From Ascidiella aspersa (Eukaryota), in contig OZ004613.1 in NCBI GenBank assembly GCA_963924565.1, forward strand, positions 10,850,001 to 10,914,000: a stretch of 64,000 nt of DNA, read 5' to 3'. The position numbers and the translations under genes are program-made. Under the pieces are notes generated by a model that had not been told where the DNA came from, ran no database searches, and saw only the letters and a program-made list of their open reading frames with translations. Of this stretch, positions 1-64,000 are shown in pieces. The number at the start of each line of letters is the position of its first letter. Position 1 is the stretch's first letter.

Positions 1-109
1 TTTTATTATTTAAAAATCGTTCTTAAAACTGCCATTTATTCCCTTTTTATTTTCCGAACATCTTCTACTCTAGCATTTAAATAAGCAATAAAACGAACTA
101 TTTGTTCAG

Positions 110-3100
110 AGTCCAACAGCGACGCCGATCGCAGCCAGCGCGCCGTCCCCTGTCCATGCCCCCCAACTACTACAACCAAGTGAAACTCGACGACGCCACC
201 CAGCGGCCGCGCGAGCAGCTGCGACCTTTGAACTCGCAGACCGGGTCACGTGCCACGCCCGGCAGCCAATCGAAACGCTCAGCCGAGGACTTGCGCCGAT
301 CTCGCTATACGTCATTTGCGAGGTGAGTCCGTGAACTGTTCAAATGCAAGTTTGCCGCTTATTTTTCGTGGTTGTGAATTTAAAAGTTTTTTTGTCGTTT
401 GAATTCAAGTAGTGCGCTTCCGTTTTTTGCAGTTGTAATTTTTGACTACTTGGACTTCAGAGTTTGGCAAAAAATACAAAAAAATACGTATACTTTAATG
501 TTGAAAGTTACCTATACGGCTTTGGTTTTCTACATTTTATTACAACCTCCAACCATTATGCTTCAAAGTATTTTAGTATTTTTCGGGGTGAACATAAAAG
601 TATTAAACTTGTTGTTTTTAATAGAATCTGCAGCCCAATTTAATTTTGACAAATATAATTTGGTTCTCTCAATGGGCAGTCAAATTTTTTGTGTGTTTTA
701 GGCTAATTACAATTCCAGTTTGGTCTTTCTTTTTTACGGTTGTAAAAGATTTAAAGTGAACAATAATAAAGACCATACTTCCATCCGTGTATATAGCTTA
801 CGTTTTACACAAAGGATTTTTTTTTTAATTTTTCGTGGTGAACATATAAGTATTAAACTTTATGTTTTTAACAAAGTAACCTAATTTAATTTTGACACAT
901 AAACTTTATTTCTCTCAATGTTCATTAAAATATTTTTTTGGGGGGGTTAATCGCAATCAGAGCGTATGTTACGCAAAAACATAAAAAATGAATTCGTTGC
1001 AATTCACATGTGATATAGTTGTCCATAACCTATTTGCAAGGAATATCGCTTGTTTTTAGAATTCACATATATAAATGAGTAAACTGTAATGCATATTTTT
1101 TAAGCAGCAACTTGACCCTAAAATGCGCGCTAGCAATTTCTTTCTAAAACTCCACAAAACTTATGTGATAAACTCGATACTGCGCCCGCCTATTACTCAA
1201 CAGTCAACAACGTTCCTCGTGTGACGTAGCAATATCCAACTTGTGACGTACAAATCGCCCATTGTCTCCGCAGCCACACCAGCAGCGGACAACGTCGCCA
1301 GCTGCCCGCCACTCAAAACCAGCCTCGACACTATTACTCTAACTCCAACTCGGATCGCTTCTACTCGTACAACTCGAACAACAGCAACTCGGCAGCGCTG
1401 GTCCCCGGGACTTCCCCGCCGCGCCCCATCGCCCGCCCGCGCCCCTCCACGGCCCCCAAGCCCCCGCCACGCTCCTCGTCCATCACCAAGCTGAGTCACC
1501 GCAATTCGGCTGACGTGAGCACTTTGCACCAGGTCTGCCATCCGCGTCAGGCTTCGCTTCCCACCGACTCGACCGTGACCAGAATGTCGGGCGAATTCAG
1601 GTGAGAATCGGTTCGAAATTCTCCGCAGTGCTTGAAATTTTCCGATCTTTAATTTCATGTTTTTTTCGATGTTTTTATTTTACGGCATCTCGGGATAAAA
1701 TAATGAGTAGATTAGGGTACCCTAGAAATTTTGTTTAGTGGTTTACCGTTTTGTCACTATATACGAAACTTGAACAACACAATCCACACATATAGGAAAA
1801 CGTCATTTGATTTATTGCACTCTAATCGTACACAAAGAGCTATATATCAAGAGGCTTACCACTAAGGCAAAAATCAGATTTTTGAAGAGTCCCAAATACG
1901 GTTTGGCACCCTTGAGTGGTAAAAATGGCACTCCAGTGCGGAACCCCGGCAGGGAACCACTGTTATATGTAGAAAAAACTTTCCTATCCCTCTAATTGAG
2001 CGTGGCGTTTGACTTTTGCTCGGGTTTTCAAACTTTGAGTCATATTGTTGTACCGTGTACATAAATGACTCCTATAAACTGTTCAATTCCGCTTTTTAGA
2101 GTATACTTAATCGCTATTATGTTAAGAATCACCGGCCTGACTTTCCCTTTTCTTCTCCGGCAGTCCCAGCTCTCTTCAGAAGCCGAGTCCTCCCGACAAA
2201 CCGGCCAGTCTCCATTCGCTCCTCAAGTCAAAGGTCTCCTCAAAGCGATCCAAGAGCAGCAGCAGCAAGAAGCGATCCAAGAGCACAAGTTCCTCCGCAA
2301 TCCTCTCTTCCTCTTTGGAAAAGAGGGATGACGGGAATCAACAAGCCGCCTCCGCATCACCCACTCTTAACAGGTCCTTGTCTTTACTTTACTTGTTTTG
2401 GGAATGTTAACCCGTTTAAAACATTAGCCTGTTAGAAAAATGCCGCCCCGAGAATATATACTATACTAAGGCGGACGGCAAAAACGAAGGAATCAAGGAG
2501 AAAACTATGTAAACCGGGGAGTTAAATGATACCTACTTCTGTATGGGCTTTGATATTCCCACTACGTCTTTCGCAACTTTCAATGCTCCACCGATTTTCT
2601 CTCTGGTGCGAGTCGCTTATGTTTCCTTCGCAACGTCTACAAAGCGTCCCCAAACGTCTTGCAACCTTTTTTCATTCCGTATATAGCATCGGTAATCAAG
2701 TATCAGAGTATAGGGTTATCTGAAAAACTTCTTCTATTGAAAGAAAAAGTTGTTGCCGACTTTTCATCTGAAACAAAAATCTTCATTCCTTACATTTGTT
2801 AGAGCCAACAGAACTGTTGATTAATATATTTTACTTGTTGCTGGGGTTAGGTTTAAAATTGTTAAAAATTGTCATTCAAGTTTTTCCCATTCGCCGAGCT
2901 AAATGTGTTTTAATTGCTTTATTCAGAATTAACCTGCTCAAATCGGAACTGAGAAACCACGGCATGAAAGTGAGCGTCAGAGGAGCGCCACCTACCGGCG
3001 ATCCAGCGACCGGGAATTCACCGGGCGGTGGTTCCCCCGTGCAGCCGCGTCCCGTTCCGGCTCCAAGGAGAAGTCTGAAGAGAAACAAAAGCGCCGATCC

Positions 3101-6100
3101 GCTCCCCAACCGAGAAGGTGAGGATGTTTTTCGATTGCTATTTTTTTGCGACCTGCCACAAATCGGTGAACGTAGGGATTTAGTTGTTTTTGTTTCTTTT
3201 CATAACTTTTGACGGCAATATTAAAGGTTTCGCGGACCTCACTCTATAGTTATACTATAGTTTGATTTCTGGACTTTAAGCAATTTCACCTTTTCTTTGT
3301 CAGTCATTTTTTCTGGTGACAAATTTTACTTTTTCATAATTTTTGCGGCAAGATTCACGGCTTTTGCTCCCATCTCATTGTTTTTCTAGGTTTTCAGCAA
3401 GAATTCAAGTCAGATTCTTTTTGTTTGTTCAGAAACGGAGCGGTCCCTACGTTTTGCGCGCTCACATTCGCAAGACACGACCTTAGACGGAGCTCCGTTA
3501 GCAAAGTCGTCTACTCCCAATGAGAGGAAGAGCTCCTCCTCCTCCACGTTATCCCACTCCACCTCCGGCGCCTCCTACCTAAGAGCGGATGCCAGAATCA
3601 ACGGGCTCGTGCAGCGTCTGCATCTTTCAAAACAAGTAGGCTGGAGGATAAGCAATTTTGCGAAAATGTGATTTTTTTAATGCAGTTTATCGTGCTCATT
3701 CAGGTGTTAAATACCTTTCAAGTAAACTAGAATAATGTTGAAACGTGAGGTACTAACCAAATTATTTTTTTTTGTCAAATTTTCAGTAGTAATGCTAAAA
3801 CCAGGAACTCTTACGTCATCATCAATGACGTCACTTGTACAACAAGAATCTCTTAAAGAATCTCCAAACAAAATTACACCAAAAATGCTATTCAACATTT
3901 GTACTCAGGACCATGACTACGTCAATCAACCGAAACCCGCGAAACCCCAGTGGCGGTCGCCGCTAAAGAGTGACGTCACCAGTTTACCGTTCAAACGTGA
4001 CATCACCACTTCGCCTACGAAGAGTGACGTCATTTCGCCTGCGAAGAGCAGCGCCAGTTCGCCGTCTAGGTCGCCGCAGACTTCGCGGGTGTCCTACAAC
4101 GCAGCCATACAAAGTAATTTTTTTTGATATTTCGTTTAGGAATTTGAGCCAGATCTTCTTTTATAGGCGCCTCACCTCTATTTTTGTTGTGGTGGAGATT
4201 TTTACTCGTGGGTAAATTCGAATCACCCTTACCTGGAAAACTGATTTCTTATTTGTAGGCTTTTTGAAACATGTAGATATATCGACTTTTTGTAAAACAA
4301 TTTTTGGTAAGTATTTGGTTGATTTGTAGTGGGTGGATTTTTTGTTTACACACTGCACAGACATTCTGTAATTGCCTATAAAGTACTTTATGTAGACTCA
4401 ATAATAAACTACCAAAATCCACCAGAAAAAGCTATAAACAACCTCTCATGCAACCCCAAACCTCGTCCCTTAACTTTCTCAATATTTGTATCTTAACTTA
4501 ACATTAAATCCAACTCATTACCCGCCCCGAACCATAACCAAGGGCAGGCAAACCGGTGTGCAAACAGCAACGCCCGGACGTTCATTCCCCTCTCGATAGA
4601 ATTTTGTATTTTAAGGATGATTTAAATTGAATTGTTTTCCCTTTTTGCCAGATATGGGCGAAATCGACCTCTCGCGTCCTTCGCCTCCTCCTTCTCAGCG
4701 AAACAAATCCAACACACAGTCTCCGGATAACAAGTGAGTTTGCGCGTGTTTTAAAACGTTAATGTGTTTCAAGGTTGATCTACGCAGGGTTGGGATTTTG
4801 TACTCACCCGCTCGCTTTTTGTACTCACCCGCTAATGCGAGTGCAATTTGCTTCGGGCGAGTGCTGATTGACACCAACTAGACTAGTGCCCTTAATAATT
4901 GAGCATTGACTGTTGTTATCGGTCTTATTCATGGTCTTGATTTGTTGATCTGTGGCAAATTAAGTTTAACTTTAACGACTTAAAGTCAATTATTGCTTAA
5001 CTCGTTTAACAATACACGCTTGAGCAACTATACAACACAGGTAAACAAGCGCATCGCACGAGGTAAAAGTAAAAACCATTTAATGTCAGACGGCGTACCG
5101 GATTTTTTTACTTGATTTTGTCCGGGGAAGTGCTGATGCGTAGACACTCGCCAGGTCAGCGAGATAATTCTAATTTAGAACCACTCGTGCTACGGCCGAT
5201 GGCGTTTTGTCGCTCTATGCTAAAATATCATTAGAATTATTTAAACTTGTACCCTGGTTTAAAGACCTTGGCGATCTTGGCGTGCAAAGACTTTCTCTTT
5301 TCGAAGAGCACCCCTTTTAGTTTATAACGCGATTCGGCGAGAAGGCTCGATAATCATGTGGTAATATGACTGATTATTATACATAATAAATGAATATTAT
5401 TATTTTACCTATTTTGTGCTAAACGTGTATTGCTGGATTGTCCAAGCTAGACAAGGTTTGTACAACAATTCCAGCTTATTAGAGGCACAAATTTTGGAGC
5501 TATTACTTTATAAAAATCAAGTGTTTAAAAGGGCTTTTTTTAATTGAGCCCATGTCGTATGAAGTTTTTGTCCAATTTCGTTCTTGTTAATGAGAAGTTA
5601 CCAACTTAGTTATGTTAACCACCTTAGCCAAGTTTAGAACAGTTGGATGTTTTGTACTTATTATTCGTTCTCATCACCTCTTAACAGTGATTAGTCTTAA
5701 TGATTTGCTTTGGTATTTGCTGGGAAGACGTGTAACTGCGTCACTGTCAAAATCATATAGTAAGTTGACTTGTCAAAACGGGTACACAGGGAAGTAAGCA
5801 AGCAAAAGGGAGCTAAAATACGATGGGACTATTTTTGTTGCGGCCAACGATCGTCGTTGTTTGCTGTTTTGCGCAAAGTCCAAGTACAGTGCATACGTGC
5901 GAATACTTGTTGATCGTCTGCTCTTTAATTTCGAGTCTGCCTTGAAATAGGGAACTGCTTAGCGAAATGACAGGTCTCTGTATATAGTCGGGGTTTGTCA
6001 GTACTTGTATTTAATTTTCTGAACACATTTTTCGATTCATCCTGATTAGGCCGACTGCTTTCTGTAAGGCTTTCCGAAGGCATCACGTGTATATTTTCTG

Positions 6101-9100
6101 ATGCGTAAATGACAGGTTAGAGAAGCTTTTAGCAGCTTTTATAAAATGTGAAGTCATTTATAATGACATTGATCCGAGTTTCCCCTGTTTGCAAAGTGGC
6201 ACATGCCATTCAAGATTCTAGGCGGCTGCGTATTCCACTGTTCATTGTAGCTATGTTAGGTACGAACATAAGGTTGCTGGTAGGGTAAAAAAGGAAAAGG
6301 TGTTTTTCCAAAAGTATTTTTATAAAAAAAATGAATCACTTCGCTGAAAGGCGTATAACTCATACATTTTTTCGTTAAATTATTGCAAATAGGGTGGAAT
6401 ATACTTTTGGCCACTCAACTGATTTATCGGCCTGTATTTCTTATGAATGTATGAGCTAAATACTTCATCCAGGTAGTTTTTTTGGAGTAATTTTCGATAA
6501 TTGTTTGAATAAATAAGCGAATGACATGGTAAAAAGTTGTAATCTACGCATAATATGTTGCCGAAGCAAGATGGTTCTTTGTAGCTTTTTATTTACACCT
6601 TTTTGGCAAATGTTTTTTGAATTACAGCCACCCTGATACTGCGAAATATAGTTAGAAAGTTTGTTAGTAATTTACCGTTGCACCTGCGCGATAATATAGT
6701 CATACGTTTGAATATTTTAACTATATTTTTGGGTTTTTCAGAAGATCGATTTGATTAAACTATTATTTTTTGAGTCACTTATTTTGAGAACTTTTATAGG
6801 CAGCTATTTATGGCCAAATGTGGTGCTAGTTTGGTAGTTTCACCTAACGCGATCTAATGGTTTATTCAGAGCTAAAACCAAATTCACATAGTAACATCAT
6901 ACGCAAAGGTAAAAGTTCAAACGTAACTTAGTTGTAGTTACCTTGGTTTCACCTCTTGTTGGTTTAAAGTTTTGCAATTTGCAGCTCTTACTACATGACT
7001 TGTTAAGCACACCAGGTGTCGAATCGGTTTCCCGTTTTGCTACCATGGGGCGTAAATGCCATAAGTTTACGGCACATCACAAAACGCAAACATGGTGTAA
7101 AGCCGCAAAGTTGTGTTGTGTACTAGGGCTGTAGTCCTTTCCTTTCTCTAGTTTCACTTTAGATTGCTCGTGGTCACAACACATATCACTCTGGTGTGAT
7201 TGTTGGCTGCGAATGCAGAGTGACCGTGACTGTAACAGCTAATCTAATTAAAACTATTGGACGTTTGTAACAAGTGATTAACCAGATAACTCTCGCTGGA
7301 ATTATATTCTTTTTCGATTTGAGCTGTGTTTTAGGATATTTTTGTATAACGATTGTAAAAGCGTATAATCCAGGTAAAATAGATGCAATATAGAAGAGTT
7401 TACATTAAAGTTGTTTTTTTAATACGTTGGTTTGTTGTGAGTAGTTAGTTGTTTTCTGGGACCTATGAGAGCTCCGATTTGTGTAAAAAAACAAAGTATT
7501 GCAAGTGGAAGGATGTGGCCGCTCAAACGGAAAAAGGCAAGAAGGTAATTGAATTACGTTATAGTATAAGTCCCATGATAGATAAAAGCAACGCGTCTAC
7601 TCGGCCAATATGTGTCATTCAAAGACAATTTTTTGAAGTAAAAACAAGTACCGCCCACTCTTTGACATAAATTTAAATCATTTTACCACATCCACTTCGT
7701 TTTACCCTGTTTTGAAATTTATAGACCAATTAATAAGTAATCGAGTTTATTTTGTTAAATATGGTAAATGTGTGAACTGTGGTGTAGGTTTCCAAAACAT
7801 ATCGAAAAACGGGGGCACCGTTTATTTAACCAGGGCTGCGGATTCGGGTAAAAATAACCGGAGTCCCACTCCAGACAGATGTGCGATTTCGTCGATCCCG
7901 AGTCAAGCTCTGGCTCTGTAGCATGTATTTCGCTAATTTGCGTAACTAAACTAAGGTGGATGTTCAGCAATCCACTGATAGTGGTGTCATATTATTCATC
8001 CACGCACAAAACATGGTTTGAAAATCTCCACCATATTATGCTATTCCTCTTTTACAATCTACAGTTGGCGACCATATCAGTTTTAGAATTTGTACTGCGC
8101 ACGTCGGACTCGGGACTCTGGTGGTTTTACGTGATCTTACTCGAGTCCCGAGTCCGACTACGAAAATACAAACCTACTCCGTCAAGTCCCGAGTCCTACT
8201 CCGACTCCGCAACCCTGATTTTCAACATTGGCTTTTTCAACTGGCCTAACACGTCGACATGCTTCGTAGTCTATTAGCCCCGGGGCGTACATATTTTTAG
8301 TGGTGGCATGCGCCAACGAGCAAGCCGTAACCTACCGGCGTGAGTTTAACCTGTTGGTTCGCGACACTGTACAGAACGTTGCGTGATTCGTTTCTGCTTT
8401 TTACGATGTTTCGTTCTTTTGCTGATTTCTTGAAACTTTCACCTTAGTCATCGCGTTGCAACTCTCGTAGTTTGAACGCATATTTTTGGTTGTGAAGGCA
8501 GCTTAGTTGGACACTTTTCGCAGCATGATACTAGAAAAATATGGGCACTTATCTGCTGTGCGCACGTTTTACTGATTTGTGTTTATCTGAATGTTAGATA
8601 ACCTTGTCTGTTTAAAAGAAGAGCGAGGGCCATTAAACAAAGCATTGCTTTGCTTTTTTGAGGAGTAACTTGAATTTACTGTTTGCTTGTTTTTTGTGTA
8701 GCCTAAATATTGTGTCATTGGCGTTTATCAGTCGTCACTATTGGAATATCAGTCGTCACTAGTGAAACAAAATTGCTTTTCCGTCGATAGCGTATTGTAT
8801 CATAAAACAATATATTTTACACGTATATTTTGTGACTTCAATGAAAAAATCTCTAAAGGTGGCAAAAGGAGCAGTGTTTACCCCAAGGCTGTTTAAACTT
8901 CGCTTTTAACTCGAAACTGATGCCAACCTGATAAAAAACCCTTTTGCCTTCCTTCATCCGTTGATCAAAGTTAAAATGATCTCACCTCTCAAAATGGTTG
9001 TGTACCTTTGGAAACAGTGAGCCCAATTTATTGATTTGCAATCGAAATAACTGTACATTTAACTTAAGTTAACGTCCTTGGCGCGCAAATATCGATGCGG

Positions 9101-12100
9101 TCACTGTTAATGATTAACTAGCGTTGCGCTGCTTAACGCTCCCCGTTTTTTTGTTGTTCAAGCTAGTTTGCGATTTTTCACGTTGCGCAAAGTTTGCGTG
9201 CTGTATAAGGTTTTCGGCAATTCGACGTTTTTTACCAATTGAACAAATCGAAATTGCTCTATCGCTCCAATGGAGGAGTAAGTACAGTTCGATTTTCTAT
9301 ATTGTGTTATCGTGAGTCCAAATAAGACGTAAATTTTCTACTAAAATGTTTTTGCTGCTTTACTCCTTACTGTTTCTCTGCGCTATGTTCGCGCCGAGTG
9401 TATTTCTTACTGTATAACACAGCCAATTTAGTCTTATAGGCAGCCAGGCATGTGAGAAATCTCTGGAGAGTTTTGGGTATGTACTGCGGTCAGACGTAAA
9501 TGTTCACACCATACAGACTAGCTAGAACAGATGTGTCATTATAAGCGTTGATATGCAGGGGACTGCTCAACCAAAGGCCGCTTTTCAGGTTTTTCGCATA
9601 GTCTTTAGCTGTCATGATTGTTTTAGGTTGATTTGCGCTTCAACGAGTCTTTAACACCTAATGATTCCAAAATGTCTTTGAATTTTCGTTGTTTTTATTT
9701 ATCTGCACTCTGCAGCTTAGAAAGTGGAATAGTACAACGAACTTTTGAACAATTTAATATTGTGCTGACCAGGCTATCTCTACTGTTTTGTTTTTAAATA
9801 ATATTCGAAGCATGTTTATTGTTTAGTTATCCAACTGTACGCCTTTGAAAGCCTATAAATTTCCTATTAAAATGCTATTGAATTTTTTTTGATAAAAATG
9901 TGTGGCAGTCCTGTTTTTTTCTTATCTGTAAAAGCAAGTGTTAACCTTGGCGAGCAAGCTTTCCAAAAATATCGATTTAAGAATGCTTGGATAGAATATG
10001 TAATACCAGTAAAAATACAAGCAAAAACTATGAGCCGTTTATTCAAAAACGACCATACGCCACGAAAATGTTCGTAGCCTCCTACCAGTTGAGCTAGCCT
10101 ACCTGGCTGCTGCTTTCAGCAGGTAAAGTACGTTTCTCCAGACCTGCCACTAGCCAAGGTGTGGCTTATTATTAACTCTTCGAAGTTACTTTGTGTCCAG
10201 AGCTAGTTCTATTCACGGGCACATGCTGTAGTACGCTCCGTTGCTCATTTGCCCAACCCAGAGATAAACGTTGACAGACAAATAGATTAAGTACCTAGAG
10301 GTTCTCAGTGAAGTACAGAGACATTTGTGAAGCACTGTTAAGAAGTCAGTTATCGAATTTATTTATAGTTTTTGTTGCTCCTTAAGGTATTTTATTATAC
10401 TGCGTCGATTGTGGTATTCACTTTTGGATAAGATTAAAACGAACTGGTTTGTAACATTTTGATGCCTCTTGCGTGATAAAAGCACAGCTTAAACCGCATA
10501 ATGTTGTAAATGGTAGCTGTTAGACTATTGGTCGTGCAATAGTATTTTTTTGAAAAATTTGGTTTGCCAAATTGAGGTTTAAAACACTTCCGGAGTGGAC
10601 TGCTGTTATGTAATGGGGTAAGGGCTGTCAAAAATACCAGTTTGATTCCACTAAACCTGTTTATTCGATCATGACAACCGATTGCTTTTATTATTGATCA
10701 GTTATCCAGGCGATACTATACAGTTAAAATTTCTGCTCTTAGATTTTCCTACGAGTTTTTTTCGCGTCGCCAGATCCTGCCAAGATGCTAATAAACTTTA
10801 TTTGGCTGGTGCTGGTGCATTGTTCATTGACGCGAAGTGATCTGCGCCATTGTGTGGTTTACATGTTGACTTTGCCTTTCGCGTCTGGCAAAGCTGAGAC
10901 TTTTTGAGTCGCAGAACCTTCCATTATTGTGCTTTCAGAACAACAGACTTCACCTCTTTAGGTAATCCATTGGCTTATCTTAAGCTTTACTGGGTGAATT
11001 AACGAAAGTGTGTATTCGATTAGGCTGCACTACAGTTGGCCTACGTAAGTTGTTTTTAAGGGTATCTCAACATACTCCTTATTTTTATTAAGGTTATTTT
11101 GCAAATACGAACAGCAGGCTCCGTGCTGCGATGTTTAAAATAGCCTCGTGTTGTTAAAGCCAGAATTGTTGTACTTTAATTCAGTCTATTCTATAGTGAA
11201 GTGTGTCTATCCACCACACAAAATTTGCTAGACTAACAAAGGAATTTACAATTGAAAAGAATGCTTTGTCTGGTATGGAATGTATTTTGGCGTCTTATTT
11301 CGTGTTGGTTTTTATTATTTGTGTCGTTTTCCTTGTGGGTTGTTTACCATGAAGTAGGGTAAAAATTATTGAAAATACATTTTTAAATAAATTGGAGTTT
11401 TTTAAGTAATTGTTATTTAATGAAAGTTTACGTAAACCTTGGTTGTCATACAATACGCTACGGTTAACTTCTATGACTATGAGACTTTTTCGTCACGGTT
11501 GACTGCCACGAGATCAGCAAAGCGTGTCGGTTGTACACTTGCATCAACACGAACGGTTTTGGGGATGAGATTTAGGTTTTTTATCATTTTCTCGCACGTT
11601 AAGTTAAAAGTGTTTATGCACTGCAAAATGTTGCCTCTCAACTTTAGTTAACTATATAAAATCATTTTATCAGGGTTATTTTTAGCCCCAAACATCAATT
11701 GACGACATTTTAAGTTTTCAGACGCTAATTAACGTAAACAGTTGTTACGTTGGTCGTTGATATGATAATAACGTTAAGCGTTAACGTGCTCTATTTATTA
11801 AGCCATTTTGAAAATATCTTTCTCTGGGCTCTTTTTTATTATTGAAAGGCTTTGTTTACCTCTGTAATATCTCAGCTCTTTGTAATAGGTTTTTAGGCAG
11901 TTGTATTTTTTAGGAAGTTTTCAGTTTTATAATACATCTCAGGTAAACAACAAAATATTTGTTAAACATCAAATATTCTTTCATTGACTTTACATTGCTA
12001 TTTACCATGCGTGTTTCGATTTTCTGTCGTTTTCATTTTTTGTTTAAAAGCCTATTGAAGTTCCGATTTTCGACCTCCGAGATTAACTACTTTTGTAAAA

Positions 12101-15100
12101 AAAGATTTAACGCTGCCTTTGGCCATCAGCTTTTTGAAAAAAAATTTAACGAAGCCCTTAAAAATAATAATCCTCACAAATGACGTGGCCACCAGCTTCG
12201 ACATCGATTCCTTGTCTTCGCCTTTCGACAAGGGGCAGTTGTGCGGTTTGACAAGAGAGGTTGACTGATGTTTATGAATAACAGGCAATTTCCTGCAGTC
12301 AGCTGCGGGATGTAATAGACATAAGGAAACAGGGCTCGTCCAGTGGCCCAATCGCGTTTTCGAACTCTTTTGGGCCAGTTTTTTTCTTGTTAACTTGAAT
12401 CTCAACTGTTCCCTTTTTGGCCAACTTTATTGGACCTCTTGGTCAGTTCAGATTAGTTTATTTTTGCGGAGGTGTGGCACCCTTAAGTGCTTTTTATATA
12501 AAGCTCAAAAGTGCAGAGAGATATTTTTGATTCTTTTAATGTTTTGCTCTTTCGACGATCCTCTTGACATAATTGTTAATGTAAGATTGGAATGCAATTA
12601 TACAAGAAATATTTTCGAGCATTATGCACAGTAAAGGTGTGTTGTTTTTGTTTATTGTGACATTATTAATTTAGTTTTTCATAAAATTAGAGTAAACTTT
12701 TGTCGAAATTTGCGAGTTTACAGGAGCCCCAATACTTACTTTCTCAAGACCTCTGGAATTGTAAGCTAGTAGGTTGGGATTTTTTTTTGTATACAGTTTA
12801 AAGACAGTAGTAAACTGTCAAACCAACTTATGTTTAACACGTGTTTGGAGATTCCTATTTTTTGGCAAAAAAGGATTAATAACCACTGAGAAAAATTGAT
12901 CAAGTCAGTGGAATAACATAATGTATGTCAGTCACGGCAAAAAGGGGATAATACGATATATTCGTGGTAGCAACACTTAATATTAAGAAAAATTTGTGAT
13001 GAAGTTTTTGTTTTATGCTTTCTAGAGAATAAGCGCCCCCAAGTTTAAGAACCCCTGTGTTACAGGTATTTTTGCTATTTAGTTTAATAACAGAAACAAT
13101 TAGGCCCTTCATTTTCATTAAGACTAAACATGTTTTCTTTTTTACTGTTCGAATGCTGAGGTTATCTTATGCATTGTTGGCGAGACACGCTTTTGCTTGG
13201 CATCAAGTTGCCTTAAGCCGATATCTTGGTGTCCGATGCTTCGTCGATGACATTTGCATGCGTTGTTTATCCGTCGATTCTCTACTATTTATAGCCTCTA
13301 TCGGTCTTTTGTAGTCTAAATGTGTCTTAAGTGTAGCTTGCCTATAAGTTGCCGAGTACATGCACCAGTCTTTATACCAACATTGCAAAAATAATATTGT
13401 AAAAAAATATACAGATATAAGAAATAACCTAAATCACACATTAAAGAACCATTATATTTCATAGAGTAGAAAGTGTCTTTTTTTAGTTAAAAATTTTTCA
13501 CAAAGTTTTAGGCTTGAATGTTTTCTAATTCCCAGCGTGTTACAAGTTGCATATTTTTTCCAATTAAAAAAAACAATTTCAACGTGAATTAGCGTGTTCA
13601 ATGAAATTACACGAGGTTTTTGTTTGCAACATCAGTCTATACAGGAGAGTTTCTTTTAACAGCTTATACTTTTCCATCGCAACAAGTACGCCCGCAAATA
13701 CATTGTTGTTCCCGTTTAAACGCGATTTGTAAACCACAGTCCATGTGACAATTATGACATCTACTCGTTTGCCAGCGGTTCGCTTCCGGGGCACTTTCTG
13801 GCATCTATCAGCTTTTTGTTATGCAACTGGCATTTGTGGCGTTGGTGCGTGCAGTGTTACCTGAAACTTCCTTTGTTTTGCTTGGCCGTCTGTTTTATGC
13901 ATAATACGTTTCGCTGGGGGAAATATTGATTTTAGTACGCATCTTTGTGCTGGTGGGACGTTGTGTTGATGTGACTCACCCGATTTAGTTTTACGATTTC
14001 GACAAGCAACGGAATAGGCATTTTTGAACAGCTGCCCCTTTGCAGTTTTAGTTTGTGCAGGTCACGTAAGGTGGCTGTTTAAGTACGTTTTCGTCTATTT
14101 CGTTTGAGCTTTTAAATCGTTGTCGCGAAACCCGATAGCAACTTGTATGGATTCGCCTCGGCAATGTTGAGACTTTACGTAGCAAGTACGGGTTAAATGT
14201 GTATGATTCAAATATGTAAAGCATTTGCTTAACAACCAAGTTTTACTTGCAAAACGAAAAAAACGGCTGTACATCTAAAAAAACATCGATTCTATAATTG
14301 CTACTCACGTCTCACGTTCTATAAAGTATAATCTAGGAGAAACAAACAGCCAAAATGCCCTTCCAGTTTATTGATGCAATTTACAATAAGAAATTGCCCT
14401 CGTTACCGATTGTAGGAACAGGAAAAGTGCAACGAAGTGTCCAGGACAAGCGATGTTCGGAAAAGCAGGGTTTACCATGCGTCACTTGTCGTGTTTTGAT
14501 TGCTGTGTCTCGCTGTGACTCGTCTGTTTTACCGGGCTACACTTTGTAGCGAGAACTGGATGCAGCAACAGCAGTAGAAGCAGCTTTATATCGACTGAAC
14601 AAGCTAGTACTACCACTTCCTTGTTTCAGATCAGCCTCACTTCGAATATTCTGTGATTATATAAGGTAGTCGCACGACCGCACGTGGTAATAATGCCAGT
14701 TGCTGCTTGCCTAGGGGTTTATACAGTGCTGTGTAAAAGCATTCGACTAGTTTGCGGATTGACAAACTGCAGGCGCCGTATGAGTCGAATACGTTTTCTT
14801 TGCAAACGATTTTCGAAACAAATTTGTTTCTTCTACGTCGGAAAAATTTCGTTTTTCGGCTGTAACAGCGCCTTCTTGTTTGTTTCAACCGTTTTACTTG
14901 TTTGTGCATTTCGGTAATTAATAAGTATACTTGGTTGTGGTAAAGGCATGTCAGTATGTGGATGCAAATGTACGAATTGCATACAAAACGAATAGATTGC
15001 TAGAAGTAAGCTCTATTATACGACGAAATTACCAAATCGTGTAAACATGTACCTTTTCACGTTTTTCAATTCGGCATATACTGATAGGCGTGCGGGTTTT

Positions 15101-18100
15101 CCTGGGTTGGTTTATCGTTATCGAATTATTAAAATGTGCCTCTCCTATTCTAATGTATTAAAACAAGCGTCCTATTAATCGCTATATAATAATGTCAATT
15201 GCTAGCGGTAAGAATTGTTTTTTAAACGAAATCCGCTTTAACTCAATATTGAGCGAAATGTATACGTATATTAGTATAGAGCAAAGTATCATAAGCATCT
15301 CTGTAGAATGCGCAATGAAACTTTCAAGTCTCTTTCGTTCGCTTCGGGCTTATGGCTGCAGAACGAAAGTCCAACACGGCCAAGTACACGGTGTGAGTTT
15401 CTTGCGGTCGCCCGAACAAACAGGCACGTTTTGGGTATTCATTTACAAAGTTTATCCTTCTGTAATTACGCAGGCTATATGTGGAAAAGTTTCGCCCGGC
15501 TACCAAATCAGTTCAGAATAAAACGTCTCAACAGTTTTGTGGGTTTTTTTACCAGCATTTACGTAACGACTTACTGCTACGTGCGACCCACCCGTCGTTG
15601 TAAGTAAGTTGCAAACTAACCTTAGGTTAGAGTTAGAGAACTTACCTATCACAAGTAGGGTTACGCATTTTAATGATGGCTGCCTATCAATCGAAAGGGA
15701 CAGGCAGTCACTTTAACAGGAAATCGCTTTTGTACGATGGCTGTCAGTTAGTCAGAGAATCTTATCTTTACAAAATGACGCAGGTTGATTTTGTTTTTTG
15801 AAGTAAAAATGTTATACCTATACTTTGAATGTGATTTTTACTCTCGTTGATTGTACAAAGAGTTGCAACATAACATTTAGACGCCACAGTAAAAGTCATT
15901 TGTTGCCTACTTTTTTGTTACGGCTATCTGCATAGATGAACTTCTGTGGCGTTAGCACTTCTTTTCCGTGGTTCCTGTTTTTCGATTTTTATTAAAAACT
16001 TATTGTTGTTGATTTAAGATTTTTGTCAAGAGTATTATACAGGTTTAGGGGCCTTTCGTATTTGAATTCAATCAGTGCCGAAACAAACTGCGCGAGATGC
16101 AACCACGTAATTCGCTTTTCACCAACATTGTAAGTTGCACGACAAGTAGAACGGTGCTAATTAAAGACGTGTAAATATTTTTGTACCGGTCTGTTGTTGC
16201 TGGTCTAAACGAAAATACTCACAAGCTCCGATACGTGCGGTGTGTCATCACCAATAAGCAGCACTTCTTAACCGGGTCACCAGTTCACTTTAGGGTTAGT
16301 TAGTAAGTTTGGTTGTGAAAACAAAATTTTGGAAAACTACCCGATTGGCCGCGGTTTTAGTCATGAATGCTGAACCTTTTTGAACTACAGACACTATAAT
16401 AACAAACTATACCTATGCTTTCCTGGTGTTTTTAGTAAAGAAGGTTTTACGATACTCGGGTACACCAATTTTACGACCTCATATATCGTAAATTAAAATT
16501 TAGCGTGAGTTCTGATTATTTATATCTTAGCGCTAATGTTCCGCCGCAGTAAGATCTGCCTGATTCTCAAAAATACCAAGAAACGTAAATATCATTATTA
16601 ATTATTGACAACAAAAACGAGCTTAAGCATTACAGTAACTTACATACATTATCGACCAAACAATAAACAACTATAATCAAAGACTTTTACATAACATTTT
16701 CCCTTATCATAGAATATATCTTCAAAACGGCAGCAATACATAGCGACAAAACGCTAACAATCTATAACATTCTCGAACAAAAACTTATGCTTACTGATAC
16801 AATAACGAAACATAATCAAACAATTTTGCTTAAATTTCACAATCCTCGCGTGACCTCACATGCTATAGTGATACACAGATTCGCGAGGTAATATCGTGGT
16901 AACCGGCGCCTATGAAATGCACGAATGTTTAAAACCCATTGGGGTACTGAATGTGTTAATTTAGTATTCCTTAAGTAATTACTAACGGCTAAAGATGTTG
17001 CAAGACCGCAACAGAAGGGTTAGTAGTAAAGAAGGGTTAGCGCAAGATGTATAATACCATTTATTTGTGATGAGTTATACCTATATTATAGGCAACGTTT
17101 TCTGTGTGTTTTTACAGTTATGAAGTGAAGATTGTGGCAGGAGTTCCAGTTCGACTGCGAAAGGTACCTTACCTTTTGTTTTCTTTGTGTTTTCTTTATA
17201 TTATTATCGTAGGTAGGATTGCTAACGATCGATAGTTTTCTTAATATTTGTCTTCACATTTATTAGGAGTTTACTTAATGTTAATATCTTAAATGTTGGT
17301 CATCTTAAACAATTACAAAAAATCCTTTTGGCTAGTTCTATTTAGGCAATTGTATTATCTTCATTCTAAGCAAGAAAGCGAATCAGCATATAAAATATTT
17401 AATATGAAGGATGATTTAGGTGCAGATTAAACCTACATTTTAAAAATAAAAGACAACAAAACAACTTTAATACTACCCCAGCGTATATTTATGTATAGTA
17501 TACGCCCAGAAATGTACCCCCAAAATCTCGTCTACGTTGAGAGTTGTTTAAAATGGCTAAAAAATACGATACTTGACAAAAAAAGAAACGATATTGGCTA
17601 AAAAAACAATTAATATTTGCCCAAGGAATGAAAAAAATTGCTTTGACACACCATTTATCCCCTGACGCAACACGTTTATTGTTTTATCCCTATTCGGTGT
17701 GCAGTCATCCCAGCCCCAGGTTCAGCAGCTTATGGCCGACGACCTGCTTTCGCTGCAAATAGTGGTGGACAAACGCGTAAGAAAGCAGCGTATATAGCTT
17801 ACAGAGCCGCTGCCGATTGCTATTCGGTGTCGACCAAGGGTGTTTTGTATAACTTTTGTCGCCTTGCTGCCCGATGATGCTCGGTTTTTTACTCTTTTCC
17901 CCCACCGCGTGGCGATCACTGGAACCCAAGTGTGCCGCCGGGTGGCGCAATGCATGTCGTAAACGTTGAATTTGACACTGAAATATGTGCCCGGACCAAC
18001 AATGAATGGATTTTAGTTCCTTTTTAAAAACGGTATTTTACCAAAAAAATGTTGATATAGTCGAAATAAACCTATAAACCTATAAACCCATAAACTGGGG

Positions 18101-21100
18101 TCGAAAATATTTTCGGCTGAGTACCTATAAATTTTTTAATGAAAACATACAATGATGCTAAACGCTTTTAAACTAGACTAATACTGTATTGGCCCAACAT
18201 TTCAAAAAAATTCCCCCGTTTTTTTATCTGGCCGTTATGTTTTTCCTACAAATATTGCCGACAATCCTCGACCAAAGGAACAAAATTTTAAACTTACTAA
18301 CTTAAGAGGAAAGTCAAATTTGTATGGGAACAAATCAGGCTACAGCTCACACACGCAAATACTCCATCCCATCAAATAAAAAATGCAATTTTACACGTCC
18401 TATAGTACAAATGATACTATTGTCGAAATCCTGTTCATCATCATACGAGAATTCCCCTCATTGAATGTATATAGTCAGTAGTCACATTATAGTTAACGTT
18501 GTAATACCTAGTCCTTGTTTTCATACTTTTGTGTGTGTGCTTATTGATTGGTTTCGTTTCGTTCGTTTCAGAGCCTGGCACGTCTAAAGGGCGCCCAGAA
18601 GTTTAAGGTGGTCAAAGCTTGGCTTGTTGCCTTGTTAATACTAACCCTGTGCTTGTGTTCTAAAATACGTACCTTTCTGGCATGCTGAGTCAATGACTGT
18701 AGCGTTGTTGAACTGTTTTCTTTCATCAAACGTTTTTCACTTTTTTACCGGTTCGCACTGTTTACTAAAAACTTTCTATATCGCTGAAATAATGCTTAGC
18801 AATTGCGAAAAAACTTGATTCAAATTTCTTACTCATTCACTTACTAGGAAGATTCACTATACTAACTCAAGTTTCTTATGTATGGGCTTGGTAGAAATCT
18901 TTAAAATGTCTTTTCTACCCTAACCTTTTGAATAAACCTATAGTTGCTAAATAAAAAGGTTTTAGTCTACTGTGTATATTTAGTTTAAAATAATAACATC
19001 TATTGTTCCTGTTGGCAAAAATCCCAAAATCACTCAAGAAAAGTTTTTCGGTAAAAAACTTACGTAATCCCAAAACGTACAACTCACAACCAAATATCTC
19101 TCATTTATATTGTTTTAGCTCGTTAAGACTAGAACGAACGGGGGATAAATATAATCCGTCCAGTTTACGTGACCGCTTTAAGTAATGTAAGCCGTCAAAT
19201 TCTGTTTAGCAACCACGATTGTAGTGTTTTACCTACCCTTCGCTACATACGTGGCTGGTTTATCAGCAATAAGCTTTCATTTTAGGTCAGATTTAGTCTA
19301 ACCAAACCATGATGGATAGTACTTGCTTTCGTAACGCCAACATAACTTGTTAAAAAAAGATAAAAAATGGGATAAAATAGGACTTTTTCGGGGTCATTGC
19401 CATCACACGTAAACTGTCTCCTTGCGCGGGACCCACGCGCTGTCAATCCACGATAAATCCGAAAATCGGCGTAACATCTTCTTTTGAGCGCGATCCGTAG
19501 CCGCGGGGCCCACTCTCGCCCGCTTCGCGCCCGCGCGCAAACCTTATCGCTTTGTTTACGACCGTTAATTGTAAGGCCCTAATGTTTGTGTTTTTTGTTT
19601 CTCTCTCGCAGGACGCACCGGACCGAAGCAGGGTCGGCAACTTCTTGACAGGTGAGCTTCGCACTCTTGTACTGTAGGGTTGTAGGGTTGCAACAACTGT
19701 TAATAATGTATGACTCTTGTTTGCTGAACAAGGCTTTCGTGTTCGTGGTTAGGTGGTAGAGGTTTATGGCGGCATCGTAAAAAGTACATTTTCGCTGCAC
19801 GAAATTTAACTTGAGATCATTTTCTACTTATTTAGTTTAGTTGTAAAGTTTTTTGAGCTAGACTAAAAAGTCAGGGCTTACGCTGAAAAAACCTAAAATG
19901 GTAGCGCAGCTTCATAGTTTATATGTTTTTTTTATATGTTTTTATATACCTCGCTTCGATCTATTTATTATATTGACAATTAGAACCTCGTCTTGTAATA
20001 GATCTTAAACATAGGCTGCGAAAGATTGCATAGCAGGAATATGACTCTCTTTTTTATAAAAAAAATTGCAGTGTAGAACAACGAGCAATATTTTTTATGC
20101 TTAGTCTTACAAAGGCAAAACTATAGGTGCTTTCACGTTATATATCGGTTTGTAGATAATAAAACGAAATGTATTTGAAAGTTTCAGGTTAAAAGGTATT
20201 GCAAGCTGAAGGTTTTCATTAGAATTCAGAGCCGCCTGTGTTGATCAACTCGCTCCAATTAGATTTATAAAGCGTTTTTACAACAATAACAGAGACACAC
20301 TTGGCATCCTACAGTAAATCAAACTTGATTTTTCTTGGTCATTAAAAGCGTTCAGGCACATGCTGTAAAGAGGGATTACCGCTGTTGTCCGCAAAGGAAA
20401 TTTTACTTAGGCGAGATGCTAAAGGGTTTCGCAGTCATCTGAAGCACTTATATCAGTCACCTGAGTTTATAAAATGCCACTTGAAATTGCGGGTTCGGTA
20501 AACATTAGGAACTTGGTATAGTTTAGGATTCCTAACTTTTCTAAAGTAAAGACTTTCGCTTTACTTACGCGGTAGGTGTTGGTCTTTGAATTATTTTTTT
20601 GAGGCGATTAGTGTTTTCAGATTCAGTCTAGTTGTGCAGGGTTATCCGATGTTTTTCAGTAGCTGTATTCATAAGCTTTGTGGAACATTGTGTTTTATTG
20701 CTTATACCACTTCTAAAACTCAAATAATCGTTAGCTTCTTAGAGCCAGAAAGGGCGTAAGCAAGCGGTTATATTGACCCTATTTATTAAAAGAATCTTAC
20801 ACGATATTTGCTTCGAACATATCCTTTGTGCTTATTAATCTTCGAAATTTACGCTTTTAACATAAAACGTCATACGTAAAAGGCCAGGCATCTCGTTCCC
20901 ATAAGATAGTCCCTCAATACCAGGGGTTCTTAAACTGGGGTCCATAGACCCCTTGGGGGCCTGTGAACTAGTTTTAGGGGGTCCATAAAGGCCAACTTGA
21001 AATATTGTGTATATTTGAAAAGTAATCATTTTTTAAACAAAAACAGCTTGATTAAAAATATAACGGTATTGCACTGAATATATTTAGACTCTATTTTACT

Positions 21101-24100
21101 TTCACATTTTTTGACCGAAAACAACAGATTTATAAAGTCTATTTGTATTGTGACGTAAATATATGACGTCATTTTTGACATTTTTTGGCTACCGTGGTCC
21201 AGGCGAGGTCAAAAAAAGTTTTAGGGGTCCGCGGTAAAAAAGTTTAAGAACCCCTGCTCTATACCTAGAAAAAAATAGCTCGATTTTCACCAAGCATCTG
21301 TCGCCTTTAAGATACAAAGAGGAGGACATTTCGAATAAAAAAAACACTCTTTAAATTGAACCTTTTGCCTATAAAGCTCCCATAGCATTTCTCCTATCTA
21401 CACAATAGGGAATGTCTTCCTTGTAAATTACGCCAATGCAAATGTTAAAATGCTACGTATCATGTTTGAAATGCCAATTTTTCCTGTCAAGTTCACATAG
21501 AAACTTCTTCCCGTTCGCACAGAATACGGTGACAGAATAGATGATTTCTCTTTGACACAACAGCAGACGCCTACCACTATAAAATATGCCGCACACTCAA
21601 CCTTTTGTGCCTACCAATTTCCACATTAAATGCAATATATTTTCCCGGACCTCAACAAAAGAGCAATGCATCCTGTATGAAACAACCCCCCTGCTTCTCT
21701 GTCGCGGTTTGACGCCTACCATTATAAAAATACGCCGAAGCTTCAACATTTTGTGCATATCGATTTTTCACATAAAATGTAATATATTTTTCCCAACCTC
21801 GAAAATACAGCAATGTATCCTGTATGAAACAACCCCCAATGGCAAATATAAAAAAACAAAATATGCCCGCCTTCAATCTTTTGTGCCCACCGATTTCCCA
21901 CATTAAGTGCAATATTTTTTTCCGAACCTCAACAATAGAACAATGCATCCCGCATAGAACAACTCAAATAGCACATATATAAAATAAAAAATGCTGCGGC
22001 TACTTTTTAAACTGCTTCTCTGCCGCGATTGCGGTCGCGCAGCCGAAATGAAAAGCCAGCGACGGATCTCTTGTCGGGACCTTGGGAGGGGAGACTGCGA
22101 AGGCTGGCTCTGGAAGAAGAAGACGGGAGGTACGGGCGGCACCGGTTCCGGTCCCCTGGCCCAGAAGTGGTCCAAGCGCTGGGTGGTCATCAAAGAGGGC
22201 GGCGTCTACTGTTACCGTAGCAACGCAGATGACGATGACCGGCGCGCCGAGTCCTACATTAGTCTGCCAGGATACAAGGTATAATTAGTTTTGAATATTG
22301 ACTTGCTTTGTGGTTTTTTTATTATTATTAGTTTTTTGATCTTCTGCTAATTAGTGTCTTTTATTTTCTTGTATGCCTGAAGTGAATAAATGTATCTAGT
22401 ATTTTGTCATTTGGTGTAAAGGTACTCTGCTTAAGAAATTTGTTAAATTATTTTTTAACTGGATTTTTACTGGTTGATGTGTGATAAATCTAAAGTAATG
22501 TTCACTACGAAACCTCCAAAGCAATATTTTTTAATTTATTCCTTTACCTTGTTCAATACGTTAATAATAAGTTAATGTTGTTTAAAGAACCCACATAAAC
22601 AGCGACCACTCTTCATTTCGTTGCTGGTCAAGAAAGTAGAGACAGTTTTTCTTATAGTTTGTTTTAGTTCTGATCATATACCTTTTACTAGTATTTGCGG
22701 AGGGCCATAAAAAATCTATCCAAATAGTTAGGTCGGTCAAACGTTAACGGTAAAAAAACTCGGTTTTAACACTACGTATCACTTGACTTGTGATTTATTG
22801 GAAACTACTTGACTTGGACTTAAGTTATTTTACGAATGACTTGACTGTGACTTAAGTCATTTTGAGAAGACATGTTTACACACTGGGAGTATCAATAAGT
22901 AACCTACGCCGCACATATTATGCATATTTATTTTACAAGGCCATCCTCCTATTTTTGTAAGATTGTTAGTCCGGTTTTATTAAATGTTTACCAACTTTTG
23001 CACAATCCTTTCCTGGGTAAAGTTTGTTCAAGGTTGAATTGTCGTAGTCTTTATGTAGAGCTGTTAAGTAGAGTTACATGTGAAGGTATGACGATTATAG
23101 GTGAAGCTTGAATTTAAGTCTAATAAACTGAAGGTGTTACAAGTGCTTATCGAAACGTCTTTATCGAGATGATGTCGATCCACTCGACCTATTTGGCTTC
23201 GACATTCATTTATCAAAGTACAGAGAAGCTTCAAATAATAATGATGGTTGTTTTTGCTATGCCCGAGGGGTCATGAAATTTTTTTGGTCCTCCGTTCTTT
23301 TCAATAAATCTTCCTCTACTTTTGTCCTCCAGGTTGCTCCTGCGATGGAGTGCAAGCGCAAGCTGGCCTTTCGCATCACTCATCCCAAGCGGAAGACCTT
23401 CTTCTTCGCCGCCGAGCGCCAGATGGACATGTCCAAGTGGATGAACAAGATGGCGCTCGCTTCAATCGAGTACTTTGACGCGCCAACGGACAGCACCGAC
23501 GCCGCCAAGTCTAAAGGTAAAGCTTACGGGATTTCGATTAGCGAAGTTGACGCTACTTTGTGGTGTGTTCGCTCCCAAGCGACGAATCAGTTTGTTATTC
23601 ACCAGCATCAAAGTCCGAATAGTTTTTGTTTGATAAAACAACTGAAAAAATGTAACGACGTAAGAGAGTATCTATAGAGCATCAGGACACCTACTTCTGT
23701 ATGGGCTTTGATATTCTTAGTACGTCTTACTACAACCTCCAACCATAATGTTCAAAGAATCTATTTTCCAATTAAAAAAAGTTTTTTTGTGTAAATGTAA
23801 ACTGGGCTGTATTATATGAAACATACCTTTTATGTTGGTGTGTTATTTTTTGCTTTGCTATTGTTGAACTATAGAGGTTTGTGAAACTTGAGACCGCGGT
23901 CTTCATATTTGGTGCAGTTTTGGCAGTTCGATTTTTTAAACGCGTGTTTATTTATTTTTTTGTTTCTGGCAGTTGACCACACATATAGTATTTGATAACT
24001 ACCTAACCGCGGCGACGTTTTTTGTTCTCTGCATTACCCACAGAAGACATCTACTTCAGCGAAAGCGACGACGAATCGCGCTCGACTGGCGATCGCTCCT

Positions 24101-27100
24101 CGACCGACATCGACAAGACGCAGAACAGCGGCGAAAGCTCGCCGGAAAAAAGCCTTCAACTCCCGGCAGACGACAACGACGACCTTTTACCTTCCCTGGA
24201 CGACGCCTTCTACACGAAGCAAGGCAAGCAGTCCACACGTCACCAGTCGCACTCGATCGAGCCGCCAATCAGCGCGCAGCCAAACGGCATCGCCCGCACC
24301 AGGAGCCAATCAGATTCGTTCAAGCAGAATCTCAGCACCTCGCCGGCCAATAGCCTGGCCTCGTCAAGCACTTCGCTTTCGGTTCCCGGCGACATCGGCT
24401 CCCTGCCTCCGTCGCCCTCTCGTGTCCGGCCCAACGTGAACCCGGACAAGCGACGTCACAAGGGCGCAGCCAAGCGGAACGTGCTGGCCAAGAGCCTCTC
24501 GAAGAGCCTGGATTCGCTTTCCGGCGGGAAGACTGGCGGCGACCAAGTGGAAGAGGAAAGCAAGCTGCGGAAAGTTAAGGAGCTGGCCGCTGAAAGGGTT
24601 GGTATTTTTTTTAACTTATAAAAATCTAAAAATTAAATAAAAAATTTCTAACTTATAAATCATTAAAATTAATAAAAGAATATGAAGTATTTTGGAAAAT
24701 AATGGTTGAAGGTTGTAGTAAAACGTATTAAAAATATCAAAGCTCATACAGAAGACTTTTATTTTAAGACATAGAATTTAGTATTAACGGCAAGGGAGTT
24801 TCCTTCTTACATGAATTTTAAAGGTTTCGAATAACTCTTTAATATAACGAAAATGAATAAAGAGTTATTCGAAAAGTTCAAAATACACCTACTTCTGTAT
24901 GGGTTTTGATATTCCTAATATGATCTATAAATTGAACTTCTTGTAATTGTATTAAGATATCCCCTTGCCGTTAATACTTAATCCTGTGTCCTAAAATATA
25001 AGCGACTAGTTTTAACACTGTTCTAAAAGTAATGACTGATTACGACGTTCTTGGCGGACTAGTATGTACCTTTTATCTTATAAATTCGATGTCTGTGAAA
25101 ATGCAAGAAAATATTTGCAAAAGTTCGTTTTTGTTTTGCTTTGTTGTCGCCAAGTAAAGATTAGAAAAATCTGACTATACTATTGTGTTGTTAAACCAAT
25201 CGAAAAAAGGTGGGCAACATTGTACTTTACTGTATTATTATAAGAGAAGGTTTACATATATAAGTAAAATTCTCCGACCTTACAAAGATATAGTCAACTT
25301 GGGCCTGAATAATTCCAAAATTAGTTGGTACGTCAAGTTAAATGTCTTTAAAAGCAGTGTGAAAAGTTGAAAAGCATTTTCGGCCTTACTGTATTACTGT
25401 CCGGTAGGCTCGAAATGCTAACAACGGAGGATTTACAATGTTTTAGTCACAAAGGTTTACAAAAATTCCGACTTTGCAATGTGCCGTCAAGTAAGGCAAC
25501 ACAAGGAATAAAAAAAACACTTTATTATGTTTTTTTTAGTTAATTGTCTAAAATAAGAAATAAAAAACTCTTCGATTACGCACCAGGCCAAGGACATTCG
25601 GATGCGGCAAGCCTCCTCGGTTTCCAGTTCTCCTCAAATCCGCGTCGAAACCCCTCCGTCCTCTCCTGCTCCTCTCATCCCGGAGGAGTCGGAGGTTGAG
25701 ATCCGCGAGCAGCCGAGGACCTTCTCCTCCGCAACCGCCAGCGCGCTCGCCAACATCTTCACGAGCAAGAAGAAACGCAAGAAGAGAAAGTCGACCGTGA
25801 ACGTCGCGCAGAGCGAGTTCTTTATCCGACCCCAGGCCTCCGACGTCGAATCTTTGTGAGTTTTTTTGTTGTTGATTTTTCAGATATTTTTCGTTGTCAA
25901 CCGTGTGTATGACAGCAGTGGTAAAAAAACTGAGTTCAACCTTTGAGTTTTTTTAATAGTCCTTGTTTTTAGCCGTGTGTATGATAGCAGTAGTAAAAAC
26001 TGTGAGTTTTTGTATGTTTTTTTCATTTGTTTACGTTGTCAACCGTGTGTTTGATGGCAGTGGTAAAAAAATAAGTTTAATATTTGTGAGTTTTTTTTTT
26101 TTAATAGTTCTTGTTGTCAACCGTGTGTATGATGGCAGTGTTGTTGGACAACAGGGCCTTTTCTGCTCTTTTGAAGTTATATAGGAAAAAAAATATTAGG
26201 CTTTTTTGGTTTTCCGAAATTAGGCTGGATTTTAAGATCCTGGTATTTTTTGCTGTGTGTGTTTCGCCCGAAATGGAATATACAATGTTCTGGATTGTCT
26301 TAAGTTACATAACAATTACTCGTCAAGGTCTTCTTGTTTTTTCTAAATTAGTATAGAATGGAAACTAACGAATAAATCAAAATTAAATAAAATCATAAGC
26401 ATAAAATATCAGCAAACAATTAGTTTAATCAAAATTGGATTTTAATTTTTTATAAAAACTGCTCTGCCCATAGCTTTGTTAGAACATCATAGAAACCGTT
26501 CAAACCTTCAAATCTTGATTTATTTGTCCAAAGCTCCATAAAATGTAAAGAAAATCCGTTCATTTGTTTTCAGAAGCGACAGAGAGGGTCCCGCCTCACT
26601 GAAGCCTGGTCAAGGAATGACCCACGCTTCGTCCAGTCCTTCCCTTACTACTCTCTCCACAAACCAGGTAAAATAACAGCGTTTATTTTTTACCGCAATT
26701 TAAGCAGTGTCGCAGAAATTTTATTAAAATAAAGCTTTTGTCAGTCATTTGAGCCATCCATTCACCCATCATGCTGCACAATATCGTACAAAAATGTATT
26801 CATGAGCAGGGCTGCACCTTTAACATTAACCCGATTCTGACCCTGGCAAAAATAACCCCGAGTCCGACTCCCGAGTTCGGCTGCGACTCTATCCTTTATT
26901 TCCGCCAATTCAATTTACGTTACTAAGTAGGTGGATATTCATAAAAGTGACATATATTTCATCCACCCGCAATACATGGTTAAAAAATATCCACCCAAGG
27001 CCGGCTCCAGCAAAACAATGGACTCCGTCGAGTCCGACTCCTTAGCCCTGTTCATGAATTTAGTTAGATTAAATGTATAAAAAACTTTTAATCATATTTT

Positions 27101-30100
27101 AAACTAAACTCGCTTACTCGTTTCAGGCGAGTCCTAGCTCTCCTCGACGTGACGCGGCCGGAAGACCAAAACGCATATCCCCGGGGGATTCCCCTAGAAG
27201 GGCATGTAAGTAGAAAAAAGTTTGCCGGTCAATTTTATTTTTGGTTTTGGCGAAGTTAGGACCAAATCGTAATTTTAAGGTGTAAGAAAATTATCGCAAA
27301 GCCTATTCAAAAGCACGAAGCGTCCTTGAATAAAACATCAGTTTAGTCTGTGTTTGGGTGTTGTCATGATAATAAGTAAAAAAATGTTGTTTTTCTAAAC
27401 TAAAGAAATTTCATTACACTTTTTGATGCGTTTGGGGATATTTTTTGTCAAATTATTTTATTCGAAATTAGATGATATATTAATAACAAATTCGTCACGT
27501 TCATCTTGTTTTTCAGACTTTAATAGTTTTACCCCTTAATTTTTGTCACTATTTGGTTTTTTTCTTACAAGATAAAATTCAGTGTTGTTAATGGTAACCC
27601 TAATAACGTTCTTTCGGTTCACGCTTTAAAATAGAAATTCCTTTATTCCATATTGAACCTGTACACAAGGGAGAAAAGCATTCTGAATTTTTGTACGTCA
27701 AACCATGCATAAAAATTTAAGAAGCTCACCAATAGAGAAAAAAGTGTAATCGAAAACGATTTGAAATATCTCTCGGCACTATTAGGCGTTAGAAACGAAA
27801 CACGGGTAGTGGAAAATCTAACTTTTTAAGCCTGTGGCATATTTAAAATATAAACAAAAAAAATTGCGGCATACTTTTACTAAACCATAGAGTTATAAAC
27901 AAAACATTTACCCTCTACTTACACGGCAATATACTGCAATTGTAATTGTCTTTGTTGTTGAGTCATACTACAGCAAAGAAACGCTTGACATTGCAATCCT
28001 AGCATATTCCACAAATTTAAACAACTTTTGAACACTCAAAAAATAAACACAACCGGTATTTACAATTTTTGCGTAAATTGCACCGTGACATAACAGCAAA
28101 CCACAAACGTTTTTAAGAACGGTTGGCCTAGACTCTAGAGTAGGGGTTTTTAACCAGGGGTACGTGTACGAAGCACCAAAGCAGGGGGTACGACCTGTAG
28201 TGTAAATTATGCGCTATTTAGGCATATTTGTGAAGAATGCGTAATTTACGAAAAGCAACAACAAAAAAGTAAATTGACTGATTGTTTGTGTGTTGTAAAT
28301 ATTGTTGAACTTACAAGACTGTTTTTAATGCATGCATTCAACACGTAAGTTATTAGTACATTGAGTTTAATTCCTATTATTACAATTTTATTTACTCCCG
28401 TCGACCATTGTAGACAGGGGGTACGAGAAAATTTCATAAAAACTAAAAATGGTACGAGCGCTAAAAAGGTTAAGTAAAACTAGTCTAGAGCAGTGCTCTT
28501 CAACCTTTTTTGGTTCGATGAACCCTTATAGTTGTTGTGATGAGCTCATGCACCCTGTTTGCTTAAAAACTAAACTGAGGTAAGAAGCGATATAAAAATC
28601 ATTATGCATATCAATATCATCGTATTAATTCAACCGAGCAGAGCTGCCGAAGTTTTACACACTGTCGGTGAGAGTTTGATTTTGTCTGCAGGCTGCTTGC
28701 GAGTACTAGTTCATGTCATAAAACAGCATTCAATTTCAAATATTAATGGTTCATTTAAAGTTTGTGATGCACCCTTGTATACCTTTTCGTATTGGTGCAC
28801 CCCATGCTTATTTTGGTGCATCCTAGGGTGCACCGTCCACACCGGTTGAAAAGCACTGGTCTAGAGCGACGCGAAAACGACAAGCTTATTGCGCTAAACC
28901 TAAAAAAACATGAAAACACAGCATTTATGTCCCAGCTTCCCCGATTCCCGACTCATCTGAGGCGCAAGAGGCGGCCGCCGCTCTCAGCAAAGAGCTCAAC
29001 GAAAAGCGAGGCATCGACGAGCTCTTCAGCGCTATAAAGCGAGCGGACGTGGACATCCGCGGCGTGGAGCGGCGCGTCACCTTGCGGAGGAAGATGACCG
29101 TCCTCCATCGCGATCCACTGAAGAATGAGAAGATGCTTAAGAAGAGAGCGCTCCAGCGGGAGCTAAAGGTGATGTTTACGAGGAGGAAGAAATTTTTGCT
29201 TTGTAACAGTGATTCTCAAACTTTCATGGCTTACGTCAAGCCTTAAAATAATAAATAGATTTTCGGCACCCCGACTGAAATTTTTGTTCTATTTTTCTGA
29301 AATGTCACTATAACTGGAATTAGAAATAACACAATCAACTTGAAGCATGTAGGAAAATGTCATTTGATATAATCGTGTCTAATCGTGCACAAATAGTTGT
29401 ATCATGAAGCTTACAAAGCAAAAATCAGATTCCTAAAAATTCTTAAATACCTTTCGGCACTCTTGAGCATTTAAAAAGGCACACCAGGGCGCGCCGCGGC
29501 ACCCCCGTTGAGAATCACTGCTTTGTAACTTCATCAACCTATTCCTTTACTCTATCGCAATCTTATGCTGATATATATAAGGGTGTATCTTTATGGAATC
29601 CACAACCATTGGCAGCAGGTTTCTGCTTGTCGATCACTGTTCCGTTGACGCGTATGTAAACAATACAACTCAAAGTTTAAAAACCAGAGTAAAATCAGGA
29701 TCAGACATTTTTTTAAAAGGAATATATATTTCGCCAATACTGGCATCGTCAGTTCCTTAATTCGAACGAGTATCTTAATTGACCGATGATGTATTTAGAA
29801 GCGAAATATATTTATGATGAAACATTCAAACAAACTGATTTGCGATTCGCTGAGTCCCATGCTCAGTTTATTCTTTACCATTGATGTGCAACCAGAATCC
29901 TTTGTTTTTCACAGTTCGGATTTAGGCAGATCTTGTTATTCGACAGAAAAATCTGAAAGCTAAACACATTAATCTAAAACTAACTTGCCTTCTATACTCA
30001 GGCAAAGGAGTTGGAGCTTGAATATTACCAGGAGATCCTCAGCACTTCGGTCCTCACCTCAGAGCTCTTGCACGACTGGATCAACCAACATCCGTCGCTC

Positions 30101-30556
30101 GTCGCCGACATGACCACCATCCGTCGCATGTCCGGTAAACGGCGCCCTCGCGCGGACTCGAAAAGCTCGGACGATCGGCCGCCAGGTGGCGACGGGGATA
30201 CCTCGTCCGAGGCCAGCGTTTCGCTTTCAAAGGAGCCGAACGACAATCTAGCCGCGGCGGAGCGTAATCTAAACAACAACAACAACAACAATGTGATAGT
30301 GAAGCGCGCGTCGGCGCACCGCCAGGACATCAGCAGAAACCGGCCGCGCTCTTGGGCCATGAACAACGGCCATTCGGGCGACTTTGGCGAGCAGGATCGC
30401 GATCGGCCGGGTTCGGGCGCCCGAAATCCCGCCAAACGCATGTCGTCGTCCCCGATCAAATCGGACCGGCTTCGATCGCACGCACGAAAAATCGCTTCGC
30501 ACCGGCCGATGAGCGCCCACGCCGACGCGGCGCCTTACTTGGAGACCGACCTCTGA
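110..30556 (+). CDS. cnk: Connector enhancer of KSR (CNK/CNKSR2-3-like) scaffold protein, 5'-partial, ~18 exons, ~1250 aa in window
   Basis: Phase-consistent GT-AG exons: 110-322, 1274-1600, 2164-2373, 2927-3117, 3433-3635, 3909-4113, 4652-4733, 17118-17163, 18572-18607, 19612-19651, 22043-22278, 23333-23516, 24044-24597, 25587-25855, 26574-26667, 27127-27205, 28936-29168, 30002-30556. They total 3757 nt and are open to TGA. [21 protein letters not shown] is the CNKSR2/IPCEF1 PH-domain signature. The expected N-terminal SAM/CRIC/PDZ exons lie outside the window. The small exons at 17-20 kb are less certain. Confidence 0.9.
1736..1962. mobile_element. Partial, decayed copy of the 29207 MITE family
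   Basis: GCAAAAATCAGATT...AAATAC..TTTGGCAC.CTTGAG...GGCAC.CCAG...GAACCACTG matches the 3' half of 29207-29520. The left end is uncertain. Confidence 0.6.
7831..8217. mobile_element. hAT-type MITE, CAGGG(T/C)TGCGGA TIR family, copy 1
   Basis: CAGGGCTGCGGATTCGG ... CCGACTCCGCAACCCTG, with GACTCC/GAGTC subterminal repeats. The interior is shared with 26807-27050 and 33142-33220. TSD is degenerate. Confidence 0.75.
9270..9283 (+). other. Candidate alternative first coding exon end (ATG GAG GA|GTAAGT) of CNK
   Basis: Perfect GTAAGT donor in phase 2, compatible with the acceptor at 17118; CpG-rich stretch upstream. Confidence 0.45.
20921..21256. mobile_element. hAT-type MITE (CAGGGGTTCTTAAACT TIR)
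   Basis: TIR CAGGGGTTCTTAAACT / AGTTTAAGAACCCCTG; TSD CTCAATAC/CTCTATAC. Confidence 0.88.
21566..21965. repeat. Degenerate ~145-bp tandem repeat, 3 copies
   Basis: Recurrent TTTTGTGC...CACAT(T/A)AA.TG.AATAT...ACCTC...CAATG.ATCC...AACAAC blocks starting near 21566, 21711 and 21855. Confidence 0.8.
22043..23516 (+). CDS. cnk: PH-domain exons of the CNK gene (22043-22278 and 23333-23516)
   Basis: [26 protein letters not shown]...KWSKRWVVIKEGGVYCY...AESYISLPGYK|VAPAMECKRKLAFRITHPKRKTFFFAAERQMDMSKWMNKMALAS, joined by a canonical phase-0 intron. Confidence 0.95.
24686..24998. repeat. Cluster of inverted repeats containing two copies of the dispersed CTTCTGTATGGGCTTTGATATT family
   Basis: Pairs 24733-24754/24892-24913, 24760-24797/24961-24998 and a perfect 17-bp pair 24825-24841/24858-24874. 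Other family copies lie at ~541, 2531, 23689 and 52451. Confidence 0.8.
25853..26140. repeat. Degenerate ~70-75-bp tandem repeat, 4 copies, at an intron 5' end
   Basis: CCGTGTGT(A/T)TGA(C/T)(A/G)GCAGT at ~25900, 25973, 26043 and 26121, interspersed with TGAGTTTTT. Confidence 0.85.
26807..27050. mobile_element. hAT-type MITE, same family as 7831-8217
   Basis: CAGGGCT...AGCCCTG ends; 8-bp TSD TTCATGAG/TTCATGAA. Confidence 0.8.
28141..28482. mobile_element. hAT-type MITE (TAGGGGTTTTTAACC TIR)
   Basis: Imperfect TIR TAGGGGTTTTTAACC / GGTTAAGTAAAACTA; TSD CTCTAGAG/GTCTAGAG. Confidence 0.75.
28491..28858. mobile_element. hAT-type MITE (CAGTGCTYTTCAACC TIR)
   Basis: TIR CAGTGCTCTTCAACC / GGTTGAAAAGCACTG; perfect TSD GTCTAGAG at 28483-28490 and 28859-28866. 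Confidence 0.9.
28936..30556 (+). CDS. cnk: C-terminal exons of CNK: CRAC/cytohesin-binding-type region and class I PDZ-binding motif
   Basis: IDELFSAIKRADVDI...RDPLKNEKMLKKRALQRELK|AKELELEYYQEILSTSVLTSELLHDW resembles the conserved CNKSR/IPCEF1 C-terminal helix. The protein ends YLETDL-stop. Confidence 0.85.
29207..29520. mobile_element. hAT-type MITE (CAGTGATTCTCAA TIR)
   Basis: TIR CAGTGATTCTCAA / TTGAGAATCACTG; perfect TSD CTTTGTAA. Confidence 0.92.
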
Positions 30557-30769
30557 TTCTGATTGGAAAGTAGCCTTTCCGCTGCAGGAGAAAGGAGCTC
30601 TGACGGTTGGCATTTATCTTGATCAAAACCTCTGTTTTTGAAGTACGCCTATAGTATTGAAATATACATAAATCCTAGAATACTTAAAAAAGGTACGCCA
30701 ACCTCTGTTATTATGACCTCGGATTTTGTTCTGATGCCTGTTAATTTCCATTGCTGTGTTCCTATATAC

Positions 30770-31036
30770 CAGTGATTCCTAACCTTTTATGGCTTACGGC
30801 ATCTCTCAAAATTAATAAATAGATTTGCGGCACCCCGACTGGAATTTTCGCTGAATACTTTATTGAAATGTCACTATAAATGGAACTGAAATCAAATTAA
30901 AACATGCAGGAAAATATCATTATCGTCGAGATGCTTACCAATTACGTAAAAATCAGTTTCTTAAAATTCTCAAATACCTATCGAGCATTAGAAATGACAC
31001 ACCAGGGCGCAGCGGCACCCTCGGTGAGAACCACTG
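30770..31036. mobile_element. Second copy of the 29207 MITE family, in the probable CNK 3' UTR
   Basis: Colinear with 29207-29520; perfect TSD CTATATAC. Confidence 0.9.
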
Positions 31037-33445
31037 CTATATACAGTATATATTTTTGTTCGAATGCTTACCTTGTTGTCAAAACACTTTGTCGCGGTAT
31101 ATATGCGCATCGACTAAACGTCGTCGTATTTTTTTGTTTGGTGCAAAAACATCGCCGTACGGCAAAATACGTCCAACTTTTTTTGCGATTTGTTCTAACA
31201 TATTAATGTGATCGTTTCCGTCCCAACATTTCCTGAGCGGTAGAACGCGCGCGTTGCCTTTTTCTTCAGTGTTCGTCCACTCTCTCCCCTTCTCTCTTTG
31301 ACTAGCTTTAGTTGTTTTTTCGTAGAATGGCTTATCGTGTACAATTTAGCGCCGTATGCAAGAAATGGCGCTGTACGCTTATTTTCTGTCGATCTGCCCC
31401 TATATTTTGTTCCTAACCTGCGATATTTAAAAAAACGTAGCCTGAAAAACAACAAGCTTGTAAAACCTTTAGAAAACGCCATATGAGCAGATAAAAATGC
31501 CTGTAGGGAACTTAGCTTACTATGCAAAATAATAACACTTAATGTTCAAGAATTTAACGTGATTTTTTTACTCCTACCAAATAGCTCTGTTAAACGGAAC
31601 GGTGTTTTTCCCAATTTTTATGACAAATACTTGTTTTCTATTCCCTCCTGTACTCGTGTCACCCATTCAATTTGCTTTTTTTTAAAACCTTGAAGTATTT
31701 TAACGCGGCTTGTCGCGCGGACAAAATCCGGCAGCAGTTTTTTGCCAAAACTTTGCACAGAGTAAACCAAACATCTATAGACGTCGACGATTTCTTATTT
31801 TTGTGCGTTGCGTTTATTTTTCGAGTTAGTCGGTCACTTGCGACCGACGAGCTTTCTGTTCACTGACTCAGCCCGCACGTCAAAATATACTCACTAATGG
31901 TCCACGCATTCCAATCAAATAACACCCAATACTTTCGTTTCCAAATAACCCTTTTAACAGTTTGTACCTTTTAACGATTTTCCAACTCCGTGTCCGTATT
32001 CACTTTTCCCTACAAAAAGTACGTCTTACGTTGACAATATATTATAATCAAGTCTGTATGATTTTTAATCTTAAAATGAAGAATCGACGTTCATTGATGT
32101 TGTCCGAAATCACTAGTTCCCGTCATTTTCGTGCTGGCGCGGTTCAGCTCCTTTTGTTATTTATGTCAGTGCAATGTTGAACAACGGTACGTCGACGGCG
32201 TGACAATAAAATTGCACTTTAAATGCGGTTTGCTGCAGTTGCACGGTTTTGATAGCGTCGTAACCTCAAGTGTATCTTGGGATTAACAAAATGCATTGCG
32301 TTTCGCTTATGATAATCTAAAAATGGTATTTTTGTTTGACTTTAACAAACAACGATGTTTTAAGCAAATCTTTAGTTTATTTAAGCTGTATTTTGGGTGT
32401 TTACACAGATGGAGAAAAACGTTGATCACTATCGGTAAGCCGTTATTAATGTCTTACTGAAGAAAAAAACAAATTCTGTGATAGTACCATTTTTTTTAGG
32501 CTTTTGTCAAATATATTTTCACATATCAAATTAATTTCATTACTGACAGTGAAAGTAAAACAACCAGAACATTCGATAAATATACACATTCAGCTTTTTT
32601 AAATGCTTCAGGATTAACTCTTGCAATCCTCTAAACTTTGGATTAGAGTTAATTAATGTTCATTTCTTTCCAGGCAAAATCACGAAAAAGCGAAAAAGCA
32701 TTCTGGCAAGCTCTTTTATGTTGTATAAATTATATCAATACAACCCCATGAATACTTTTCAATAAGCCGGCACGAGAAGTCTGTGTTTCGCAGGTTCCCT
32801 ATAAAGCAGGGGTGCATATTGGTTAAAACAACCCGAGGCCCACCGCCACCGAAATACCCAGTATCCACTCATGGTGGTCTAGGGCATCTTTTGTATTGCC
32901 GACTACTAAATTGTACTGCTAGCTTGTTTAACTTATTCCATATCAGAATGTCGCTGAGTATTAGGGAAATAAGACCAGGGTTGTATGTTCTGGCCTATAG
33001 GCGAGAGACGGTGCGGTCTCTGTCTAAGACGTTAGATACAGAAGCATGTAAGTAGATACGCGAGGTAGGCGATATGTGGAATATAACAGGAATATAGTAG
33101 GTCAGACAAAGTAACCGCAAGACAGATGTAGAGAGTCGCTACAGGGGTGTCATATAACTCATCCACCCCACAATACGTGATTGAAACATATTCCACCATA
33201 TGTTATTCCCTTTTTACAATCAAGAGTGTGGTCTTGTTGGCTTCGAATGTAGGGACTGATAGTATAAACTGATAAATGCCCGCGCTTTACGACTTCTTTA
33301 TAAACGTTACACACTTGTATAAATTGTCAGACATTAAATCGAAAACCACAATTGGAATCAATTACAAATGAAATAATGCCTATAGCAGCAGTTACAGCAT
33401 ATTAGTTATACACTTGTATTAGGGACTTGGCTTAAACGATGGAAC

Positions 33446-36400
33446 CTAGTTTCGAAGCCACGCGAACACTTGTTGGGCGCCATACACGATCGTTGGAAAC
33501 TGCCAGTAAACACACAAGGCTAGAAGCACAACAAGCAGTGCAAAGAAAACAATCATTTCGCGCGCCATTTGGAAAAAGGCTGGGTGCTCGGCCATCCAAA
33601 CATTCCACAGGTCGCCGGCTGCGTTTTTGTGCGGAAAGGGAATTTTCGGCCTGTCGATTTGGAGGAACTTGCAGAGCGGCGCCCATCCCTCTTTCACGTT
33701 GTACACCAGAAGCTTGTCTTTCGGCGCGGTCTTGTAAGGAAGAACATAATAGTTTACTAGTATCGACATCCTAGACCGTTAATTTGGTTACACAGGAAAA
33801 GCAAATGTGTTGCTATTTAATAAAAATGTTTCTATGTAATAAAAAAAGGAATGTCGTAAACTCATTGTGCTATATCGTAAAACTTTTCAATACAGTTTTA
33901 TATTTTGACGTAATTTCTAAAGTTTAACTATACAATCTTACGAACGTGTAAGGTATCATTGAGGTAATGCCTACAACTGATTGTACGGTGAGCTTTTTTA
34001 GGTTATTTCATCACCGAAGTTCACAGAGGAGAGTGGCAGCAAGGAGAGCAGAAAACGTTGCCCTGGCCTGGCCGAAAGACTATAAGGCGGTCTCTCTCAA
34101 AGAGAGTAAGTACTAAGGTTATAAGCGGGCACAAGAATATTGCGCACTTAATAGAAAACAACATGATTATGGTTTGGCGTATATATCTACCACTCGGTAG
34201 AGCTGAAGAGTCGCTGTACCGACGTACCTTTTGACCATGCGTATGGCTTTAAACGCGAGAGGATCTACCTATTTATGCAACTTTTTTGATAAAAATTGCA
34301 AAAAATGTATAGGCCTACCTATTTTACAACAAAATTAGCCCGAAAATTGTCTCAAATTTTATCAAAGTACGTTGAAATAATTATGCTACGTTTTGTTACA
34401 AAAACCTTTGCTATAACAATTACGATATTGTTAGTCGATTTCAATCAAGCCCAATCTGAACAGGAATAGGCGAATATATATTTGTATTAAGATTCCACAA
34501 ATGCGGCTCGCCGTAATGTTTTTGTGGCTCTTCGTAAAATTCCCCAAAAATGTAAAAGGCTGCCAAGAGTACCGATTGTGAACGTTTCTCTCTTTTTATT
34601 TTCTTTATTTAGGCCAGCATTCCGTTTATGACGTTACATTAGACATAGAATCCGAAAAGTTAGTTAACAGCAAGTAAACGCAATTTCGTTGCTAACCTAA
34701 AATAGTACGCTAAGCTTTAGCTCACAATTTTGGGGTCTCTGGTACTTGTAAAGTCTAGTTGGCCAATTCAATAACATGAGAATAAACTAATGAAGAAACG
34801 TGTTTATGCTTAACAAAAGTGGAAGCTTACAAAATAAGACAAGTTTTATTTACAGTATTGCTTTCTCGGAATTTAATAATGTTTTAATAACCAAGTGACT
34901 GTGTTCAAACGACTGGCCTACATCTATTTGGTAAAAAGAATACTGCATTGATCCAAGTTTTTACACAAATTACAATGAATGTCCTGGGCAACTCTGATGA
35001 TTTTGTAAATGTTCATGAGTGGGATTCGCAAATTTTTAAATGCTTTACCGGGACTCTAAACTGACTTTAAAACTGACTTGTTTTTAAGGCCCGTTTACAC
35101 TACAGCTGCACTGAGCGGAGCTGAGCTGCAGTGGGCATGAAATTATTTTCACTACAGCTGCAGTGAGCTGCGCTGGGCGTAAAAATCGCCCCAAAACGTA
35201 ACGTGTTTCTATAGCTGCACTGGGCTTGAGTTTAGCAAAGCGTGAAAATCGCTCCTAAGCGTTTTTTTTTCAGCTGCACCGGGCTTGAGTTTAGCAAAGC
35301 GTAACTTTAAGCTTGCTGCAGCTGCTGCACCGGGCTTGAGTTTAGCAAAGCGTAACTTTAAGCTTGCTGCAGCTGCTGCACCGAGCTTGAGTTTAGCAAA
35401 GCGTGAAAGGCTCGCCACAATATAATTTGAATGCAAATTACGCTTTGCTCAGCTCAGTGCAGCTGTAGTGTACACGGGCCTTTACCTGCAGCACATACGA
35501 ATTATGTCTTCGATATATCGACTTCGCCTTCGACGCTGAAAGCTTGAAATTCGAGCGTACAACATTCGAGAATATTGCCACACCTGCAAATCAAGCACCA
35601 AAGGTTGTTCACTACGTTAAGAGAAAATGTCAGCCTTGTAACGTCTCACCCATGACTTCCATGAAGCGGCTAAAACGGCGCCCGAGATAGGAGTACCAAA
35701 TAACAAGCGGCAAGTTTTCGTTAACTTTCAATTGCTTTTGCAGGCTTCTCTCCCATTGATCCTCGTCGTCTCGAAGCATGAGAATAACCTGGAGCAAAAC
35801 AAAGATGTAAAATAGCCTACGGCAGCGTGGTCCAACTTCTTTTCATCGCGAGCCCAAAACAATATTTTTTTTATCTTGCGGGTCAATGTTTTTTAATAGC
35901 AATTCTTAGGCTTATTGCTGGCAAATTATACATGGCCTATGGCAGTGGTTCTTAACCTTTTTTTAGCCGCGCCCCCCTTTGGTAATTTTCCTATGCCTCT
36001 CGCCCCCCCTACGAAAAGCAATTCGGCATTTTCAATTAAATATCACTAAGACAACTTGAAGATAGTAAAGATAGTTGTCGGTGGCGCAAATCGCGAACAA
36101 AATTGAGTTTAATTGGTTGAATTGGCACTATACTGTGAATTCAGGCTTTTCACATTGGGCACACAATGAATTGCTCGTGCTCGACACATTGATTTAAATT
36201 TTGCGTTATCTTGTTTCAAATGTGACGACACACAATACAACGGCAATATTGCAAAAACATTATATTCGCGCAAAAAAGAAAAAAAAATTGAACTCCCTTG
36301 TTGCTAGCCTGTTGTCATATATAAAATATGGATAAAAAATAGTTTAAACGGGGGATGACGTTTATCGTTTATGTAAAAGTTAGAAAAATTGTCATTAATT

Positions 36401-38257
36401 AGGGCCGTTATACCTTTGATGATAAGAAAACATGCAATGGCACTCAAAGAGACTTTGGGCTAAAACATAGTCAATAGTAGAAAAACTATATTTTTAAGGA
36501 TTTAGAGTAGGCTACCTCCTATTAAAAAAGGTGAAAAAGCGACAAAATCGTTGATTTTGCTATATTTAAGGCGCTTCAATATATTTTAATTAAATTGCAG
36601 TGTCAAATATAGGCTACAGCTAAAATTGTCATTACAAAACGCATCAGAAAGGCTACATGTAAATTAAAATTCAAAACATAAAAACGTTAAAGGTTTTAGA
36701 AATTTAGACCATGCTTGCTACAACAGCCAATGCCTTTATCTAACTAAAATGGGTTAAAAACAAAAAATGTACAAATTGTGCGCAAATATTTACAGTATAT
36801 TATTAACATTTCAAACGTCGAAAAAAATTAAGACAGAATCTAAGTAATTTCTCGATGGCGTTTCATCAATGAAACAGGTAAAATGTGGCAATCGACGCAT
36901 GTTGTCGAAGTATCCACCTAAGTAAGGTTTAGCAAGATGGCAATCGAGATCTTATTTTTCGCATCACCAGAATAACTAAATGTGGGCATTTAGCGTTCAC
37001 TAATAACTTGAACGTGCAGTTCAGAGTCTGTTTAGGGAGACCGTGGTCAAAAACCAGGTAGACCGTGTCGGGGTGTATTTTTGCGGTTTTGGGTGGGTCT
37101 AAAACTAGTTTGGTAGGACATCGCCGAATCGCGCGCTTGCGGTTTTAGCGAGATGTGAAGTTTCGATGTGGGTTTGCGGAGGCATATGTAGTAGCAACAT
37201 AAATCCGACTGCAAGAATATGGACCAATACACGTGCGGGATGCGCTTTGATTTAAGCACTTTCCATAAACATATTCCTAAAGGCAATATTTACCATGTTA
37301 AGGCAATATTTACCATGTTATTGCCTGAAATACAATGTGCAAGTTTGAGTGTTTCGAAGCATTAGAATTTTTTTAAATCTGTCGATTCGTCAATTTCTGT
37401 GTGCAGGGCGAATGGCAATATCACCGATTGTTTACCGACAAATAGCCTACCCATGTTCGTACGGAACGTTACAACGTTTTTGGCAGATCTGCACAGCTTG
37501 CTTTTTCCATCTTTTCAAATGATAAGCCATAAGTTGACAAAATCACGAAATCTAGAAACTTAACTAAATTCAAAACTAGAATTGAAATTAAATTCAAAAT
37601 CGATTTTAAAAACATCGTATTCATTCACAGATAATGTGAGTAGAAAATAATCGTACCCCAAATTTAGCAGTTTTTAAGCTGGGGACTAAGTGTGATTGAT
37701 CGTCTGGTCCCTTGTATAATTCCTAAATGAACTCAGAATACAATTATTAATGCAACGAAATACTTTTTTTACAAAATTATAAATTTAAGCTAAAGGTCGA
37801 TTTTAATCTAAACGACAATTTCAGGAACTCATTCGTTTAATTATATTCAAGTAAAAAACGAATAAAAAACAACCTAATATTTTAAATCCAGCTCGCAATC
37901 TTCAAATCCCGGGCAATAGTCGGCGCTTTATAAAACATAGGTTTAGTGATCTCTGAACTGGACCACTGGATTGTTTGCCTTGTTCAAGTCTATAGTTCTC
38001 AGTACCTTGGCATCTGGAAAAATCCTGAGCAGTTCGTCCCAGTAGTAACAAGCCGGAACATCGCAGACCGCATCCACATCTTCATAAATCTTCTTCAGGG
38101 CGTCGGCTGACCCGGTATCTTGCATTACTGCAGTCCACTCTCGCCCGGCGTAATAAAAATGGTCAATGGCGTCGTAGACCTTCATGCCGAGCTGGGTAAG
38201 CGCTACGTTTAGGGTCTTGGTCCCCGTCTTTGAAAATCCAGCAAGGATGACCTTCAT
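33446..38257 (-). CDS. P-loop sulfotransferase-like protein (Sulfotransfer_4-type), 257 aa, C-terminal TM anchor
   Basis: Exons 38257-38006, 35788-35650, 35583-35486 and 33730-33446 join in frame. Motifs: MKVILAGFSKTGTKTL (P-loop/5'-PSB), DAVCDVPACYYWDEL, FPDAKVILMLRD..W..S, YRRHNSYV...PKDKLLVYNVKEGWAPLCKFL, PFPHKN, then hydrophobic MIVFFALLVVLLALCVYW. Confidence 0.88.
35087..35481. mobile_element. PIF/Harbinger-type MITE (395 bp) with internal tandem repeats
   Basis: ~30-bp TIRs AGGCCCGTTTACACTACAGCTGCACTGAGC / GCTCAGTGCAGCTGTAGTGTACACGGGCCT (1 mismatch). 3-bp TSD TTA at 35084-35086 and 35482-35484. Confidence 0.9.
35214..35404. repeat. Four copies of a ~30-bp core inside the Harbinger MITE (51-bp period for the last three)
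   Basis: GCTGCACYGRGCTTGAGTTTAGCAAAGCGT at 35214, 35273, 35324 and 35375. Confidence 0.9.
35823..36060. mobile_element. Left ends of two nested hAT-like elements (35823 and 35943)
   Basis: CAGCGTGGTCCAACTTCTTTT and CAGTGGTTCTTAACCTTTTT resemble the other TIR starts. Matching right ends were not found. Confidence 0.45.
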
Positions 38258-40316
38258 GTCGTTCAAAAATGCACTCGTCTTTTTATTTAATTAATGAAGG
38301 TCGAATACTGAACAACCTCTGTCTAAAAGCAAACTGGATTTGAATCGACAGAACAAAATTTACGCCTAAACGAAACTTTTAGGATGTTGAAACATGTACA
38401 AAAGTTATATTTTTAACCTTTTGTATTAAGGGGCCCCTTTTGTACCGTCAAAGTGATCGTATAGTCCCGACACCTTTTTCAGTTCTCCATGACTCCTAAC
38501 GAAACCTGATGTTGCATACTATGTAGATTGCAACAAGTAAAAAACAGAAACAATTGGATTTACGGTTTTTAACCCGTTTTAATTTTCCCACTTGAGCATA
38601 GACGTTATGTTTTAACATGTTATTTTCGCAAAACTTTCACAAAATTAATAAAAAACGGTTCCAAATGCAGCGGTGTTATGGTTTTCAATCAATCAATTGA
38701 CCTTAATGCCCATTTCTCTTGAACCAGTGTGTTTGCCGCCGAAAATCTACAATCCGCCTATTTACCTTATAAAACCTAACGTATTCTATAAAAACCACGT
38801 AGGGGCAACATTTCACATGCAATTGGACTTTCATTCTAACCATACAAGTGTGAACATAACAAAAGTCACATCTAGGCTTACGTTTTAAACCAAATGCCTG
38901 CTAAATTCCCACATTACATTTGCTGTATATTAACAATGTTTTAAAGTATGAGGACAGCTTAAATTAACAGCACAATTTAGCTCACAATAACCTTTAAACT
39001 CCATAAAACGAACCTAGCTCTTTAGAACAGATTCAATTCTAAGGCATGTTTGCCTAAAACCTCCAACATTTCCTAAACTTTATGAATTGCAAACCCACAA
39101 AGGTCAAGCAAATCGACATCGGCGTGACGTTTCTAGGTAATCATAATGTTAGTTAATCATTAACTAAAAATGATACAAAATTGGCTTTGCAATTCATTTT
39201 TAAGCTGCATTACATTTCCTAAACTTGTCCTAACAATTTCCCACATTTGTCGTCTAACGCAAACATTAAGACATTCATAAGCTAACACTTCAACACACTT
39301 TAAGTTAGTCCGTTCACTTAAGAGCAATACAATCTAGCCGGCAAATAAATTGATCATCGTTCTCCCAGCAGAGTTAGGCTCCGTTCACCAAAATAGCAAG
39401 ACCCACCAAAGCACGGCGTTGGTTATATGCTGAGTTTAGTTGTGGAGTGAGATATGTTTTAACGTATGGTATGCTATATTTTCATTTCTTAATAAATGCA
39501 AAACAAAATATCGTCTCGCATTTTGGAGAAATGTCACAAAGCAAAAACTTTGGGTGCTTACTGCTTAGCCTTACTACAATAAACTGGGCTTAACGAAGCG
39601 AAAAGCAACTCGTTTTTAAAGTAAGTGGAAGTCATGCGCTTACAATAGAGATTTGGAACGTTGTTTTTGAAGATCGAGTGTCTCGGCAGCATTGTGACGA
39701 ACAACTTGCGACAGTCTTTAAACGAAAAGAAGTTTCTTTTTTAAACGAATTTTTAATTAGAATGTCTGTTGTTTTGAATACTTCATATTTATCCAACTAG
39801 TTTTTCTTCACACGTCGGTAGCCCACACAACTAGTCTGCGGTCACCAGTCAGATTAGAGTCCCATTGTTTCGTTAACGACTGTCAAGTAATTATTTTAAA
39901 TTTGCAAGAATAACGTGTAACAAATGTTTCATTATAGATCACCCAAATGACTTAAATAAATAAAATATGTAGAACGTAAACTTTTCAATTAACCATGGCA
40001 CACCTAAAATACAGCACTCTAAAAAAACGCTGTAATTATAACCACCTCTTAAATAGGTAGCGGCACCTATAGTGTTGCATTCCCAAGATATTAAGTGCGT
40101 GGAGGCCAAATCGAAATTATTTTCAGAATGCGACCTTAAACCTATCATTTTAAAACACTATACGGTTCACCACCAAACTATAAAGTGTGCGTCCAGAACA
40201 AAGTAGCTACCGGTACGTGTAATATATTTGGAATCCGCCTGCTCTAAAGAGCCGAAATCTTCCGCTGGAAAGAAATGTGAAGTTACACAAGCTATTCATT
40301 TACACATAAAGCTATG

Positions 40317-40322
40317 TTTATT
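40317..40322 (-). terminator. Candidate polyadenylation signal of the LDLR-family gene
   Basis: AATAAA on the minus strand ~130 nt after the stop codon. Confidence 0.4.
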
Positions 40323-40450
40323 AGTGGAAAAAAAGACACTACACTACACTACAGGATCGCTAAACTATTAATTGATGGTATGATGATAAATGGAAAATGC
40401 ATGCTCCCCAAGGAAAGGAAACAAAACGAGGCGTTCCGCGGCGGAGGTCT

Positions 40451-43400
40451 TCAGGAACGAGGCAACATTTGCTCCCGACTCTCCGACTTCCTCATGTGGA
40501 AGACCGAATGGATGGCGGAACGGATGCCGGACCTCCCTGGTGGCTGACCTTGAACTTCGCATGAAAGAAAGAGGTGATAAAATTGTTTAGCTTAGGTGGG
40601 GCGGGTTGACAAATAGAGTGTGTCACCTTCAAAAATGATTGCTAATTTTTTATTTACAGTAAATTTTTGTCTATAGACATTTTAGGAGAAATGCAGTTCC
40701 TAGAAAAAATCGTTACTACGTCAAATCTCAAGCACAATATTAGGCTTAAAAAAAAAAACACGAGACACATGGCTTAATGTTATAATGTTAAGAAGATCCA
40801 AGTAAGTATATAAAGGTTGTTTGAGTCTACCGCCATCACGAATAAACGGGGAAAAGATAACACGAATATTGCAATAAGTTAACTATATTAGGCTCGAGTG
40901 AACAGCAGCAGCCGCAATCTACATGTTTAGCAGAAGAAACGAAGTTGACACAATTTCAGCAGCAAATCAGCTCTTAAAGTGATAAATGATTACCAGGAGG
41001 TGATCTTTAGTAAGAGTAACTTACCGTAAATGATGTCCATGTTCTGCATCTCCTCAACGCTGTCGGTTTCCATGGGCAAGACCATGTGTCCGAACCTCTG
41101 CTGATCACGTGGAGACTCGCTGGAGGAGATGGAACTGCTGGAGCGATCAACTCCACTATCCTGTGCGTTGTAAACAGCGTGTTTGGGCGAATCAATGTCA
41201 ACGACATCACAAATTCTACCAATCGCAAGCTCAAACTAAACCAAATACTGTAACACGCCGATAGAGGCCTACAGCTCATACCAGAATCGGTTTTGAATGA
41301 TAGCGGCACTATTCTCAAAATACTTACAACCATTTCGTCTGGAAGAGAAAGACGAACTTTTGTTGTACGTGGCGATGAATAGTTAGGGTTCGTGATGCAA
41401 TTGTTGTTGTCTGCAAATATATTGTACTTAGGACACTGGAAAAATCACTACGTTTAGATACTCTTTAAATATGTTTATGGAAATACCCATATTCGGTCAA
41501 TAACCGGTACGAAGGATCTCCGATAGTTCACATTTTAATCCCTAAAAAAGATATACTAGGGGCAAAAACGATAAGAAATTACGTCCTTGATATTAGACAA
41601 AAAATAGTTTGTTGATTTGCTGCCCACTGTAAAATGCCAACTTAATATCGGATCGATAGTGCTAACCGATACTAAACACCTATTATACATATTGCGATGA
41701 GGGTACAGTCAATGGTTGCTGTTCTTTTACTTTACTTATAATTGGTCACATATCATAGAATTAAATAACATACGATAGCTAGCCGTCAATGGCTTGGGAA
41801 ACATTGACCGTGCAAAAAATATGTGAAAAAAAAAGATAAAACGACAAAAAATGCTTCCAACCTATTTCTGGTACTTCCTCTATGCCATCTTTCTTGTTCG
41901 CCCTATTTCGCTGCACCCGCCACTTGCGGCGCGGCTGAGCAGAGTAGTGGACGTCGATCGATTGCCGGCTTCTCCTGGGTGTGCACAAAGCAGTATTTTG
42001 ACTGTCAAACATTTACCACTGCTGTGAAGAACCATATAAGGCATTATAAACCGTGGTAAACACTGTATCACAACTTGCGTGCAGTTGCTCTTTTAAAAAG
42101 TGGACCCGGAGCTGTTTTTTTCACAGGTTAAATTTGGAAACACACGATAAGACATACAAAGCAACAATACCTAAAGCAGAACAATCTATAAAACATAGTT
42201 TTAGGACCCAACGAAATCAAAAAAGCCAAATGCAGTAATATTCACAACAGAATAAAAACCTAATCATCTGAAAAAGTCAAACCCACAGGATGAATTCCTA
42301 AATTCTTTGGAATAAGGCCTTAATGGCCGAACTATCGCCTGAAACTATATGGAGAGGGTATGGGACGGTCCGGGACCATCGGTCGTTTGTGTCGACATTT
42401 GGGAGCTCTAGTTTGAACGGCGCTGTTAATTAGTCCTATTTTGGTCTTATTCCGAACTGTGTTTATTCCGACGTTGATTTTATTCTTAGATCAGTTCGAT
42501 CTTTAGCTGGAGTCCTTACATTTTTACCGAAAGCTACTGCGGATAAAGTTACGCCACAAATTTCATCGCCCGTCTACTACTACTACTACTACTTGTAGGT
42601 TGGCCAAATCAATTCAGGCTTAGGGTTAAATGCTTAGAAAAATGTTTTTTTTATCAATAATGCCCCGAACTTGTATTGCCGATGAACTTTTGACTGTAAT
42701 TCCAAACGCTAATTTACTGCATACCGTTTGGCTATTTAAATCTAGGCCGGTCCTCTAATGGTTCAAGAAAATGTTTAAAAGTGTGTCGACTGAGAATTTA
42801 CTGATTTTAAAACTTACTTGTAACACTGAAACACAATGAAGCCGGCGATGCAGCCGATTATGATAAGCGCCACCACAACGCCGACAATCTTGGGCACGTA
42901 CATAGAGATCAGGCCGTTCATGAGGTCTTCGGGTGAGCTCTCACTTACGCCGGAAACCGACAGGTTCGCCGGAATTTTGTTCGGCGTTGATGCTGTGGTT
43001 ATTTTGCTGGAGGGCCAAGCCGTACTTTGTGACGTCACAGTCGTGATGTTGGCGGTAACGGTTGGTGTGGCTATGACGTCATCTGAGCTGGCGTGTTGGC
43101 AGGAGGTTGCTAGATCGCCGTTGCCGCATTGGCAAATTCCAACTAATGGAGGTTAGGTATATTCAGTATAAAATCGCCTTAAAATATTGTATAGACAGGA
43201 CTTATCAGTTTAAATGGGTTTTTCATTAATGTTGCTAGGTGCACATCGAAAAATCAAAAGCACTATTCAGTTGTTTGTACTAATAGGATGCAAGTAATGG
43301 TGCTATCGGTTTGTTTCTATGTGTACCATTCTTCTAAGCCTGTGTAGTTCAGGTGGAAGAGTGATGGTCCCGAAGGTCGTGAGTTTGAACCTGAGCGAAG

Positions 43401-46400
43401 GCTAGTGGTGTGCATGAATACCTTTAATTAATTCGGTTAGTCGATTGGAGAGTTGGACACTTTACTACGATGTACTATAATATGTACGCCGTTATCGTTG
43501 ATCAAATAACAACTTCAAGAAGGGCTAGATCGCAGAACATATCGTGCAACAAAGACAGTTCAGTAACAAAATTAAAGGGAAGACTTTCTCGCTACGCGTA
43601 AATTCGTCACGACTCTTCAAGTTTAAGTAGTGCTCAATAAACTTGTAGGAAGTGGAACACTTCGCGCTTACCGTTTTCTTCGATGGTAATGCACTTGCCG
43701 CCCGACCGTTCGCAGTCGAGTTCCTGGCACGTGAACGCTGCGCAATCGATCACCTTCCTGCTCCAAAAACCGGTCGAAAGACACATCACCGAAAAAGTGG
43801 TGGCCGAAGGATTTCCTGGGAAAGAAAAGTTATTAGAGGTTTTGTGATCCTTAAATTACCTTGATATGTGGCTCGTGTGATTTTGGTGAACGTAAGATTG
43901 CATTCTAATCCACGGCAGTTGTAGAGTGCGGCAATATACACAATTCGAACTGTATAATTATCTAGTTAGTGAAACATACATATACACAATGTGTGTTCTG
44001 TATGAAGCTCTTCATAGCGGCACCCACATGCGGTCCAGGTCAGTCCGGGGACGTCTTGAGTTCAAACCTCACCGCAGGCTAGTTGTTTTTCTAGCCTTGC
44101 TTGCACTACATTCCCAATCAGGCAGACTTATTTTGGTTAGCCTCTCCGTTAGGCATCTTTCTGTTATTTCTGTTATTTCTGTTACCGTTATTTCCGTTAT
44201 TTTACAAAATAAACTGCAATTGTGTGCTACAGCGCTGTTTTGTTGGCGCAATGTCTATATATTAAAATTACAAAAGTAGTGACAATTATTTGAACAAAGT
44301 CATATTTTGTAAAATACTAATTCGTGCGAGAGATTGTTTACCAACCAACAACGTGTGTGCCCGACATGCACTGGAACTGCATTGTAGCGCCAAATTCGAA
44401 CTGGTTGTTCATCAGGAGCGCGTAGGTGGCTCCGTCCGGCAGAATGCGAGCGCCGAGGTCTGGGTATTGACAAGATGGTACCGTTGCTGCTGATATCTTG
44501 GTAGTTGCTGTTGTACCAGGGGAAGCGATTGTTGTGGATTTTAATGTTGTTGGGGCTGCGGTTGGCAAGTTGAAAACGGTATTCTTTTGCGTTGTCTCGA
44601 TGGTTGAGCTGGGAACTACGGTAGGAATAGTTGCAGGCTGTTGGGTGGTCGGTTGCGTCGAGGCTTCGACGACAGGCTTGCCTAATAAAGATAATATTTT
44701 ATTTCGAGTGTTTGTAAGCGTAGTTTACTACGATATATGGTTGGTTCTCGAGCAGCCGCTTTAACTTTTGTTTCATATGTTAGTTTTAAGCAACCTTAAC
44801 AATGTAGGAAAGATATTTTTTCGTTAATGATTTGTAAGCGTAGTTTTACGGTTGGTTCTCGAGAAAGCTGTTATTAGTTTAAAGAAACCTTGACAATGTA
44901 CGAGATGGTGGGATATGTTAAATAACAGTCATTTAACGGGTCTTTTAACACAATCCCAAAAGGACTGTAAACGTGCGTTACTGTTAAGGTAGCAGTGGGA
45001 GTTTTACAGGGAGCAAGGAGATTCTTAGCAACTGAATGCGACAAAGCGTCAAACATTGTACGCACCTATGCACTTCTTTCCATCAGTATCCAGGTCAAGG
45101 TTGGCGGGACAGAGGCACGTGTGTCCACTGACGCGTAACACACACGCATGACTGCATCCAGAGTTCGCGCAGGGCATAGAATCTGTAAGTTAAAGATACG
45201 AATAAATAAGTTGACTTTCCGTAAAGTTTTGTTAATTGGATACATTCGCAATACTTGGAAGCGAAAATTTTGGTAAAAGAATAAAACGTATAAAGCATCG
45301 CACACCACTAAACATAAATGTAATTTGATAAAATCATAGATCTAGTATTTTATTTATTTTACATAATTGTATAAAAATGAAACTTTTTCGAATTTCTTCT
45401 GGTTTATATTCAGCCTTCGCAACATAATAAAAAAACAAAAAGAATGTTTTCCTCAATCTGCAATAGCCAAAATTTAAAAAAAAGTCTGCAATTTTCTGAC
45501 ATGCGGAAATAATAACCACATCGCGAATTAAAAAAAAAATCATGGTGGGAATTTGAACTACAAATAAGCGTAAAACAAATTTGTTCGTACACACAAATAC
45601 ACCGCAAAAAAGTAGTTCAACCTACCTTGACCTTGAACCGGCTGCAGGGACTGGTGGGTGACCTTGAGGGCGAGAAGGCGCGACGCCAGCTGAGAGTCCT
45701 TGTCCAACGGCTCGTGACGTTGGGGAAATCCCCAGGGCTTGCCGAGCATCGAGTCGACTTCCCAGATCTCTCCGGTTTGATTGTCGCCAAACACAAGCCG
45801 ATCCTCGTAGACCGAGAGCGCAAACGGGGATCGCATCGCAACCACGTTTAAGGACCGGGTAAGTAGGGTCTGCATATTTCTCTTATTTGCCAGCGTCGTT
45901 AAAGGTTGCGGTTCTATGGGTCCGCATTTTAGTTTTTTTTGGCGAATTGCCTAATACAAATCCAGCGCCACAACGTTTGAGTACCGGGTAAGTATAGAGT
46001 CGGCGTATTTGCTCCTCTTATTTTACTTTGTGAAGGTCAGCGATATATTTGCAAACAGCTTTATACGAATCAGGTAAGGAGCCCAGTCGTGTATATTTGA
46101 TCACTATCTTAAAGATTTGTGGAAACGGAGCTAACGAAATCAAAACTGGGATTAAAAAAACTATGGAGGCTGCCATTATGTGGTGTTATTTATCAATGTA
46201 TTACTTTCCTAAAAATCATTTTTGTCGTCCTTTGTAATGACAAGATAATTTTTATTTTTTATTTTTGTAAGTTTTAGTTTAGTTTTTTTTTTCTTAGTAC
46301 CTTAATCCAATTACGGCAAGCCATTTGTTTACTTAAAGCCTTTTTACACTATCGGTAGAGCGAAACGTTTAACATTATTTTTTAATCCTATCTTCATTTT

Positions 46401-49400
46401 AAGCCACATTATCTAACTTATGCAGGTATGGAAACAAAAAACACGTAAAGTGGGCTTACCCGCGTTTGGCTCTGATCAATTGACTTCATTTCGATTCTGG
46501 CCTGCACCGAGTTCGACTCGCTCCAGTACGCTACGTCTGTGACGTAATCGATGGTGACGTAATGAATTAGGCGTAAAGACTCGGCGGCAAAGATGGTGGG
46601 CGAACGTCCGTCCATCTCCGACAGAACGATTGTAGATGGGATTGATGACCCTTGACCTCGATTGACGACTAGCATTATCCTGCGTAAAGTATAGGAGATA
46701 CACAAAAACAGGTTTAGAAATCTGTATGATTGAATGTAAGCTGTTTAATAGACCTGGCCTAGAGCCGGATTAAAAATGCGATTTTTAGTCTATTATTTTC
46801 AAAACTAGAGCGCAGGTGAAGATCCTACTAAGCCTTACACATATTTTATCGACTGAAACACACACACATAGTTGGTCCACAAAGCAATAGCAGCACAAGA
46901 ATCAGCGACCATGTGTTTAAAAGGCAAAATGTAAACACTGTTACTGCTACTGCTAGGCCTATTTGGGATAAATTTAAAACATACGGGAGAACATCAGGTT
47001 CTTTTTTCCAAATACAACTTTACAAACGAGGTGAAATAGGCAATTTTTCTACTGCATACATAAAAACGATTGGTTAAAAAAACCACAACAATTTAACTAA
47101 GCAGCAACCCAAACGATTATCGTGTTACCTCTTAAACGGATGGACAGCTATCGAAATTGGGTCTTGATACTCAGCCAGTCGAAACACTTCATTTCCCTCG
47201 TTGACTTTTGAAACGGGAATAACTCCGACTTGACCTTTAAAGTTGGATGAAGGTCGTTGGGTTACGTAGAGGTTGAGCGAGATCCAGTCCAGGGCGATTC
47301 CGGCAACTCTGCTTACTATCGAATCAAATAAAAGCAATATTTACATACACAAACGGTTTTAAGACCTTTGAAGTTTTAATTAAATATAGGTACAAAACTG
47401 AAAGCAATATTAAAGATATAAAATATAGCAAGGGCTATCCCAGTTTGCTGGAGATTGTAGAAATAATACATAAAAAACTGAAAGCAATATTAAAGATATA
47501 AAATATAGCAAGGGCTATCCCAGTTCGCTGGGTGTTCACTGTCGTTTGGAATACTTTGCGTATACATTACGTGAATTTCTAGAGCAATTATCTTTGGATT
47601 TCATTAAAACTTCCAATATTTTTTCAACTGGCTTTAATTAATTGACTGATAGGCATGTACCTAAAATCGCGGCTAGCGTTGGTGGAAAGTTCTTTTTTTA
47701 ATTTATTGGACTTCAATAAAGTAAAGAACCGATATACACACTTTACGCAGTGAAAACAACAAGCCACGATTGGTGGTTTGTAACATGGGTCGAGAACCAC
47801 AGAGTTTGAGCTCTCGCAAAAGGTAATATCGATACAACACAGTAATAACGTAATATACTGGTCGCTTGCCTTTTACGGAGTCGGTTTTGTTGGATGAGAC
47901 CTGAAGAGAGTGGATGAGACCAGCGTCGGAATCTGCCCAGATCAGGGTGTTGCTTGCGCTGTGGAAATCCATGCTCAAGACCCTGAAGGGAAATGCACGA
48001 GCATAAGTTATTTATTGGACTTCCGACCACACACGCCGACAAAACTTTTAGCACAAACATTACGGTTTAATTTGCTAATTTTATATTTCGGTCTATTTTT
48101 CTAGTAGTTTCATTTGTTGGTTATTTTGTTATGATGATTGATTTTGTTTAGGGTCATGTTTACAAATGCTAAATTCAATTACATTTAAATGTTGTGAATA
48201 AATGTGTAAAATATAAGAGGTCATTTCAATAGATTTTCAAATTTTCTTACTAATTTTCGTCATGGGAATAAGACCGGCCTTTACAATTATTAAAGAAATA
48301 TCAAAGCCCGCATGATACTCAATATTTTCTTTGTGGTTGAAAATAACAAAAAAAATCCTGATATCCATAACACTTTTCTAAACTTTACCGGAAAATTTTT
48401 TTTTCTACCTTGGGTTCGAGTTGGGCAAGTGGACAACAACTTCCTCCAGCGACGCTTTGGACATCTCCCTTCGCACGATACGATTGTCCGAGACGTAGAA
48501 CAACATCGGAAAGTCTGCAGTTGGAAAACCGACAAGAATCGCAAACTTTTTGGATAACGGTTATTGTAACTTGGTAAAAATTGAAACATTACATACCGCG
48601 TAAAACTTTGCAGTTTATCGAAGAATGTTCATTTTGAACTTCACTGAAAAAAAAGAGTAGGGGGACGTTACATTACGCACATATTTGATCTCTTACACCA
48701 TGCCCGGTCTTGCGGTGGATTGCCGTACAACAATGTTTTTAAACCCATATGGGTCACTACCAAAAATGGGTTGCTGTTTGATTTGGTCGACTGTATAATA
48801 CTTAATTTCGTTTGGCTAAGTAAGATTGGTTCTAAGTAAAAGTTGTGTGAAATCACTATAAATTTTAAATTTATTTATGCGCGTGTATATGTTTAAAAGC
48901 CAGAAGTGGATAATTAGTCTTGATAGCGGGCTGCATGAGAAACAGAAAATGTTTCGGGGGCTGGTTTAAAAGGTAATCTCGACTACAACACAAATTGTTG
49001 ATTTATTTTAAGAATCTTTTAAATATCCTTGTTTTGACAAGCTGACCAGGAATAGTTAGGATGCCTTACAAAAGTAATATTAATTATAATTTTCCGAAGT
49101 CAAGAAAAATAAAAATAGGCTTTATTTTTGCCTTAAAAAAAAGACTTATTTTTGCCTTAAAAAAAAAGACTTATTTTTGCCTTAAAAAAAAAAGACTTAT
49201 TTTTGCCTTAAAAAAAAAAGGCTTATTTTTGCCTAAAAGGTTTTATTAATAATAAGCCGCGGGCCGTTCTTTGCCCAGGTTGGTTTTAATGAAACAAATA
49301 GTTCGGTCAACATCTTTGGTCGCCAAAGAATCAATTTTCTTCCGCTTAGCAATTCGGTCGCAGCGAAAAACATTGTGAACACTGGTGTATAACAGAAACT

Positions 49401-52400
49401 GATCACTTGTCAATATATAATTTGACGTTTTAGGTGCCACTTGACTTCAAGTTACCTGTAGCCTGTAGTGCAACTGCACACTGGGCCATTTGAAATTACT
49501 TGGCAGACCTGCTCACATACGACCTCATTGAGGTACAAATCCTTGTTCCAAATGGTCAGGTTCTTGCGTAGCAGACAACCTTTTGGCTCTATGGCAGCCC
49601 CGAAGTCAAGAAATATTTGCTGAACGACTTGGAATTAAAGATTTGAGTTAGATAACAGAAGTGAATGGTACCTAATTCTAAAAACATAAGCTAAAATTAA
49701 CATACGCCGTTAATTTTCAAATTTGATAATGTTCCGACGAATATTGTTATTATAAGCGTAAATAATCAAAGAAGCGGCTAAATAAATATGCAAGGTTTTA
49801 ATGCCCTAAAAAAATTTTGAATTCATATTCGTTCACTTTGTTTTTAATATACGAGGGATGAACTTGTTCTTTAACCGAGACTTTTTTCCTTACTTTATAC
49901 CAGACACCTTTCTACACAGATATATTACTCTTTCTTCGTCATATTTAGGCTTTGCCGCGTATAAAATACCATATTAACATTTTGTAACAGGGCGGATAAT
50001 CTCATTGATCTTTTACCTGGGCAGTTCATTTCGTCTTCAGGACTCTGATATTCCGGGGTCACATCGCAATCTCCGTCTCCATCGCACAGCCAAATCTCCG
50101 GGATGCAGCTGTTTGTGCTGTTGCATCTTGAAGTGTTGCATAGTTTTTCGTTATTTTCGTGGCGGGCGCAAAGTTTGCTAATTAGGCTTAGCAGTTCTGT
50201 ATATATGTACTTATGTACGCGATTCCCCGTGGAGGTAAACTTGATCTTACTAAAAGTCACTCAAAAATCTAGTTAGTTTACCAGGTAATTAGGCAAATGA
50301 TTTATTTTGTCCGCTGACTGTTATGCATTGCAAATAAATACAGAGATACCACGAAATACTTTACGCAAACTTTAAACTGTACTTTAAACTGTACTTTAAA
50401 CTGTACTTTAAACTGTAGCATAAGGGAAAAATATGGTCGAGTGTGACGATCCAGTATATTTCCGATCTAATTGATTTCAGTTTTTCAATTCTGCTGAATA
50501 TTTTATTATGTAGCCATAGTAAACATGTTGCTATGTGAAAAATTGCCTGGGTGTAAAGCTTTTCAAACGCCCTACTATTACGGTGAAGGCCTCAATGTAA
50601 CAAAAAGCTCGTCTGTGGTCCCAATAACTTCAGTCACGGCAAGTTACCGCCGACTGATGCAAAAAATATAGTTTTTTTGAAACATGTCGAAAGTAAATAA
50701 CCCTCTTTTACCGAACTTCGCCAGGCAAACAAGTACGAAAGGGACAGTCCTTCTCATCGCTTTGGTCGAGACAATCAATGTCGCCGTCGCACCGCCATTC
50801 AAAGGGCAGACATTCCCCGTCACAGAAAAAGTAGCGCTCTGAGCACTTGCTGGGCTCCTGCCAAAAAATCCAGTGGTTAAGCCTCCTGATTTACGTCAAA
50901 CAACTAATCCTCGCCATTTTCGCTACTGCGAAATTAAGCATCTGCCACGAACTGCTTTTAGTAAAGGCAACGTTAAAATGTCAAACGACAGCAGTAAAAC
51001 ACAGCAATTAGTTGTATAATTACGCTTAAAAAACTCATTTAACAAACACGTTGGTGAAACCAAAATAATTTTTTAGCCGAAACGATTATTTTTTTCAGGT
51101 TGACATCAAAATAAAACAAAAACATTATAAAACCGGAGAACAAAGGTCAATCTCCTGCACAAATGTGCAAGGTTGCGTCAAGCCAATTCGCAGCAAAATT
51201 ATTCGACGTAAACATTTAACCGGCACGGTGTTTACCAGCAATAATTACTTTTACGGAATATTTTCCACCACCAATGTTTTATGGATAACATTTTACAAAT
51301 ACACTGGTTGTACATGAAAGTAAATTAAAAGATCTGGAGTAGAAACTGTTAGGGTGTCCAAAATATTTAAGTAAGAATGCATCTAGCCTTAGGATAAAGC
51401 AGCAGATAACTCACCACGCATGCGATTTCGTCGGTTCCACCCAGGCAGTCCCGTTGACCGTTACACACCAGTCCTACTGGAATGCATTTCTCCTCACTAT
51501 CGCAATGCTGGTGGCCGTCCGGACATCGGTCGAATTCTACAATGTTGCAAAGACGCAAATTACAGCCTTTACAAAAAGTGTTTAAGAGGACTTTTATTCG
51601 AAAAAAATACTACGGTAAAATAACTAGACGTAATCGGATTTATCTTTTAAACAAAAAACTCCATTAGTATAGCCTTTATTTATATACACGACATGCACTT
51701 TGACTTAACCAAGTAAAGTGGTTATTTTTATAAAATCGCAAAATTATTGTCAGCTTAGAATTAAAAAGAATATACATTTCGCTTAAACGGCATCTCCTGG
51801 TTATGCATAGTAAAATTCTTGAAACACACGATTATTGTATAATACACGTTGACCATCGTCTAAAACACAATTGCATACCCATCGCTTTGGGAGAACGTGG
51901 AATTTCGTCCGATATCGACCATCAATACTTTAGGGTCGCGACCCACCTGGAGTCGCTACTATACGCTCAATCAAGGAAATCGAACGTTTGAAGATAATTG
52001 CATAGGATTAGATGGCCAAAATTCGCTTTAGTGATAAACATGTGCTTTCAGAAAGTGGAGTTATTCGAATTTTTACTTTACTATTTTTTTTTTAATTATG
52101 TTAAGATAAAAATTTCTGAGTTACATCGCACTTCATGGCCGAAATATATTTTGTACCTTATCGTCACCGATACCGATATTTGCACTTGGTATCGGACAGC
52201 GGCCCGATCCGGTTTTATCGGACATCCCCTACCCGTACCCACACGTATTTTGCTTTATTGTCGAACAAACTGCCAAAAAAATACTAAAAATATGTAAAAA
52301 TAAGCTTAAGCATCCAACTTACGACAGTTCAGCTCGTCAGATCGGTCATGACAGTCCGGTACTTGATCACAACGGTATTTGTAGGGAATCACGTCGCCAT

Positions 52401-52906
52401 CATGACACAACCAGTGAGACGAGATGGTCGTTTCTGTCGAATTAAACGTTAATATTCCTAACAATATTTCTACTGCTTACTACAACCTCTATAAATAATT
52501 TACGGCTCGCCACGGCTCAGTGCTAACATTAATTAAAATATAGAGTTCTGTAATGAAGTTAACAGAGCAGAATATATTTGAGTAAACAAATCAACCAAGG
52601 TATCTCTATAAATCAAGCCCATATCTACGCCAATATGCCGTCCACCGACATACTTTATCTTTTTTATTTTTGTTATTCATTTTTTCATAGGGCTTTGGAA
52701 CCTCGGGGTTGGTGGACTAGCACATTGCCTAAACCCTCCGTTTGTTATATCGAAAAAAGGACTACATTTTGCTACACCAGAAAGCGACAAACATAACCTA
52801 TATAACGCAACTCACCGGTTAGACAAACGTACAGAAAACCCAGCAGCAGCATCAGCAGTAAAAAATTCTGGTGGCAAACACCATTGGAAAAGCCTGATCG
52901 CGCCAT
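40451..52906 (-). CDS. LDL-receptor-family type I membrane protein, ~1028 aa: SP, 4 LDLa, EGF, YWTD propeller, EGF, mucin, CCP/sushi, EGF, mucin, TM, NPxY tail
   Basis: Phase-consistent exons: 52906-52816 (signal peptide MARSG...[15 protein letters not shown]), 52433-52323, 51536-51415, 50857-50712, 50126-50017 (LDLa), 49588-49456, 48643-48597 (EGF), 48514-48409, 47982-47870, 47578-47555, 47315-47129, 46679-46460, 45869-45626 (blades IWAD, YVTQ, LVVN, YWSE, VFGD), 45182-45066 (EGF), 44681-44346, 43815-43672, 43142-42818 (mucin/CCP/EGF/TM), 41974-41862, 41410-41328 (ITNPNY), 41235-41025, 40554-40451. They total 3087 nt with no internal stop. Confidence 0.87.
43338..43410 (+). mobile_element. 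tRNA-derived SINE head / tRNA pseudogene fragment
   Basis: GCCT...AGGC ends, A-box-like TAGTTCAGGTGG and B-box-like GAGTTTGAACC. GAAGGTCGTGAGTT resembles the elongator tRNA-Met variable/T arm. The anticodon arm is missing. Confidence 0.55.
44030..44200 (+). mobile_element. tRNA-derived SINE-like copy with tandem-repeat tail
   Basis: GTCTTGAGTTCAAACCTCACCGCAGGCTAGT matches 43377-43406. It is followed by ~75 bp of body and a (TTTCTGTTA)n tail at ~44158-44200. Confidence 0.55.
49120..49240. repeat. 5-copy ~25-bp minisatellite with variable A-tract
   Basis: (CTTATTTTTGCCTT-An-G[A/G]) x5; probably internal to a decayed MITE whose end is near 49262-49283. Confidence 0.9.
50369..50417. repeat. 12-bp tandem repeat x4
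   Basis: (ACTTTAAACTGT)4. Confidence 0.95.
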
Positions 52907-55151
52907 ACCAAACGAACCGGGCGATGCAAAATAAACAGAATGGAAAAAGGAACAAAAAAAAGTTGACGCGGGCCAACTAGACGACAGTTACGTTCACTTG
53001 CGAGTTTCAGAGCGAACTGCAAGCACTGGAAACTTCTGTCTTGTATTTTTGGAATTCTGCCATCCCAATTTTCCCGCCTTCCAAAGGCTAAGTTCGCCCG
53101 CAAAAATCTTAAACAGCAATTATTGCCCGACTGCGCGCTTTTATTGCTCTTGTGAATTGGCGCCACGGAATTGACCAAACTCGAGTTCCGCGCAATGCGT
53201 AAAGCGCAATGCGCCAAAGGGAGATTGACGCTTTTTGCAGGAGAAACAAGTACGGCTTGGCCCGTGTTCATTGTTTATCGTTTCCTTCTATTTGCACGAT
53301 GTGAAATTATGGTTTATCGTATTGCTTGTTAAAGCGTTTCACGATTACTAGCAATTTAAACATGGAGTCACAAGTTGCGTCGTAATTCCAATAATTTAAG
53401 AAATGTGCTATCCATGAGCTAACTGGTGCGCAAATATACAACCCAAGGCAAACTGTTTTTGTAAATACGTTATAAATTTGCGAAACTGCAAAACAACATT
53501 AACTATAGACAAATTCGGAAAAAATTCATCTGGGAAAGAGTCCAACTTAACACGGCTGAAGACTGTGGATACATAGAAAGATGGGTGAAAACATGAGTGA
53601 AAACATGTGTACATTGCGCGTTATGACAAAAATGTATCGCAAAATCGAAAATTGTTTGCGTGTAGCGCAGCCTGAATGAAGCGTTGAAAACAAGTGAACT
53701 TTAGTTTATATTTTCGAATCACGTCATAGACAGATGATGGACCTCCCTCTATCAGCATTCTTTTGAAGAAGATCTTCTACTGAGCAAATATTTTCTTAGT
53801 GAGTATTTAAGGCTAAGTTAGCAAGGGCCCGGGCAGGTCAATGTTTATTTGTATGGGCGAGTGGTAAACATTTTAAAGATGACTTCACAAAGCGTGACGT
53901 CATGAAACAAATATTCTCAATAAACTCAGAAATGTGCAGTCTATAGTTCCAATAGGCCTACATTCAAAGATATAGCAACAAAGCGGTCGCCCGAAAAAAT
54001 ATCAGAATATTTTGGTAAAATTGGTAAAACGTCTAATTAAAAAGACAGGACAGTTGATGCCTTTAGCACACAATCAATAATCGCGAACTACTCTGCTCAT
54101 TTGCATATATCACAATAAGTTTGCAAATTTATTAGGGCCTTGACCCCACAGATGTATATGGCTGCACAAAAATCAAGTAAAGAATTATCTCTAACCCGAA
54201 AAATACAGTGTGTTTATCCTTATAAATTTCTAGATTGGGCGGTGTTACCTGCACGTACAATACAATATACAATGGCGATAATACAAAGAGGTTATAGATT
54301 GGCTCAAAAGTGTGTAATTAAAATGCCTTATGTAAGTAGCCTTAGTTTTTATCGTTTATCTGGTTTAATTTGGCGAAATTTGCGACTTCAATAGGGGCCA
54401 TTTGCTCTGGATGTTGTGTTCATGGGCGATTAAATGCAGTTGTGCGGAAAATATAGCCCCAACAATACATTCCGGTTTCATGATCCCGAATTATTGCCAA
54501 CGCTACACTGCTGCGTTCAGCACTCTTCAAGACTCATTTTTCATTTTAGTTTGATGTTCTTGCGTAGACATTCCATTAATCGTGTGATAAAAAGTACACA
54601 ACATTGATGATATAAACCGATTTGGAAAACTAATTTACAACAGAGATAGATACATTACGTCACAATCGATAAAGCGGAGTTAAGTGTTGACTTCAACTTA
54701 GCTTCAATGATAAAATGGCCAATGCAAAATGTTCAAAACTATTGTGGGAAAAAATATGGACTTTTTAGTTTTTTGATTTGAGGATGATGTGCGGTAAGCG
54801 CGCATGAGGCAAACTTTACTGCACAAATTGCCTGGTACGGCTGCGAGATTGCTTTCATCAATGCCAAGTTATTTTCTAAAATTAGTTTTGAGCATTTCCG
54901 CGGCCCTCAATGTTTTCAAGGGTAAATTTCGGTACGTGATTTTACTACTTTTTGTAGGTTGGTTTGCAAAATTAGGCCCTTCATTAGTAATCAGCCTTAG
55001 GCCAGCAGTAGGCTACCCTTAATCCAGCCCTGCGGATGTGCGCCTGTAACGGAATGCAGGCTGGCCTCTAGGGATGTCCAATAATGTCAGATAGTAGTAT
55101 CGGTACTCGTCCAATACTAGGGTGGCATTGGAACCGATTCGCTTTATAACT

Positions 55152-55305
55152 AGATGGTACGCAGCGACATCAAAAAGTCACTTGGCTGAGCGCGGCCAGA
55201 AAAGGTTAAGAAACCGCTGCTGTAATGCCAGCGAGTGCGGCTTTAGGTTTGCGGCAACCTAGTCAGATTATACAACTGCGGAATTAGCGGCAGACCAACA
55301 CAGTA
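55152..55305 (+). repeat. ~150-bp segment duplicated at 57531-57678
   Basis: AGATGGTACGCAGCGACATCAAAAAGTCACTTGGCTGAGC...GCGGCAGACCAACACAGTA occurs twice in direct orientation. Confidence 0.9.
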
Positions 55306-56749
55306 ACGAAATGCCTCTTGAAGAATGAGCCAGTGGGCTGTTACAGTAGCCACCGATTTTGCCTATAGTTGCGGCATTGTTCTCGTCTGAACGTTGCAAA
55401 AACACAACGGCTTTGTATTTTTGGCGGTCGCGTTATTTTAAATCACAAAGCAGTGCGGGACAGTGTTGATATTTAAAAAGTCAAGTATATTTGGAGATAG
55501 CGAACAGGGTGTGTTTATATTCTTAATTGTGAAAATAAAGGCTGGATTAAATGAGTTAAAAAGATTTTTACTTCAAAAATAAAGTTGGTTTCTATAGGTG
55601 AACGATTGTACGTACGTATGTTTATTAAGAAAAACTGTGCGGTTTTTATTTTTTTATATTGTGGGTGATTCAGGATAAATGGATTTTTTGAATTTTGTTT
55701 TCTTATATAAGCGAGTTTTATCACTCACCAATCATTAATTTGTTAACTTGTTAGGTTTTGAAACAAGAGGGGATGTGTCTATATACTTTTAATTTATGTG
55801 GTACAATATTAGATTTTAAAAATAAATGAAAAAGCGGGTTTGGTCATCTAATTTTTCAACCTTTTTAAATTTTAAAATAAGAAAAAAGACGTTTGCCCAC
55901 TTTTAATTTGGATGGTGCAATATTTCGCTTTTAGGAAAAACATATTAACGGTTATATTGTTTTCAAAAATATCCAATTTGTTTACTTATGTTGTTGGCCT
56001 AATACCATCCCCTGATACTTGGTCAAGGTACTTCCAATTACCGCCTGTAATAAACGACTATAGTTGCTTTAATGTGCAGAGTATGTCGTTTATCAACGTC
56101 AATACGACGAAAGCATCCCGACTATGCTACCCTATTTTGCGAATTTCAGGGCGATATTCGGCTTTAATAAGAGGAAGTATGGCGATACACAAAAACAAAA
56201 GGCCGTTAGCCAAATGGGAGCTTTCCTATTAAAATTTGTTTTTCCTGTGTTTTTTTTTCACCATTAGTAGTAATGATGTCAACATGTTAAAGTTATTTGT
56301 GTGTATCACACGCTTTGGGCGTCACGCTTTGGGTGTATCACGCTTTGGGCGTTGACAAAGCCATCACTGGTGACAAATTCATTAATGATGTAGCCTACGG
56401 CTTGCATGCCCTATTATTCGACACCGGCATTAAAATTATGTTAATAAAATTAAAGGTTCAAAGATTTTGCTGCTCACGAACATCTTAATAAACCAGCGAA
56501 TTTGGCCCGCGGCGTTCATAACCTATGCAAGTCTCGATTAAACAGTTGCGTTAAGCCGATCTTTAACTTTGAAATTAATTTCAGAGAAACTATATGGAGA
56601 CTTTAAAATTCATTTATGTTCGAGCTTGTCGTCAAAATGTGAATTCTGTTCTGTATCTATCCTACAAAAAGGTACGGTAGAAGGATTCTGAACTGCATTT
56701 ATCATACAGGCAGGAAGTGTTTTCACAAACGCTTTGTATTTCTCTGCAT

Positions 56750-57215
56750 TTAGGTTGTCAAATGCGGCTTGCGGATTAAATCAGACAAGTTGTGGGTTGG
56801 ACAAGAAAAAGAAAGTTTGCTTATAAAAGCCACAGGCGCGCTGGGCGGTGTATGCGCAATATCTCTGATGTGGAAGTGGTTAGGTGCCAATAACTGTCAA
56901 GCAAAAAGCCTAATTGTCAAATAGTATATGTATGTGTCGTTGATAACAAGATATGTGTCTTGCCGAGTGGCCGTGGTTTATTTGACTGTGAAATATATTA
57001 TGTTATTGCCAATAGGATCGGTGGTAATAATAAGGGGATTTACATTTCATGTGATTGTGTTTGGTTGTTTGCATTTTTATTTTCACTTCTGCCTTTGTTT
57101 GATTACAGTTCAGGGTATTTTATTTCTCGTGTTTGGTTTTTCAAGTAGATTTTTAAAACTGATCAAGTCATTAAATAAAAAAATGGTGCATTTATCCAAT
57201 AGTGTGAAACCTTTT
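56750..57215 (+). pseudogene. Decayed relic of a second LDLa-GPCR copy
   Basis: 57032-57212 aligns by eye with 63124-63302 (KGIYISCDCVWLFAFLFSLLPLFDYSSGYFISRVWF vs KGIYISCACVWLFAFSFSLSPLFDYNSGYFVSHVWF), with frameshifts. Cys-rich remnants lie upstream. Confidence 0.75.
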
Positions 57216-57224
57216 TAACTAAGC

Positions 57225-57513
57225 CAGGGTTCCTATACTTTTTCTAACGTATGGTATTAATTTGTTTTTAGATGACGTCATAAATAGGACGTCATAAAAC
57301 AAGTAGACTTAGGAAACCGGCTGTTTTAGGTCCAAAAAATGTAAAACTGAAACGGAGTCTAAATACATTTAAGGAGAAGTCGCAAAAACGTTTTTTTTTC
57401 TGTTAAACCCTGTTCTTCAAATTCGCCCCGAGATTTTAATAAGCCTTCGTGGCCCCCCAAAACTATTCTACCTACCCCCAACGGGTCCACAAACACCAGA
57501 TTAAGAACCCCTG
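57225..57513. mobile_element. Inverted, more decayed copy of the 20921-21256 MITE
   Basis: Ends TTAAGAACCCCTG. Internal GATGACGTCATAAATAGGACGTCATAAAACAAGTAGACTT matches the reverse complement of ~21136-21173. Confidence 0.7.
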
Positions 57514-57530
57514 GTGTAAGTTTTAAATCC

Positions 57531-57678
57531 AGATGGTACGCAGCGACATCAAAAAGTCACTTGGCTGAGCCAGAAAAGGTTGTGAATACGCTGCTGTAAG
57601 GCCAGCGAGTGTAGAGTTAAGGTTTGCGGCAACTTAGTCAAATTACAACTGCGGAATCAGCGGCAGACCAACACAGTA
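57531..57678 (+). repeat. Second copy of the 55152-55305 segment
   Basis: The first ~40 bp are identical; the remainder has scattered substitutions and indels. Confidence 0.9.
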
Positions 57679-58864
57679 GGGGAATGCGGTCGCGTTAAGA
57701 AATGACCATGGCGAAAATCCCGTGTTTTGGTTCTCTCAGAGTAAAAACTCTTTTTTGGTTTTATTTTGGACTTGAACGACCAAGGGTCTTAAAAAGTCAG
57801 TATTTGCTGCGTAATAACCGTTGTTGAACAAATCCCCAATGTGAATAACAATTCCTATTTGTTGAAGTATATTTTGAATGACACATATAAAGGACCAAAG
57901 TCTAAAGTGCTTGGGGCCTTTAAAATGCATGAGCGGACCCTGGTGTTGCGTTCATATTATTTTTATTTTTAGGATGTTTATCGCATGTTGCGCTTCAATT
58001 CAAACCAAATTTTGTAAAATCAAATCTTTAGATTTCAGCGTAGAAAGCGTGATGGCTATTATTTAGCAATTCCCCAACGTGAATAACAATTAGCGTTAAT
58101 GTAGCCCAGGGCAATTTTAGGGTTTCGTTAGGGCACGACAGCTTTCAGTTATGACGTCACAAAGTTACTTAGTGACGTGACTTCATGATACAAGCAACCT
58201 TAAGCGGTTCTGTTTATGGTCGAACTCGCGCGCGAATGCGCAGCTGAAATTTGGTCTAAATATATATTCAAGACGGCGGCAATGCGTTGGAAAGGGTTGG
58301 GTTTTTGTGGTTTAAATCAAATGTCACCAAACTACGGCCTACGGCCGAGCCCGCGGCATATTTCTTTAATAAAAATTAAGTATTTTCTTGTCAAAATTCG
58401 AATTCCAAACTATTTTTAACGACAACTTTAGGATAATCAAGTTAATTAAGTTAGACCACGTATTTCTATCCGGCCCGCAATCGCTAATCGTTGCATTTAT
58501 CCGGCCCTGTATGAACAAAATGTTTGGTGACCAATTCAAACCGACAAACTATTTAATTTAGACGACATGGACATAGCATTGTACATACGATCAATATTCG
58601 CACATTGATATATACTGGCATTTGTCAGGATGATTTGAGCAAATAAGTTGTATAATGGCCATTGATTCCACCTCTGTGCAGAAACCACATCAAATTTTAG
58701 CGGGAACCACAAAATATGGAGTTGTGGTACGTAACCTCTTTGCAGTTGAACTACAAAGCCTCTCTGTTAACACTGCAAACACTTGGAAGTTTGGCACGCG
58801 TATAGTTAAAAAAATCTTCTTCCGATTCCTTTTTGCCTTGATTTTGTATCTAGTCTGTTTAAAG

Positions 58865-59898
58865 CAGTGGTTCTCAACCTGGGGGTCGTTACCCCCAAGG
58901 GGGTCGCAAAGGGCTATTGGGGGGGTCGCCATGTACAATTTCATTAAGGAAATAATCATAAGAATTAGGCAATATGAACTAACAGTTTAGCAGTGAGCAA
59001 AAGAACCGCCAGTCTAACATTTGTCTTTGTGCGGCTTTTGCTGCAGTGAACCTGTCGCGTTTATGTTGTCACCATTACACTTTTCAATTAATGAATCAAG
59101 CCTAGCTTCAGTCTAACGATGTCTAATAAAAATGAATGAACGCTCAAACCAGAATTGCCAGAAGGCCTAAAATTTGAACCAAAAACAATAAATTGTCCTA
59201 ATTTAACTGCCGTGTCCGATGGTTTGTAAATCATTAGGAGAGTAAGCTTTCTGTCCTAATTTAGCCAAATTTATGTGAAACATTGTGGGATGAAGTAAAA
59301 CCACGGGCTCACGAGGCCTACAAACTTTGTTTATACCAACTTTAATAACGTTAATTGAAAAAATTGTTCGCGCTTCGCGTCAGGTGTAGTATAGGGCGCT
59401 TTAGTTACAAATTGAAATTTAGGCCAAGTAACAATACAGTTTGTGCTAGGTTTACAATAGGTTACAGGCAAAGTTTACTTTTTGCGGTATCATAACATTT
59501 TAAATAGCCTTTTCCAAAACATTCACAGAATACTAAATAAAATTTTGGTCTTGCCGTTTTGGCAAAAAGAAATAGAATTTACAGAAAACTTTATTATTGC
59601 ACTGCTGCTGACGACTAACCGTTTTGTAAATTTGTAAGGAATTTTGGCTGCCAAGAACAGTTATACCTCCATTGATTACCTTTAGTCTCAAACCATAACT
59701 TTAGCTTGTTGTGCATAGTACATTTCAGCCAAATTTTGATACAATCCTAACTAGATTTTTTCCCTTTTGAATTTTTCCTATTTTAAAATGTGTTTTTTAT
59801 TTACTTAGGTTTATTTATTACACACTATAATTAGGGGGTCGCGCAAGTTATTGAAAACTTAAAGGGGGTCGCGAGAACAAAAAGGTTTAGAACCACTG
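58865..59898. mobile_element. Non-autonomous hAT element, 1034 bp
   Basis: TIR CAGTGGTTCTCAACCT / AGGTTTAGAACCACTG; perfect TSD GTTTAAAG; GGGGTCGC subterminal repeats at both ends; no transposase ORF. Confidence 0.92.
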
Positions 59899-60983
59899 GT
59901 TTAAAGGGAACTTTTTAGCACAAAGGCACCGTGTTTATTTAATGGTTGCCCACCCCTATTCTGCACTATAAGTTGGTGTTCGTAACGATGTGTTTTTGTG
60001 TGTCTGTGTGAGTTGGGAGGGGGGTCGTAAAGATTAAGCTGAAACCTATTTGTCAAAGTTAACATAGAGAAAGGGCAAAAACTATTATGAAAATATCAAC
60101 AACGAAAATAAAAAATTGGGTGGTTTGAAACCTCTAGACAAAATGCTACATGCGTTTGTATGGACTTCAATAATTACTTAATTTACGTAAATTACGTCTG
60201 GTACTCTACTATTATAACTGTTTATTCTGAATAGATTAACTTTTCCATAAGCCTGAGTTAATCCATGTCGCCACCGATATTGCAACGTTTCTAATAAGTG
60301 GGTAAAAATCGTACAAACGTAGCAAGAAATAAGCTATTTGCTCTCGACCTTATAATGTACATTTTTAGGGTGAGTTAGGTTTTTTTGGAGATTATGTAAG
60401 GATGTCGTAATACATTTAAATGGGATAATATACACTTTGCAAAATTGTGCAGAATAATTTTATTAAAAACGAAAAAAAAGAGAAAGAATAGTGTTTTTTC
60501 TCAATGAGTTACATCAAATTTTCGAAGCCCTTATTCAAACTCACGGGCAATTTGAAAAGTTAAAGATGCAACATTGATGAAAGAAAACAAATCGTATTCT
60601 GACTTGCACTTTTCTCATCAAAAGTTATTTGTTTAAGTGTCTTAACGTTGTATTTTGAGTTTTGATAAGTTGAAAAATGAGTTCTATCATTTACCGATCA
60701 TTAATTTAAAACTATTTAGAAATTAGATAAGAGACGGTTACCTTATTTCAATTTGCGTAGTGCAAGGTTAGGATTTAATATTTACTTTTTAACTTCCCAA
60801 ATTTTTTTCCTGTAATTTGGAATAAGCTTGATACGAAAAACTGTGCGACACCAAACATAAATGGTCTTGCAATATTGTTGTTGTACATTTTGTTCATATT
60901 TGGTTAATATTATAGCCTACCCCCAATAAAACCGTTATGTTTGCACATGCTTAGTTTAACACAAAATATTGTAAACTGGTAAA

Positions 60984-63735
60984 ATGCAGTGGGGAATGTT
61001 TATTTGTGTTTGTGCTTTGCTCGCTTTGCGTTGGAAATGGAACAAAGGCAAGATGCAACCTAGATCAGTTCACGTGTTTCAAGTCAGTTGGCGAAACAAG
61101 TGCAAATTGCATCAACCAAACTCAAGTTTGAGACGGGTTGTGGCATTGTATACGCGGTGATGATGAGATGAACTGTACAACCTGCAAACCAGGAGCGAAG
61201 AAGTGCGATGATGGGAAGCAATGTGCTCGCGCAACTAATTGGTGCGAAGGGTGGGATAATTGTTACGATGGTAGCGATGAGAGGAACTGCACATTCTGCA
61301 AACCAGGAGCGAAGATGTGCGATGATGGGAGGCAGTGTATTGGTGCAAAGATGTGGTGCAATGGGAGGAAGAATTGTGACGATTGGAGTGATGAGACGAC
61401 TGTAGCAGTTGTGGAAGTGGTTTGGTACATTGCAACGATGGGCTTCAGTGCGTTAGCAATGAATACATGTGTTCATATGGTCCTAATTGCTTGGACGGTA
61501 GCGACCAGTGGTTTTGTAGAGCTTGCCAGCAACAAGTGGCTAACGGTAGGATCCAGTGCGTCGGACGAAAATAGCTTTGCGATGATCGAAGTGTGTATGT
61601 TGACAACAAGTGGGTTAAAGTTATACATTGTTCAAACGAAACAAGCAAAATCATGGTTCAAGCGATCCACACTACCACGACTTGCCGCCAACTCATGGGG
61701 CCGTGTGAAGGGCGGAGAGACAGGGTTTGTGGAAATGGACAGTGGCTTTGTGAGGAGGGAACACAGACAAGTTTTTCGCGATGCAGTAACGGCAATCTCA
61801 TTCCAACTCTTGAATATTGCGACAACTACATTCGTTGCAATGACGAAGAAATTAAAACTGGACCGGGTTTTAAATGCTCGGGAACAGCCACAAGAGCAAT
61901 TTGTGTTTTACAGCAGATAAACATTTACGACGATGAACCTCAGACATTTGTTTCGTTGATGGACAATTTGTTTGCTTCTTGTGTTTGGACAAACGACTAG
62001 TTGTTTCTCAACAGCAAGTTTGTGACGGGGTTCCAGACTGTTACGATCTTTCCGATGAATGTTTGTGCGACGACCAAACCGTTTGCCATAATATATTAGG
62101 CGACGCTGGACACACTTGCCCTCCTAACCAAATGCATTGCAGTAATGAAACTGACTGCGTGGATATGGACAAAATGCTTTGCAACCCAGAAGTCATGTGT
62201 GTAGGAGAATCCAACACGAAGTATTGCGGACTCGCTCAGGAAGACAATGAAGTAGATCACATGTATTGCCGACCTGCCATATATTTACCCCCCGCACACG
62301 CCAAGAAGTGCGATGGCAGACCTGAATGTTACCACATGGAAGATGAATGCAAAGGTTGTCAGCCTCGACCCAAGTTCTGCGATGTGAAGTGCATGCTTGA
62401 CAGAGCCATTGGATGAGTAGCATGCAAGGGGGTGAAGTGGTCATTGTGCGATGAACGTGGATTGTGTCACAAGCGCCACCATTGCGCCAGTGGAACGCTC
62501 ACCAGCATCGATGTCAACAACCTTTGTGACGGAACAATAGACTGTGACGACGGATCCGATGAGGATACGACGCGATGCAACAAAACAAGGTTTTACTGTC
62601 GCAATGAAAAGCCCCTGTCTGTCGACATCAAATTGGTTGAAGATGGATTCCCTCAATGTTCGGACGGAAGTGACGAATGTCCGCCCATTAGTAAGCGAAG
62701 TTCCACTTTCTCAAATCAAAAGGAAATGATCGCCAACCCTGTTTACAGAGCCTTCTTCTGGTTAATGGGGTTGGCGGCTTGCATCGGGAATTTAGCGGTT
62801 GTCGTTATTACTATAAAGGACATCTTAAATGATAAAAATGCAAATAACTTCACAAAAAGCACCTATATATTTTTGCTTAGTTTGGCACTCGCAGATTTTC
62901 TCATGGGCAGGGCATTTATCTTATCGCAATAAGCATAAAGGGTTTACAGTTTTCGGGGAATTATTGCTCGTTTGACGCACTTTGGCGCACAAGTACTACC
63001 TGCTCCATTCTGGGGGTGTTGTGTGTTTTAGCTACCATAGCCTCTTTGGGTACTATGGCTGTCATGACAGCGTTTAGACTTGTAGCAGTTTATAAACCAT
63101 TTGTCGCTAGAACTATGGAGTTAAAGGGGATTTACATTTCATGTGCATGTGTTTGGCTGTTTGCATTTTCATTTTCACTTTCGCCTTTGTTTGATTACAA
63201 TTCAGGATACTTTGTTTCCCATGTTTGGTTTTCAAGTAGATTTTTTAAAACTGGTGAAGTTCTTAAAGAAAAAATAATTAATTTAGGCAATAAAATAAAA
63301 CCACATAACATGACGTCACTTTATTGGCATGACGTCACTCAGCTTATGAGCAAAACCTTCCCCAATCAACCGATAAAAGGAACATTTGGATATAATGGGA
63401 AAACTTGTGTTTGCATGCCCAGACTGTTCGCCTCTGCAAATGACGCTTCTTGGCAATATTCTGTGTTTCTTATCACACTCAATTTTCTGCTGTTTATTTT
63501 TATGCTTGTGGCTTACGCTCTTATTTACATACGGGGTAGCAAAATGGCTAAATCTAGAAACAAGCAACCCAACAGCGAAATGCAAAAACGCATTTCTCGC
63601 TTACTTATTACTGACTTCTGTTGCTGGATCCCAATATGTGTGCTTGCTTACTTGGCTGTTTCTGGTGTTCCACTCCCCAATGACGTTTATCTTATTAGTG
63701 CTGGTATTTTGCTTCCCATTAACAGTGCATTGAAC
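60984..63735 (+). pseudogene. Intronless LDLa-repeat rhodopsin-type GPCR (GRL101/LGR-related, no LRRs), disabled
   Basis: ATG 60984 with a hydrophobic leader, many LDLa repeats (CEGWDNCYDGSDE, CDGVPDCYDLSDEC, CDGTIDCDDGSDE) and LGR-type 7TM motifs (GNLAVV, SLALADFLMG, LITDFCCWIPI, LLPINSALN). Lesions: frameshift ~61025, TGA at 61129 in a Cys position, frameshift ~61395, TAG ~61572, shifts near 61950-62000 and 62420, a 5-nt duplication (gggca) ~62905, and truncation inside NPxxY. Confidence 0.88.
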
Positions 63736-64000
63736 CTGAGGGGGGTGAGTCGGATAATGAGTCTTCATTTATATAATTGCCAAGATGAATCGACCACACT
63801 CCTACAAGATTTGAGATGGCCTGTCTTCGTGAGGCCAGACAGGTCCAATTCTTTCCTTTAGTTCAGATACATGAACAGTCAATTTTGCTGTCTTAGTAAA
63901 AGCTGTAAAAGCCTCTCTCTGCACTATAGGCAGTACTGGGTGATACTGGTTGATACTGGTTGATACTGATTTTTATTCGATTGTGCGACTATACTTATTG

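What the first reader, a model, noticed from the sequence alone, without database searches (positions are those of the whole stretch)
40451..52906. LDL-receptor-like protein with a sushi/CCP module and extra EGF between two mucin stalks
Seen: after a complete LDLR core (4 LDLa, one EGF, six-blade propeller, EGF) come a Thr/Pro stalk, a CCP-like domain (CQYPDL...[19 protein letters not shown]...[16 protein letters not shown]), a compact EGF (CQELDC...GGKC...CQC...SC), a second stalk, the TM and an ITNPNY tail. Known: LDLR/VLDLR/LRP8 have 7-8 LDLa, two EGFs before the propeller and no CCP. Inference: a lineage-specific, exon-shuffled endocytic receptor that may link lipoprotein or yolk uptake with complement-type recognition. 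This is the best candidate for a novel component here.
Basis: partly seen in the sequence, partly recalled or inferred. Interest (0 to 1): 0.7.

Follow-up and report, generated by a model that had tools for sequence, protein, structure and literature searches.

The report
Sea-squirt LDL-type receptor with sushi stalk
This is a real, spliced sea-squirt gene for a cell-surface protein of the LDL-receptor family with an extra 'sushi' module in its stalk, kept in two other sea squirts; it likely takes up cargo and is likely controlled through its conserved tail, while a complement or yolk role is untested.

Summary
Confirmed. One 20-exon minus-strand gene (995 aa): signal peptide, 4 LA, EGF, propeller, EGF, T/P stalk, CCP, EGF, stalk, TM, ITNPNY tail. 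RNA reads support 14 of 19 junctions, including all from propeller to TM. Full-length orthologues with the same order exist in Phallusia (4 LA) and Clavelina (5 LA). None of 67 other LDLR-family hits shows a CCP, and no paper found describes the protein. The CCP is real but is the least conserved folded module and is split across exons shared with its neighbours, so it is likely a spacer; neither a complement role nor a recent exon-cassette insertion is supported. The genome keeps a separate canonical VLDLR, and two other propeller genes in it also carry membrane-proximal sushi-like modules. The scan has not noted this protein before, but noted a related design (e1-9203814). Verdict: undescribed ascidian variant of a known family; ligand unknown.

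The parts
52816..52906 (-). Exon 1: start codon and signal peptide (aa 1-30)
   Evidence: covered by stranded RNA reads; junction to exon 2 not listed in RNA, inferred from orthologue alignment
52323..52433 (-). Exon 2: LA1, lacking Cys1 and Cys3 in all three orthologues
   Evidence: Pfam PF00057 41.4 bits; junction to exon 3 in 4 reads
51415..51536 (-). Exon 3: LA2 (no Trp, CN instead of CD)
   Evidence: Pfam 32.6 bits
50712..50857 (-). Exon 4: LA3 (EWxCDG motif invariant) and start of LA4
   Evidence: Pfam 36.3 bits
50017..50126 (-). Exon 5: rest of LA4 (WxCDG)
   Evidence: Pfam 25.4 bits; junction from exon 4 in 5 reads
49456..49588 (-). Exon 6: single pre-propeller EGF with conserved insert (CxLRK...W)
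   Evidence: Pfam FXa_inhibition E 6.6e-5, below cut-off
48597..48643 (-). Exon 7 (47 nt): sixth Cys of the EGF
   Evidence: found; junction to exon 8 in 3 reads
45626..48514 (-). Exons 8-12 (48514-48409, 47982-47870, 47315-47129, 46679-46460, 45869-45626): degenerate YWTD-type beta-propeller, aa 254-540
   Evidence: all internal junctions in RNA; orthologue model mostly pLDDT 80-90 here, Foldseek best LRP2/ApoER2/LRP4/LRP6/LDLR
45066..45182 (-). Exon 13: post-propeller EGF
   Evidence: Pfam FXa_inhibition 33.3 bits, cut-off 33.4; RNA junctions
44473..44681 (-). Thr/Pro/Ser stalk 1 (aa 583-652), first part of exon 14
   Evidence: S+T+P about 0.5; 1 of 70 invariant; pLDDT <50 in orthologue
44346..44472 (-). 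CCP/sushi N-half (Cys1, Cys2), end of exon 14
   Evidence: junction to exon 15 in 3 reads
43672..43815 (-). Exon 15: CCP C-half (Cys3, Trp, Cys4) and first three Cys of the juxtamembrane EGF
   Evidence: junction to exon 16 in 7 reads
42818..43142 (-). Exon 16: rest of EGF, stalk 2, transmembrane helix (about 42891-42826)
   Evidence: TM helix in orthologue model
41862..41974 (-). Exon 17: basic stop-transfer and juxtamembrane tail (acceptor inferred)
   Evidence: donor RNA-supported; acceptor chosen by match to Phallusia
41328..41410 (-). Exon 18: ITNPNY (NPxY) block, 41396-41379
   Evidence: 13 of 16 invariant; 5 of 5 listed RNA differences synonymous
41025..41160 (-). Exon 19: DSGVDRS plus serine run (beta-TrCP-type motif, 41160-41140)
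   Evidence: 11 of 17 invariant; RNA junctions
40451..40554 (-). Exon 20: conserved C-terminal block and stop
   Evidence: 9 of 14 invariant; junction in 12 reads

Best explanation
The gene encodes a single-pass LDL-receptor-family protein of sea squirts that likely binds basic ligands on its LA3-LA4 pair, is likely lifted off the membrane by a stalk of mucin, sushi and EGF modules acting as a spacer, and is likely internalised and turned over through its conserved tail. Shown: gene structure, transcription, domain order, conservation in three ascidians. Inferred from family knowledge: Ca2+-dependent lysine capture by LA3/LA4 (Trp plus acidic residues kept; LA2 lacks them); adaptor docking at ITNPNY; phosphorylation of DSG-x-x-R-S and the serine run recruiting beta-TrCP for endocytosis or degradation, as described for GHR, PRLR and IFNAR. 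Inferred from loss of the K560/H562/H586-equivalent residues: cargo is probably not released by the LDLR fold-back, so the receptor may be degraded with its cargo or release it another way. The ligand is unknown.
For: One ORF, 14 of 19 junctions in RNA. Orthologues P0054 and P0047 with the same order. Fold matches LRP2/ApoER2/LDLR; Atlas nearest clusters LRP8/VLDLR. Tail: 45 invariant columns vs at most 14 in 60 shuffles; DSGx(2-3)S in the last 200 aa of 0 of 67 other hits. beta-TrCP consensus DpSGXXpS or DpSGXXXpS (PMC5514133, passages); receptor endocytosis through DSGxxS (PMC7708378, passages). NPxY as adaptor docking site (PMC11325810, PMC11772764, passages). K560/H562/H586 in LDLR release (PMC5452030, passages); equivalents are N/S, A and S in the three ascidian proteins, while 6 of 9 LDLR-class rows keep K or R plus the second His. 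CCP and stalks are the least conserved parts.
Against: No ligand, tissue or trafficking data. The tail lacks the canonical FxNPxY (Ile for Phe), and in LRP1 the NPxY motifs are not the main endocytosis signal. A propeller remodelled yet 24% invariant could equally be a signalling-ligand site. The degron is a short motif in a Ser-rich region, seen in only three sequences. Mapping of LDLR residue numbers onto motifs is from recall. A fast-evolving CCP could be a variable recognition site rather than a spacer.
Confidence: 0.6

Rival explanations
1. It is a signalling co-receptor of the LRP4/LRP5/6 kind: the propeller top face (a conserved His replaces the Asn of the WPNG motif) binds a secreted factor and the Ser-rich phosphorylated tail relays or terminates a signal.
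For: Propeller has 70 of 287 invariant residues despite losing YWTD; His at the WPNG-Asn position in 3 of 3; acid-release residues absent; the DSG motif is typical of signalling receptors.
Against: No PPPSP motifs in the tail; N-terminal LA cluster with intact LA3/4 and an NPxY fit cargo receptors; the genome has separate multi-propeller LRP4-like and other LRP genes.
Confidence: 0.2
2. It is a vitellogenin or lipoprotein receptor, a shortened relative of yolkless/VgR (first 5-LA cluster and first propeller joined to a sushi-bearing membrane-proximal part).
Against: Grouping with LDLR/VLDLR/LpR is also not rejected (p-AU 0.56); a canonical 8-LA VLDLR exists in the genome; no ovary data; only two canonical LA repeats.
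Confidence: 0.13
3. It is a complement or opsonin uptake receptor in which the CCP binds C3-type fragments.
For: The CCP is real; LRP1 lists C3 among its ligands; single sushi domains can bind proteins, e.g. IL-15Ralpha (PMC6852297, passages).
Against: One CCP only, buried between mucin stalks next to the membrane; 5 non-Cys invariant residues of 67; C3b-binding regulators use tandem CCPs (recalled); sushi modules are very common in this genome (150 of 150 scored candidates over cut-off) and sit near the membrane in unrelated propeller genes.
Confidence: 0.06
4. The exons belong to two genes or to a pseudogene.
For: 5 of 19 junctions are not listed in RNA; 4 reads give exon 2 a different upstream partner.
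Against: Unbroken RNA junction chain from exon 7 to the TM exon; two full-length orthologues; 13 of 22 listed coding differences synonymous and 5 of the 9 others in stalks.
Confidence: 0.01

Closest known systems
Phallusia mammillata CAB3264563.1 / A0A6F9DNK7 ('LDLR 1-like', P0054) and Clavelina lepadiformis XP_076825508.1 / A0ABP0FSU8 ('uncharacterized', 'Sushi domain-containing protein', P0047/P0052)
   Same: Orthologues: same domain order, 4-Cys LA1, EGF insert, CCP-EGF, three tail blocks; propeller 48% and 35% identical
   Different: Clavelina has a fifth LA and a short stalk 2; both are automatic annotations, with no functional study found
LDLR / VLDLR / LRP8 (ApoER2) and insect lipophorin receptors
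   Same: N-terminal LA cluster, one propeller with flanking EGF, S/T-rich stalk, TM, NPxY
   Different: 4-5 LA not 7-8; one EGF before the propeller; no exact YWTD; acid-release residues absent; CCP plus EGF inside the stalk; ITNPNY not FDNPVY; DSG motif
Yolkless / arthropod vitellogenin receptors and LRP2
   Same: Top-scoring propellers and best fold matches (LRP2)
   Different: Those have two or more LA clusters and three or more propellers; no CCP in the hits screened
C-type lectin group 14 (CLEC14A, CD93, CD248)
   Same: Order sushi, EGF, mucin stalk, TM (PMC6852297, passages)
   Different: No C-type lectin domain; the head is LA-EGF-propeller; no homology shown, probably convergent

Membership tests
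LDL receptor superfamily | Cys-rich class A ligand-binding repeats | tested here: met
   4 of 4 repeats over Pfam cut-off
LDL receptor superfamily | EGF / YWTD-type beta-propeller / EGF module | tested here: met
   Fold level: orthologue model and Foldseek E 4e-33 to LRP2; PF00058 E 3.3e-8 in Clavelina; exact YWTD words absent
LDL receptor superfamily | Type I TM protein with cytoplasmic NPxY | tested here: met
LDL receptor superfamily | Ca2+-dependent, RAP-competable ligand uptake | not testable with these tools
   needs cell assays
LDLR/VLDLR/LRP8 core subfamily | 7-8 LA repeats and two EGFs before the propeller | tested here: not met
   4 (5 in Clavelina) LA, one EGF
LDLR/VLDLR/LRP8 core subfamily | Propeller K560/H562/H586 release surface and FxNPxY | tested here: not met
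   N/S, A, S at the equivalent columns; ITNPNY (number-to-motif mapping recalled)
LDLR/VLDLR/LRP8 core subfamily | Propeller groups with that clade | tested here: inconclusive
   outside it in quick trees but grouping not rejected, p-AU 0.56
Sushi/CCP domain | Four Cys and invariant Trp | tested here: met
   C653, C687, C706, W712, C719; four Cys and Trp present in all three orthologues; definition from PMC6852297
Sushi/CCP domain | Pfam PF00084 gathering score | tested here: not met
   13.8 vs 20.7 for the half exon; not listed for the full orthologues
Sushi/CCP domain | CCP fold | tested here: met
   Atlas model, residues 625-740 of P0054: TM 0.50-0.64 to 10 Sushi-containing clusters, 9 of them aligned or named as Sushi/complement proteins; all-beta, pLDDT about 80 in my full-length model built without added CCP rows
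Complement regulators/receptors (RCA, CR1/CR2) | Tandem CCP arrays forming a C3b/C4b site (recalled) | tested here: not met
   single CCP
Yolkless/VgR | Two LA clusters, three propellers | tested here: not met
   one cluster, one propeller
Yolkless/VgR | Oocyte expression and vitellogenin binding | not testable with these tools
   tissue of run X3 not given
C-type lectin group 14 | N-terminal C-type lectin domain | tested here: not met
   none in Pfam scans

The most novel reading that the evidence does not exclude
An ascidian-specific branch of the LDL-receptor family that has dismantled the acid-triggered fold-back release switch, rebuilt its propeller top face around a conserved His, and acquired a cytokine-receptor-style beta-TrCP phosphodegron: a one-way, phosphorylation-gated receptor destroyed with its cargo or signalling through it, possibly born from a yolkless-type gene with a sushi stalk.
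Probability: 0.2. Interest if true: 0.6.

Novelty: new variant of a known kind. Interest (0 to 1): 0.38.

Why it matters
It adds an undescribed, conserved member to the tunicate LDL-receptor repertoire (a published survey lists four family members in Ciona, PMC10339998, passages). Its loss of the LDLR release residues together with a conserved degron-like tail is a natural test of whether this family can work without recycling. It does not, on present evidence, link lipoprotein uptake to complement.

Tried and rejected
Word-indexed homologue search with one propeller exon: 0 of 63 candidates; with the Clavelina C-terminal third: only itself among 4114; weak evidence of absence, as it missed the Phallusia orthologue. 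Separate fold of the CCP-EGF fragment: pLDDT 51.7, and its structure search gave nothing above Z 2.4: uninformative. Propeller trees: sister group unresolved; the careful search did not finish; the test with LRP1 last propellers did not finish; 27 of 90 rows (long-branch, redundant) were left out of the second tree. Fifth LA in the intron 50016-49589: none found. Close paralogue in this genome: none, only two degraded exon-11-like scraps. Yolkless-type gene with sushi in this genome: no CCP hit at the thresholds used in the seven stretches scanned downstream of other propeller genes; split CCPs can be missed, so not excluded. Source of the 30-nt loose end: not in window or genome. Literature searches without a description of this protein: (listings read; the library lacks most subscription papers; no supplements were read, and expression tables there could list the Ciona orthologue). 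Ciona, Styela, Botryllus and Oikopleura orthologues were neither found nor excluded. No complex prediction was run.
Full report
Gene model. Reading the minus strand and testing splice phases gave one ORF of 995 aa over 20 exons from ATG 52906 to the stop ending at 40451, including a 47-nt exon that supplies the last Cys of the first EGF. A stranded RNA run with the same species label as the DNA holders (X3, about 6% of it read; many reads 5-10% different from the assembly) shows 14 of the 19 junctions, among them every junction from exon 7 through the propeller, EGF, stalk, both CCP halves and the EGF to the TM exon. Not listed: 52816/52433, 51415/50857, 50017/49588, 49456/48643, 42818/41974; a second, laxer lay did not add them. 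The last four agree with the Phallusia orthologue. The first is open: 4 reads continue from exon 2 into a sequence absent from the window and, at up to 2 mismatches, from the genome. Of 22 listed RNA differences in coding sequence (the table showed 40 of 90 rows), 13 are synonymous, including 5 of 5 in the NPxY exon; 5 of the 9 replacements lie in the stalks.

Domains. Four LA repeats pass Pfam's cut-off. LA1 lacks Cys1 and Cys3 and LA2 lacks the Trp/Asp pair, whereas LA3 and LA4 keep W-x-C-D-G in all three orthologues; from general knowledge of the family (recalled) these two are the likely lysine-binding cages. The propeller is too divergent for Pfam in the window's exons and for a PF00058 scan of the genome, but exons hit LRP2/LRP4/LRP6 weakly, the AlphaFold model of the Phallusia orthologue has a confident all-beta domain there, and Foldseek returns LRP2 (E 4e-33), ApoER2, LRP4, LRP6 and LDLR. 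The CCP has four Cys and the Trp, scores 20.0 bits on a profile from 69 CCPs of this genome against at most 9.1 in Cys-fixed shuffles, folds at pLDDT about 80 in the full-length model with no CCP rows added, and the Atlas model matches Sushi-protein clusters at TM 0.50-0.64. It is below Pfam's cut-off, and my separate fragment model failed.

Distribution. A profile-free search with one propeller exon gave 51 hits, of which one full-length and six exon-sized ORFs align along the exon; the rest I judged repeat-driven from their multi-stretch matches and the few inspected. The full-length one is Clavelina lepadiformis XP_076825508.1, whose isoform UniProt already labels 'Sushi domain-containing protein'. 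Using it found Phallusia mammillata CAB3264563.1. Both have the whole architecture. The other 67 of 69 hits are LDLR-family or LA-bearing proteins of other animals; none lists PF00084, and their best CCP-profile score is 3.9 bits against 9.5-18.8 for the three ascidian proteins. Only the 7993 best candidates of 540-1721 aa were scored, so this is not a census. The window is therefore ascidian by homology, nearest Phallusia (propeller 48%).

Context in the genome. The gene has no close paralogue. A canonical VLDLR-type gene with 8 LA and FDNPVY lies on C2, so this gene is not its stand-in. Two other propeller genes carry HYR and sushi-like modules before a TM (C4 11.44 Mb, C3 28.58 Mb; HYR over Pfam cut-off, one sushi at E 0.003, the other only by my half-profile and Cys pattern). 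An earlier unchecked note describes an ascidian yolkless-type receptor with two juxtamembrane sushi on another genome (e1-9203814); no look-alike of the present protein is on record. Sushi next to the membrane of propeller receptors thus seems a recurring ascidian theme.

Origin. The three propellers form a clade (SH-aLRT 99-100) on a long stem without a supported sister. Holding them with LDLR/VLDLR/LpR is not rejected (p-AU 0.56), nor with VgR first propellers (p-AU 0.74); both constrained trees beat the quick free tree, so these trees are weak. VgR first propellers rank 2nd to 4th by profile score. The CCP is not a self-contained exon: an intron cuts it at the central Gly, its halves share exons with stalk 1 and with the EGF, and the EGF is itself split, unlike most of the top 150 CCPs of this genome, which match nearly full length in one open frame. 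If it came by exon shuffling, the event is old and its traces are gone.

What is conserved. Invariant positions in three orthologues: LA 40-42%, propeller 24%, tail 30%, CCP 12% (8 of 67), stalks 1%. The tail has 45 invariant columns against at most 14 in 60 shuffles, in three blocks: [15 protein letters not shown] (13 of 16), DSG-x-x-RS-x-SS-x-SS-x-x-SP (11 of 17) and a C-terminal F-x-x-RK-x-ES-x-E-x-MLP (9 of 14). DSGxxxS fits the beta-TrCP consensus (PMC5514133), a motif that drives endocytosis of GHR, PRLR, IFNAR and EpoR (PMC7708378), and no such motif stood in the last 200 residues of the 67 other hits. In the propeller, no exact YW[TSAV]D survives, the columns equivalent to LDLR K560, H562 and H586, which hold LA4 at acid pH (PMC5452030), read N/S, A and S, and the Asn of WPNG is a His in all three (the assignment of numbers to motifs is recalled).

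Mechanism. Shown: a transcribed, conserved type I membrane protein with this order of modules. Inferred: ligand capture on LA3-4; elevation by a glycosylated stalk in which CCP-EGF is a stiff spacer, an order that recurs in C-type lectin group 14 proteins (PMC6852297); adaptor docking at NPxY (PMC11325810, PMC11772764); phospho-dependent ubiquitylation at the DSG block; no LDLR-type fold-back release. I put this at 0.6, a signalling co-receptor at 0.2, a yolk receptor at 0.13 and a complement receptor at 0.06.

Literature. Searches showed no paper on this protein (listings only). Passages were read from PMC9935665 and PMC8495957 (sushi mentions unrelated), PMC4523013, PMC10339998, PMC5452030, PMC11325810, PMC6852297, PMC11772764, PMC7708378 and PMC5514133; no whole texts and no supplements.

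Verdict. Real, correctly read, and apparently undescribed, but a domain-architecture variant of a well-known family whose automatic annotation already notes the sushi domain. Interest 0.38.

Noticed in passing
window 52433-52435: 4 RNA reads join exon 2 to an upstream sequence (median 71 nt) not found in the window or genome; its first 30 nt read in frame without a stop, suggesting an extra or alternative 5' exon in that sample.
   Followed up: partly
window 47870-47869: GC-AG intron, supported by 7 reads.
   Followed up: yes
G000 C4:11436000-11447000 (L065, L066): Gene with two YWTD propellers, EGF, HYR, a sushi-like module, Thr stalk and TM; no LA found in 30 kb.
   Followed up: partly
G000 C3:28574000-28594000 (L076-L078): Gene with several propellers, HYR-type repeats, sushi, an ephrin-receptor-like Cys repeat and TM.
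   Followed up: partly
G000 C2:22395000-22442000 (L070-L072, L107, L108): Canonical VLDLR-type gene (8 LA, FDNPVY) with an extra EGF after the propeller EGF; a published survey reported VLDLR missing from Ciona.
   Followed up: partly
G000 C3:6703082-6703201 (L097) and C4:8350741-8350833 (L096): Short degraded copies of part of exon 11 at unrelated places, with no other exon nearby.
   Followed up: partly
window 61132-63861 (+): Intron-poor LA-repeat G-protein-coupled-receptor-like gene lying in several frames (frameshifts), probably a pseudogene of a large family.
   Followed up: no
window 33446-38290 (-): Sulfotransfer_4 family gene, transcribed at its 5' exon.
   Followed up: no
window about 81-30556 (+): Long gene with a PH domain, resembling CNK/IPCEF1 scaffolds (PH by Pfam; family name recalled).
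   Followed up: no
window 42429-42464 and 44049-44111: Short dispersed repeats inside introns with reads on both strands and copies on other contigs.
   Followed up: no
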